Source: Hormiphora californensis (Eukaryota > Animalia > Ctenophora). From it: a stretch of 64,000 nucleotides of DNA. The stretch is taken from contig CM035350.1 in the NCBI GenBank assembly GCA_020137815.1, forward strand, positions 1,736,001-1,800,000. Direction: 5' to 3'. The position numbers were made by a program, and so were the translations under genes. The notes beneath the pieces were generated by a model. That model worked only from the letters and a program-made list of their open reading frames with translations. It ran no database searches and was not told the DNA's origin. Shown here one piece after another: positions 1 to 64,000 of the stretch (positions within the stretch are counted from its first letter, which is position 1; each line of letters opens with the position of its first letter).

Positions 1-39
1 GACCAGGAGTTTTCTAGTTCCGACTATAGTTCAGACAAG

Positions 40-2017
40 TCAAGAATTGACACTTGATCTACCTAGTGTGTGACGTCATCCATAGTGTGACGTCAATAGC
101 ATATATGACGTCACTACTCACCCTGGCAGACCTGCATGTTCCTGACCAGCATTATTGAGGGCATGTTATTCCTGTTCACAGTTGCTACCTTGTTAACACT
201 GGGGTACACTGGGCTAAACATCCTCTCCTCCGCACCGTTCACATACAGATAACCTGTAGATAGAATAAGGGTTCGGTTTATAATTGTCAAGTTCGTTTGT
301 TTGAATGTGGGCTCATGACTGTGATAGAGAGGGATTTGATAGAGAGGGACTATGATGTTTTAAATGTAGTCTAGGTCCCCCTGGATCGGTAGGTGACCAA
401 CCGCAGTAGTGACTAGTGGGTGGTGCCTCATGAAAAAAGTCAGTTCAAATAATATAAGAGAAGTAGTTTTGATATCTCCTTCTGGTGATCAACACACACA
501 CACGCCCTCTGTACAACAGTTTAATGGGGAATCTCACACATACACGGGCAGAACTCGGTTAAGGAGGGATTAATTAGTATTCTGAATAATGAGTTCAGAG
601 CAAGAATTAAATAGGGAAGAAAATCGAAAAATACCTACTGGGTTTGACCGGGAATTGAACCAGGGACCTCCAGAGAGACATGCTCGGAGCTATAAACCAC
701 TAAGCTACCAAACCCTATATAGCTCCGAGCATGTCTCTCTGGAGGTCCCTGGTTCAATTCCCGGTCAAACCCAGTAGGTATTTTTCGATTTTCTTCCCTA
801 TTTAATTCTTGCTCTGAACTCATTATTCAGAATAATATAAGAGGTGTCATATTTCTTACGGAATGGTTCTAGAAAACATATTATATGTTCCCATGATGGG
901 GACGCACAGAACAAACCAAGAAGAGGGCACGTTATCAGTGACCCCGGCCGTGACTCGATTATTACCTTTTCCATCCTCCATCTTGACAGCAATGCTGAAC
1001 TCAGCTCCTACAGAGTTCACACAGGATCCAAAGTCTCTCCCGAACAGTAACCCATTGTCAACATAACCAATCTCCCAACAAAACTCTTTCCCTTGGGTTT
1101 GTGGCCTGAGAAAAAGAGGATGTAATGTTTTGAAGTTGGCATAGGGGCGGGCTACTTCATGCCTGATATCTAACCCACAACTCCACCCCTATTTTCTCAT
1201 CTCTGATAAACAAATCCATCCCTATTTTCTCACCTAACGTATGCTATATCATAGTTCTTGCTATCCACCATGTTAAAGGCGAGGCCATTGTAGGCGTTAC
1301 TTTTAGAGTACTTTCCCAGCGACATCTGCTTCAGGTCCGCTGATACAATGTAGTTCTTGGCCTTTCCAAACGCACCTAACGAGTGGTTACATGGTGGTTA
1401 CAGGGTGGTTAAAGAGTGGTTACAGGGTGGTTACAGGGTGGTTAGAGAGTGGTTACATGGTGGTTACAGGGTGTTTACAGAGTGGTTACAGGGTGGTTAC
1501 AGGGTGGTTACAGGGTGGTTACAGAGTGGTTACAGGGAGGTTACAGAGTGGTTACAGAGTGGTTACAGGGTGGTTACAGAGTGGTTACAGGGAGGTTACA
1601 GAGTGGTTACAGGGTGGTTAAAAAGTGAGACCTAGTGTTGTAACACTGACAGAATTAATCAACTGACCTTGTTTAGCCCTGCCATACCCTGGTCCGCTGG
1701 TACAGAAGTCCATATTCTTGATACTAGTGATGGCCTCCTGCACGTACCCTCCCAGTTCTTCATTGTCCACCTTACTCTTACAACCAGCAGTAGAGGCAAC
1801 AGTGAAGTCAGTAAAACACGAATACGAATCACCAACTGCAATTATAAAAACATTAAATGGGTCTTGCTGCTCTTATACTTACTCAAGAAACTAATCAAAC
1901 ATGTTATAACGAGAGAGATATATCGAGTTAGAACAACTCACTAAAAGAAGTGTCTGACGAGGTGTAGGTTGTAGCTGGCAGTCCTGCTAACAGGACGAGA
2001 AACGATAGCACCCTCAT
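40..2017 (-). CDS. Secreted ~225-aa protein, ConA-like lectin/glucanase (DUF1080-like) beta-sandwich candidate; about 6 exons
   Basis: Manual splicing: signal peptide MRVLSFLVLLAGLPATT (ATG 2017). Further exons at ~1669-1835, ~1236-1375 (YNGLAFNMVDSKNYDIAYVR), ~966-1105 (FSIAVKMEDGKG), ~123-253 (YLYVNG) and ~40-62 (stop), with GT-AG boundaries. Fold guess rests on the GLxF...D..NY and I.V...G....YVNG pattern only. Confidence 0.6.
578..834. repeat. Perfect inverted repeat (117-bp arms, 23-nt loop) built on a tRNA-derived sequence
   Basis: 578-694 is the reverse complement of 718-834; the mirrored ORFs on both strands reflect this. Confidence 0.95.
639..715 (-). pseudogene. tRNA-like sequence (tRNA pseudogene or tRNA-derived SINE head)
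   Basis: Acceptor stem GGGTTTG/CAAACCC+A, A-box TAGCTTAGTGG and B-box GGTTCAATTCC are present; the anticodon arm is irregular. Confidence 0.7.
1378..1622. repeat. 11-bp minisatellite (GRGTGGTTACA)n, intronic
   Basis: About 22 tandem units; explains ORFs 1357-1635 and 1391-1621. Confidence 0.95.
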
Positions 2018-2221
2018 AGTTAACGGGAATGAGATAGAGAGCTGCTCTGTGACCAGATCTGTTAGGAGAGTCACGTGACACACAGAGACCCTGAGTAATG
2101 TCGTTAGGAGTAGTGGTGGTGCAGTGATTCCCGGGATCATTACTTTTCACTCCTCTGTACCTGTAAGAAGTTCAACCTCCTATGTGGTGACACACATACT
2201 ATAATACCATTACTATCCCAG

Positions 2222-5083
2222 GAAGAAGGAATTGGAGAAGAGGGAGAAGGAGCACAATAGTGAATACAATGCTCTGGTAGATAGTCTGAAGAAGGAGAAG
2301 GCTAAGTTAACTAAGGAACATGATAACCAGAGGAAGATAACCAAGAAGTCACTGAAGAGGGGTGTTGAACCAAACTTTGAACCCCTCGAGACGGAGGAGG
2401 AGCAGAGACTCAGACATTGCGAACGACACGAAGATCTCAGTAGGTTTTTCACACCAAATTAAAGTTACTTATATGGTTCGATCTCCTCAATCATTCGAGT
2501 GACTTGCTTCCGATATCCTCACATCCGATATCTCAATCTTACCCGTTCTCTAACCACATTATACACACAGGTAGGCTCCAGAAGCAGGCCATGTTGGATC
2601 TGGAGACCAAGTATCTGGAGGTGACAAGGATGATCGTGGTGCAACGTGCCAAGGATATATTTGATGCTGAAGAGAAGTTCTGTGGGCAAATGTTTGATTT
2701 GGGGATGGAGCAGCTGAAAGTTAATTTCGAAATGCAGCACTCACACAACAAGGTAAATCTCACTTATGTGACCTGGCTATATAATGGGGTTTATTTTCGT
2801 CTATCTAATTCATCGTATCACCCCATCCCTCTCACTCATCCCTATCACCCCACTGACCCACCCAACACCCCTCTCACCCAACACTATTCATCAGGTGAAG
2901 CACGAGAAGGAGCAGTTGTTCACCCAGAGAGTGCTGCATTTAGAGGAGCAGGAGCTACTGAAACAGCAGGAAGTTGACAGGAAGAATGTGCCGAGAAAGA
3001 TAAAGGAGGACAAGAATAGGAGGATTGATGGTATCAACAAGAGTATATCCCTTCTTAACCGATCTGAGAAGAAGAAATATCGTGAACAGGTTAGAATAAC
3101 CATCCACATCACTCAGCCCATCTTAGGGATTATAGCTGCCTGTCTGGCTGCCCCAATCTGAGCTCACTAGTATAGGTTCAGCGGTACCAACAGAGTAACA
3201 GACAGATGGCTTCATGTTTAAAACCACCCTCTTATGACACACATTTCCCTAACACCACCCCTCCCATCAGTTCAAAGTTGAGCAGAAGGATAGAGAGGAG
3301 GAGATCTGGAAGGAGGTACGAGAGATCCAGAGGGAGCAGATGACTAACTTCCAGACTCGCAAGAAGGCTACTGTTGAGAGATGTAGAAAGGTGCAACTAG
3401 ACACTGAGGCGACCCTGCTGGAAACCCAGCGCAACAAGAAGACAGAGAGGACCGATCTGTATGAGCAGGAGAAGAGGAAGATAGGGAGGAAATATGAGGA
3501 GAAGGTGGAGGCATTCGAAGAGCGGCATGTGCAGAACAAGGCTAATGTCGAGAAATATTATCAGAAGATTGGAAACCTAGCTCCTAGGAGTTTCACCCTT
3601 ACCTCCACACCATCCCGTCTTCACATATACAGTGTTTCCACACTAGGTAACTACTGGTTATCACTGATAGCCCTATAGGGATAACTGGTACATCTCGCCT
3701 TCGATCTCTAGGCCTACCAACTTCTCTCTAGGTTTACCAATAATCCTCTCCCTCCCCAGGTCTGCCAACTCGATCCAGTACAATCAGTAGTTCCCACAGC
3801 AGATCACAATCAGCCTCTGTATCAGAGGGGTCCTACCAAAGCAGCCAGAGATCACAGTCCCTGGCTGACATCTCAGCAGCTAGTGACTCTCTCCGACTAA
3901 ATGTAAGTCTCCAATATCTTGCGTGTCTCTTTTACTCTCTAGTGGTAGATCTCGCACAAAATGAAAGTTGTTTCCAATGTTCTTACAATCAACCCCCCTC
4001 TATAACTTGTTGACTAACAACCCCCTCTCTATAACAGGAACAGTTTGGGTTCCTGAATGATGAGGACACTGCTACGGACCCCACTACATCCTCTCTCCGC
4101 CCAGTGGCCCTCTCTCCGGACCTACCACCCCCTCCCCCACCTGAGGAGCTCCTAGAATCACCCCTCAGGGGACTAGAGGGTGCTGCAAAACACCGTCAAT
4201 CCCCAGAATCGACACCCAGAAACCACCCTCACCACAACATGAGGCTGTCCCCTGAAGCGACCCCCACCAACCATCACCACCAGCCCCCAGTTGATAGTTT
4301 CACTAAGGATGCTGATAACTCTCTTGGAAGTGGGTCCAGCACACCGGGTCCCTCCTCCCCTGTGTCTTCATCCCCTGACCCACCAGCAGGGCCTAGCAAC
4401 GCGGCACCTCCTAAACCACGGAAACCATCCATGGACTATCGGTATGATACTACAAAATATCTTAGTCCTATTTTCGGAGAGGCGGTGGGTATTATTCCTT
4501 ACTCCTCTCTAAAGTTGTTGACTAAGGGGCGGAGTCTCTCACCCCTTATTCAACAACTCTAAAGGGTAAATTTATCCCATTTTCCCATTACCTTGACAAA
4601 ATATATTTTTCTAAAAAAGATCGCAATATCTCACCACCAATACCAGTACATATCCCTTCAGAGAGAGGTATTTCTCAGGGGGGCACGAGTACACCCCCAG
4701 ACTAAGGGGCAGCAGCTCCACAGATAACGTCAAGTCTTCTTCATCCCTAGCCCCAGCTAAACCCAGCCGGGCTGCTACCCTCAACCGAATTAGACCGAAG
4801 GAGGTGAGTTAGAGCATTTGCTTGTTAGAGCATAATACTATTGTTTTAGTTTTTAAATTAAGATGTAGCACATTGAATATCTTGAAATATATGGGTTTTG
4901 AATCGATGTGTTATGACGATCTATAAAGCATTGTGTGTCAGTGTGTGTACTGTGTGTTATACCGTGTACTGCCCGCTATAATACTAGTAAACAGAGTCTT
5001 GTAATCAGCGGCAGAACGTTTATGAAGACCTCTTCTAGCGGTGGACCGGGCCAGACGACGAGGAAAAGGGATTTAAACAAATG
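2222..5083 (+). CDS. 3' exons of an STE20-like kinase (SLK/STK10) gene: PKK coiled-coil region plus Pro/Ser-rich tail; kinase exons not in window
   Basis: Spliced peptide MEQLKVNFEMQHSHNKVKHEKEQLFTQRVLHLEEQELLKQQEVDRKNVPRKIKEDKNRRIDGINKS resembles the recalled SLK PKK segment QQLKDQYFMQRHQLLKRHEKE...ERARLPKIQR. The first visible exon starts at an acceptor without ATG. The stop is uncertain (5038 or 5083). Confidence 0.65.
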
Positions 5084-5212
5084 AGAAGAGCTCTCTCCGC
5101 CGTAATTCATCACTCTCACTGATACTGGTGACTTGTTGAGTAACAACCCGTGTGATATATTGGGACAGTGCTGTTTTCTAGTTTTGTAGAACTAAAGAAC
5201 TCTGTTTGTTTA

Positions 5213-5329
5213 GGTTTTTTGTAAAAGGTTTTGTTAAGGGAAATACTGGTCCCTGATTGGATGATAACCAGTCACGTGACCTAGATAACAAGTTCTGACT
5301 GGTTTTTTGTAAAAGGTTTTGTTAAGGGA
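5213..5329. repeat. Short interspersed repeat fragment flanked by 29-bp direct repeats
   Basis: GGTTTTTTGTAAAAGGTTTTGTTAAGGGA at 5213 and 5301 flanks CTGATTGGATGATAACCAGTCACGTGACC, which resembles an abundant Pleurobrachia repeat (from memory). Confidence 0.6.
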
Positions 5330-6550
5330 GCTGTATGGTAGTTATAATGAATAATTGGTAACAATGATATATCTGTAGAGAAATTGTAAAGAAATCTGTA
5401 TGTTTTTCTGGCTATAGCAGTTAATTGTCAATATAATGACAAATCTTGTAAGCGGCGGCGTTTCACTTTTTAAATCTTTTATTTGATATATTTTCTTGTA
5501 TACGTTAGAAAATTAAGAAGAGAGAGAGATGCGGGATGAGGAGGGGAAATCTAATATTCTCATTTCAAAGTGTTCTATTAATCCAGGATTTCTAAATGAA
5601 CGTGTAATTATCTCTTCTCTGTGTGTGTACATGTACCGTGACAAATTTTATTCGCCTTTCAACAATCCAACGTGTATGAAAAACATTTCTTTAAAAAGGG
5701 CACACTGTGCGTGTTCAAAGTGTGTCCTTTTAGTTTTCCTAAATGGAGAATGGTGAGGTCATCCCAACAACTCTGGAGAGCGGGTTAACCAAACAACTTT
5801 GTTGTAGGTTGAATGACTCATTATAGTCACTCATTAAGCCCAACTACCTTCTGTTGTAATAACACGTTAAACAACTTCTCTATTGTGTTACACAACAAAG
5901 TGCTAACTTGCCAGAAAAACAACACAGATCGTTGAACAAAGAGTCAATTTGACCACCTGGGAGAGTGAGAATCCTAAATGTAGGACAACGTGTAGTGCGT
6001 ACCTAATGACCTTGATTCTCAGGAGGTTTTACCAAGCCGCTACCATTGCGTTTCATACCGGCCCAATTGGATGTGGGAGTTTTAACTTTAAGACATGCCC
6101 ATTACAACAAGAGGGCGTGGTGCTACTTCTATCCCTCTTACCGCACCAATTTCAACTTCCTTAGCTAGGTGAGGGAGATTTCTCATAAATCCTACGACCT
6201 CTCACAGGCCATCTTTTGTTGTTGAGTAAGGGGACTCAACAAATCCTTTGTGTATTGATTAATGGCTAACGACTCGTTACCATTGTTTATCTTTTCTTTG
6301 TCACTGAACAAAAAGTGGTAGACTCAGAATCAGTGCGAAATGAAAGAGAGATAGTGGGGAGATGAAGAAGAAGAAGAGAGATGGATAGCTTCTGGTTTTT
6401 GCCATCTAGAACGAAAAGAAGGTGCTAAAACTCTCATGGTGACCAGGTGGTGCAACTAATCAGTCTCTGTAAATCCAGTTCAATCGAACAATGCCGGCTC
6501 CAGGACGGTGTCATGTAAAAAACACACGTCACGTCAGGACGATGTAAAAT

Positions 6551-6574
6551 GTCACGTGACCCAGGTCTATATAT
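6551..6574 (+). promoter_or_regulatory. GTCACGTGAC E-box (CLEAR-like) and TATA-like element upstream of cathepsin
   Basis: GTCACGTGAC 6551-6560 and TATATAT from 6568; ATG at 6621. Confidence 0.4.
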
Positions 6575-6620
6575 CCCCTCCCATCCTCCCCGCTATGCTG
6601 ACAATATTTTTGAGATCATT

Positions 6621-9600
6621 ATGATGAAGTGGTTTGTGTTGAGTTTGTTGGTGGTGTTGGCTGTGTCCCACAGGGTGGATGAGGAGGACGATATAGAGGA
6701 TGTGGATATCCGCCAGATGGACCTCAGGAAGGAATTCTCTTCCTTCGTCAGGGTGAGTTGAACAGTGGTTAACCACTCAGTTCCCTGTTTTCCAATCCCT
6801 CTTTCCCAATTCAATCCCTCTTCCCCAATCCAATCCCTCTTCCCCAATTCAATCCCTCTTTCCGAATTCAATGCCTCTTCTCCAATCCCCGTTCCCCGAT
6901 CCCTTTCCTCAATCCCCCTTCTCCGATCCCTCAGGAATATCCAGTATAATAACCCACCTCCTCCCTCCAGAAATACAAGCACAGCAAGGGTTCCCTAAGG
7001 AGCAACGGAGACGTCAAGAAGAGGTATAACATCTTTGCCAGGAACGTTAAGAGCATCAAGGCTCACAACAAGAAACATGATAGCTTCCGGATGGAGGTTA
7101 ACGAGTTTGCTGATCTGACTCTCCGAGAGAGGAGTCAGTTCACCGGACTGGGCAACTTGTCCGCTGTGGTAGAGAAACAAATGGTAGGTGGTCAAGATAG
7201 AGGGTAAACCCTGTTTTACAGTGGCGATTTGGGGGTTCAGTATTGGGTCAGAAATAAACTATCACTGGGTATAGTATGACAGCTAGGACTTGCAGTTTCA
7301 AATACTAGGCTGTCCAGTATTGATTGTCGTTGGGCTTTTATGAGACAATGGTTTGAGATAAGGCAAAATGGACTTCACCACCGTTTTTCTCACGCGTTTT
7401 TGGATCGGAATAAGATGCCCGGTATCGGTATTTGGTTGTTCTCGGTTCCGAGCAGGCTATTTTCTCTACCCCACTCTTGTTACCGCTGCATATTAAAAAT
7501 CGCGATTTTCGAGTTTTAGCACCAAAACTGCTGTACTTCTTAAAAATGGTACCTGAGTGATGTTTTGTTGCATCAAGCTTGTTCATTGGACAATTATCTA
7601 TCGTTTAAGATGTAATAAAATGTCCTATCTTTATTTTGTCACTCGGCAATGGGCCTCCAAAAAGTTTTAGTCAAAATTAGAAACTTTCACTTCCGGGTCT
7701 CATCAGGATTGGCTTATAATCAAAAACTCTGCAGTAAAAGATAGTTCTAAGTAAGTTCTAAGACGTAGTGAAGCCAATTATGTGATTGGTTGACTTTTAA
7801 AGTGACTAATTGGCGTTTTCGAACACATCCCCAAAACGGACCAGTTTTTGTGTGCACTTTTTCGCTTTTTCGTGTTACATTTACTGTTCTAGAGGTTATA
7901 AGTGAACACTTAGAGACCCACATCGCATACATATTTCATCCTTAGACGATTGTCTATCGATTGAGCACTACGGGAGCTGAAGAAACCGTACCAATTTTCT
8001 TCCAGCAGCGTTTAAAAAACATTGGTAACCCCGTGCAGCAGCAACAAGAGTGGGGTAGAGAAAATAGCCTGGTTGGAACCGAGAACAATCATATACCAAT
8101 ATCAGGCATTAAATTCCAATCTAAAATCGTGTGAGAAAAACGGTGGTGAAGTCCATTTTGCCTTATCTCAAACCATTTTTCCATAAAAGCCCAACGACAA
8201 TCAATACTGGACAGCCTAGTATGTGGTATATAACTGTGAATCCTATACTTCTGTAGACGAGGCGATCTGCTCTGCAACTGAGGGAGGCTGCCCCCGCTGC
8301 CTATGATCACAGGGACGAGGGTCATGTGAGTCCTGTCACCAACCAGGGAGACTGTGGATCCTGCTGGAGTTACGGAGTGGTGAGTTGTTCAGCACAAATA
8401 ACTATTAAATATTAGCAGTTATTTGTCAGAACAGTACAGTGAGTACCTGTACATAATTCGGGTCTTTTCTTACTTTCTTTCTGCATCACATCTCCTCTTT
8501 TTACTACAATTATAACGTCCCCTCCCCCTTTTCTAACATTCCCCGGTCCCCTCTCTCCCTTCTCTAACATCCCCTCTCTCCAGGTGTATCCCCTAGAAGG
8601 AGAGGTATCTATCCTGTCTGGAAAGGACGCCCCTGCTCTATCGAACCAGCAGATTCTATCTTGTGCCTACGAAGATGAGGAGGACAGGAACGGATGTAAC
8701 GGTATGTAGTGCATTATAATGTGGACCACTTTGAAATGGTTCGATAAGACGGCTCTCCATCGTCACAATGTGATAACATCACAATTCTGTATCTCTACAT
8801 CAGCTCCCCACCTGATATATCTCCTGCAGGTGGATGGTACATGGATGGATGGGACTATACCAAGAAATCTGGTCACCTCACTTACCTCTCTGATGAGCCC
8901 TACCTGGGTATTGACATGCACTGTGACCCTGATATCCTAACTAAACCCAACGGGCTCGCTGGGTACCGGGTCACCGGGTACGACAGTGTAAGTGTTGTGA
9001 CAACAACCCACTCACAACCCCTTACTCAACAAGTGTTACCATCAATCAAATCCCACTCACAACCCCTCATCCATCCATCAGTCTCATCCACAATTCAATG
9101 CCCTAAATTAGGGCCCCTAATGACATCATTACTTGATGTAACAGGAATGTGTAACACCCCCTTCTGCTTCCAGGTACCCCAGGGGGATGATGCCTCTCTT
9201 GCCCTCTTCTCCTCCAAGCACGTCCTTGCTGTGGCCGTGGAGTCTCTCGGTCTCTTCTTCTACGAGAGTGGAATCTTCAGGGACGAGTACTGTGAGAAAC
9301 CTGCTGCGGTGGATCACGCTGTCAACCTTGTTGGATACAGCACTGATGCTTGGATCGTTAAGAACAGGTAACAGCTCACTGTCTACTCTCTAGTTGTCAT
9401 GGTAACATTACCCTAAGAATAGCTCTGGCACTTGTCAGCGCGATACCTGACCTGCGAGCACATGAGAAGGGCTTGACAGCTGATCGTTTAACACGTCCCT
9501 TTGTTTCAGTTGGGGTGAGAGCTGGGGAGAGAAGGGATATGTTAGGATGGCCAGGGACCTACCCAGTCACTGTGGTATTGCTGACTACGCTTACTTCCCC

Positions 9601-9633
9601 CTGGTAGAAAGGATAACTGAAGAAGAAGAGTAA
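6621..9633 (+). CDS. Cathepsin L-like papain-family (C1A) cysteine protease, about 7 exons
   Basis: Signal peptide [16 protein letters not shown]; I29 propeptide with ERFNIN-like [17 protein letters not shown] and NEFAD; catalytic motifs [20 protein letters not shown] and [13 protein letters not shown]. Confidence 0.92.
7305..8219. mobile_element. Non-autonomous DNA transposon (MITE/foldback), ~185-bp imperfect TIRs, TA TSD, in cathepsin intron
   Basis: TA|CTAGGCTGTCCAGTATTGATTG ... CAATCAATACTGGACAGCCTAG|TA. Confidence 0.85.
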
Positions 9634-9879
9634 ATTACCTAGAGAGGGAGAATATACCTTTCTTATTAATACAGTTCCGGCCTTTATTTCTCTCTAAGAA
9701 GGAAACACACTAATTCACCTTAATTCGCCCCTCCCCTCCATCTCCTATACACGCACAACTAGCTGCCACACACAACTGCTTGTTGCTGTGCTACAAAGCA
9801 GCTACTATAATCCTTGTATAATCCGGGGTATAACAGTTAAAATGTCACACGGTATTCCTCTCACTTCACTTTTGTATAT

Positions 9880-10532
9880 AGTGGCCTCTCTTTCTGTTTT
9901 GCGAAGAAAAACTGATATCTTTCTCTCTTTCTCCATCTCCCTCTATTATTTCTCTCCCTATCTCTGATTTGGCAGCGAAGCTGCCAACGACGTCGGAGGT
10001 ACAGGGGTCAACGATGTCGGAGGTAAGGGCCACGGGGGTGGCGCGACATCGTCGGAGGTACAGGGGATTGCGCGACATGCCCAAATCTCTGATCCATCTC
10101 TTCTTTTTCTCTCTGATCTCTTTTTCTTTTTCACGAATGTGTATGTAATCTGTGTGTATTCTGTATTCATCGCTCTCCCTCTCTCTCTCTTTTACGGAGA
10201 GCGCGTTATCTTTACCACACACACACCGCGACAGTTCACTTGTACTCACACTCGTTTTGTTGCCCCCAGTCGTTTTGTTGCCCCCCCCCCCCTGGGATGG
10301 TTTTCCTGCTACACCATGAGTCCGTCTGTCTACTGTGAATCCCGGGTTACTTTAGCCAATCAGGTGCACCTCTCATCAGGGGGGCACTAATTGGGGGACA
10401 CAGTGATTTGCAAGGAAGTCGTGGTAGACATGTCACGTGTCAAGTCACATGACCACACCCCCCCACTACTGCAGAGAGGGGGTCCTGTAGCATTTCCTAT
10501 AACAGGGTACACCCTCTATCTCTCTCTATCTA

Positions 10533-10604
<72 letters not shown>

Positions 10605-10934
10605 CAGTTTTGAATATTGCTGTGATGCCTTCCCCTCTCGATAGAGGGTTCTCAACTTGTTGTAGTGCAATTGTAGCTAGGTGGGTACCTATTCTAGCAC
10701 TTGTTTGATGCAGGGCAGCACCCTATGTAGCATGTTATAGCACACCACACAGCACTTCACCATTCTTATAGCAAACACAGCTAGTGGGTGCAGTAGCCAG
10801 CAACTACCATGTTTTAGCTAGCATGCTTACTACATATGTTATCTTTATTCATGTTTACGTAACATTAATAAACTGCGACCATGTGATTCAGAACTCTCTC
10901 TCTCTTTATCTCTCTTTATCTATCTCTCTATCCA

Positions 10935-10967
<33 letters not shown>

Positions 10968-11165
10968 TCTCTGAAAGCGAGAGACGAGATGATGCGTTAG
11001 GAGAGAGATAGAGAGAGCGCTCGAGCGAGCGCTCGAGCGAGATGCGAGATAGAGCGGATCGAGAGAAAGATAGTAGGAAAGCTCTCTTTATCAATATCTC
11101 TCTACTCTCTCTCTTCGCTCTCTTAGCTCGCTCTCTCTATCACTATCGATCTCCTTCTGTCGCTC

Positions 11166-11217
<52 letters not shown>

Positions 11218-14200
11218 CATGACTCCTCCCTGCAGAAGCAGTTCATCCTGCATGTAAAATATACAGTGCTCACATTTCTCTTATCTACTTGTGGTACTAC
11301 TAGACCATAGTGATGTACATCTCTATCTTGTATCCGATTATATCTTCTCCCAATATCACTGGGGGAGGGGGTTTTCCTTTAAAATGTTTTTTTTTTTGTG
11401 TGTTTGTCTCACTTTTTTGCTTTTGTAAGTCCCTCCCGGATTTTCCCCCAAAAGGGCAGGGCCTGTTACGGGTTAAATTTATGAAAATTCCTAGTTTTTG
11501 TAGAGCAAATTCCGTTAAAGGGGGAAAAGAGAGGCGGGAAAACTGAAGGGAGGAAAGGCAAGGAAAGGAGAGATAGAAGTAGAGAGATATAGTAAGGTGG
11601 ATAGAGATAGAAGTAGAGAGATAGAGCGTGTATAACAGTTGCATTGAACAAGAGTAAGACTATGACAAAAGAGGCCGTGTACACATGATATAGACTTGCT
11701 TTCATTGTGAGAGGGGGGTAAAGGGCGAGGAAAGACATGTATATGAGAGAGAGACCGAAAAAATTTGGTTTTATTGGGGGGCCTAGGGGGGCGATATACA
11801 GAAACATCTTCTTGACAGTGTTGTTTGGATTCTGAATATTGATCGCTCTATTTTTTGAATTTTTTCTTTTACTCCCCCCCCTTTGATACCTCACCCCTCC
11901 TCTCGTTTTCTCTCTCTTTTCCTCTATCTTCCTCTCTCCCCTCTCTAATTAGACAGTTGAGCCCGCTCCTAGGGAACTTCCTATCCACAGTCCACACGGA
12001 CAACTGCACATTTCGGCTTGTAGTAGTATTTGGGACACGTAAAAACCTTTTTTTCTTGTCAACGCTGGTGCATGGTATAAGGAACCATGGGGGGGCCATA
12101 CCCTTTCATAACCCCATCCAGGGGCTCGGGCCCCAATTTCTTTGGTTTGAGTGAGGGAAGTTGGCGCGAGAATACAAAGGGTTTCCCTTTTTCTTTTTTC
12201 TTATGCTTCTTTTTTTCTCTCTCCTCTTCTCTCTCTCTCTCTCACTCACATCTGATAGGTACTCTTTTGCCGGTTGTCGGTGAACTAAAGTACAACTTTT
12301 TTAGTACATTCCGTGCCACACAATTAATATTTTCTAAATTCATCACTTGCCCACCTCCTCCGTTGTAATAGTCTGGTTATGGCACCCGCACGACGCAGCT
12401 ACCCACAAATATTGTGACACTCGCGGGCAAGAATTAGCGAAATTTCTGCCTCAACCAATAGCCATGGTACATAAGAATTACCTTCTATTAAATTCCATTT
12501 CTCTTGAGCTCAAACCACCAGCCAGTAGGCACTATTGTTGGGAGGAGAAAGAAAGGAAGGGAAAAGGGTGAGGGAGAGAGGATGGAGTCCGAGCCGAAGA
12601 GAGACGAGAGGACGGAGAGAGGAGAAGAGAGAGAGAGAGAGAGGAGGGGGGACGAGAGAGGAGAGGAGAGAGGAGAGGAGAGAGGAGAGAGAGAGAGAGA
12701 GAGGAAGAGAGAGAGAGAGAGAGAGAGAAAAGAAGAATAGGACCTATTGTCTTGCTATAGCTACTGCACTACCTCTTTTCTCTTTCACTTAGCTGGATAT
12801 GCGTATGGGTGGACGCTTCCTGTCTCCCTGACCGCAATTTCAATATCTTCTGTACCCAGCGGCCGGTTCTTCTATTTCTCTCTCTCCCTCCCTCTCTCCT
12901 CCCTCTCTCCCTCGCTCTCCCCTCCCTTTCAGTTTCTCTCTCTTCTTCTAGCCCTACTCGCACGTCCGCATGCGCAAGACAAAGCGAGAGATGGGACAAT
13001 GGTCTTGTACATCCGCTTCCTTGGCCCATTTCTATTTTTACTGGGGCACTCCTATTGTTAATCACTGCGCTTTCAAACTTCTTTTTCCATTCAGTCACTC
13101 TCTATCTTTCTATCGGCTGTGTGAGGGCTAGCACGTTACTCTAGTTCACAAGTAGTTGCTATACTCACACTGTGTTGTACAAGAATTTGTTACTAATTTT
13201 CCAACACACGGTAGAGATGTGAGGCGCCTGTAGCAGTGCATACACCCACATAAAGCTGTATTGACAGAAATATACTTTCGCACCCATTTGTAGTGTACTT
13301 TTGTTTTATCCTCCAATGTTCTCTCCCCCCTTTCTCTAGGAAACTTCTCTCTCTCTCCCTAAACGATTAGGAATTCCCTGCTCTTTTTTGCATTATCTTT
13401 TCTTTTTCATTTTTCTTAGTCCTTTTTCGCCATTCTTTTACAAACTCCAGCCGCTGTCCCTTTCTCTCTATGCCTCTCGCTCCCCGTCTCTCTCTGTATC
13501 TCCATCTCTCTAGCTATCTCTCAGAGTCCCTCCCTCTGCCCCTCTCTGTGGATCTCTTTCCCTCTCTTTCTCTTTTCTTTCCGATGTTGCACCATCTGGT
13601 TTCGGTAATCAGGGATGTTGAAGAATCTCAGTGTCCTTAGTAGGGGAGGTCCCCTCTCATCTCTCTCTCTCCGGAAGCACTACGGCGTTGTCATGGTTAC
13701 CCGCCGACCGCAACATTCCTGGTCTGGTTGGATCACGTGACTTTATATCACGTGATCCACCCACGATCTGTGGGCGGTAAGCAATACACACACATGACCT
13801 GGCCTGGATTGCACAACTACTTAAAGATTATATAATTTACCTTCCACATCTGTCCTCTAATTAGTCCCTCCCTCTAATCAGTTACTAATTAGTATGCCCT
13901 TGTTGTTCAATTATTATAGTATCTCTCTCTCCTCTTCTGTCTCCCCCCTCATTGTCACAAATCACAACACTCACTCTTGCTATATACCACTATGTACTAA
14001 TGTAGACTCCCTCCCAGTAAAGTACTGTATAGTTCCAATGGGTCAGAAACACATGAATCCATACAGGTAATTGTTGATTCCCTCGCAGCTCCTCCTTTAT
14101 CTCTCTTAGCACAAAGTTCTGGGAATATAGCATATCTCTCTCTTTCTGTGTCTATCCATCTCTTTCCATCTATATTTCTATCTCCCCTCTCTGAGTCTAT

Positions 14201-14411
14201 CCTCTATCTCTCCCCCATCTCTCCCCTAACTATCGATATCTCTCTCACAAATCTCGAGCCAGTTCCTCTCCTCAAATCTCGATCTCCTACGGCTACTCAC
14301 TCGAGGGAGGATAGAAAGCGCGAAGATAGCGAGGCTCAGAGAGTCAGCGAAAGAGATAGAGCGCGCACGGAGAAGAGAGGAGAAGTAGAGAGACGATATC
14401 TGCTCGAGAGA

Positions 14412-14479
<68 letters not shown>

Positions 14480-15200
14480 TTCTCTCCATCCTATCTCCCT
14501 CTCCCCTCCCTCTTCCATCTCCCATATCCCTCCCATCTATTTCAATGCTGTCTTTGTGGCCCGCCCTCTAGCAGATAGTGGTCCATCCAGATCCCCTGTC
14601 TAGATGGGTTGTTGTGGAGCCTAGACCCCCCTGCATGCATGCACCTCTCCTGCCGTGTGTTACCCCCCTTGATGAACGTAGTAGGGTAGAAGAGCTCACA
14701 CACTCCACTGAACAGATTTATATCCACTCTGTGGCCGGCACCACTGTCCACTTCACTGAATAGATCTCCACACTCTCATTTATTCACCATTCGATTACCA
14801 TTGCCTTCTTTGCTATCTCTGTTTCAGATTTGTTTCATAGTACTTTTGCTGTTGGAGCCCCCCTCCTCCCTTCTGGAGCCCCCTCCCCTCCGCCCCTCCC
14901 CACCCCACTAAGCCCCTTCCTTCTCCCCAGATATCTCACTAAGCCCTTCTATAATACTACATCTCTACAGCCCCATGCAGGCTACACCTCTCTCCAAGCC
15001 CCACTGGCTGACTATATTAAAGATTGTACGCGTGTGTGTATATTATATCTGCGTTCCGCTGCCCCTAATCTGCCCTCCCTCCCTGTGTTTTCACTTGGTA
15101 GCCCACTCCCCCAATAGCCGATTGCTAGTGAAACGACCGCGTTCGAACACAACTCTAACTCTTTTCCCCCCTCTCTCTCTAGTATTGTACCCCAGCTAAC
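9880..15200. repeat. Non-coding region rich in (TC)n/(GA)n microsatellites upstream of the Nova-like gene
   Basis: Many TC/GA tracts; ORFs here are low-complexity artefacts. Confidence 0.8.
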
Positions 15201-15250
15201 CCCCCATTTGCATGCCATATTGACTAAAGCACATTTTCGCAGCCCCAAAC

Positions 15251-16936
15251 ATGACCGAAGCCGACCCCGCAGCCGCCAGACTCCCTGAGACCGGTTCAGT
15301 AACGGTCAAGGTTCTCATTCCAAACTATCTCGCAGGAGCCCTTATCGGCAAGGGTGGGGAGGAACTGAACATCATCAGAAAGCAGACCGGTGGGATCATC
15401 AAGTTGTCCCAAAACAAAGCATACTACCCTGGCACCGATGAACGGGTGGTGTTGATCAAAGGTCGACCTGACTCAGCATACGCTCTTCTCAAGCTAGTGC
15501 ACAGTAAGGTGAGAACAAGGAAGGCACCTCCTATTATCAATGGCCGGCCCTTCAATGAGATCAGGCTACAACAGATGAAGCTGATCATCGCCAACTCTAC
15601 TGCTGGGAAGATTATTGGAACTGGAGGGGAGATAATTAAGATGATACAGCAGGACTACAACGTGAAACTGTACATCACTAATGTGGAGAACCCAAAAGAG
15701 AAGAGGATCCAGAATGAGAGGATATGTACACTGAAGGGTGACGAGCTGAGTGTCAACAAGTGTATGGTGGATCTAGTGGAGAGGATATCAGCTGACGAGA
15801 TGGCTGACCTTGATACCAACATTGACTACCCGAAGTGTGAGGACGGGGATATTATCCTCGGTATGGAGAGACCTGTATTCGTACCTGGGCTGGGTATGAC
15901 AACAGGTATAATGCCTGGTGCTCTGGGCGCTATCCCTGGTCTGGGACCCTCTTACGATGAGATCCTCCTCCTACAGGACCAGCAGAACAAGGCTGCAATG
16001 CAGGCTATGGCTGGTATGGCAGGACACCACCAGTTCCTCCAGGTTAACCCAATGATGGCAGGTCAGCATGGTGGTCTAATGAGCATGCAGCATCACCACC
16101 AGATGGCCATGATGGACCCGTACAGGAGGTTAATGGCCCAAAAACAGGAAGTTGAGATCATGACCCCTGAGATGGCCATGATGAAGGAGTTTAACGGGGG
16201 AATGGTTGTGGATCAATATGCAGACCCAAACCCAGCAAAACAGGCCCAACTTCAGCAGTTGTTCATGCAGAACCCGGCCCTCGCTGCACAACAACATGCA
16301 GCAGCAGCGGCTGCAGCCCACGCTAAACCCGATCACGAGCAGTACCTGATACCCAACACACTACAAGGCACTAAACACAGGCAAGTTGTTACATCGAACC
16401 CCCAGGACCTAATTAACAGAGCTAACGGACTAACAACATCCTGCATCTATCAGTCACCCCTAGTGTCCCATGTAGCAACCCCCAACTCCTTCGCAGCACA
16501 AACAGCTGCCCTTCAGGCGGCCCAGAATGCTGCAATTCAACAACAGATCCAGTTACAGGCACTACAGGCCCAACCCAACCCTCTACTAGCCCAGAACCAA
16601 CAACTCCAAGCCCTGCAAGATGCTCAGATCCAAGCAGCCCAAATCCAGGCGTTCCAGTCCAACCAACTACACACCAGTGTGGCACAGGCACAGCTTCACG
16701 CCCAGATGCAGGCGCAGTTCTTTCAGCAGGCAGCGGTAGCACAGCAGACGGCAGCAGCTGCACAGAGTAGTAAGAACAAGCGATTCCATCCCTATGGTGT
16801 GCCGCCCCCACCCCCACCGCCCTCTGGGGAGTACCCAATGCCCCCTAAACAGGTTTCAGTGGCTCCTCAGGTACAAGCTGCACCTGTTGTTAACGCCAGC
16901 CCGGTTGCTACAGTACCGGCAGAGAGCTCAGGTTAA
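15251..16936 (+). CDS. Nova/Pasilla-like RNA-binding protein: two KH domains plus a long Q/A/M/P-rich tail; intronless CDS
   Basis: KH1 VKVLIPNYLAGALIGKGG...IKLSQNKAYYPGTDERVVLIKG and KH2 MKLIIANSTAGKIIGTGG...NERICTLKG resemble Nova KH1/KH2; 561-aa ORF. Confidence 0.88.
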   Translation: MTEADPAAARLPETGSVTVKVLIPNYLAGALIGKGGEELNIIRKQTGGIIKLSQNKAYYPGTDERVVLIKGRPDSAYALLKLVHSKVRTRKAPPIINGRPFNEIRLQQMKLIIANSTAGKIIGTGGEIIKMIQQDYNVKLYITNVENPKEKRIQNERICTLKGDELSVNKCMVDLVERISADEMADLDTNIDYPKCEDGDIILGMERPVFVPGLGMTTGIMPGALGAIPGLGPSYDEILLLQDQQNKAAMQAMAGMAGHHQFLQVNPMMAGQHGGLMSMQHHHQMAMMDPYRRLMAQKQEVEIMTPEMAMMKEFNGGMVVDQYADPNPAKQAQLQQLFMQNPALAAQQHAAAAAAAHAKPDHEQYLIPNTLQGTKHRQVVTSNPQDLINRANGLTTSCIYQSPLVSHVATPNSFAAQTAALQAAQNAAIQQQIQLQALQAQPNPLLAQNQQLQALQDAQIQAAQIQAFQSNQLHTSVAQAQLHAQMQAQFFQQAAVAQQTAAAAQSSKNKRFHPYGVPPPPPPPSGEYPMPPKQVSVAPQVQAAPVVNASPVATVPAESSG

Positions 16937-17510
16937 TGAGACAGTACCAGACAATAGAGCCGTGCTGCAATAAAACCGAGATATCGCGAGAAACTGCGAG
17001 AGAGAGATAAGATGAAAAGAATTCCGCACAGTCCGAACCATGCACCAGTCAATGAGAAAGAGAGGGTAGCACTTCCGCAAATTGTTTTGTTTATTTGTAA
17101 ATTTATTTGTGTATGTTGATTGGTGACTTAATAAAAGTTATTTATACTCTGCTACAGCTCTTTATATCAGACAATTTATATTTGTAAGACTACACACAAT
17201 GTGACCCCAGGGGCTGGTTGAAGGGGTACAAGGCTAAAGTACTAGCCAGGAGGGGTGAGGAGGATTTCTATTACGGTAATACGACTACAAGCAGCACGGG
17301 TCTGGATTCTGGGTGAAGGGTGCCAAGTCGGGGTCACATTGTAATTGGTAATTAATTGGACGGAGTTAATTAAGAACACAAATAAACATTTCACACATCA
17401 CAATCGCATGTCAAACATTAAATTACTAAAGATCAACACATTCAATTCGTGCACTCCATAATAAAACTCTCCTTGTTAAGAATATAAATACAGTAATTCA
17501 ATTAGTTAAT

Positions 17511-19641
17511 TCACAGTTCATCCCTACTAGTGAGTCTAGTAATTTCCTCTTCACTCACGTCCTTCACACATCTGAATCCAATGTTGTCTGAGCCTGCATC
17601 GGCAGTATTACCCATCCTGAAACGAGTTCATTGGTCATCTGTCACAATCACTGGTACAACTAACTCTCCACCCCTTCAAAACAAACAACTGCATCTCGTC
17701 CCTGTCAGTCCCACAAAACCTCACTCCGCCACAATTCCCCAAATCTTCCCACGGCGCGCATGAGGTCTCGTTTTACAACTGCTGAAATCTAACTTTCAAC
17801 ATTAGAGAGGTTCTCGCGCGCTACAAACCTTGTCGTGACATCAGCTTTATGGTTGAATTTTCCTGATTTTGAATCAATGTAGCTTCCACCTCGGAGTGCG
17901 TATTGGGGTTGTCGTGTGTGGGGATCTTTACCAAATACTGAACTAGTCCACTCCCATACATTTCCCACCATGTCATACAATCCTGGATAAACAAAGCATG
18001 GTTAGCTTGAGAAACTACTCGGTACATTTGTACTACATAAATGGGGTTAAGGTACTACTGGGGGTATTATTAGGGTGGTATTGGGTGTACCCTGTATATG
18101 GGAGAAACCCCAGGGCACGAAAAAAAAATTAAAATACCGTTGCTTACCGAAGTCGTTTTGTACTTTGAATGATTTGACAGGTGAGACCCCAATGAATCCA
18201 TCCTTTCCTTTATTCTCTGTAGGGAAGTTCCCTTCCCAGATGTTCATACGGTTCTTTTTATAGTCGTTTCCCCAAGGGTAAATTTGATCTGAAACAGAAT
18301 GAAATGAACATGCTACATATCAGCTGCACTGTGGACACACTGTCCCCATACACCCAGCCCCCCTCGTGTGTGTACTAATATACCTCTATGACCCCCATCT
18401 ACCCCAGCCTCCCTCTCTTCTCTATCACTGTACTAACATACCTCTGTGTTCCCCATCTACCCCAGCCTCCCTCTCTTCTCTATTACTGTACTAACATACC
18501 TCTGTGTCCCCCTCTATCACTGTACTAACATACCTCTGTGTCCCCCTCGGGCAGCGTATTCCCACTCATGTTCGGTAGGCAGTCTCCCCCCGATATGAGA
18601 ACAGTATTCCACAGCATCATTGTATGAAATGTGAACTGCGGGGTGGGTTTGTTTCTTCTCTATACTGCTCCCAGGTCCTGCGGGATATGCCCAATAGGCA
18701 CCCTCAACCGGCATCCACCACTCAGCACCTGTAATATGTTGTTGTGTGAGGTCCAAACTGGGCAAACATTTTGAGACCAGCTGCAAAACGGTATTACCTT
18801 GCCTTGCTCGACCCTGTATCAAACACATAACAAGGATTAATCGCCCTAACAACCTCTATAATTATTGTATTACCAGGGACCTATTGATATAGTATTCTGG
18901 AAACCAATAAAATCACGTACCCTTTATTGCCTCTGTTATTGTCTCTTTAATTTTGTCTGGAACAAACATTTGGAAAACAAAACTCCACTTGAACTTCTCT
19001 GCCTCTGATACGAACCTGAATATTAAATATTTGGTTACCATCTCTCTACCAATATACTTTCTGTACTGTTCCTACTGTATCTGTGACATGTTATACCATG
19101 TATGCTATTGGTATCTAGGAAGGTATAAACTTACGACTGATCAGCTACGAACTCGTGAAATTCCTCATTAGTTACTGGTGTCTGGCTAATTAGAAAGGGT
19201 GCTAACTTTGTTTTATCCCATGTAGATTTGGTGTGGGCGTTCTCAATAGTCCTGTAACAAAGTGCAGTAGTCAGTACATTTGTGTAAATTGAGGGGGCAG
19301 CTGTACACACACTCACTCAGTATGTGCCTCATTGAAGTGCTCGTAACCGTTTTTAAGAGGTTACGTTACTAAAAGGTATAGCACGGAAGAAAAGTTCAAT
19401 GACAAATCTGGAGAAATAAAAAGGTTGAGTGCAGTATTCCATTATATAAAATCCCCTTAAAACACTAAACGATAATAATGTCTAGCAGTTGATAATATGA
19501 TGCCCCGATATGTAACAGATTATACCCATATTTCACATACCTGCCCAAGGCGAGTTTGTATTTGGGAACTATCAGTACCATCCCATCCTCGACAATCTGC
19601 GATAGAGCACCACCAAGTAGAGATACCAGTAATAAGATCAT
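17511..19641 (-). CDS. SUMF2: Sulfatase-modifying factor 2 (catalytically inactive FGE paralog)
   Basis: Signal peptide MILLLVSLLGGALS; HPAVHISYNDA, RLPTEHEWEYAARGG, YDMVGNVWEW and RGGSYID...NHKADVTTRMGNTADAGSDNIGFRC (lacks the SUMF1 catalytic Cys pair); C-terminal ER-retention RDEL. Confidence 0.88.
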
Positions 19642-19904
19642 ATCTCACTATGTGATAGGTTGTTGTTAAAACTCTTACAATTTGACAGTTTTCCTACAAA
19701 CACAAACAAACAAAGATCAGTTATCACAATCAGTAGAGGTAAAAGGACAATGAGCCAGTATCACTGGCGTGGTACAAACACAAATATGTCTGACATCCCC
19801 TGTCAGAGCATTGGCCTGACCCATTCTCGTTTCTCTCGGAGCGTGTGAGAACTGTGGTCAGAGCATTGGCCTGACAGGACATCCCCCTGTATATTCTACA
19901 AGTA

Positions 19905-20455
19905 CAGTCAGACCCCGATTTACCGTGCCTCGATTTACCAGAACCCCGATTTACCGGGAAGAAAAATTCCCCCGATATGGGAAAATAACGGTATTTGAGC
20001 CCGATATACCGGGAACCAGGATTTACCGGTAGGCGGTAAATGTTAACCAGATCTGAGAAAAAAGGTACGTGCAAAACCACGTTTTTGTCCATAAATCAGT
20101 CATTTCTTGACCAATTTGCAAAATCTTGGGCGCGTTGGAAAGAGGACATTGAGCTCTTTCAAATGAGCCCAATAAAACTAAAATCGGCGCAAAATGCGCG
20201 GCGTCATGGCGCAAAATGCGCGTTTTCGCCACCACGCCGCACAATTTGCGCCAATTTTCATTTTCTAGAGCTCATTTGAAAGTTCTCAATGTCCTCTTTC
20301 CAATGAGCCAAAAATTTTGCAATTTGGTCAAGAAATGGCTGAGTTATGGGCAAAAACGTGCGAAATTCTCACAGATCTGGTTAACATTTACCGCCTACCG
20401 GATTTATCGGGCAAAACCCTTTCCCCCAGCAACCCGGTAAATCGGGGTCCGACCG
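19905..20455. mobile_element. Tc1/pogo-type MITE (TA TSD) carrying an internal ~375-bp palindromic insert
   Basis: TA|CAGTCAGACCCCGATTTACCG ... CGGTAAATCGGGGTCCGACCG|TA; 20025-20400 is an imperfect inverted repeat. Confidence 0.85.
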
Positions 20456-20589
20456 TAATACAATTATCCATGGATTACTATCTTGCTGCATTCACTTTCG
20501 TTTGTCTCAGACGCCAAAATGGGATATTTTCCTCAATAAAATGCAACTCAGACCTGTCTCAAGGTCTAATTTCCAGCAAACATCCCATT

Positions 20590-23500
20590 TCAAAGTGGAA
20601 AAGTTTCTTAGAGATAAGGAGGTCGAAATAGGATAGTTTCTTCGAGATTATGTGAGTCAAAGTGGGAGAGTTTCTTAGAGATTGGAAGGTTAAAATGGGA
20701 AAATTTCTTAGAAATTATGGGGTCAAAGTGTGAAAATTTCTTAGAGATTAGGAGGTCAAAATGGGAAAATTTCTTAGAGATTGGGAGGTTAAAATGGGAA
20801 AGTTTCATAGAGATTAGGAGGTCAAAGTGGGAAAGTTTCTTAGAGATTAGGTGGGTCAAAGTGGGACAGTTTCTTAGAGATTAAGAGGTCAAAATGGGAA
20901 AGTTTCTTAGAGATTAGGAGGTCAAAGTGGAAAAGTTTCTTAGAGATTAGGTGGGTCAAAGTGGGAAAGTTTCTTAGAGACTAGATGGGTCAAAGTGGGA
21001 AAATTTCTTAGAGATTAAGAGGTCAATTTGGGAAAGTTTCTTAGAGATTAGGAGGTCAAAGTGGGAAAGTTTCTTAGAGATTAGGAGGTCAAAGTGGGAA
21101 AGTTTCTTAGAGATTAGGAGGTCGAAGTGGGAAAGTTTCTTAGAGATTGGGAGGTCAAAATGGGAAAGTTTCTTAGAGATAAGGAGGTCAAAGTGGGGAA
21201 GTTTCTAAGAGATAAGGAGGTTGAAATAGGATAGTTTCTTCGAGATTATGTGAGTCAAAGTGGGAGAGTTTCTTAGAGATTGGGAGGTTAATTAAAATGG
21301 CAAATTTTCTTAGAAATTATGGGGTCAAAGTGTCAAAATGGGAAAGTTTCTTAGAGATAAGGAGGTTCAATTGGTAAAGTTTCTTAGAAATTAGGAGGTT
21401 AAAATGGGAAAGTTTCTTAGAGATTAGTAGGTCAACATGGGAAAGTTTCTTAGAGATTAGGAGGTCAAATTTGGAAAGTTTCTTAGAGATAAGGAGGTCA
21501 AATTGGGAAGGTTTCTTAGAGATTAGGTGGGACAAAGTGGGAAAGTTTCTGAGAGACTAGATGGGTCAAATTGGGAAAGTTTCTTAGAGATAAGGAGGTC
21601 AAAGTGGGAAAGTTTCTTAGAGATAAGGAGGTCAAATTGGGAAAGTTTCTTAGAGATAAGGAGGTCAAATTAGGAAAGTTTCTTAGAAAAAAGGAGGTTT
21701 CATTGGGAAAGTTTCTTAGAGATAAGGAGGTCAAATTGGGAAAGTTTCTTAGAGATAAGGAGGTCGAATTGGGAAAGTTTCTTAGAGATAAGGAGGTCAA
21801 ATTGGGAAAGTTTCTTAGAGATAAGGAGGTCAAATTGGGAAAGTTTCTTAGAGATAAGGAGGTCAAAGTGGGAAAGTTTCTTAGAGATAAGGAGGTCAAA
21901 TTGGGAAAGTTTCTTAGAGATAAGGAGGTCAAATTGGAAAAGTTTCTTAGAGATAAGGAGGTCAAATTGGGAAAGTTTCTTAGAGATAAGGAGGTCAAAT
22001 TGGGAAAGTTTCTTAGAGATAAGGAGGTCAAATTGGGAAAGTTTCTTAGAGATTAGGTGGGACAAAGTGGGAAAGTTTCTGAGAGACTAGATGGGTCAAA
22101 TTGGGAAAGTTTCTTAGTGATAAGGAGGTCAAATTGGAAAAGTTTCTTAGAGATAAGGAGGTCAAATTGGGAAAGTTTCTTAGAGATAAGGAGGTCAAAT
22201 TGGGAAAGTTTCTTAGAGATAAGGAGGTCAAATTGGGAAAGTTTCTTAGAGATTAAGTGGGACAAAGTGGGAAAGTTTCTGAGAGACTAGATGGGTCAAA
22301 TTGGGAAAATTTCTTAGAGATAAGGAGGTCAAAGTGGGAAAGTTTCTTAGAGATAAGGAGGTCAAATTGGGAAAGTTTCTTAGAGATAAGGAGGTCAAAG
22401 TGGGAAAGTTTCTTAGAGATAAGGAGGTCAAATTGGGAAAGTTTCTTAGAGATAAGGAGGTCAAATTGGGAAAATTTCTTAGAGATAAGGAGGTCAAATT
22501 GGGAAAGTTTCTTAGAGATAAGGAGGTCAAAGTGGGAAAGTTTCTTAGAGATAAGGAGGTCAAATTGGGAAAGTTTCTTAGAGATAAGGAGGTCAAATTG
22601 GGAAAGTTTCTTAGAGATAAGGAGGTCAAAGTGGGAAAGTTTCTTAGAGATAAGGAGGTCAAATTGGGAAAGTTTCTTAGAGATAAGGAGGTCAAATAGG
22701 GAAAGTTTCTTAGAGATAAGGAGGTCAAATTGGGAAAGTTTCTTAGAGATAAGGAGGTCAAAATGGGTAAGTTTGTTAGAGATAAGGAGGTCAAATTGGG
22801 AAAGTTTCTTAGAGATAAGGAGGTCAAAGTGGGAAAGTTTCTTAGAGATAAGGAGGTCAAATTGGGAAAGTTTCTTAGAGATAAGGAGGTCAAATTGGGA
22901 AAGTTTCTTAGAGATAAGGAGGTCAAATTGGGAAAGTTTCTTAGAGATAAGGAGGTCAAAATGGGTAAATTTCTTAGAGATAAGGAGGTCAAATTGGGAA
23001 AGTTTCTTAGAGAAAAGGAGGTTTAATTGGGAAAGTTTCTTAGAGATAAGGAGGTCAAATTGGGAAAGTTTCTTAGAGATGAGGACTGAGGAGGTCAAAA
23101 TGGGAAAGTTTCTTAGAGATAAGGAGGTCAAATTGGGAAAGTTTCTTAGAGATAAGGAGGTCAAAGTGGGAAAGTTTCTTAGAGATAAGGAGGTCAAAGT
23201 GGGAAAGTTTCTTAGAGATAAGGAGGTCAAATTGGGAAAGTTTCTTAGAGATAAGGAGGTCAAAGTGGGAAAGTTTCTTAGAGATAAGGAGGTCAAATTG
23301 GGAAAGTTTCTTAGAGATAAGGAGGTCAAATTGGGAAAGTTTCTTAGAGATAAGGAGGTCAAATTGGGAAAGTTTCTTAGAGATAAGGAGGTCAAAATGG
23401 GTAAATTTCTTAGAGATAAGGAGGTCAAATTGGGAAAGTTTCTTAGAGAAAAGGAGGTTTAATTGGGAAAGTTTCTTAGAGATAAGGAGGTCAAATTGGG

Positions 23501-25811
23501 AAAGTTTCTTAGAGATGAGGATTGAGGAGGTCAAAATGGGAAAGTTTCTTAGAGATAAGGAGGTCAAATTGGGAAAGTTTCTTAGAGATAAGGAGGTCAA
23601 AGTGGGAAAGTTTCTTAGAGATAAGGAGGTCAAATTGGGAAAGTTTCTTAGAGATAAGGAGGTCAAATTGGAAAAGTTTCTTAGAGATAAGGAGGTCAAA
23701 TTGGGAAAGTTTCTTAGAGATAAGGAGGTCAAATTGGGAAAGTTTCTTAGAGATAAGGAGGTCAAATTGGGAAAGTTTCTTAGAGATTAGGTGGGACAAA
23801 GTGGGAAAGTTTCTGAGAGACTAGATGGGTCAAATTGGGAAAGTTTCTTAGTGATAAGGAGGTCAAATTGGAAAAGTTTCTTAGAGATAAGGAGGTCAAA
23901 TTGGGAAAGTTTCTCAGAGATAAGGAGGTCAAATTGGGAAAGTTTCTTAGAGATAAGGAGGTCAAATTGGGAAAGTTTCTTAGAGATTAGGTGGGACAAA
24001 GTGGGAAAGTTTCTGAGAGACTAGATGGGTCAAATTGGGAAAGTTTCTTAGAGATAAGGAGGTCAAAGTGGGAAAGTTTCTTAGAGATAAGGAGGTCAAA
24101 TTGGGAAAGTTTCTTAGAGATAAGGAGGTCAAATTGGGAAAGTTTCTTAGAGATAAGGAGGTCAAATTGGGAAAGTTTCTTAGAGATAAGGAGGTCAAAT
24201 TGGGAAAGTTTCTTAGAGATAAGGAAGTCAAAGTGGGAAAGTTTCTTAGAGATTAGGTGGGTCAAAGTGGGACAGTTTCTTAGAGATTAAGAGGTCAAAA
24301 TGGGAAAGTTTCTTAGAGATAAGGAGGTCAAAATGGGTAAATTTCTTAGAGATAAGGAGGTCAAATTGGGAAAGTTTCTTAGAGAAAAGGAGGTTTAATT
24401 GGGAAAGTTTCTTAGAGATAAGGAGGTCAAAGTGGGAAAGTTTCTTAGAGATAAGGAGGTCAAATTGGGAAAGTTTCTTAGAGATAAGGAGGTCAAATTA
24501 GGAAAGTTTCTTAGAAAAAAGGAGGTTTCATTGGGAAAGTTTCTTAGGGATAAGGAGGTCAAATTGGGAAAGTTTCTTAGAGATAAGGAGGTCGAATTGG
24601 GAAAGTTTCTTAGAGATAAGGAGGTCAAATTGGGAAAGTTTCTTAGAGATAAGGAGATCAAATTGGGAAAGTTTCTTAGAGATAAGGAGGTCAAATTGGG
24701 AAAGTTTCTCAGAGATAAGGAGGTCAAATTGGGAAAGTTTCTTAGAGATAAGGAGGTCAAATTGGGAAAGTTTCTTAGAGATTAGGTGGGACAAAGTGGG
24801 AAAGTTTCTGAGAGACTAGATGGGTCAAATTGGGAAAGTTTCTTAGAGATAAGGAGGTCAAATTGGGAAAGTTTCTTAGAGATAAGGAGGTCAAATTGGG
24901 AAAGTTTCTTAGAGATAAGGAGGTCAAATTGGGAAAGTTTCTTAGAGATAAGGAGGTCAAATTGGGAAAGTTTCTTAGAGATAAGGAAGTCAAAGTGGGA
25001 AAGTTTCTTAGAGATTAGGTGGGTCAAAGTGGGACAGTTTCTTAGAGATTAAGAGGTCAAAATGGGAAAGTTTCTTAGAGATAAGGAGGTCAAAGTGGGA
25101 AAGTTTCTTAGAGATAAGGAGGTCAAATTGGGAAAGTTTCTTAGAGATAAGGAGGTCAAATAGGGAAAGTTTCTTAGAGATAAGGAGGTCAAATTGAGAA
25201 AGTTTCTTAGAGATAAGGAGGTCAAATTGGGAAAGTTTCTTAGAGATAAGGAGGTCAAATTGTGAAAGTTTCTTAGAGATAAGGAGGTCAACGTGGGAAA
25301 TTTTCTTATAGATAAGGAGGTCAAAATGGAAAAGTTTGTTAGAGATAAGGAGGTCAAATTGGGAAAGTTTCTTAGAGATAAGGAGGTCAAAGTGGGAAAG
25401 TTTCTTAGAGATAAGGAGGTCAAATTGGGAAAGTTTCTTAGAGATAAGGAGGTCAAATTGGGAAAGTTTCTTAGAGATAAGGAGGTCAAATTGGGAAAGT
25501 TTCTTAGAGATAAGGAGGTCAAAATGGGTAAATTTCTTAGAGATAAGGAGGTCAAATTGGGAAAGTTTCTTAGAGAAAAGGAGGTTTAATTGGGAAAGTT
25601 TCTTAGAGATAAGGAGGTCAAATTGGGAAAGTTTCTTAGAGATAAGGAGGTCAAAATGGGAAAGTTTCTTAGAGATAAGGAGGTCAAATTGGGAAAGTTT
25701 CTTAGAGATAAGGAGGTCAAATTGGGAAAGTTTCTTAGAGATAAGGAGGTCAAATTGGGAAAGTTTCTTAGAGATTAGGAGGGCAAAGTGGGAAAGTTTC
25801 TTAGAGATTAG
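20590..25811. repeat. 33-bp tandem satellite, ~155 units, with higher-order block duplications
   Basis: Unit GGAGGTCAAATTGGGAAAGTTTCTTAGAGATAA; no spacers; variant units recur in blocks. Confidence 0.97.
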
Positions 25812-26004
25812 AATTGTGCTATTTTGGCACAATAAAACGTTCGGAAAGAGCTAATTTTATAAAGTTTCCAGGGGCTTCCCTTGCGATGGCAAAAAACGTG
25901 TGTGGCGCGCAGATTACACTAAAAATCCTATTCAAAACATCAAATTTTGAGAAAAATTGACCCTTTTCCTTGAATTTTTTCTTTTTCTTTCCATGCAGGG
26001 GCGG

Positions 26005-26670
26005 TGCGCGGCGTTCATTCACGAAAAAATTTTTGGGTTCAGCGCTGCAGAAAATGTAACGCGCGAGGTGGGTTCGGACCCTATTGGTCAATAGTGCTGC
26101 CGCATAAGCTTTTTCTTGCGCGCATTCGTATTTTCAATTGAAAATCGGCTCGTTTTTTCACTTTTTTTGTTTGTTTTTTCCGATTTTTTCACTTTTTAGC
26201 AAGTTTTCCCATTTTCTTCTCTCTCGTCCAAAAAGTGGGTCCTGGACCCACTGGACCCAGCCTTGCTTCGCCCCTGTTTCCATGATTGGAAGTAAATTGC
26301 GGACGCGTCCGCATCGTCTGCATGGCAGAGCCGCCCCTGCTTTGTTTTCAATGTCTGAAACTAACTCTCTCTCTCTCACCACTGCGAGAAATCCCAAAGC
26401 CACCTCTAAATTGCACCGCGGGCGGAGTCCAGGGGCGAAGCAAGGCTGGGTCTTGGGTCCAGGACCCACTTTTTGGACAGTAGAGAAAGGAGAAATGGGA
26501 AATTGCTAAAATGAAAAAATCAGCAAAAAAAACAAAAAAAGTGAAAAAAGCGATTTTTCAATTGAAAGAAAGATGCGCGAAAATTGATTCGAATTGGCTG
26601 GCCGACCCGCTCGCGTACATTTTATAATTTCCAGCGGCTGACCCAAAATTTTTTCGTGAATGAGCGCGCG
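26005..26670. mobile_element. Degenerate foldback/MITE (imperfect inverted repeat)
   Basis: AAAAAGTGGGTCCTGGACCCA...CCAGCCTTGCTTCGCCCCTG is mirrored by CAGGGGCGAAGCAAGGCTGG...TGGGTCCAGGACCCACTTTTT; outer arms are also complementary. Confidence 0.75.
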
Positions 26671-26737
26671 ATCCCCTGGCGGAAGTCGCTATCAATTTAA
26701 ATACAAGAATTTTAAATACAATACTTGGCGAAGTGGT

Positions 26738-26878
26738 TAAGTTCGGTTTTTTTGAAGTTGTCGCCCAAAATGCGCTCACGAAAAATTTTTGTTTGACGCG
26801 CAACAAACCGTTAACATGTGATGTGTCGGCACCACATTCCAGGCTGCGCAGTGTTGACCTTCAAAAATCCGACTTTAA
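26738..26878. mobile_element. Short MITE, related to the 42470-42628 copy
   Basis: TTAAGTTCGGTTTTTTTGAAG ... CTTCAAAAATCCGACTTTAA. Confidence 0.55.
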
Positions 26879-28047
26879 TTTCAAAAATAGCCCGTTTTTC
26901 GATTTATTGTTGTTTTTTCGATTCGTTTCCTTTTAAAGATTTTAAATTCCTATTTTCCATACTCTCATCGGGGCCGGAAATATTGCTCTGGATAGGACAA
27001 TTGGCATATAGGCAGGATCATAAATGTATGACCTAAAATAGGGATGCTTTATGTGATCCCGGGATAATGACACCTGTGTGAATTTGTTAATTTTTTTTGA
27101 ATTATACTGTTCGTACCGGGTTAATAAGAGAAAGCTTAATGTGTGTGTGTGGTGTTTGTTACTTTTATTAATTTAATTATTAATAATAACCAATATCATG
27201 GGATCGTAATTTTGCAGAAATTTTTCACGGACTCGACCAAAGCATTTCATATTTTAGTAGTTTTTCGTTTTAGGTATTGGAGCCCCTCCGACATGGTTGG
27301 ACCATTCACAATTTTGGTGTGATCTCGGGAATACAAGTAGTTCTCACACCCATTTTGAAAGCCGTAGTTTAGTCTTGTGTTTTATTGATATTGGTAGAAT
27401 TCTGACAAGAAAAGAAAAACTCGGAAATATTAAATATTTTGTGATGATGATGATGATTTCGGCTAGGAAGAGAGGAAAACCGAAAAATCCTTTTCAAACA
27501 ACAGAAATCTCGTTCGCGTTCTTAAAAAACAAATCTTTTATTTTTGGAATTTCAGATCAAATCACGCGCGCGTGCGAAAGTCAGCGCGGCCCAATTACGC
27601 AGCGAGGAACTGTAAAATTGGCCACGGCGCGTACATTCGGCAGCCGTAGATGTAGCAAAGATGGGATTTTCAAGCCTTTTTTGGAAACAATTGAAACTCA
27701 GCGGTTACTCTAACTTATAGACATACAACAACCACAATATTTTCGTATAATCCTATGACGCCTATTCATATATTGATATGTTATATTATGCTACGTAACA
27801 CAACAAACACATTTTATCTTCAAATCCCTGCAATTTTATAGTCGAAGGTGCATGAGGAGAGAACTTGTCGTGTAGATGGTATTGACAATAGTTCCTCAAC
27901 ATGCACCTTTCTTGGCCCTATAAAATTATAAATACTTATAAAAACAATAAAAATCGTTAAATATGCTATGCCACAATACGCAACAAGAGGAAGGTAGATT
28001 TACAGAGCTAAAATCGACAGAAAAATGACTAAGTAAGGGGCGGGATG

Positions 28048-28528
28048 TTAGGAGTTTTCTAGAGATATATCGTCAGACTGATAGTGTTTATCAATTGCCT
28101 CCTTAATGTGGTTATTGCTTCCCTGTGGGTCAAGGTCCATTGCCCAGGAGAAGTGCATCATTGCCAAGTGACTGTTCCCCATTTTCCGATGAATCTATGG
28201 AGAGAAGGGATGGGTTAGAGAGAGAGAGAATGAGAAGTTGAGAGGTATTGTTGACAACAGTGGTGTTACACCGGGTTATAGCAGCTGTAGTTACCTTGGC
28301 TTTGAGGAAGTATATGAGGCTCTCTGTCGGTGTTATCGCTTCTAACTCATCCAACTCAGTTAGAGCACTGTCACATCTCTCCAGACAAAGGAGGGTTGAG
28401 GCTTTATGGAACTTGCACAGTGGGTGTTTGGGGTGTTGTTCTAGGGCCTTACTCAGCACTTTCAGTGCCTCTTTGTGCTTCTTCATAGTGTTCAGTACCT
28501 GGGGGAGGGGGTTAGTTAGAAGTTGGGG

Positions 28529-28597
<69 letters not shown>

Positions 28598-30727
28598 GGG
28601 TATCTCACCACTGCTATGTGTGCCATGATAGCTGCATTGCTCTGATTGATACTGTGGGCCTTCCTGAAGTGGCAGAGCGCTAACTCATGCTTCTCCTGCT
28701 TGTAGTAAATATGTCCAATACCGTACCTGCGTGAGAAAGAATGGTTAAATATATGTCACTATATAAATGTAGTAATGAAGGTCTGACAGGTAGAACTTCT
28801 AGTACCATGCATTGTAGTGTCTTGGATCAATTCTAACTGCGTGCCGGTAGCAGTTCATGGCATCATCCAGTTCATCAATGAAGCTGTACTCGTGTCCAAG
28901 GAGAGTGTACCCATATGCAAACTGGGGGTCAACCAGTACCGATCTCTCGAAGAACTTGATGGCAGTTTCATGCTCCTTCTGGAGTGAGAAACAGTTGCCA
29001 ACTGCACACCAGGTCTAAGGGGGAGGGGGTTAGAATTTCATATATATCAAGGGAACAGCAGCCAACCACGAATGGTGTATTGGGCATTGCTTGGGTCCCA
29101 CGGGGTCTCCCAGCAGCTGCCTGGGTGCATGCAGTTGTGTGGGAGTAGAGTGGGTGCGCGCAGCAAGTAGATGCTGCTAGCAAACTACTCTAATACTATT
29201 GCGCGCAGTTTCAGTAGACCCTATCTCTCTGAGCTGTGGTGCACTGCTAACGGGCGGCGAAAATAGAACACTTGTACTGCCACTTACCTCCGGGCTTCCC
29301 TTGTTCGCCTCTAGCATCTCATGAGCTAGGGCAGATAGCTCAACCTCCCTCTGAGTATACCAGAGACAGGTGCTGTAGTACGCTAGATCCCCACATCTCG
29401 CACTATCTGTTTGGTGAACTGACTGGTACAGCCGGGCTGCCTGGGAGTGTGTGTTGTTAGTGTGTGTGTTTCCCTGCCATATATTACATCACGTGGTATA
29501 ACATTCTCTCTCTCTCTCTCAGTTCAGATCACATTTCCGTTGCTGCGAGCGATTTTTATCGCTCTGATTGTTATCTCTGTTTGCAACTGTCCCACCGTTT
29601 TGAGGACCACCGCATGATGACGTTGCCAAATGACAAAGTCACCCAATTTATAAACCGTCTCATTACCCAGAGGCCCCCTACTACATCGCCAGTCAACAAG
29701 TATTCTCCGGATGAGATAGGAAGAGGAATGCATGTTGCTGATATCACTCCTGAGATCTTAGGTGGTAGGAAGTACAGTTGCAGTAGGAAGTATTCGAAGA
29801 AAGACTTAGCGTCTTCTTTGTCGGAGGCATGCAAGTTACTAGTTGATCTTGCAGTGCCACAGGGGAGTACTACTCCTAACACGAGTACTACTCCGCGTAG
29901 GAGTCATCCACCCGAGGAATGGCGGCGTTGTAAAGATGATAAGACCAATCTACATGAGGAACTAGCTGCGGCCCACCGAAGGGTAATTGATCTTCAGGAT
30001 CAAGTGATCCAGCTGAAGGACGAGATTAGGAACGTTGAGACCGCTACAGTTACCAAGACTGTTCAACGTGATCTGAAGAGCTACTCAGCTATGCTCAGTC
30101 AGAACTGTGCAGCAGCCCTTGCTCAGACTAGGATCCAGAAGGCTGTCACTAAAGCATCTGTTGAGAAGCCTGATGAGGAGGACCGTTCCAGAAACTTGAT
30201 TGTGTTTGGACTGCCGGAGGAAGCTGATGGAGCTACAGTGGAAACATCTGTTACATCTCTGTTGGAGGAAATGGACGAGAAGCCCCCGTTGACTAGTTGT
30301 ACTAGGTTGGGTATGCCTGCCGAGGGTAAGTCGAGGCCTGTAAAGGTGACTTTGAAGTCTAGAGACAGTCTTCTTGTATTGTTGAGAAAGGCATGTGAGC
30401 TGAGAAATTCTGAGAATTTTAAGCGAGTATTTCTTGAGCCAGATCGGACTTATGAGGAGAGAGTTGAGAGGAAGAAAGCAGTGAAAACTCTAAATGAGCT
30501 GAGACAGGCGCATCCTGAGAGAAAATATGTTTTAAGGAAAGGTGTTATTGAAAGCATCTAGAACTCATTAAATTTTTGCCCCACAAGCTTGTGGAGATCC
30601 CTTTCTTGCTTTTTATGTTTTTACTATCTTGAATTGATCTCTTCGCACGGGGCAGGACCCAGTATGTTTGCCATTTATTTGATTTACATTGCTGTTCGTC
30701 CACCATTAAATTTTCCAGCCAGCCAGC

Positions 30728-30773
<46 letters not shown>

Positions 30774-32217
30774 CCACTACACGCACCACTCCCACATGGG
30801 GCCGTGAGGCCCCATGCGAGAGCAGGGTTAAATCCCCCGGACCCGGATCCTGTTGGATCTGAGGGCCCGGAGGGCCTGCGGAGTAAAGGTAGGGTAGGTA
30901 GAACAATGTACATACGGGTAAATTTAACAATGTACATATGGGTTAAGGAAAGGGGATGATTTTAAAAAGGGGGAAGTAAAGTGGGATTAAAGCTCATGGT
31001 GACGGAGCACAAGACCTCCTAAACTATCTGCAAAGAAGCCCAATCTGCTACAATGAATTCTAAGAAGAGACAACTTATCAGGAACCGAAGAAGCAAACCG
31101 TCTGAGACTAAGGCAGCCTAAAACAAGCAGGAACGGGTTCGAGCGAAAAAAAAAATAACACAAATGGATGATGATTACATGTCGAGCCAGAGAGGACAGC
31201 CAGCCCGTTCCAGAGAAGCCAGCTGACCCCGTTCCAGAGAAGACAGCCGACCCCGCTCCAGAGAAGCCAGCTGACCCCGTTCCAGAGAAGCCAGCTGACC
31301 CCGTTCCAGAAAAGTCAGCTGACCCCGTTCCAGAGAAGCCAGCTGACCCCGTTCCAGAGAAGACAGCCACCCCGTTCCAGAGAAGACAGCTGACCCCGTT
31401 CCAGTAAGGACAGCTGACCCCGTTCCAGTAAAGACAGCTGTCCCCGTTCCAGTAAAGACAGCTGACCCCGCTCCAGAGAGGACAGCCACCCCGTTCCAGA
31501 GAGGACAGCTGACCCCGTTCCAGTAAAGACAGCTGGCCCCGCTCCAGTAAGGACAGCTGACCCCGTTCCAGAAAAGACAGCCACCCCGTTCCAGAGAAGA
31601 CAGCCACCCCGTTCCAGAGAGGACAGCTGACCCCGTTCCAGTAAGGACAGCTGACCCCGTTCCAGTAAAGACAGCTGACCCCGCTCCAGTAAGGACAGCT
31701 GACCCCGTTCCAGTAAAGACAGCTGACCCCGTTCCAGAGAGGACAGCCACCCCGTTCCAGAGAGGACAGCCACCCCGCTCCAAAGAATCATCTCCGATGT
31801 AGAACCCTATCAAAAATGGAAGAAGTGGGTTAGGGGGGCTAGTAGAACAAAAACAGTATTGGTAAGCGGATAAAGGGGCGTTGGGGGTCCACAGTTGGCT
31901 GGAAGATGCCTGTTCCACTGGTAACCCTGAGCCGGAGAAGGCGGGGTAGGAACATAATAGTTGGCGATAATACACTGTGGGCCGCCTTGCCAAGATGTTT
32001 TTGTATTTTGTATTTTCTGATTTTTTTCCGTATTTCTGATACACAGCCACGCTCAGCCGCGGCCACACGGACCTGGAAATCGAACAGGGGGAAAAGGGGA
32101 TGGGGAAAAAGGTACTCCGTGTGACCCCGTTGCCCGGGGGAAACCGATTGGAGGTGGTGGCAGGTGGACCAACTCCCCCCCTCTCGCCTCTTCTCTCTCT
32201 CTAGCTACGCTCTCTCG

Positions 32218-32297
<80 letters not shown>

Positions 32298-34157
32298 TAT
32301 ACAGTCTCTCTCTCTGTCCTCTCTCTCCCTACCTGTGTATATTCAGTCATCTCGTAGAACGCCCTCGCACACTGGTTGAGTACCCAACTACTACTGTAGT
32401 GATTCTTTGGAAGTTTGTTGAACATCTGTAGGGCCTTTTTACACTCATATTGACACAGCGACTGGTATGCGAACCCAATCTGACTGAACAGCGACATGAT
32501 ACTGGATATTATCATTGTAGGGGTGTGTTTAGACAGTAGAGACTTGTCCTTTGTGCTAGACTTCTTGAACGCGTCAGAGAGTATGTTGGGTCCACGACTC
32601 TTGTTACCCGCCTTCTGGAACGAGGGAGAGTTAGAGTTGTGTAGTGCAAGGAGGAGAAGAGAGGAAGGAAGAGGGGGGTCTGTCTTGGTGTCTGTCCGTC
32701 TTCTTCTACTCACTCTGTCGTTCTCCTTGGACTTAGTGTTCCGCTGAGAGGGGGAGAGGGCGTGTTAGAATGGAGTACAAAATAATGCACAGTGCACACA
32801 GGGTTCAAGAAGTTAGAAAATTTGGGGAATTTCTATGATAAAAACACTTGCCGCATATTAATTGGGAACTAAAATCAGAACCATTGAAAATTGAAATAAA
32901 ATGAGTTCATGAAGATAACAAACTTAGATCAGTGATTTCGGTAGATATATGTTGTCATATAGAACTTCACGCCATTAAAACTAGGTACTTTTTGGACACC
33001 TACGAATTAATATTTAATATATTCGGCACGTATTATCTTCTTAAGGGGAAGGGCCCCGAAGGGGGTTGGAGAAATGGTAATTAAAATGAAAGCTCTATTT
33101 CTGCTGACAATCACACTTCTACTACTACCACCATCTACCACCATCTATCAGAGACAGGGTAGTAGAAGTGTGATTGTCAGTAGAAATATAGCTGTCTTTT
33201 TAATTACCAACCCCCTTCCCTCCTCTCCCTATGGCCTATCTCTATCTCTCTCTCTCTCTGCTTACCCCGCTTGCAATGAGCCGAGAACTTCGCCTGACTT
33301 TGCTACTGGAGAAGGGATCACCACCCTAGAGAGAAATTATATATTAGAGGAGCTTTGGTATAGATGTTGCGACACACAGCGGGTGAGATGTAAAAGAACG
33401 ATACACGATAGTGAAAAAGAAACCAATGTGTGCATGATGCGGTGGAACTAGTGGGGCAGCAGCAGCAGTAGCATGTAGCTAGATATGTGTATGGTGTGAC
33501 AGCATGGCAGCATGTTGGGTCTAATGATGAAAGTGGGCAGCATGGCAGCAGGGACATACATTACGATGCTCAGTTGCGACCATAACAGGGTAGGGGGCGA
33601 GTCTTCTCACCTGTTTTCGCAACGCTGACCCCGGTGTTCCACACGGGTTGTCTTCTTCCGAACTAAAGGGGGAAGGAAGAGTTAGGGAAGATATACGGAG
33701 GAAATGGGAATAGAATATAGATACGGGACTGGTTAGGGGAGGGAGGAATCAGGGGTGAAAGGGGCGACTAGTCAGGGAGTCCAGTAAAACTTGGTGTATA
33801 CTTACTAGTGGTTGATGTGTTCCCTCAGTTGATCAGAGTGAACTGGCGTGCTGATCTAGGGAGGAATGGAGTGTTAGCAACTAGTACTATGGTGTCAGAG
33901 CATTAGTCAAACCAAGTTATTTCTATTTTCATCCCTATTCAATTCTTGTACAGGTCTCACTTCTGCATTTATTATCAATCTCTCAAAGTGTTGGGGTTAC
34001 TTCCATCGCATTGGTCTCTCTTTTACTCTCTCCCCCGTCTCTCTCACTATATTTAATTCCTCCAAGAGGGTGTGTGTAATACCGGATACTAAACTAGACA
34101 CCACCCTCTCTACCAAGATAGACTAGTAGTTCCTGCTAGACACACCCTCCCTCTCTA

Positions 34158-34228
<71 letters not shown>

Positions 34229-35091
34229 GCCCGGAAGAGATCAGCCGTGTATCGTTTGTGTGTACACGGGACAGCGCTTGCACATTCCACATACAATCAC
34301 ACACACCGCAGTGTGAGCAAGCAAGATGACGTAAACAAGCAAGGACTTCCCTGTACTCTCTCTCCCTCTTTTTCATATTATAAATCTCTCACTCCATTTG
34401 CCCCATTTCTCTCTCTATCTCTCTCCCCTTGTTGTTCTTTGCACGGTGTTGCTACAGTTACATGGAGAGATGCGTGTGAGAGCATCAAAACATCACATAC
34501 GGATCCCCGTTACATGATGTAACATTGTAACTTACATCCAATGACAGTAGAAAGATAGGACCATGAATCATACATTTAAAGAGAGGTCCATTATTGCTGT
34601 ACCCATACAATGGGCGTGTGTAACAATGTTTCCAGATCCTTGTATAGTATTCTTTCTCCCTTCCATTTATGTTCCCTCTCTCTCTCTCGCTCTCTCTTTC
34701 TTTCACTCTCTCCCTTTCTCTCCCAACTCCTCATTTTGCTGTGAGCCCTGTTCGGCCCAACGGGGGAGCACCATTTCAAACGGGCCTGATTGGGAGACAG
34801 AGTCACGTGATAGATCACGTGTTGTTCAGCCAGTGTGGTGGTGCTTCCTGCAACAATGTATCACGTGATCTTCCCTCCACCGATGGCAGTAAAACATTGC
34901 ATCACGTGATCTCCTCTCCACCAATGGGAGTGGACATGAGGAAGTCACGTGACAAGCGCGTCTGTATGCTCACGACTGGTGCAACTGGTAAGCTAATTGT
35001 TGCACACTACGTCATCTTTTAGAGAGTTAACAGAGAGAACAGATACAAACAGAGAGAGAGAGAGAGAGGGAAAGAGAGAGAGAGAAAGAGA

Positions 35092-35164
<73 letters not shown>

Positions 35165-36496
35165 CGAGAGAAAGAGAGCCATCACATACACAAGCCCTAT
35201 TTATAGCAAGATACCGAGTCCGACTATAACTGCAGCACGAACAGCCGCAACTGCTAAATACACGGCTATTTTTTGCTAAAACATGGCAGTTCTGAGAACA
35301 CACGGCAGCACTAAAACACACACAGGTCACTATTTAATTGTCTCCTAACACCCTAAATGCATCCCATTTCCAAGATATTTTTACCACGGACTAATGGACC
35401 TACACACAGTGCTACTCACCACGGTATTGGCGTTGTTACTGGATATGGGAGTGGAGTGAGCGAGGACCTGACCGAATGTAGATTTGGGCGTGTAACTCTG
35501 ATATATCTTCTCAGTGATCTTTTCAGAGGAGGGTGTTGTCTGGACTACATTCATTTCGTTAGTGATCTCTGAGAGGGCCCCTGGGGAACTGCACTGGGCT
35601 ACAAATGAGGGACAGTTCGTGGACTTGAAATAATCCTCTGGGTTATCTTTCTCTCCTGAAAAAAGGGGGGGGGGGTATCTTTAGTTGGGAGCTCATGTTA
35701 TAGGTCTCAATGTTTTCCATCTCACACACAGAAACAAGTTTAATGGGATATCGAAGTGCTAGATAAAAGGTTCTAGTTGAAATACCTGCAAGACAGAGAT
35801 TAGCGTAGCTTGACCACAAGTATGGATTCCGTTTCAGGCTAGCTCTGTAAAAGTACACTGCGTGCTCAAGTCTGTGGCATTTCCTGATAAACAAAAGTGG
35901 TTAGAAGGATAGAGAAATAGTATCATTCTTCAAAGATGGAAACCAAACAAAGTAAATTTAAACGAAAGAGAAAATAATGCACCTGTATATGGAAGCAAGG
36001 ACGCTGAGACATACTCCTGATATTTCCTGAAACTCAGCAGTGATATAGCTCTCAATAGACGCTAGAGAGTTATCCGGACTAGATCCCACCAGTATTTGTT
36101 CAGCCTCGTACAGTTTGCTCAACTTGAGGCAGCACTGAGCAAATAGAAGTCTGCACTTCGGGGTGTTACTGTGAGACTTCTTCAGTAGATCATACGCCTC
36201 TGCTACTCTCTCTTGTCGGTAGTAACACGTTGCCAACAGATACAGAGTCTCGCACCCCTTGCTCTCAAGGAAGAGCCGCTCTGCAAGGAAACTAGCATCC
36301 TCAAACGCGTAGTAGTTCAGAGCGTGCCAAACTGCAGCCTGAAATGAGACAATTATTATATGGCAATTAGATCGTTAACTTTCAATCACAGGGTGAATAT
36401 TATCTTTGACAAACATGGACAACATGGTAGCAGGGCCAGGGTGAGTGTTCAAATTTATAGTACCTTGGCTGGGTCTCGTTCTTTACAACAGCCCAT
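28048..36496 (-). CDS. CDC27: Anaphase-promoting complex subunit 3 (TPR protein), multi-exon
   Basis: N-terminus AAVWHALNYYAFEDASFLAERL...LLATCYYR; YYSTCLWY...SPETWCAVGNCFSLQKEHETAIKFF; YTLLGHEY; DPRHYNAWYGIG; HLAMMHFSWAMDLDP. Confidence 0.93.
29521..30731 (+). mobile_element. ORF1-only non-LTR retroelement in CDC27 intron
   Basis: Flanked on both sides by (TC)n; intact ORF1, then a ~170-bp 3' UTR and a (CCAG)n tail; no RT/endonuclease ORF. Confidence 0.75.
29614..30561 (+). CDS. LINE ORF1p-like protein (coiled coil plus L1/CR1-type RRM-CTD)
   Basis: DRSRNLIVFGLPEE...TRLG...SRPVKVTL...RVFLEPDRTYEER pattern. First ATG is at 29614; the ORF track start at 29464 is a GTG outside the element. 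Confidence 0.8.
   Translation: MMTLPNDKVTQFINRLITQRPPTTSPVNKYSPDEIGRGMHVADITPEILGGRKYSCSRKYSKKDLASSLSEACKLLVDLAVPQGSTTPNTSTTPRRSHPPEEWRRCKDDKTNLHEELAAAHRRVIDLQDQVIQLKDEIRNVETATVTKTVQRDLKSYSAMLSQNCAAALAQTRIQKAVTKASVEKPDEEDRSRNLIVFGLPEEADGATVETSVTSLLEEMDEKPPLTSCTRLGMPAEGKSRPVKVTLKSRDSLLVLLRKACELRNSENFKRVFLEPDRTYEERVERKKAVKTLNELRQAHPERKYVLRKGVIESI
31190..31782. repeat. 26/30-bp minisatellite (CAGCTGACCCCGTTCCAG...)
   Basis: About 20 tandem units; explains the repetitive ORFs at 30987-32068. Confidence 0.92.
32046..32179 (-). ncRNA. HDV-like self-cleaving ribozyme candidate
   Basis: P1 GGGGGAG/UUCCCCC; P2 GCCAC(C)/G(C)GUGGC; P3 ACC/GGU; L3 UCCAAUC; P1.1 CC/GG; P4 GGUCACACGGA/UCCGUGUGGCC; J4/2 CUGA (CNRA). 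All helices are in nested double-pseudoknot order. Confidence 0.7.
33061..33215. repeat. Hairpin/MITE-like inverted repeat in CDC27 intron
   Basis: TATTTCTGCTGACAATCACACTTCTACT ... AGTAGAAGTGTGATTGTCAGTAGAAATA. Confidence 0.7.
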
Positions 36497-37322
36497 TCCA
36501 CAAATTCTTTGAGACGACGATCCAGTCAAATATTTAACATTCCATCGGCCTATAATCAATGATAATAAATGTTTAAACCTTTCAAAAAATGGGAAGCTCG
36601 ACAGGGACTTGTAATGTCAAAGCGTAAGCAACAAGTAAGTGGAAATGAAGGCCAGGGGTTTAGCTGCCTGACTCGAGCCTCTCTCGCTGGCCACTGTGCC
36701 AGCCTCCATGCGACGGCAGAGGGTCTTGCATGGATTTTCTCGTGTGTGCAGTGTGCATGTTCAGACTTCGTTCGTGCGACGACTGCTGTGAACTTTGAAG
36801 CCAACTGCCAATCGAAAAAGAATGCGTTTGGCCTGTTAATAAAAGAGCAATCTTTAAACATACCATAAACATCTGAGGTTACATTCATCTAGACTTTATT
36901 TGTTTTAAGTTCTTTGGGTCAGTTGATAAATTTTGGTTTGGCCTCGCAGCGCGCACCTGTAAACAGGCCACCAAGCACCAAGATCGTAACAGAGCCCCAA
37001 GGCAAGGGGACGCTCGATTGGCAAACGCCGCTGGCCCCCGGGATAAGGCAGCGCTTTTTAAGGCGCTCGAAAGAGAAAAGTTTTAAAAAAACGAACAAGT
37101 TTTGAGCTGCAAATTTGGCAAGTTTTTTGACTTTTTAAATTTACATTTTGTTATAACTGAGCGCGCGTAACTGCGCGGCGTTATTTTTATATTTGCGCGT
37201 TACATTATTTAACGCCGCGCAGTTTATCACAACTGAAGCTGAGAACACACTTTTAAAATCCTTTTTCGTTTAAAAATCTCAAAATCTGGTTTCTAGGGAT
37301 TTAAATCCACAGTCCCTCTAGA

Positions 37323-38093
37323 ATGAGTAACTCCTGGGACTCAGCGCATCTTTCGGATGGCTCAGATATGCCCGTTGTTGATGATAAAGTGTTGCAGCTT
37401 TACAATATGAGATTGTGCCCTTACGCGGAGCGTGCAGTTCTGGTCTTGCTTCACAAGAATCTTCCCTTCACCTGTACTAATATCAATCTCAAGAATAAGC
37501 CAACCTGGTTCCTCAATTCCAGCTTGGGAAAGGTACCAGTGGTGCTTTCCAATGGGAAAGCCATACCTGAGTCGCTTATTGTCTGTGATTTCCTCGACGA
37601 AGTGTATGAGAATGAGAAACTCCACCCATCTGATCCTGCTCAGAAAGCGCTTGATCGGGTTTTGGTTGATTGTCAGGGACAGATGATGTCTAGTCTCTAT
37701 CCCATCTTTGGTAAAATTCCTGGTAAAACCTTTACCAATGAGGAAAAGTTGGAAAAGTTCGACAGCCTACTGAAGTTTGTGAGGGATTTGGAGAAGGAGC
37801 TGACCACTAGAGCGACTCCGTTCTTGGGTGGAAATAAACCATGTATGGCAGATTACATGATATTTCCATTTTATGAGCGAATTGAAGCACTGCCCCAAAT
37901 CGTTCCAGAGCTTGGATCTGCACTCGATCTTCCCGGAGACCTTGCCTTGGTTAAGAAATGGCTGGTGTCCATGAGGGGAACTGAACCGGTGAAACAGTAT
38001 GGCCTATCACCAGCTCGACTTGCTAAAGCTACTCATGTCAGCCATGAAACGGGGGATTATGATGCAGCTATGTCTGCTTCGGCTGGACTTTAA
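37323..38093 (+). CDS. Glutathione S-transferase omega class, intronless
   Basis: LQLYNMRLCPYAERAVLVL (active-site CPY), INLKNKPTWF, GKVPV, ESLIVCDFLDE and PCMADYMIFPFYER. Confidence 0.93.
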   Translation: MSNSWDSAHLSDGSDMPVVDDKVLQLYNMRLCPYAERAVLVLLHKNLPFTCTNINLKNKPTWFLNSSLGKVPVVLSNGKAIPESLIVCDFLDEVYENEKLHPSDPAQKALDRVLVDCQGQMMSSLYPIFGKIPGKTFTNEEKLEKFDSLLKFVRDLEKELTTRATPFLGGNKPCMADYMIFPFYERIEALPQIVPELGSALDLPGDLALVKKWLVSMRGTEPVKQYGLSPARLAKATHVSHETGDYDAAMSASAGL

Positions 38094-38252
38094 ATCTTCA
38101 CAGAAACTGTCTACAAATTCTTTTAGGTTTCTTTAGCTGTGTGTGTTTTAATGTGTATGTGTTTCTTAATTTTTCCACTTTTAGAACAGTAAAATGTTGA
38201 AGTTTTCATTTTCCATAGCGCCCAAAACCCCAAACTATCTTGCTTTAGTAGA

Positions 38253-41200
38253 ATGGCAAGTGATAATTATGTACTTTACCGGACATTTCAAGCAGTAGAA
38301 GTACTCTCTACAGATGAACAAGTCAATCGAGGTTAGAACAAAGACTAAGAAAATTATTAAAAACTCCAAATTCACAATTCACCATTTCCCATTCCTCAGC
38401 TATAAAGAGTCACGTTGTTCTGGAGCCTGTTATTGGTTTGGACTGCGAATGGAACTCTCAACAGTCCCCCACTAGGGTAGCACTTGTTCAGATCGCTACC
38501 AGGTCGCATGTCTTCCTGATCAGATTGTTCAAAATGCAGGGTATACCAACTGAACTTGCGGCACTACTTGCTAATGGAAATGTTCTCAAGGTAACGACAA
38601 TCTTACAATTGGTTATCAGCAAACAAATTGTTGGTTGATGTTTTCAGACGTTTCATATGTGTATTATTGATGCTATAATATCACAAAACAGTTATTTCTA
38701 ATTTGCCTGACAGTTGACATACGAACGACCGACAGTAGACAAACAACAAGACAGACTCAACATAACAGGTAACTAAAACTAGACCTTTTTGGACAATTTT
38801 CTCAAATTGTGAACGTCTACTTTTAGGTCGGTGTGAGTATTGATACAGACAAGAAAATGTTGCTGAAAGAGCCAGGGTGTACCACAGTAAGGGGACTAGT
38901 TGATCTAAAGAGCTTGGCCCTCACATCCGAGAGTTATGGCCGGGTACAGATGCAACACCTTGAAACGCTTCAAAGGAAAACCTATGGGCTTCCCGAGGCA
39001 GAGCAGATCCTAGCAAAGACCCGATGGAACCCTAAGATGGGGTTAGGACCGATGACTGTAGATTGTTTGGGGGTGGCACTGGACAAGGAGGGAAGTGCTC
39101 GATGGAGAGGTACAGATGATAACCATCTTATTATTGTTCTTGAATGTTTGTAATTTTTTTAGGTCCTCCCCGCGAATGTACTAATCATCGTCACATACTT
39201 TATCAGATGACTGGGAGGCGGACAGTCTATCAGCTCACCAGACCTCCTATGCTGCCGGAGATGCTGCCTCATCCCTTGAGATCTTCTATGCTCTTCTCAG
39301 TCAGAATCCACTGGGAGCCAGAGTTAATACAACTGAACTGAAAACCAACCAGGCATCAATTGACAACTTAGTGAGAGGGTGAGAGGAACATTTTGTAGTT
39401 TTACCAATGTTTTATTATTGTTGAAACCAATGTAAACCAACGTACTGATATGATACTCTTTTCAGAAAGATAGATATACCTCCATCTAAGAAAGTGAAGG
39501 GAGTGAGAAGGACTATTCTGGATTTAATCGCTTCTGTTACCCCAAGTTTCCAATTCGAATCCTATCTGGCCGCTCCTAAGCAGAAGAAAGAAAGGAAGCC
39601 CAAAAGAGGTAGCAGTCTTTTGATTTGTTATGATATCTGACTACAGTTTAGTATCTTGGTGAGAAATTCATGCCACTGAATTTGTAGTGGTGTGGATTTC
39701 TTACCAAGCTTGTCATCTCTGGATACAATAATATCATCAAGCCAACATCCTTTACCAAAGTTAACCAATAACCATGTTATCAAGTGTTTCTATGGAAGGC
39801 TTGATGGCATTAAATCATCGTATTATTATGTCCTATGTAGTGTAAGCCTAGTATTCTAGCTCTCATTTCTTAGTACCCTCATTCCCCTTGTTGTTTGTTT
39901 CAAGTGCATGTTTTAGCTACACCATGCCTCTACCTCCATCAGCAACCAAGAAGCCAGCACACGCAGATCCTGACCGGAAGAGGAATCCTTGCTCGTGCAG
40001 GTCAGTTTAAAAGGATGCATCTTGTTTCAAGTTCAAAACATTGTGTGACGCCATGATATCGCGAAATCTTTACTGACTGCTGCTCTCCCCAGGGCTTGTG
40101 CGAATTACGATGGAGGGGACCCATCCCAATCCAAACCGGGACCACAGTTTGAAGGTTGCCGGTTCAATGACGCTACCCTTCACGATGGTTCGACCGATAA
40201 AAAGAAGGCGCTGAATAGTTCTCTAGTCGCACATTTCAAGGACTTATCTCTGTCACCGAGCTTCGCCACCAAGCTTGATAAAATGCTAAAGCCTCCAACA
40301 AGAGTTCAGCAGCTTGGGATCCCTCTTCAGCAGAAGGGAGGTGACCTTGTTCTTTGTGCCCAGACTGGAACAGGGAAAACAGCTGCTTACCTCATCCCAA
40401 TGATTGATAAGATTATGAAGGAGCAGATTCCGGCAGGATCCCCGACCTTCTGCGTCATATCTCCAACTCGAGAGTTGGCTCTACAGATAGATGCAGAATT
40501 TAGGCGACTTTCTAATTCAACTTGCAAATCAGTCGTACTGACCGGTAGAAAAAGAGTTTCCCCAACTAGGCTGAATGACTGTCATATTCTAGTTGGCACA
40601 CCCGGAAAAGTTCGCTCTATGCTTTGGGACTGGGGATTAAACAAGGACTTTGATGTTTTCGTTGTTGATGGAGATTACAAAATAGCGAAGGAGGGTTATG
40701 GCCCAGGGTATATGAACAATTTGCTGCGAAAAGAGTTTCAGATTCGAGAAGACCACATTGGCCAAGAAGATATTGTCGATGCTTTGGTACACGAGATGGC
40801 AAATTTGGTAAAAGATAAGCAAAGGCCAGAACTCCCAGACTTTTACGTTGTCACAGAGACAGCCGAACAAGCAAAGGATATAAATGCTAAACTGAAGTCT
40901 CGCTTCATGAAACAACTACCAAGAAATTCTCCGTGGCCAGTATGTGAGTTTTCAGATATCCGCAATTTATACCAGTGCTATGCTATCATCGGTACCTTGG
41001 ACGACTACAAAGCGCTGGTTTTTGAAAAGAGGTTGAAGGGAGCCCTAACTCTTGAGAAGGTGCAAACGTTTGTAGTTGACGAGTTTGATCGAATGATGGG
41101 AAAAGGTTTTCTCCCTGAAATCGAGATGTTTTTACAAGATGTTGGTGACAACACCCAAGTTATTATGGCCAGTGCGACATGGAGACAGGAAGCTTTGAAG

Positions 41201-43547
41201 TCAGCACAAGAAATAATGAGGGATAACTTTGAACGGCTGCAAATTGGAAATGAGGGTTCTGCTCAAGAAGCTGTTGTACAGAAATTTGAACAGCTGGATA
41301 ATGAACGAAACAAGAGCCACCGACTGAATGAACTTCTCGTTGAACTTCTCCTCCCGCGGGCTGAAGCATTCTTTGCAAAACACAAGAACAACCCAGAACC
41401 CCGTCTACTAGACTTCCTGTTGACGGTCCTGAGCGACAAAGGAAACGAGTTCAGTGACCTGAAAGTTCTCGTGTTCTTTGAAACTCGAGAGAGTACCCGA
41501 GCAATGACCGAGTTCACTGCTGATAGAATCTACAACTATTTCAAGGGTCTATACTACAAAAGTTACCCTACAGCCGATAGAAATCAAGAAGATCTTATCT
41601 TGGAGAACTTTGGAGTTGTTTGTCTCAGTAGTGACCTGGAAGCTGTGGAGAGAGAGTCCCATATGAAAGCGTTCTCAGATGGGATTTACTCGATCATGTT
41701 TGCAACCAACGTGGCTGCACGAGGAATTGACCCACCCCGAGTGACCCATGTCATTAACTATCACCTCCCCTCATGCGAGTACCTTGGACATACTGCATTT
41801 GATGAGTACATCCACCGAATAGGCCGAACTGGTCGCCTTGGAAACCCGGGAGAGTCCATCTCCTTCATGCAGCCGGACAGGGATAGTGATATGGCTGCTG
41901 GATTTGTGGAAGTCTTAGCTAATTCGAATCAACCAGTTCCTGATTGGCTAAAGGAGTTTGCGAAACAAGGAGTGATCCTGACACAGAACCAGCTGGCTCA
42001 GGAGAGGGAGGCTCGACACCACGGTGGGGAAGGCCAGGGATTCACTCGCAAAGACAAAAAGAAGAAGGCACCCGGTGGAAGAAAACCTGCGGCCGCTGGA
42101 ACTTCCTGGGATCCCCAACACGGGCCAAATGCCACTGAGCTATGGGGAGATCAGGCGATTTAAAACTCTGTAAGACACTCTGTAAAACGATTGATCTGGA
42201 ATAATTTGCTTGTGATAATCAAAAACTGTGTAACCGCATTGATGATTATGTAGTTTATTAAACACTTTTTTACTCAAAATTAACTTTAATCACCGTTTTG
42301 TAATTGTCAATCTGCAGTTGGTTTTAAATGTTCAAATTGAGTTTTCAAATAAATTCGATTTCGACAGTTTTTATACCGAAAATTATATTGTAAACATTGC
42401 TTTAAATCCAATATTTACGGGAACAGTCGTGTATTTCTTGGTTGACTAAGTCATGAGTCAAGTGGATGGTAAAGTCGGATTTTTTGAAGTTCTCTCCCCA
42501 AATGCACATGCACACGCATGTGAAATTTATCAATGATGTGACGTGCAAATGATGACTCGCAAAGTATGTGACACGCAAAAAATCGAGCGCACGAGAAGGG
42601 GTGACAACTTCAAAAAATCCGACTTTAGACTGTGATAACCTAACGTTTGGCCAGAGGGGGGGGGGGCATTGTTATTAAAACTGACCAGCCACATGTTTTC
42701 TTCAGGGCCTGCTAAGGAGCCAACTCACTATCAAGTGAGCGACAAGGTGTTGTATGATAACTGCTCTCTGCTAGCCCCTGACGGTGCTATCCTGTGCACG
42801 TGCAGCCAGAAGAAAGCACAATGGTATCTGGATAACAACTTAGCAGATCCAGTCCCGGGAAGTGATCCCATGAGCGTCAAGCTGAGGTTTGAGCCCTCAG
42901 GCAGGCCCGATCAGGGGGATTATTACTGCCAGCGGAAGGAGAACAAGTGCTGCTGCTGTGGGTCGAGTGACAGGTTGGTAAGGAAGAATGTCGTTCCTCG
43001 GGAGTACAGGAAACATTTTCCCACCGTGTACAAAGACAAACAATCACACGATGTTGTGTTACTGTGTGTGAGGTGCCATTGTGTCAGTAACGTTAATGAT
43101 GCCTCGATGAGGGAGCAGTTAGCCAGGCAATACGGGGTACCTGTCAACATTGAAACTGCAACAAGGGCAGTGGACAAGTCTGCAATGAGGGCCCGGAGTA
43201 CAGCTAGAGCTCTCACATCGTCCCAGCAGATACCAGCGGAGAGAAGGGCTGAGCTGCTAGGTGAGCTGGAGAGATATCTTGGACATGTGCCAACTGAGGA
43301 GGAGGTGATGGAGTGTAGGGATATGAAGGTACAGGAGGAGAGATCTGGGATGAAGCATGGGGCTGATGTAGTGAAACAGGTGATGGAGGGATCACAAGGG
43401 CTGGAAGGACAGTCTGGGATGGAGGGACAGATAGGACAAGGAGTAGACGGGTTCGTTAGGAAGTGGAGGGAGTTCTTTGTAGCTACCATGAAGCCTCAAT
43501 ACCTACCTGACGGATGGAGTTGTGATCACAAAACACGCTATGAGTGA
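38253..43547 (+). CDS. EXD2: EXD2-like DEDDy 3'-5' exonuclease with C-terminal Zn/HNH-like domain (EXD2a)
   Basis: ExoI VIGLDCEW, VALVQIAT, ExoII VGVSIDTD and ExoIII DWEADSLSAHQTSYAAGDA. Last exon 42706-43547 (LYDNCSLLAPDG..CTCSQKKAQWYL, RKNVVPREYRKHFP, SHDVVLLCVRCH) joins the phase-1 donor after 39608. Confidence 0.88.
39924..42163 (+). CDS. Divergent Vasa/PL10/DDX3-like DEAD-box RNA helicase inside the last EXD2a intron (same strand)
   Basis: Exons 39924-40000 and 40093-42163 are in frame. Motifs: Q (F...PTRVQ), AQTGTGKT, SPTRELA, GTPG, DEFD, SAT, ARGID, YIHRIGRTGRLGN and the DDX3/4-type QPVPDWL. Confidence 0.88.
42470..42628. mobile_element. Short MITE
   Basis: TAAAGTCGGATTTTTTGAAGTT ... 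AACTTCAAAAAATCCGACTTTA. Confidence 0.7.
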
Positions 43548-43673
43548 TATTTTTCATGATTTTCTTATTTCACATTTTGTGAAAGATGGTTAGAAATTCA
43601 TTATGTTGTTTAGTTCTGGGATGATGTAATTGTGCTCTTTTATTACAACCTTAACGCATGTGTAGTTTTCAAT

Positions 43674-43757
<84 letters not shown>

Positions 43758-43929
43758 CCTCTCTCTCTCCCTCTCTCTCTCTCTCCCTCTCTCTCTCCTC
43801 TCTCTCTCTCTGCTGTATGATCTACCACCTGACTCTCTTCACTGTCACATAGCACAGGACCAGGACATGTTCATCCAGTTTGTTTGAAGCGTGTTGAAAC
43901 TACAAACTCTCTCTCTCTCTCTCTCCACT

Positions 43930-46900
43930 ATGCATTATACGTGTGCTCAACGGGTCATCACTATAGAGGATAAAGAACAATGTGATAAAGGTACGTGTCT
44001 TGCTATTTGGGTGATCTCTTGTTTCTGTTTCTGCTTTTTGATTGGTATATTGTGACTGCCACTTGTTTCTAACATATCAAGTTGAATGCCTGTGTTAAAT
44101 ATTACAGTACCTGTTTGTTTCAGAGTTTGCTGAACACATAATCAATACCAAAACTCGCTTTATTGGGTTGGACTGCGAATGGAACCCTGGTCGAAAGGTA
44201 ACATTGTCAACATGATATCCTTCCAAAGTTTCTATTTCACCAATAACCTCACTTCTACTCAGCCCGGTTTCATACTCTTTTTGTCCAGTGTTCATTCATA
44301 TTGTCAAATCCCTTTCTAGGTGTCACTCATGCAAGTAGCGACTACAAGTGTTATTCTACTAATCAGACTGAACAAAATGAACCTGATTCTACCTGAAAAC
44401 CTACGGAAGGTCCTTGCAGAACCCAAAATAATAAAGGTATGTATGGGAGGTATGTATGGGAGGTTTAGGGAGACCACCTGTGTGCGGCAGTGTTTTAATC
44501 TGTCCAATGGAGAGTTTGAATGTGTGTGTGTAAAGCAACTGATGAGATCCCAGACCCATATCTCTACCTAATTATGTGTTAATTATCTACTGAAACAAAA
44601 GATGGTCTACACAGAACTATATCTTGAGTTGTTGAACAGACTCTCTCTCCCCTCCCCCTCTCTCTCTCTCTCTTTCTGTACATTTACACACCATCATTAA
44701 ATTTAAGGGTACACCTGGCGTTTTTCATCATCGAGTGCCCAACCAAATGACTTCACCAGGGTTTAGGCCATACAAAATGGACCTCAAATATGCAATTTTA
44801 GCCCTAAATTCGAATTCATATTTTTGCTACAGCCTATTTTCAAAGTGGCGTTTTTTCAACTTTTGTTGGAATTTTTAACCTCAGGACCACTTTTTTTGAG
44901 ATAGAAACATTAAATTCTTGGAATTTGAAGAGAATATAAAGGTAAATAAGCCCAAAGAAGGATTTTTGAAATGGAGCTTATTTCTGGCCATGAGAACGGT
45001 TTACTTTTTTGCTTCTTTGACACGCTGGCTGAGAATGTTCCCATGCTTCATTAGAGATGAAAATCTGGAAATAGTTGCTCAAAACGATTATCTATGTGGC
45101 CCAAAAATTTTGGAACTTTCCCGCCAAAGATGTGGTGTACAGAGCTTGTTTTGTGAAACCCGTCTTTTTGAAAAAGATGGAAATTCCCTGTATCTCAAAA
45201 ACGGATGATCGTAGAGACCTGCGACCAAGCTTAATCGATTCAGAAGGTCCGATTTTGGGGGGGTCTTATGATAGACATTTTGCTCCTACTCCAACCGTTT
45301 TTGCTGTAATTGCGAAAACAGCAAAAACGGTTGGAGTAGGAGCAAAATGTCTCTCATAAGACCCCCCCCAAAATCGGACCTTCTGAATCGATTAAGCTTG
45401 GTCGCAGGTCTCTACGATCATCCGTTTTTGAGATACAGGGAATTTCCATCTTTTTCAAAAAGACGGGTTTCACAAAACAAGCTCTGTACACCACATCTTT
45501 GGCGGGAAAGTTCCAAAATTTTTGGGCCACATAGATAATCGTTTTGAGCAACTATTTCCAGATTTTCATCTCAAATGAAGCATGGGAACATTCTCAGCCA
45601 GCGTGTCAAAGAAGCAAAAAAGTAAACCGTTCTCATGGCCAGAAATAAGCTCCATTTCAAAAATCCTTCTTTGGGCTTAATCACCTTTATATTCTCTTCA
45701 AATTCCAAGAATTTAATGTTTCTATCTCAAAAAAAGTGGTCCTGAGGTTAAAAATTCCAACAAAAGTTGAAAAAACGCCACTTTGAAAATAGGCTGTAGC
45801 AAAAATATGAATTCGAATTTAGGGCTAAAATTGCATATTTGAGGTCCATTTTGTATGGCCTAAACCCTGGTGAAGTCATTTGGTTGGGCACTCGATGATG
45901 AAAAACGCCAGGTGTACCCTTAATCTCCCCCTCTACTCAAACCCATCCCGAGATCAGTAACCACATTCCATCCCAGTTGGGAATAAACATTGACGGTGAT
46001 AACGATAAACTGAAGGAGGATTGCGGTTGCATAATTCGGAGCTGGTTGGACCTCCGGAATCTAGTCTTCAGAAGCCCCTGCTGGGGTCCCACTCTTCTCT
46101 CCAAGATCCAGGACTTTGAGTGGGAAGTGAAAACGGAACAGAGTTTCTCAAATGTACGTGCAATTCGTTGAAATTTAACAGTTTACTTTTGGATCAAACT
46201 CATACACCATCACAACTTCCATGTGCTCTTATCCTATCGCGATCTAAGCCGTGTTTTCTATTTTCTATTAAATAAACCAGCCCCCACCCCCTCCACTAGA
46301 AACCAAATGCTGCTGACTATGCTGACAGTAGAAGGTTTGGATGGTGCCCTAAGATCGGAATGGAGCCGCTAGTTAGTGACTGCTTTGGAGTGACTCTACC
46401 AAAGAATAACTCTGTTAGATGGGGAGGTAAGTAGCCTCAGGGTTTAGTTAGAACAAATTAAGAGGTATGTTTACCATACTATGTATTTGTGTTTTCATGA
46501 TAACCAAAGATATCTTATTTTAATGTTTTGTTGTGTCTCTGCTGGGAAAATACATCACTACCAATTGATAACCCCCACCCCCTTCTCTCTAGATGACTGG
46601 GAAGCGGAAGAGTTGAAGCCGTTTCAGAAGGCCTACGCCGCAAATGATGCAGCTGCAGCTCTGGATATCTTTGTAGTACTTGTATACGCTAGTTCTGTCG
46701 GGAAAGTCCTGCCAGTTGAGCTAGATGACTCATTTGATGTAGAACAACTAGTTCCACAATACCAGAGCGAGTTGTTAGATGCAGCTGGGGAGTTGATTGA
46801 GATAAAGTTTATCCAGACACCAGAACAAATGGAACTGATTTATAAACTTATCAGGGAGACAGATCCAACTTTCAATCTTACTGCGTACAGCAAACACAGC

Positions 46901-48541
46901 AGTGAGTGAGGGGTGAAGAGTGAGAGGGGCGAGTTGTGTCATTTTGGATAGGAATTAATTTGTTATTTGAAGTTTTACTGATTCATTTCATACCTAGTAT
47001 CAATCATTTCAGAGAAAACGAATCCTAAAAAACAGCTGAAGAAGGAATTATATCAAACAAAACAACCAACTACCACCACTGCAACAGTTCCAACTACCAC
47101 CTTCACTGCACCCCCAGCCTACTATGATCCCAGTACCCTACTGGATGAGGTCCAACAATACCGTGATCCAGAGGGGTTCGCAGTCCCAGCAGCTGTGCCA
47201 CCCTAGTATACCAAAACCATCCTCTAATGCGGGCAGTGGGTTTAGTGGAGGGGGACGGGGGAGGGCTCGGCCGGTATCTCCTGCTTCCTCGCTAGAAGGA
47301 GGGATTGATAGCAGTAGTAGTAGGACCAGGGGACGAGGACGTGGGAGGACTGCTCCACCAGTCGGAATGGAAACGCGACCTCCAAAACCCAGGTAAATCA
47401 GTGTTTATATTTTGTGCGGGTTATCATAAAATTTAGAGCTTGGAGATTGTGACAGTCACTCGGCGATTTTGTGAGTGTCGCGCGCAGTTAGTCCGCGCCT
47501 GAACAAAGCACAATTGTCAGCAGTACTAAAATGCCCGCGCACATGTTACAGGGTTGATCATGGGCCAACATCTGGAGGAGGATTTCCGCAGTTTGCTTCA
47601 CAGGATATCCGGTATGCGGATCCAATCTACCCTAGTTCTGGTGGTGGGAGAGAGGATTATTCTCAACCAACCCCCTTTCAACCGTCAAGGGAACCCATCT
47701 TTCTGGACCGGTAAGTTGAAATTAAAGTGTAAATCTAATAAATGCTATCCAGCGGAGTGTTTCTAAATGTAAAATTGCTGATGAGATTCTAGTTATTCCT
47801 TATTGAAAATGTTTATTCAGGGATGATGATATACCTGGCAGTCAGCCAGATAATTACCCGCAAAACGTGGAGCCCGCAGAACCAGAGGGAGAGGGATACA
47901 CGAGCCTGTTGTCCCTACTTAACGAAATAAATGTAGGAGGAAGTTCCCCGGTTAACACTGGTGGTAACCAGGGTCAGGGTAACAGCATTGGTGGTAACAG
48001 TAGCAGTGGTGGTTATGGTAACAGCAGTGGTAACTACGGTAACAGCAGTGTTGGTCGTGGTAACAGTGGTGGTAACAACGCTAACGCAGCCGGTGTCAAC
48101 TATGGCACCTCTAACTACAGTAGCAATGCACCAATTAATGATGGCAGAAACGTACCAATTAATTACGGTAGCAAAGCCTCAATCAACTACGGTCCCGCAT
48201 TTTCCCAGCCTTCCTCTTCAAATTACACCTCAGCCGCCAAACCGACCAACCCCACACCCTACCAATCAAAGCGCCCTACAACCCGACCTCCTACCACCAC
48301 CAAAAAGAGTGCCAACTACTCCGGGTACCAGTACAACACAGATGTGTTCCGACAGGCAGTTGGGCAGGTGCCAATAGGGGATGATAGTTACAACACGGAG
48401 AAAGTGGAGCCTATTGACTGGAACGCCTTTAGAAAGGAGAACAATATTGAGGTTAACACTGGGTTTACTGGGGGTAATGTTGCCATTGGAGGACGGGATT
48501 CTTGGAGTAGTGGGGACGAATATTATTATCCTAGTGACTGA
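43930..48541 (+). CDS. Second EXD2-like exonuclease (EXD2b) with RG-repeat and G/N/S-rich low-complexity C-terminus
   Basis: FIGLDCEW, VSLMQVAT...LIRL, VGINIDGD and DDWEAEELKPFQKAYAANDA. Intron positions largely match EXD2a. Tail contains GGGRGRAR, RGRGRGR and GNSSG repeats. Confidence 0.82.
44707..45919. mobile_element. 1.2-kb near-perfect palindromic element with TTAA TSD (Kolobok-like termini), in EXD2b intron
   Basis: TTAA|GGGTACACCTGG ... CCAGGTGTACCC|TTAA; ~600-bp arms and a 10-nt loop at 45308-45317. Confidence 0.9.
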
Positions 48542-48735
48542 TGTGTGTGTTTGCAATTGTTTATTTTAATATTAATTAACTTAAACCATGTTTAAACTGG
48601 AAGATACTCTTTTAATTCATATTTTGAACCCGAGAGTTTCAATTCTGGTATTAGGAGATCCCAACTAAATTCCCAGATCCCTTATTTAGTAACATGATTT
48701 CCCGATATTTATAGCAGCTGATATATCGAGACGTT

Positions 48736-50084
48736 ATGTTTATAGAGCTGCAGCTTAGTGCTACCTTGGAGAGTATAGCAAGTTTCACTGCCGAGGGTGA
48801 GGACTTCAGGTGGTATATAAAGGTACGAATATATCTCACTCTGCACCTGATATACGATCACTACTCATGCCCCTAAGGAAAAGGGTCCCCACTTCGGTGT
48901 GGTATCAGATGGTGGTAGTGCACAATGACTTGTCAGTTCTACTTTACTTCTACACCCCTGAAATATAACTATACCGGGAGACAAGTGCCCGGCACTGCAG
49001 TAATTCAAGCCGTTACCGCCCACATTACTACTATTCCATCTCTCAGGCAAAGTGTTCAAGTTGCGGGGAAGAGCCTCAGCACTTTATTTATGTGGCAGGG
49101 GACGAGAGTACAGAAGTTAAGGGAGGGAGGGGAACTGCCAATCTAGTTGTCAAATGCAAGATGTGCAACAGGGAAAATTCTATCAGTATTGTAGGTAGGG
49201 TTTGAAAATACATAATCAATTTTTGGGACCTTTTAGTTTTACTTGTCCCTTTACCTTTCTCTCTTCTTTTTCTCTTTCCCTTTGACACCTATTATATATG
49301 TGCACATTCCATTTTCCAATCTTCCCAGATGGCAGTATAAAGGCCTATACCAATGAGACGGGACAGTTCCAGTCTGTTGTGCGGTTTGAGTGTCGGGGCA
49401 TGGAACCCACCGACTTTTCTCCCAGAACAGGTATATCAGCTTCCCATTTGTTGTCTGTCTGTCTGTGTTCTGTCGGGGTTCTGTCTGTCTGGCAGTGGTA
49501 TTGAGAATGGCCATGGGTCTATTCTCAATATAGATCAGACCAACCCCCCCATGACAATGATAATTTATTTCACATCAAGGCTGGACGGCCACAGCGGCTG
49601 ATAGTGGCGCTCTGTTCACTGATGTAGATCTACAAGAGAAGGAGTGGTGTGACTACGACGAGAAAGAGGTATTAGCAGGCAGAACGCTAGAACTTTCTCC
49701 CCTTCAATTTCTCTTCCAACTTACTTCCAACTAAATGCACTTTTCACACTTCACAGCAGCACAGCACAATGCACATTGTTACAATATTTCCAAACGTGAA
49801 CAGAAACATGATTGTTTGCTGGCTCCTCACGTTGCGTGCGAGAGTTATACAAAAGAGATTAGATCGGGGGGGGGGGGGGGGCATTAGATTACAAGGTTCT
49901 TTAATCAGCAAGCAAGAAATCCATTACCTATTTAATATACTGCCCCTGCCCCATTATTTGAACACCCCCAGCCCTTTCTAACTCCCTTTACGCTTTAATT
50001 ATTATGCTTTTCTCACTTTCCTTTTAGGATAGAGAGGTGGGAATCTACGAAGTTAAAAGCTCCTTCAAGTCTGTGAAAGGGTAG
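48736..50084 (+). CDS. CZIB: CXXC motif-containing zinc-binding protein (UPF0587/C1orf123), 5 exons
   Basis: LQLSATLES...GEDFRWYIK, KCSSCGE, GGRGTANLVVKCKMCNRENSI, FECRGMEPTDFSP and EKEWCDYDEK. Confidence 0.92.
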
Positions 50085-51786
50085 GAGCGTTTCGAGTATT
50101 TAGGAAGAATTATTGGTTAGTGGGTTTTAGTGTTTTTGTTTTCACTACTTTTATGTTTTATTTGTTTTATTTTCCCGCCATGGTTACCCAACGTTTTTCT
50201 GTCTGACCTCAATTATACACGTTACGTAACGACCTGACTACTGTCTGCTAATGTTTATGCCTCGCTTCGTAGCCATGGCAACCAATGAGAGACAAGTGTG
50301 TAACAGGGAGAATGGAGAGCCGAATAGAAATCAATTCTACTCTACACTGATTCACTTCCTGAACTTGCGCGTTAAGTTGTTCCGCACCGTACCCTACACA
50401 CAGGTATGTATTATAGTGGTGTTCATAGCACCATGGTAACGCAATGTTGCCCCTTTAATTAACTCTCTCTTTCTTTCCCTCTCACCACACTGTAATAGAG
50501 CTTCTAAAGGTTTTAATCGTATTTGTATATCGTTTCTTCTGTGCTCTTTTTTGTTCCGACCCCCACACTATTCCTTCCCCCTGCAGTTGGTACCCGACTA
50601 CTTTGTGATACACACCAGCTGCTGGTCCCCTGAATACAGTACCTGTCCAGTATAGTTCTACTGCAGTCAACTAGTCCACCCCCGTTATGGGGTTCTTCAG
50701 CCGCTCAGATGTAAGTACCGGTTGTAGAGTTATTGATAGTATGATAGTATGATGTGCCATGTGTCACATGTGCGGTTCCCCTGATGGACATTGCAGGGTG
50801 GGCTACAACTAGCGTCCTCCGCAGGGGTAAGGGTTGGTTACTGACAGCATGATACTGAGTTGTAGAGAGCTGAAGTTTGAAGTAGCTAGATAGGAATGGT
50901 GCAACCTGGATTGTATTGATTGTGTTGGGCTTCCAAAACGGTACTGATTGTTAACGTCTATTAGTTGCAAAGTTGGAGCATCCTCCATGATCATGATCTA
51001 TTGAAGATCAGATCACCACACAGTCACATATCGAAGTGAGGATCAGCACACACACATGTGTATAATATTGTAGCTCCTCCTCCTCCTCTCACATGTAGCA
51101 TGCATTACTTAGTCCTTCCCATGCATCATTTTCTGAGTTTTCTCTCTGCACTGTCTATCTGCTAGTCCCCATCATATCACCGCCCTGGAGGACCCCTAGT
51201 TAGCTGTGTATCTACTCTAAGTAGAGGATTATATATCTCTTGATTGAAAGTTGTTGAGGAATAGCATCAGTTTAACCATTGAATTGAGGAATATAGCAGG
51301 AGGATCAGTTCAACTATTGGATTGAGGAACAGCAGCATTATTGGGAGGATCCTGCACCATCTTGTTAATCCACCACTACAATGGGAGTGAAGAGACTACT
51401 CAACTGTTTCTCTACTACCCCCAGTTACCCTGGTGATCCTGCTCCACCAAAGCAGCGGCAAAACCTCTACATTGTACCATCCACCCTTGTCAATGGATCC
51501 CCTTATAACTGTCGGGTAAGCCTGATTTGTTGTTTTTATTAGTTGATAGAGACTGGTGGGGAATTCCGTAGTCTATTTGTTGCCCTCATAGGGTCATTGT
51601 TGGTTACGCAGTCACCCCTAATATTGCACTCCGTGAGCTTCGCGGGTAAGAGTCATTGTGGGAGTTAGGTTACGATAAACAAGAATTCAAAACCCGGATA
51701 AAACATCTTTTTGTTATCTTTGGTGACCTAGATAGGCGTTGTTATGTTCTAACCCGGAGCTCGGCAAGATAGGCGATGGCTAAGTA

Positions 51787-53121
51787 GGGGAGCCACAGGT
51801 AATATGGGATACCTAACAACTTTCGGCCATAATTTTTTTTCAGATGACAATAAAGTCACGCCGTCTTCATAGGTGTGTCTTATTTGGACCAGGCTAACAC
51901 ATTACCACCAAAACTAACCCAACGAATGCTCCATAACGGAGATCTGGCACTATCCCATATTACCTTGAAAATTTGCAGTGGAATTTTAGTTTGGTGAAAT
52001 GGGATACCCATTTTTAACGAAAATGGGATATCCCATTTTATCAAAAAATTGGTATCCCATTTTATCAAAATTATTTTTTCGTCAGAATATGGTAACTTTA
52101 TTGCACTTTGCTAGTTTGTAAAGGTATTTAAGTTTTGTTTATAGTTAGTAAGTGGTCTGAAGACTCCCGCTATAGCCGACAGCCGTGAAATCATGAAAAG
52201 TTAGGATCAATCTACCTAATTTATTCACCAACGGGTGGCTAAAGCCTCATTTAACACTACTAATTTCAACAGAAGGGGTAAAAGCGTGAACAGGTTCATT
52301 TCCTAGCGGGGTGCTACCTGTATATAATTCCAGACAGGTCCAAAATTTAGAAATTCTAAAGAATTGGGGACCAAAGAGTTGATCGTTAACACATAAATGT
52401 GGAAAATATTTAGTAATTTTGCTAAACAAAGAAAGCTACACGGGTACCAGAAACCTTTTGGTGTCTATAATAGAAGATTAGATCAATGAGAATTGAATAA
52501 TTATACCCACACGTGTAGTCGTATTCTGCAGTTGTCACTCGGTGCATTTTTTTCAGAGAATACAAGTTTTTTTTCGAGTTACGAGCGAAAATAGGCTTTA
52601 TTAATAATCGTAAAGCTAGTTCTGAGAAATTTGTGTTTGAAATGGCCGTTTAAACAGCCAAAATTTCAGTATCCCATTTTTCCAAAACATGTTTTGGAAA
52701 AATGGGATAGTGAAATTTTGGTAAAATGGGGTATCCCGTTTCAGTAAAATAAAAGTATCCCATTATACCAAAATCATGAGTTTCTATAATTAGCTAATAT
52801 ATGATTAGATGACTGGTTAAAATGGTCTATTACTATTTAGTGCACGAGGCCGAAGGCCGAGTGTTCTAAATACAACAATAATGAACCGAGACCGACAGGT
52901 CGAGGTAGATCCTTTTACTTAGCTGCCGAGCCTGCGAGGCACGCTAAGTGTAACTACTGAGCGAGCCTGCGAGCTCTGTAGTTGTACTTTTGGGCCGAGC
53001 CTGCGAGGCCTAAAAGTGAAAGAATCTTTAACATTATTGTTGTGTAATAGAGCATGTAAAAGCAGTCATCTAATTTTATTAGATGATTTTGGAAACAAAC
53101 TGAGTGAACGAGATAAAGATT

Positions 53122-53168
<47 letters not shown>

Positions 53169-53886
53169 AGTGAGAGAGAGAGAGAGAGAGAGAGATAGGG
53201 AAAGAGAGAATCGAAGGCAGAGAGGGAAAGCAGATGCAGGACGCTCATTGGGGTGGTGCCATCACGTGACGATCACGTGACCTATAGTTGCAGAGGGGAA
53301 GAAAAGATAAGGGTTAGGGCGTGTGCACTGTGTGCAGTAGTTAGGGCGTGTGTACTGTGTAGTGACGTAATATTTATACTGAGCTGTGTGTGTGTGACTA
53401 GAAAGTGTCTAATTTTTCACATACCACTGCAACGGTATTTTACTTTATAATTACTAGTGTTTTGCAGTGGTCTAAGTTTTCACAGTGCACTGTAACCGGT
53501 GGTAACGGTGCACTGTGAAAACTTAGATCACCGGTCAAAATTGTCTAATTACAATTAGACACGTTCATTCTGATGCTCTGATCTCTTCAGGTATCGCTAA
53601 TAAATATCTTGCTCATAAACTAAGCCGATCGATAGGTTCTCAAGGAAACAGAGACGTGTGTACCAAATGAAAAAAGTGGCCTGATTTTTCACTTTCCTTA
53701 TTTTAAGATGACGAGGGTGCTAGTGTACCATCTAAACACTTCCCACCAAGGCTATAAACGGTTTCAGAACTAATCTAAGATCACTAATAAGAGTTATTAA
53801 CTATTTATGAGCCTGTAACATGGCCAATCTTTTCAAAACACCGATTTCCCATTTTACCAAATTTCCCATATTACCTGTGGCTCCCC
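51787..53886. mobile_element. Non-autonomous DNA transposon, 23-bp TIR, subterminal TCCCATTTT repeats
   Basis: TA|GGGGAGCCACAGGTAATATGGGA ... TCCCATATTACCTGTGGCTCCCC|TA; no transposase ORF. Confidence 0.82.
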
Positions 53887-56800
53887 TATTGGTCTGTAAT
53901 TTGAAACTCAGTCGATCTCTTATTTCCTACTCACACCACGACTTTTGTTTCCTCCTATTATAATGCTTATGGTTATTCATCACATGCATTTTGTCTTGGT
54001 CATCAAGTTGTTGGATGGTGTTGTGCCGCTTGCCTACATGTATTTTATCGTTAGTTCATTTAGTAAACTATTGAGAGTACTACACATGTGATGAATAATA
54101 ATGAAGGTACTTCAGCTTTTCATTAAGAAGACAATGCTCTGGGTGTGTGTGTGACGATTGAAGAGTTTTTATTCTTCTCCTCACCAGGGATAATGAGAGC
54201 TAGATTTGCGTCATTGACGGGAGGGTGGAGGGTATAATAGAAGAGAGAGAGGGTGGGAGAGTACAGGGGGGTTCAGCAGTGTTGAAACTTTTATCTTTGT
54301 GCGTGCCGAATAGAGAGCGATCTACAAGAGATTTGGAATGAAGATACACCTTTCTGTTATACTTTACTTTTCTTTGAGTTCTGAGTTATGCAAAAATAGT
54401 TTGACCCGAGAAAAGGAATTCAGTCATTTATTTGTTTAAGAATCACGGCTCCCAAAAATATTTTAGCTTGCTTTTGTTTTCGTAGACCTCTTAATCTTTA
54501 TAAAGCTCGACGGTTCCTATATATCAGATCAGTATGCTACGTTCCTAAACAACAAGTTTAACCCAAAAACTGTAAAGAATCGTATCGCTGAGGTGGCCTA
54601 GTATAGCCTAGCTACTGATAGAGACCAAGATCAGATCAGAAAGGGGGAGAGCGAGAGTGAGATAGAAAGAGTTAGATGGGAAATGGAGAGGGAGAGAGTG
54701 AGTTAGATAGAGAGGAAATGGAGTGAGAGTGAGTAGATAGAGAGGAAATGAAGTGAGAGCGCTAATGAGGTGCAGTATTATTGAAACATACACTGTACAT
54801 TGTATGGGGAAGCAGGTTTATTTATTTAAGAACTTTGAATAATACTTTAGTAAACCTCTGATCAATATCCAAGCAAGCCAGATCAGTGTGCTATGTGAGT
54901 GTGCTGGGAGGTATATCTCGGAAGTAGTTTATTCAGACCCTCTAATCCGTCAGATCAATACGATAGCGATGGAATTTTCAGTTTCAGCCTTTCCCTCCCT
55001 GCACTAGGTTTTCTCTTCTATAGCATTGTTTTTCAGTCGCTTCTCTCCTTCTTCGCTAAGGGCGTTCCATATGTAATTAGGTTTTAATCGAGTTTTTGAA
55101 GTCCACACTGAGACAGCTTTATCAAACCTTCTGTGGCAACTGCACATCACTTCAGTTGGCTGGTGATTTTGTAGGTGTCTTGTTTCGTGCCTTCTCCAGT
55201 TTGTAGTTGAGTGGATAGTTTTCTGCAAAATCTCCGTACCCCTGGTATTATCACCGGGGCTGTACTGAACTTTAGAGCCCCTGTGAGACTGTTCAGACTC
55301 TGAGACAGAGCCCTTGTGACGAGGGCCTTGTGAGACTAAGAACTTCCGATAGTTTGTGCGTGACATGTTTCGTGCCTTCTCACCGCTGTTGAAACGGAGA
55401 CAGGGAGATCATCAACGGAAACTAAAGAAGAAACAGCAGATATATGTCCTCCAAAATCGCGTAAGTGTAGTTTACCTACTTCTCATTGATAGTTGGTATA
55501 AATATTTAACTAGTTTACGCCCCACACCGAAGTTTGGTACAGTGGGAGTAAAATCAGGTCCCCAACTCTTACTTTTTTGTGTCGCATCTGGACTCTGATC
55601 AGTAATCTCTTATATTAGTAATCCAAGTATTTAATTGCCTGGCTAGACTGTACGTTTCGGGCAAGGGAGGGTAAAGGGAGGGTTAGAACATAACAAGTAT
55701 TTAATAGTATTTCATGACCACCCTCGCTCCTTATATTTCATCTTTAATACCCAATATAAAAATAATATGATCACGGCCCCAACAAACTCCCACCGGGCAC
55801 GCTGTGTGACGTTTCTGTGTGGAAAAGTCATACGTCTCCCTGCTAGCTATATTAAAGCGAGGACCCCCCCTTTTCTATGAGTGTGTAACTCAATAACAGT
55901 TCCACAACTAGCTAGTAGCTCCTCTTCTTGTTTTGTGCTATCTTCATTGTGATCTCACCATGCCCGTCGGGAGGCCTGTGGCTGCTAAGAAGTCTGCCAA
56001 ATTTTGGAAGAAGAAAACCAAATACTCCCAAGTGGTAAGAGTTCATGAGAATAGTCAACATTTTACAGACCAAGATTTCAACTAATTAGTGACGTTATAA
56101 CAGTAGTTACTTTTATTATTTACTTTTGGGAGGTATTGAGGAGTCAGGGGTGCTCGACCCTCTAGCTCACAGGAGTCAGAGATACAAGTAAGGGTCATGG
56201 AGATGCGGGTATTTAGTGGAAACAATGGGATATTATATGACGCCCGTGCTTGGTCTCTATAAATAGTTGTTTGGGCACACCACATATCTAACCAGTTATA
56301 TCAAGGGTACAAGTCGTGTGTCCTATTGTTCGTATATTGTCTAGATCTAAATATATGTGTCTGATTATTCTCTCGCCCCATGGAAGAGCTCTCCAGCTGC
56401 CCTATTCTACTAACAAGGTTTGTCATATTGTATGGGGTCTCTGTCACACTAGATAGGGGCAGAGTGTACCTTTGCCTCAGCTGTTCGACTGACAGGCTAA
56501 TCCTTGTCATACACCGCCTTCCTCCATCTCCGCAGTGCACAGAGATTGGGTTTTGAAATTCCCCTCAGATGGGACCGGACCACATGTGCTAAAAACACGT
56601 ACGCGTACGTGTTTCTAGATATGAATCACCTGTGATATCGGCATGGTAGTGATTGGGATTGATGCAAAAGTACATTTGTAGTCACTCCTAATCTCTTCTT
56701 TCCAGGAAAGTTTCCTCGGTCTATTATATTCACAGCCTTGCTTCTAATCGGGATTGCATGTGATACATTGATTACGCTCAGACTCTCACTGAATTCCCTC

Positions 56801-57671
56801 CCTCCCTGCACGCCTGTGTCGTCGTGTGACGTGTCAGTTAGAATCTTCTTCTTCAGTTAGACTCACTCTGGTCTTGTTTTTTGCTTGCCTTGTTTGACCC
56901 TCTCCCTCTCTCGTTACAAGTGTAAAGGAGGGTTAGAAGTTTTTGCTTGTTGTAATTCTGACCCACAGTTAGAGAGTCCCCCCTCTGATCAGTTAGAGAG
57001 AGCCCCCCCCCCCTCTCATCAGTTAGCTGTATCTCCTCTTCTAATTGTGCCGTTGCCATGCGGACTCAACTATATATCAATCTCTCTCTGCCATCTGTTT
57101 CAGTCGAGGACATTACTATACTTCTACATCTCTCCCATCATCCGTTAAACCATTAGAGTATTATAGACCGAGATGTAGAAGCGCTTACTTAGTACATCGC
57201 GATCATCACGCTCTATCCCTCCTTTCCGACTGTGGTCTCATTTTTCCCTCAATCTCTCTCGGTCATGAAAATTGGTACTTTGTCTATGTATTAGTGACAT
57301 TTTGGTCAGCTGTTGTTTTGCTTCCGATCTCACCAACAGAATTCACACACAGCTCATATAATTGTTGCTATGGCGGTTGTCAAGGTTGCATTAGCGGATG
57401 CGTTCCGCAAAACATCAGTCACCATGAACCCTATGTTCACATTCGCCGCGGCGGACGAGTTTCGGTTACCAGGGTTATTTGAAAAGGTGAGACATTTAGT
57501 TAGAGAAGGTTACAAAAGGTGGTATTGGAGACGGTTCTTGATTCAGAGGGTGTTTCCACTTTTGATGGAAGGAAGTCGAGAACGTATTGCCGGGGGGAGT
57601 CATTGGAGGGAGCCGGGAGGTGATAACTTTTTTGTAAAGTCGTGCAATGCATGCACTTCCTGATCAGAAGA

Positions 57672-57723
<52 letters not shown>

Positions 57724-57960
57724 GAGAGAGTGAGAGAGAGTGAGAGAGAGAGAGAGAAGACTGATGTTTGTTTTCAGCACATATTGTACGAAGGTACTGA
57801 GAGTGTGTAGCGACCTTCGTTGTTGTTTTCTATTGCCCGATCGCACTGGTTGTTGATTGTTGCAGTGTATTGATAGATTTACCCTTGTATCACGAGGTTC
57901 GGGTCCTAACAGACGGCTTTATAAAGTGGTGTACAGATCTGAGAGATTACCACCGCCACA

Positions 57961-60900
57961 ATGACCATGCTTAGATCCATGCTGGCTTTGAAGCTGAATG
58001 TACGTCCCTACTTGTCATACTACTATGATACATCAGGCACCTGGCCCTGTTTGGAAGGGGCAAATCCATCCCTAATTGTAACAATTCTCCTTCTAACACT
58101 CCCCCTTCCTACAGAGCGAAACTTCAGAAACGGATGGTCCTGAAAAGATAGAGACAGTTCACAGAGTGAATGTGAAGCCACTAACCCCACTACCCACCAA
58201 TACCAATAGTCCATCTCCTGACTCGGATGGTGAGTTAATTGTTTACATAGGATGGTTACAAACGCTTTGAAGAAATTGCGTCCATGTCTGAATAATATCG
58301 TATTTGGATCTTCCAAATCTTCCAAAAGCTGATCTCATTTTGTTTCAGATACCCACTCCACGACAACCAGTAACAATCAACAGTCTTCCACGTAAGCATT
58401 CCAGGGTCTAGATAATCTGTCAGTAGATCTGAGACCATGTTTGAATTCCAATCAATTACATCATCAATAGAAAGCCGGGTATCACTCCCCATCCCTTCGT
58501 GAGAAATATATTTGAAGCTACCTTCTTGGGAACTATATTTGAAACTACTGACGTCATTGTTCTACTGATGACATCATTGTTCAGGGATGACGTTCCTAAA
58601 CTGGATTCTGGAGTTAGAATGTTGTGTTTAGATGGAGGTGGAGCTAAGGGAGTTATTGAGGCTACTGTTCTAGATAAGGTCTTCCTCAGCGTGTCTGCAG
58701 CCCTAACGGTAAGACATTGTAACACTTTGCCTAGCTCGACCCCCTTTTCGCGAGCTCCGCCCACGAATGTAAAGGAAGGAATATAACAAGTAACACTTAA
58801 TGTTATTACTGTGCAAAATTAGGCTAAAGGTCCATCCTAAATGTTGCTCCCACACTAAGATTATGAATTTTCACTGCACAAAATATTATTGTCATATTAT
58901 TGTTCTGGAAACAAAGCATATTATGTTACATTCCAGGAGTATTTTAATGTCATTACAACGACATTATTGTATTCATTTTCATCATGACCATCCCTGCTGC
59001 ACTGATTCGCCACCCCAATCCACCCCCGCACACTAAGAAATACAAAACTATCCCAATTTCTCGACTCCCTCCCCCAACACATCAACTGATCCCTCCCCCA
59101 ACACTACCCTATGCTACCCCCCCTCAACTCCCCCTCCCCCCTCAGTACGAATACCAGGTAATGAACTGGTTAACGTTAGTGATAACAGACGATAAGAAGG
59201 ACATGGCACATGACAGAACGGATAACATCCTCCGATTTATCCTTACCCTCTGTAACACTAATAACACGGGGCCCAAACGATACAAACAGGTACACTGGCA
59301 TGTGTTATCACTACACGTGTTAACTATTATACTGGCATGTGTTATCAGATCTAACCCAGACACCCCCTTTCGCTTGGGGAGGGCCTGGTGTGAGTGGGTC
59401 GCCCGGTCTGATCGAACTACCTAGTCAATTGACCATTTCGTTCATACCGGGCGTACTCGTTTGCCCTGGGTGCTCCCCTTGAGAAGGATGGGACCTTTTT
59501 CCCCTCTAGCTCTAACCGTAACACCCACGCCCCTTTCTCTTGGGGAGGGCCTGGGGTGAGCGGGTCGCCCGGTCGGATCGACTCGTCTTTCTTGCCGGGC
59601 GTTACTCGTTTGCCCCGGGTGCTCCCCTCGAGATAAGGTGGCACCTACTTCCCTTCTAGCGTATCCCACTTTAGATCCCTTCAACGTTCCTGTCCTGTTT
59701 TCCTCCACACATATCCATCCTCCAGCTCCATACTCCTGCGGAACTATATTCCCCACAAGCCTGTGGATCTTCGAGAAACTGTCTTTAGTGCCTTTTTGTT
59801 TGTGTATTTAGCGATTTTCCTCGCACGGGGACGGACTATTTACGGACTGTTTTATAGTGTGTTTTCCATTATTTTGTTCAATTTTAAATTTTTTCAATCA
59901 ATCAATCAATCATAGATAGGACAGCACCTCTAGAGCAGTAGAATTCTCGCGACATAACCGATGATGATCACGACATCAATCATCACGATATTATAACTAT
60001 CCTTCACTAGGTTAAAGTGGTAGACAGGAGTTATAATATGAACGAGAGGCGGAAGTGCCTTGTTATTAGTGGTCTGGTTGACAATGATGACGCGTACAGG
60101 CCCTTTACTCACAAACAGAAGTTGTCCCTGCTAAAGAAGAACGAGGAACTGGAAAAGGCTGCCGAGGGACGGTCAATGCCTGGCCTGGAGATAAAGGTGT
60201 GTATTTTAGTGGTTGGAGGTAGTGTATATACCGTGTAGTTGGTGGTAGGATATACCTCACCATGATCTAGTCTTGATCTAGATGTGGAAGTTCACATGAT
60301 CATGTCACAATTCTGCAGATCATGTACCGTGTGAACTGGTATCTCGGTGTAATAGTTGTTGTTTCAAGCAGCATCATATCATATCCTGTAGGATTATATC
60401 ACCCACATAACCCACGCCTCTCATCTACCTCTTATCTCTTCCATCTTTCACCACGTGTTATCTCTCTTTCAGGATTTTCTCCACGGTGCCTCTAAGTACT
60501 GGGTGTTTTTCAACTCGGATGGCTCAGAGGAAACCCGGAAGAAGGTTGAGGAACAAATCAAACCCTTCTTTGTGACGGACCAGAAAAAGAAGCCGATCAA
60601 CTGTTGCAAGTTGATTATCCCCGCCATGTACCTCGCAGAGAATCACCAGGATTCAGCACGTGCAAAGGAGCTGGATGGTAGGGACTTGCTGCTGTTTTAC
60701 TGGGACGAACCGGTCAAAACTAAACATGCTCAGGCTCTAAAAGGTAGGTATTATTAGAAAAATACCTGGTTTATACAGACATGAGACAAGTACAACAGGC
60801 CAGATGCCGAAAGTACCTTTTTGTACCTCCAGACAGCCCCCCCCCCTCTGGCCCTAACACTAAGCTATTCAATATCCTCCCAGATAATCTGCTAAACATG

Positions 60901-62963
60901 GAGGGAGACTACGCCGCCTCTCCCTTCCTCACCGAGATCCACGCTACGGACATGTTTGATCTCCTAATTGGGACTAGTACGGGCAGTATCCTGGCATTTG
61001 GTATGGGGTACAAGGGCCTATCTCCCCAGGAGTGCCGAGATATCTACCTGAAATCCATTAAGAAGATATTTTCCAGTAAATACGATCGGAGTTCAGGAGC
61101 TTTACTACCAGGAAATCTTGCGGCTACCATTGGGGATTTAATTGGTGACGGTAGGTTTTAATTTCAAAAACAGAAGTGGCCGACTCTTCTTGACATGAAT
61201 ATATTGCTATGTTTTTGATACAAGTAATATTCATTGAGTACACCTCTCCTACTCTACTAGGTCACTACGCGCTACAGGGGGTGAAAGATACCCTGGTGGA
61301 GAACTATGGTGTAAACCCAGAGGTAGGACGGGAAGAAGAATGCAAGATGGGAGGTGGTGATCACAGGGACAAGTGTATTTGTGCGTGTGTTGCTCTGAAC
61401 TGGGAGTCACAGTCCCTGGAACCATTTGATACACATAACGAGCGGTTTAAGAACAGTAACTTGATCCAGTTTCTATCAGCAAGCAGTGATGCCCCTGTGT
61501 ATTTTACCACCCCTAGTGTTATCACAGGTAAGCAATATATGTTGTTAATTGGGGCTAACACTAATCGAGATCGCTTTACTACAACATGACTTGATTCATA
61601 TTTGAGGTCCCCTTTTCATTGCCTACAAACCTATTATAGAGAGATTGCCCTGTACTCGAAAAAATTTCCCTCGGTGTACCCTTAACTAACAAATATACCA
61701 CCCATAGCCCCAAGAAAAGAGAATCCAGAGGAGGAGACATCAGTTAACTACATAGACGGAGGGTTAGGTGCCAACTGTCCCGCTGTACAAGGTATAGACG
61801 TGGCCAAGGAGAGGTGGAAGGGCGCAGATATTGACCTTATTATAGCTATTGGTGCTGGTAAGGACTGCAACCCCCCTGAGTTACCTAAGAACGGTGGTGA
61901 TTGGTTGAAGAGGTTGTGTACCATGGTAACAGATGGTGACAATGTGTGGAGCAGGTTTGTACTGCCCCTCCTCGAGGTAGATGAGGCGTGCAAACACACA
62001 GAGAAACAGAGGATACAGCCCAGGATACCCATCGCTAAGTTCAAGGCTGACTCCATTAAAGTTATTGAGATGTGTCAGATTGCTGAGGCGTGGTTGTGTT
62101 CCAGTGCGGGATTCCTTGAGGTAAATAGCTTAGATTGGAACAGTAGCGTTAGAAATTTACAAGTTGAAACATCTTGATTGTGATCTAATTCTAACCATGG
62201 CAGATCCTAGCTGAAATGTTTAGCATAGAGAGACTGTTTCAACACTCCAATTATCTCCACAGGTCACAGAAGCAGCAGGGAAGATTATCGCTAAATCCCT
62301 CAAGCTGGAGGTTGAATCTCGAACTCTAACGGAGCAAGACTTGACCGATTGGCTGGCCCAGACCCTTCCCATTGGAAAGAAGTTATACAAAAACAGACAC
62401 ACAGACAAGAAAGAATCCCACGCTGAGCTTATCATGGATGAGGGTCTGGATATGAAGTTTGGAAGAGATATCCACAGTCTGACAGTCCGGCCTGTAGGGA
62501 AGCTGAGGGATAAGTTCCCTGGTATTAATAAGAACTTTATCTACATTCCAAAACCTGTTTCTGTCGGGCAGACCGATGTAAGTAATATCGGGAGTTTAAT
62601 GGCTACAGCCATGGGAAGTTCAAAGGCGTTGGGTTGATACTACACTCCCATCTCCCCACCCTCTAAGACTGACAGAGTTGGGCGATAAGAGTCTTAGTCT
62701 TAGTCTTAGTCTAACTCCAACCCCCCCTCTAGTTGCGGTTTACCCTCAAGTTGGACCATTATGTTGGAGGGTGGGGATCTGAGGACCCCACTGAGACTAT
62801 TGAAATCCTGAAACTTCACTGCCCCGATAACCACAAAGTTAACATCTTCTGCAACTTGGACCTGTTTGATTCAAAGCGGGTCTTCAAGATAGGGAACCTG
62901 GTTACAGTGCCCCTAGAGGAAATAGAACAGTTCCATAGGCTGGTACACGAGGCATCCAAAGAG
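57961..62963 (+). CDS. Patatin-like phospholipase (PNPLA/iPLA2-like), multi-exon, probably continues beyond window
   Basis: GVRMLCLDGGGAKG, FDLLIGTSTG (nucleophile), ASSDAPVYF and YIDGGLGANCP, with consistent splice phases. Confidence 0.82.
59351..59911 (+). mobile_element. SINE-like / 5'-truncated retroelement with two tandem G.U-rich hairpins and (TCAA)n tail
   Basis: Duplicated ~130-150-bp unit, then a CCCCACAAGCCTGTGGA / TCGCACGGGG module and a TCAA repeat. Confidence 0.6.
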
Positions 62964-62989
62964 GTGAGCGTTAGGGGCGAGTTCTACCT

Positions 62990-64000
62990 GGCTATGTCTA
63001 ACTTCCTCCTCCTCCCTCCCAGATATCCCAGCTATGTCTAACCCCCTCCTCCTCCCTCCCAGATATCCCAGCTATGTCTAACCCCCTCCTCCTCCCTCCC
63101 AGATATCCCAGCTATGTCTAACCCCCTCCTCATCCCTCCCAGATATCCCAGCTATGTCTAACCCCCTCCTCCTCCCTCCCAGATATCCCAGCTATGTCTA
63201 ACCCCCTCCTCCTCCCTTCCATATATCCCAGCTATGTCTAACCCCCTCCTCCCTCCCAGATATCCCAGCTATGTCTAACCCCCTCCTCCTCCCTCCCAGA
63301 TATCCCAGTTATGTCTAACCCCCTCCTCCCTCCCAGATATCCCAGCTATGTCTAACCCCCTCTCCCCCTCCCAGATATCCCAGCTATGTCTAACTTCCTC
63401 CTCCTCCCTCCCAGATATCCCAGCTATGTCTAACCCCCTCCTCCTCCCTCCCAGATATCCCAGCTATGTCTAACCCCCTCCTCCTCCCTCCCAGATATCC
63501 CAGCTATGTCTAACCCCCTCCTCATCCCTCCCAGATATCCCAGCTATGTCTAACCCCCTCCTCCTCCCTCCCAGATATCCCAGCTATGTCTAACCCCCTC
63601 CTCCTCCCTCCCATATATCCCAGCTATGTCTAACCCCCTCCTCCCTCCCAGATATCCCAGCTATGTCTAACCCCCTCCTCCTCCCTCCCAGATATCCCAG
63701 TTATGGCTAACCCCCTCCTCCTCCCTCCCAGATATCCCAGCTATGTCTAACCCCCTCCTCCTCCCTCCACGATATCCCAGCTATGTCTAACCCCCCTCCT
63801 CCTCCCTCCCAGATATCCCAGCTATGTCTAACCCCCTCCTCCTCCCTCCCAGATATCCCAGCTATGTCTAACCCCCTCTCCCCCTCCCAGATATCCCAGC
63901 TATGTCTAACCCCCTCCTCCTCCCTCCTAGATATCCCAGCTATGTCTAACCCCCTCCTCCTAGCCTCCCTCCCAGATATCCCAGCTATGTCTAACTTCCT
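62990..64000. repeat. 40-bp intronic minisatellite
   Basis: Unit CTATGTCTAACCCCCTCCTCCTCCCTCCCAGATATCCCAG, ~25 copies to the window end. Confidence 0.96.

What the first reader, a model, noticed from the sequence alone, without database searches (positions are those of the whole stretch)
38253..43547. EXD2 exonuclease with a DEAD-box helicase in its last intron: possible switchable exonuclease-helicase fusion
Seen: the EXD2a exon ending at 39608 (…KPKR, phase 1) joins in frame to the canonical EXD2 C-terminal exon at 42706. It also joins in frame to an AG at 39941-39942, which leads through 39943-40000 and 40093-42163 into a complete Vasa/DDX3-like helicase. One locus could therefore encode exonuclease+HNH-like or exonuclease+DEAD-box proteins via alternative last exons. 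Also seen: the helicase has its own in-frame ATG (ACCATG, 39924) just after another acceptor (TTTTAG 39911-39916), which fits an independent same-strand nested, trans-spliced gene; that acceptor is out of frame for fusion. Known: DEDD nucleases partner with DEAD-box proteins in small-RNA pathways (EXD1-TDRD12; C. elegans MUT-7 with MUT-14), and WRN fuses a related nuclease to a RecQ helicase. Inference: a lineage-specific nuclease/RNA-helicase module, either fused or co-transcribed.
Basis: partly seen in the sequence, partly recalled or inferred. Interest (0 to 1): 0.85.

Follow-up and report, generated by a model that had tools for sequence, protein, structure and literature searches.

The report
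Helicase gene nested inside EXD2 intron
A complete, very divergent Vasa/DDX3-like RNA helicase gene lies, in the same direction, inside the last intron of a comb jelly's EXD2 exonuclease gene; the evidence favours two separate genes, an arrangement already published as common in this genome, and nothing supports a fusion protein.

Summary
A six-exon EXD2 gene (38253-43547, about 569 aa) is colinear with named EXD2 proteins. Its 3,097-base last intron holds a two-exon DEAD-box helicase gene (ATG 39924, stop 42163, about 715 aa).

The fusion idea has no support:
- The in-frame AG at 39941-42 is one of four such AGs among 26, about what chance gives.
- Both close relatives in the protein database (712 aa; their id style suggests Pleurobrachia bachei) start at the same Met and carry no exonuclease part.
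- A 63% identical paralogue on another chromosome stands alone, with the same small intron.
- None of the ten longest proteins with the EXD2 C-terminal domain has a helicase domain.

The genome matches Hormiphora californensis (110.7 Mb, 626 copies of its published spliced leader). In that species 2,357 of 14,265 genes are nested in introns, many parallel to their host.

Only a seawater RNA run was available. It confirms two EXD2 splice junctions and covers the helicase 3'UTR, but does not cross the decisive donor at 39608. The fusion is therefore unsupported, not refuted.

Interest is low to moderate.

The parts
38253..38331 (+). EXD2 exon 1 (ATG 38253; 26 codons plus 1 base; no hydrophobic anchor segment)
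   Evidence: Reading. The acceptor-like cttgctttag ends 4 bases before the ATG.
38400..38590 (+). EXD2 exon 2, start of the DEDDy exonuclease domain (GLDCEW motif)
   Evidence: Pfam PF01612 E=2.6e-4 on the exon alone. BLASTP to EXD2 proteins at their residues about 60-135. Junction 38590>38827 is seen in an RNA contig.
38827..39109 (+). EXD2 exon 3, middle of the exonuclease domain, with a roughly 30-aa insert
   Evidence: Colinear with EXD2 proteins. Both of its junctions are seen in the spliced contig of run X1.
39207..39378 (+). EXD2 exon 4, ExoIII motif (YAAGDA)
   Evidence: Junction 39109>39207 is seen in the RNA contig. The donor at 39379 is predicted only.
39466..39608 (+). EXD2 exon 5, variable basic linker ending KPKR, phase 1
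   Evidence: The frame is forced by stops in the other frames. No sequence similarity to other EXD2 proteins. Its 47 aa fill the 45-aa unaligned gap of the Tubulanus EXD2.
39609..42705 (+). EXD2 intron 5 (3,097 bases), the host intron of the helicase gene
   Evidence: GT at 39609 and cttcag at 42700-42705, with phase 1 on both sides. The join itself was not seen in reads.
39911..39916 (+). TTTTAG acceptor-like site 7 bases before the helicase ATG; candidate spliced-leader acceptor
   Evidence: Sequence. The same pattern precedes the GST and EXD2 ATGs. The spliced leader is abundant in the genome. No reads carrying the leader were available.
39924..40000 (+). Helicase coding exon 1 (MPLPPSATKKPAHADPDRKRNPCSC, phase 2)
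   Evidence: 92% identical to the N-termini of P0001 and P0002, which start at the same Met.
39941..39942 (+).
   Evidence: In frame, but one of four such AGs among 26. No evidence that it is used.
40093..42163 (+). Helicase exon 2: whole DEAD-box core, C-terminal tail and TAA stop
   Evidence: Pfam DEAD and Helicase_C. 88-89% identical to P0001 and P0002. The splice 40000>40093 is kept in those proteins and in the chromosome-10 paralogue.
42164..42370 (+). Helicase 3'UTR with ATTAAA at 42257 and AATAAA at 42348; the end point is inferred
   Evidence: Hexamers. A 160-base contig of the RNA run lies on 42164-42323.
42470..42627 (.). Miniature inverted-repeat element (30-base terminal inverted repeats) in the host intron, downstream of the helicase
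   Evidence: Inverted repeat I1. At least 40 copies at about 79-80% identity across the chromosomes.
42706..43547 (+). EXD2 exon 6: EXD2-specific C-terminal (HNH-like) domain and TGA stop
   Evidence: 2,230 homologues. The best named ones are EXD2 of fish, primates, oyster and flies, at 42-47% identity over their C-terminal halves. Single copy in this genome.

Best explanation
These are two separate genes that make two separate proteins.

The host is the comb jelly's EXD2: a DEDDy 3'-5' exonuclease, a basic linker and the EXD2-specific HNH-like C-terminal domain. Its mRNA is made by splicing 39608 to 42706, which removes a 3.1-kb intron.

Inside that intron, in the same direction, lies a complete gene for a lineage-restricted, very divergent DEAD-box helicase. 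Its nearest solved relatives are Vasa and DDX3. Its mRNA most likely begins at the acceptor 39916/39917, where it receives the trans-spliced leader. It is translated from the ACCATG at 39924, loses its own 92-base intron, and is polyadenylated after AATAAA at 42348.

Shown here:
- Both gene structures, by frame and by homology.
- Two host splice junctions.
- RNA-run contig cover of the helicase 3'UTR.
- The stand-alone nature of the helicase's relatives.

Inferred:
- The 39608>42706 join.
- Leader addition at 39917.
- The poly(A) site.
- Whether the helicase pre-mRNA starts at a promoter of its own in the 308 unique bases upstream, or is cut out of host transcripts.

The pairing of a nuclease with a helicase is best read as coincidence in a genome where about one gene in six is nested.
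For: EXD2 host gene:
- Exons 2, 3, 4 and 6 hit the same EXD2 proteins in colinear order. In Tubulanus EXD2 the matches fall at 79-135, 136-206, 209-260 and 306-569.
- Exon 6 is the EXD2 C-terminal domain.
- The summed model is 569 aa, against 546-634 aa for named EXD2 proteins.
- The spliced contig confirms two junctions.

Helicase as an independent gene:
- P0001 and P0002 (712 aa, 88-89% identical) start MPLPPSATKK and keep the CSCR|ACA splice.
- The paralogue at C10:592368-594248 (63% identical) has its own short exon 1 (MTCKC) and the same phase-2 intron. It has no EXD2 exon nearby, and EXD2 exon 6 is single copy.
- ATTAAA (42257) and AATAAA (42348) follow the stop, and a 160-base contig of the RNA run covers 42164-42323.

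Genome context:
- 110.7 Mb in 45 contigs, with 626 copies of the published H. californensis leader and none in the control.
- The genome paper reports 2,357 nested intronic genes among 14,265. Many are parallel to the host, 1,109 are flanked by transposable elements, and at least 56% of Iso-Seq reads carry the leader (PMC8527503).
- A transposable element flanks this nested gene too.
Against: - No read or contig crosses the 39608 donor, so neither the host join nor its absence from helicase mRNA was seen directly.
- The acceptor at 39942 looks as good by eye as the real acceptors.
- In host pre-mRNA, the acceptor at 39916 has an upstream donor only 308 bases away. How cis-splicing to it is avoided is unexplained; such a join would be out of frame.
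- The P. bachei proteins are gene models that would start at the first ATG in any case.
- Synteny in other comb jellies could not be examined.
Confidence: 0.8

Rival explanations
1. Alternative last exons give two proteins from one gene. Splicing 39608>42706 would make exonuclease plus HNH-like domain. Splicing 39608>39943 would make exonuclease plus DEAD-box helicase, about 1,000 aa.
For: The join is in frame and open, and the AG at 39941-42 follows a pyrimidine-rich stretch. Nuclease-helicase fusions exist elsewhere, such as WRN (general knowledge).
Against: - Four of 26 AGs are in frame, which is what chance gives.
- The pyrimidine tract consists of Pro/Leu/Ser codons.
- Both close relatives are 712-aa stand-alone proteins, although the search covered lengths up to 1,205 aa.
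- The paralogue is stand-alone.
- None of the ten longest proteins with the EXD2 C-terminal domain has DEAD or Helicase_C.
- The conserved Met and the six residues before the proposed acceptor would serve no purpose in a fusion.
Confidence: 0.05
2. One host pre-mRNA is processed in two mutually exclusive ways. Either the intron is removed, giving full-length EXD2. Or the helicase is released by leader trans-splicing at 39917 and polyadenylation near 42370. The second route would leave a truncated exonuclease-only message that reads through 39608 for 10 codons and ends after ATTAAA at 39809. This would resemble an operon.
For: - Same strand, with only 308 unique bases between the host donor and the helicase acceptor.
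- ATTAAA at 39809 lies 102 bases before the acceptor.
- GST, EXD2 and the helicase are tightly packed on one strand, each with an AG just before its ATG. The gap from the GST stop to the EXD2 ATG is 159 bases.
- Leader trans-splicing is widespread in this genome.
- The genome paper notes that parallel nested genes need some special processing.
Against: - About 0.5 A/T-only poly(A) hexamers are expected by chance in 315 bases of this composition (my estimate).
- The genome paper does not mention operons.
- No reads bear on the question.
- The paralogue is presumably expressed without such a host.
Confidence: 0.12
3. EXD2 has split into separate genes here: an exonuclease-only gene (exons 1-5, ending 10 codons into the 'intron') and a separate HNH-like gene starting at the in-frame ATG at about 42693. 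In that case the helicase lies between two genes, not inside one.
For: - An in-frame ATG lies just before the 42705 acceptor (MFSSGPAKE...).
- Many homologues of exon 6 are stand-alone proteins of 244-280 aa.
- The 39608>42706 join was not seen.
Against: - Matching phase 1 on both sides, with a strong acceptor at 42705.
- Colinearity and total length match animal EXD2.
- All named animal homologues examined carry both domains.
Confidence: 0.05

Closest known systems
Parallel nested intronic genes of Hormiphora californensis (Schultz et al. 2021, PMC8527503)
   Same: A complete gene on the host's strand inside a single host intron, flanked by a transposable element, in a genome with abundant leader trans-splicing. 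This is the class the paper describes: 2,357 such genes in 1,654 hosts.
   Different: The paper text read here does not name this pair. The pairing of a nuclease host with a Vasa-like helicase guest is particular to this locus.
EXD2 (exonuclease 3'-5' domain-containing protein 2) of animals
   Same: A DEDDy exonuclease domain with DxE, D and YxxxD motifs, followed by a linker and the EXD2-specific HNH-like C-terminal domain. Identity is 42-47% over exon 6.
   Different: The first exon codes only 26 residues, with no hydrophobic segment. Human EXD2 has an N-terminal membrane anchor (PMC6648332). There is also a roughly 30-aa insert in the exonuclease domain and a Gly/Gln-rich insert near the C-terminus.
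Vasa/DDX4 and DDX3/PL10 DEAD-box helicases
   Same: - All core motifs are present: Q, AQTGTGKT, PTRELA, GTPGK, SAT, ARGID and HRIGRTGR.
- The post-motif-VI segment (QPVPDWL) aligns to Vasa.
- Drosophila Vasa is the best solved match (2e-49), ahead of Bombyx Vasa and DDX3X.
   Different: - Only about 30% identical to any protein outside its family.
- Motif II is DEFD.
- There is a roughly 143-aa insert between motifs Ib and II that repeats the Ib-II segment, and a further insert after motif IV.
- The N-terminus has a CxCRAC motif and no zinc knuckles or RGG repeats.
- A canonical DEAD-box gene of the same genome scores about 600 bits to its orthologue, against 171 bits here.
WRN (DEDD exonuclease fused to a RecQ helicase); EXD1-TDRD12 and MUT-7/MUT-14 partnerships
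   Different: Here the association is only genomic position. No fused transcript, fused relative or co-expression was shown. The helicase is a DEAD-box protein, not RecQ.
   Same: A same-strand nested gene with a splice site that would allow an in-frame fusion. The follow-up judged it two separate messages, with leader trans-splicing.
   Different: Different genes. I did not re-test that locus.

Membership tests
EXD2 | DEDDy 3'-5' exonuclease domain with its catalytic motifs | tested here: met
   Pfam PF01612 on exon 2 alone scores 21.3 bits, below the 23.6 cut-off because it is only a piece. Exons 2-4 align colinearly to EXD2 proteins, with GLDCEW, the ExoII Asp and YAAGDA present.
EXD2 | EXD2-specific C-terminal HNH-like domain | tested here: met
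   Exon 6 has 2,230 homologues. The best named ones are EXD2 of Arapaima, primates, Ostrea and Bactrocera, with E-values of 1e-57 to 1e-61 over their C-terminal halves.
EXD2 | Both domains on one transcript (join 39608>42706) | not testable with these tools
   No contig of the only RNA run crosses 39608. The join is inferred from matching phase, a strong acceptor and colinearity.
EXD2 | N-terminal membrane anchor, as in human EXD2 (PMC6648332) | tested here: inconclusive
   Exon 1 codes 26 residues with no hydrophobic stretch, and only 159 bases separate it from the GST stop. No transmembrane predictor was run, and an upstream exon is not excluded.
DEAD-box RNA helicases | Two RecA-like domains (Pfam DEAD and Helicase_C) with motifs Q, I, Ia, Ib, II, III, IV, V and VI | tested here: met
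   PF00270 6e-36 and PF00271 2e-19. The motifs were read. Motif II is D-E-F-D in all four family members: the acidic residues are kept and Ala is replaced.
Vasa/DDX4 subfamily | Orthology to Vasa (tree placement); N-terminal zinc knuckles or RGG repeats | tested here: inconclusive
   Vasa is the best solved match, but only by 21-34 bits over Bombyx Vasa and DDX3X. Word-based searching puts DDX43 and bacterial RhlE next, at about 30% identity. No knuckle or RGG is seen in the N-terminus. It is not filed as Vasa.
Parallel nested intronic gene (definition of PMC8527503) | The guest transcript lies within a single intron of a host gene, on the same strand | tested here: met
   The helicase coding sequence (39924-42163) and the 3'UTR contig (to 42323) lie inside 39609-42705 of the EXD2 model. 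This depends on the inferred host join.
Exonuclease-helicase fusion protein | A transcript or protein carrying both the EXD2 exonuclease and the helicase | tested here: not met
   Close relatives are 712-aa helicases only. The paralogue is stand-alone. Ten long proteins with the EXD2 domain lack helicase domains. Reads at the junction itself were not available.
Spliced-leader trans-spliced gene | Leader joined at an acceptor just upstream of the ATG | not testable with these tools
   The acceptor-like TTTTAG ends 7 bases before the ATG, and the genome holds 626 leader copies. No reads carrying the leader could be laid.

The most novel reading that the evidence does not exclude
The locus is a processing switch. 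Each EXD2 pre-mRNA would either be spliced 39608>42706 to give full-length EXD2, or be trans-spliced at 39917 and polyadenylated inside the intron. The second route would give the Vasa-like helicase plus a truncated exonuclease-only EXD2. Output of the HNH-bearing nuclease and of the helicase would then be reciprocally coupled, like an operon hidden in an intron.
Probability: 0.12. Interest if true: 0.55.

Novelty: new member of a known kind. Interest (0 to 1): 0.25.

Why it matters
If the two genes are independent, as the evidence indicates, this is one more of the roughly 2,400 nested genes already reported for this comb jelly. Its main use is as a clean, compact test case of how a genome with leader trans-splicing keeps a same-strand guest gene from being cis-spliced into its host: the host donor lies only 308 bases from the guest acceptor.

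The helicase itself is a minor curiosity. It is a family so far found only in two closely related comb-jelly genomes. It is Vasa-like, has DEFD in place of DEAD, and carries an internal repeat of the motif Ib-II segment. It may interest people who study comb-jelly germline or stem-cell RNA helicases.

A real fusion or processing switch would matter more, but nothing found here points to one.

Tried and rejected
- RNA evidence. The single run search found only a seawater RNA run with 5% of the words, and a small run of 'organism A' with nothing laid. No record crosses 39608, so the decisive junction count could not be made.
- Two profile searches for a full-length comb-jelly EXD2 protein used alignments of a named EXD2 with the window's exons as separate rows. 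They returned only EXD2 of other animal groups and unnamed proteins; none was more than 58% identical to any window exon.
- Two metagenome scans with the helicase found nothing or only generic helicases at 24-41% identity. Those loci, including one from a human oral metagenome, were not used further.
- The structure prediction of the helicase from four sequences gave mean pLDDT 40.8. That is too poor to use, so no fold search was run.
- Exon 6 has no solved relative; the KRas hits at E of about 0.02 are chance.
- The genome paper has no supplementary files held, so the published annotation of this locus could not be read.
- Rejected: that the helicase is the species' canonical Vasa or DDX5. 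It is far too divergent (compare).
- Rejected: that it is a retrocopy. Both paralogues keep the same intron.


Full report
**What is there**

The EXD2-like gene has six exons:
- 38253-38331, 38400-38590, 38827-39109, 39207-39378, 39466-39608 and 42706-43547.
- All introns are GT..AG.
- The fifth exon ends ...KPKR in phase 1, and the sixth starts after cttcag in the matching phase.
- The summed coding length is 1,710 bases, or 569 residues.

Inside the 3,097-base fifth intron, on the same strand, lies a second gene:
- ACCATG, with the ATG at 39924.
- A 77-base first coding exon up to 40000.
- A 92-base intron.
- One long exon, 40093-42163. Together the two exons code 715 residues.
- TTTTAG ends at 39916, seven bases before the ATG.
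- The AG at 39941-42 would join in frame to 39608.

**The host is EXD2**

- Exon 6 searched against 1.84 billion representatives gave 2,230 homologues.
- The best named ones are 'exonuclease 3'-5' domain-containing protein 2' of a fish, primates, an oyster, flies and a moth. They match over their C-terminal halves at 42-47% identity.
- Exons 2, 3 and 4 hit the same proteins further upstream, in colinear order. In the Tubulanus protein the matches fall at 79-135, 136-206 and 209-260, with exon 6 at 306-569.
- Exon 5 is an unalignable linker of 47 residues, against an unaligned gap of 45.
- The DxE, ExoII Asp and YxxxD motifs are present.
- Human EXD2 has an exonuclease domain, a predicted HNH-like domain and an N-terminal membrane anchor (PMC6648332). 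The first two are here. The 26-residue first exon shows no anchor.
- A 533-base contig of a seawater RNA run, 95-99% identical, skips exactly 38591-38826 and 39110-39206. Those two junctions are therefore real.
- The 39608>42706 join was not covered. It rests on phase, acceptor quality and colinearity.

**The guest is a divergent DEAD-box helicase**

- Pfam finds DEAD (6e-36) and Helicase_C (2e-19).
- Among solved structures, Drosophila Vasa is best (2e-49). Bombyx Vasa (6e-43), DDX3X (4e-39) and Dbp2/DDX17 follow.
- The alignment to Vasa breaks into three blocks. About 143 extra residues lie between motifs Ib and II, and a further insert follows motif IV.
- The first insert is an internal repeat of the Ib-II segment. 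'LNDCHILVGTPGK...FDVFVVDGD' aligns to 'LYQCYAIIGTLDD...VQTFVVDEFD' with score 39, against 22.3 +/- 3.9 for shuffles (0 of 500 reach it).
- Motif II is DEFD.
- In the 5.8-billion-protein search, only two proteins are close: P0001 and P0002, at 88-89% identity and 712 residues. Their EukProt ids are in the style used for Pleurobrachia bachei. The next hits are DDX43 and bacterial RhlE, at about 30%.
- For scale, an ordinary DDX5-type gene of the same genome scores about 600 bits to its orthologue.
- 'Vasa/DDX3-like' is therefore a fair nearest neighbour, not a family assignment.

**Is it fused to EXD2?**

Four lines say no.
- P0001 and P0002 both begin MPLPPSATKKPAHA, the Met at 39924, and keep the CSCR|ACA splice. 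They have no exonuclease part, although the search admitted proteins of up to 1,205 residues.
- The genome has a paralogue at C10:592368-594248 (63% identical). It has its own short first exon (MTCKC) and the same phase-2 intron. Its neighbours are a minus-strand GST and a LINE reverse transcriptase, not an EXD2. EXD2 exon 6 is single copy. The family therefore exists as stand-alone genes, and was copied as DNA, not as a retrocopy.
- The in-frame AG is not special. Of 26 AGs between 39609 and 40000, four give an open in-frame join. The pyrimidines before 39942 are the codons of PLPPS.
- None of the ten longest proteins carrying the EXD2 C-terminal domain has a helicase domain. Extra domains there were trypsin and HRDC.

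**Genome context**

- The assembly has 110,691,255 bases in 45 contigs.
- It holds 626 copies of the 3' part of the published Hormiphora californensis spliced leader, with none in the reversed control. The paper describes 110 Mb in 44 scaffolds and 718 leader copies. I take the genome to be that species or a very close relative.
[quoted passage not shown] Of the nested genes, 1,109 are flanked by transposable elements. The leader is on at least 56% of Iso-Seq reads.
- This locus fits that picture. A 158-base inverted-repeat element with at least 40 copies lies at 42470-42627, between the helicase and exon 6. The 315 bases upstream of the helicase ATG are unique.
- GST, EXD2 and the helicase each have an AG-ended pyrimidine stretch one to seven bases before the ATG, with A at -3. 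This is what leader acceptors look like.
- With one gene in six nested, a helicase inside a nuclease gene needs no functional explanation.

**How it most likely works**

The host mRNA removes the whole intron. The guest mRNA receives the leader at 39917, is translated from 39924, and ends after AATAAA at 42348. A 160-base contig of the RNA run lies on 42164-42323.

Open questions:
- Does the guest start at a promoter within 39609-39916, or is it cut from host pre-mRNA?
- How is cis-splicing from 39608 to 39916 avoided? It would be out of frame, with a stop near 40212.

The most interesting reading not excluded is a processing switch, in which trans-splicing plus internal polyadenylation competes with removal of the intron. 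ATTAAA at 39809, 102 bases before the acceptor, would fit an operon-like upstream 3' end. But about 0.5 such hexamers are expected by chance there (my estimate).

**Limits**

- The run search offered only one useful run, and read laying allowed one call.
- No comb-jelly EXD2 protein or genomic relative could be fetched.
- The structure model was unusable.
I did not re-test it.

**Verdict**

The nested-gene reading is supported at about 0.8. The fusion stands at about 0.05 and the split-EXD2 reading at about 0.05. The host-pre-mRNA switch, at about 0.12, is a variant of the nested-gene reading, not a separate alternative. This is a new member of a published kind, with interest of 0.25.

Noticed in passing
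window 40616-41044 (helicase residues about 175-317): The helicase's first RecA domain contains an internal repeat of the motif Ib-II segment. The first copy keeps GTPGK but has VVDGD; the second has GTLDD but keeps VDEFD. The alignment scores 39 against 22.3 +/- 3.9 for shuffles. The repeat is conserved in all four family members.
   Followed up: partly
window 42470-42627: A miniature inverted-repeat element with 30-base terminal repeats has at least 40 copies at about 80% identity on many chromosomes. Copies from elsewhere explain the partly fitting contigs of run X1 at 42566-42628.
   Followed up: partly
window 37323-38093: An intronless glutathione S-transferase gene (Pfam GST_N/GST_C) ends only 159 bases before the EXD2 ATG, on the same strand. 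GST, EXD2 and the helicase each have an acceptor-like AG just before the ATG. This forms a tight same-strand cluster, possibly processed by leader trans-splicing.
   Followed up: partly
No second copy of the EXD2 C-terminal exon exists anywhere in the genome, so this neighbour is an exonuclease-domain paralogue without the HNH-like domain.
   Followed up: partly
window 38253-38331: This EXD2 has only a 26-residue first exon, with no hydrophobic segment. It may lack the N-terminal mitochondrial outer-membrane anchor described for human EXD2.
   Followed up: no
window 44735-44878; L009:1665-1904 and L009:2844-3047: The same short open frame (…GFRPYKMDLKYAILAL.SNSYFCYSLFSKWRFFNF…) occurs downstream of EXD2 in the window and twice upstream of the chromosome-10 helicase paralogue. 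It is probably a dispersed repeat.
   Followed up: no
window 43687-43830 and about 43907-43927: Long (CT)n microsatellites lie just downstream of the EXD2 stop codon.
   Followed up: no
L009:7162-9471 (G000 C10, about 595.7-598.0 kb): An intact-looking 770-residue open frame with the look of a LINE reverse transcriptase lies 1.3 kb downstream of the helicase paralogue.
   Followed up: no
P0001 and P0002: The two close relatives carry consecutive ids and are 86% identical to each other. They are either a tandem pair or redundant haplotype copies; the genome paper warns of haplotype redundancy in the P. bachei assembly.
   Followed up: no
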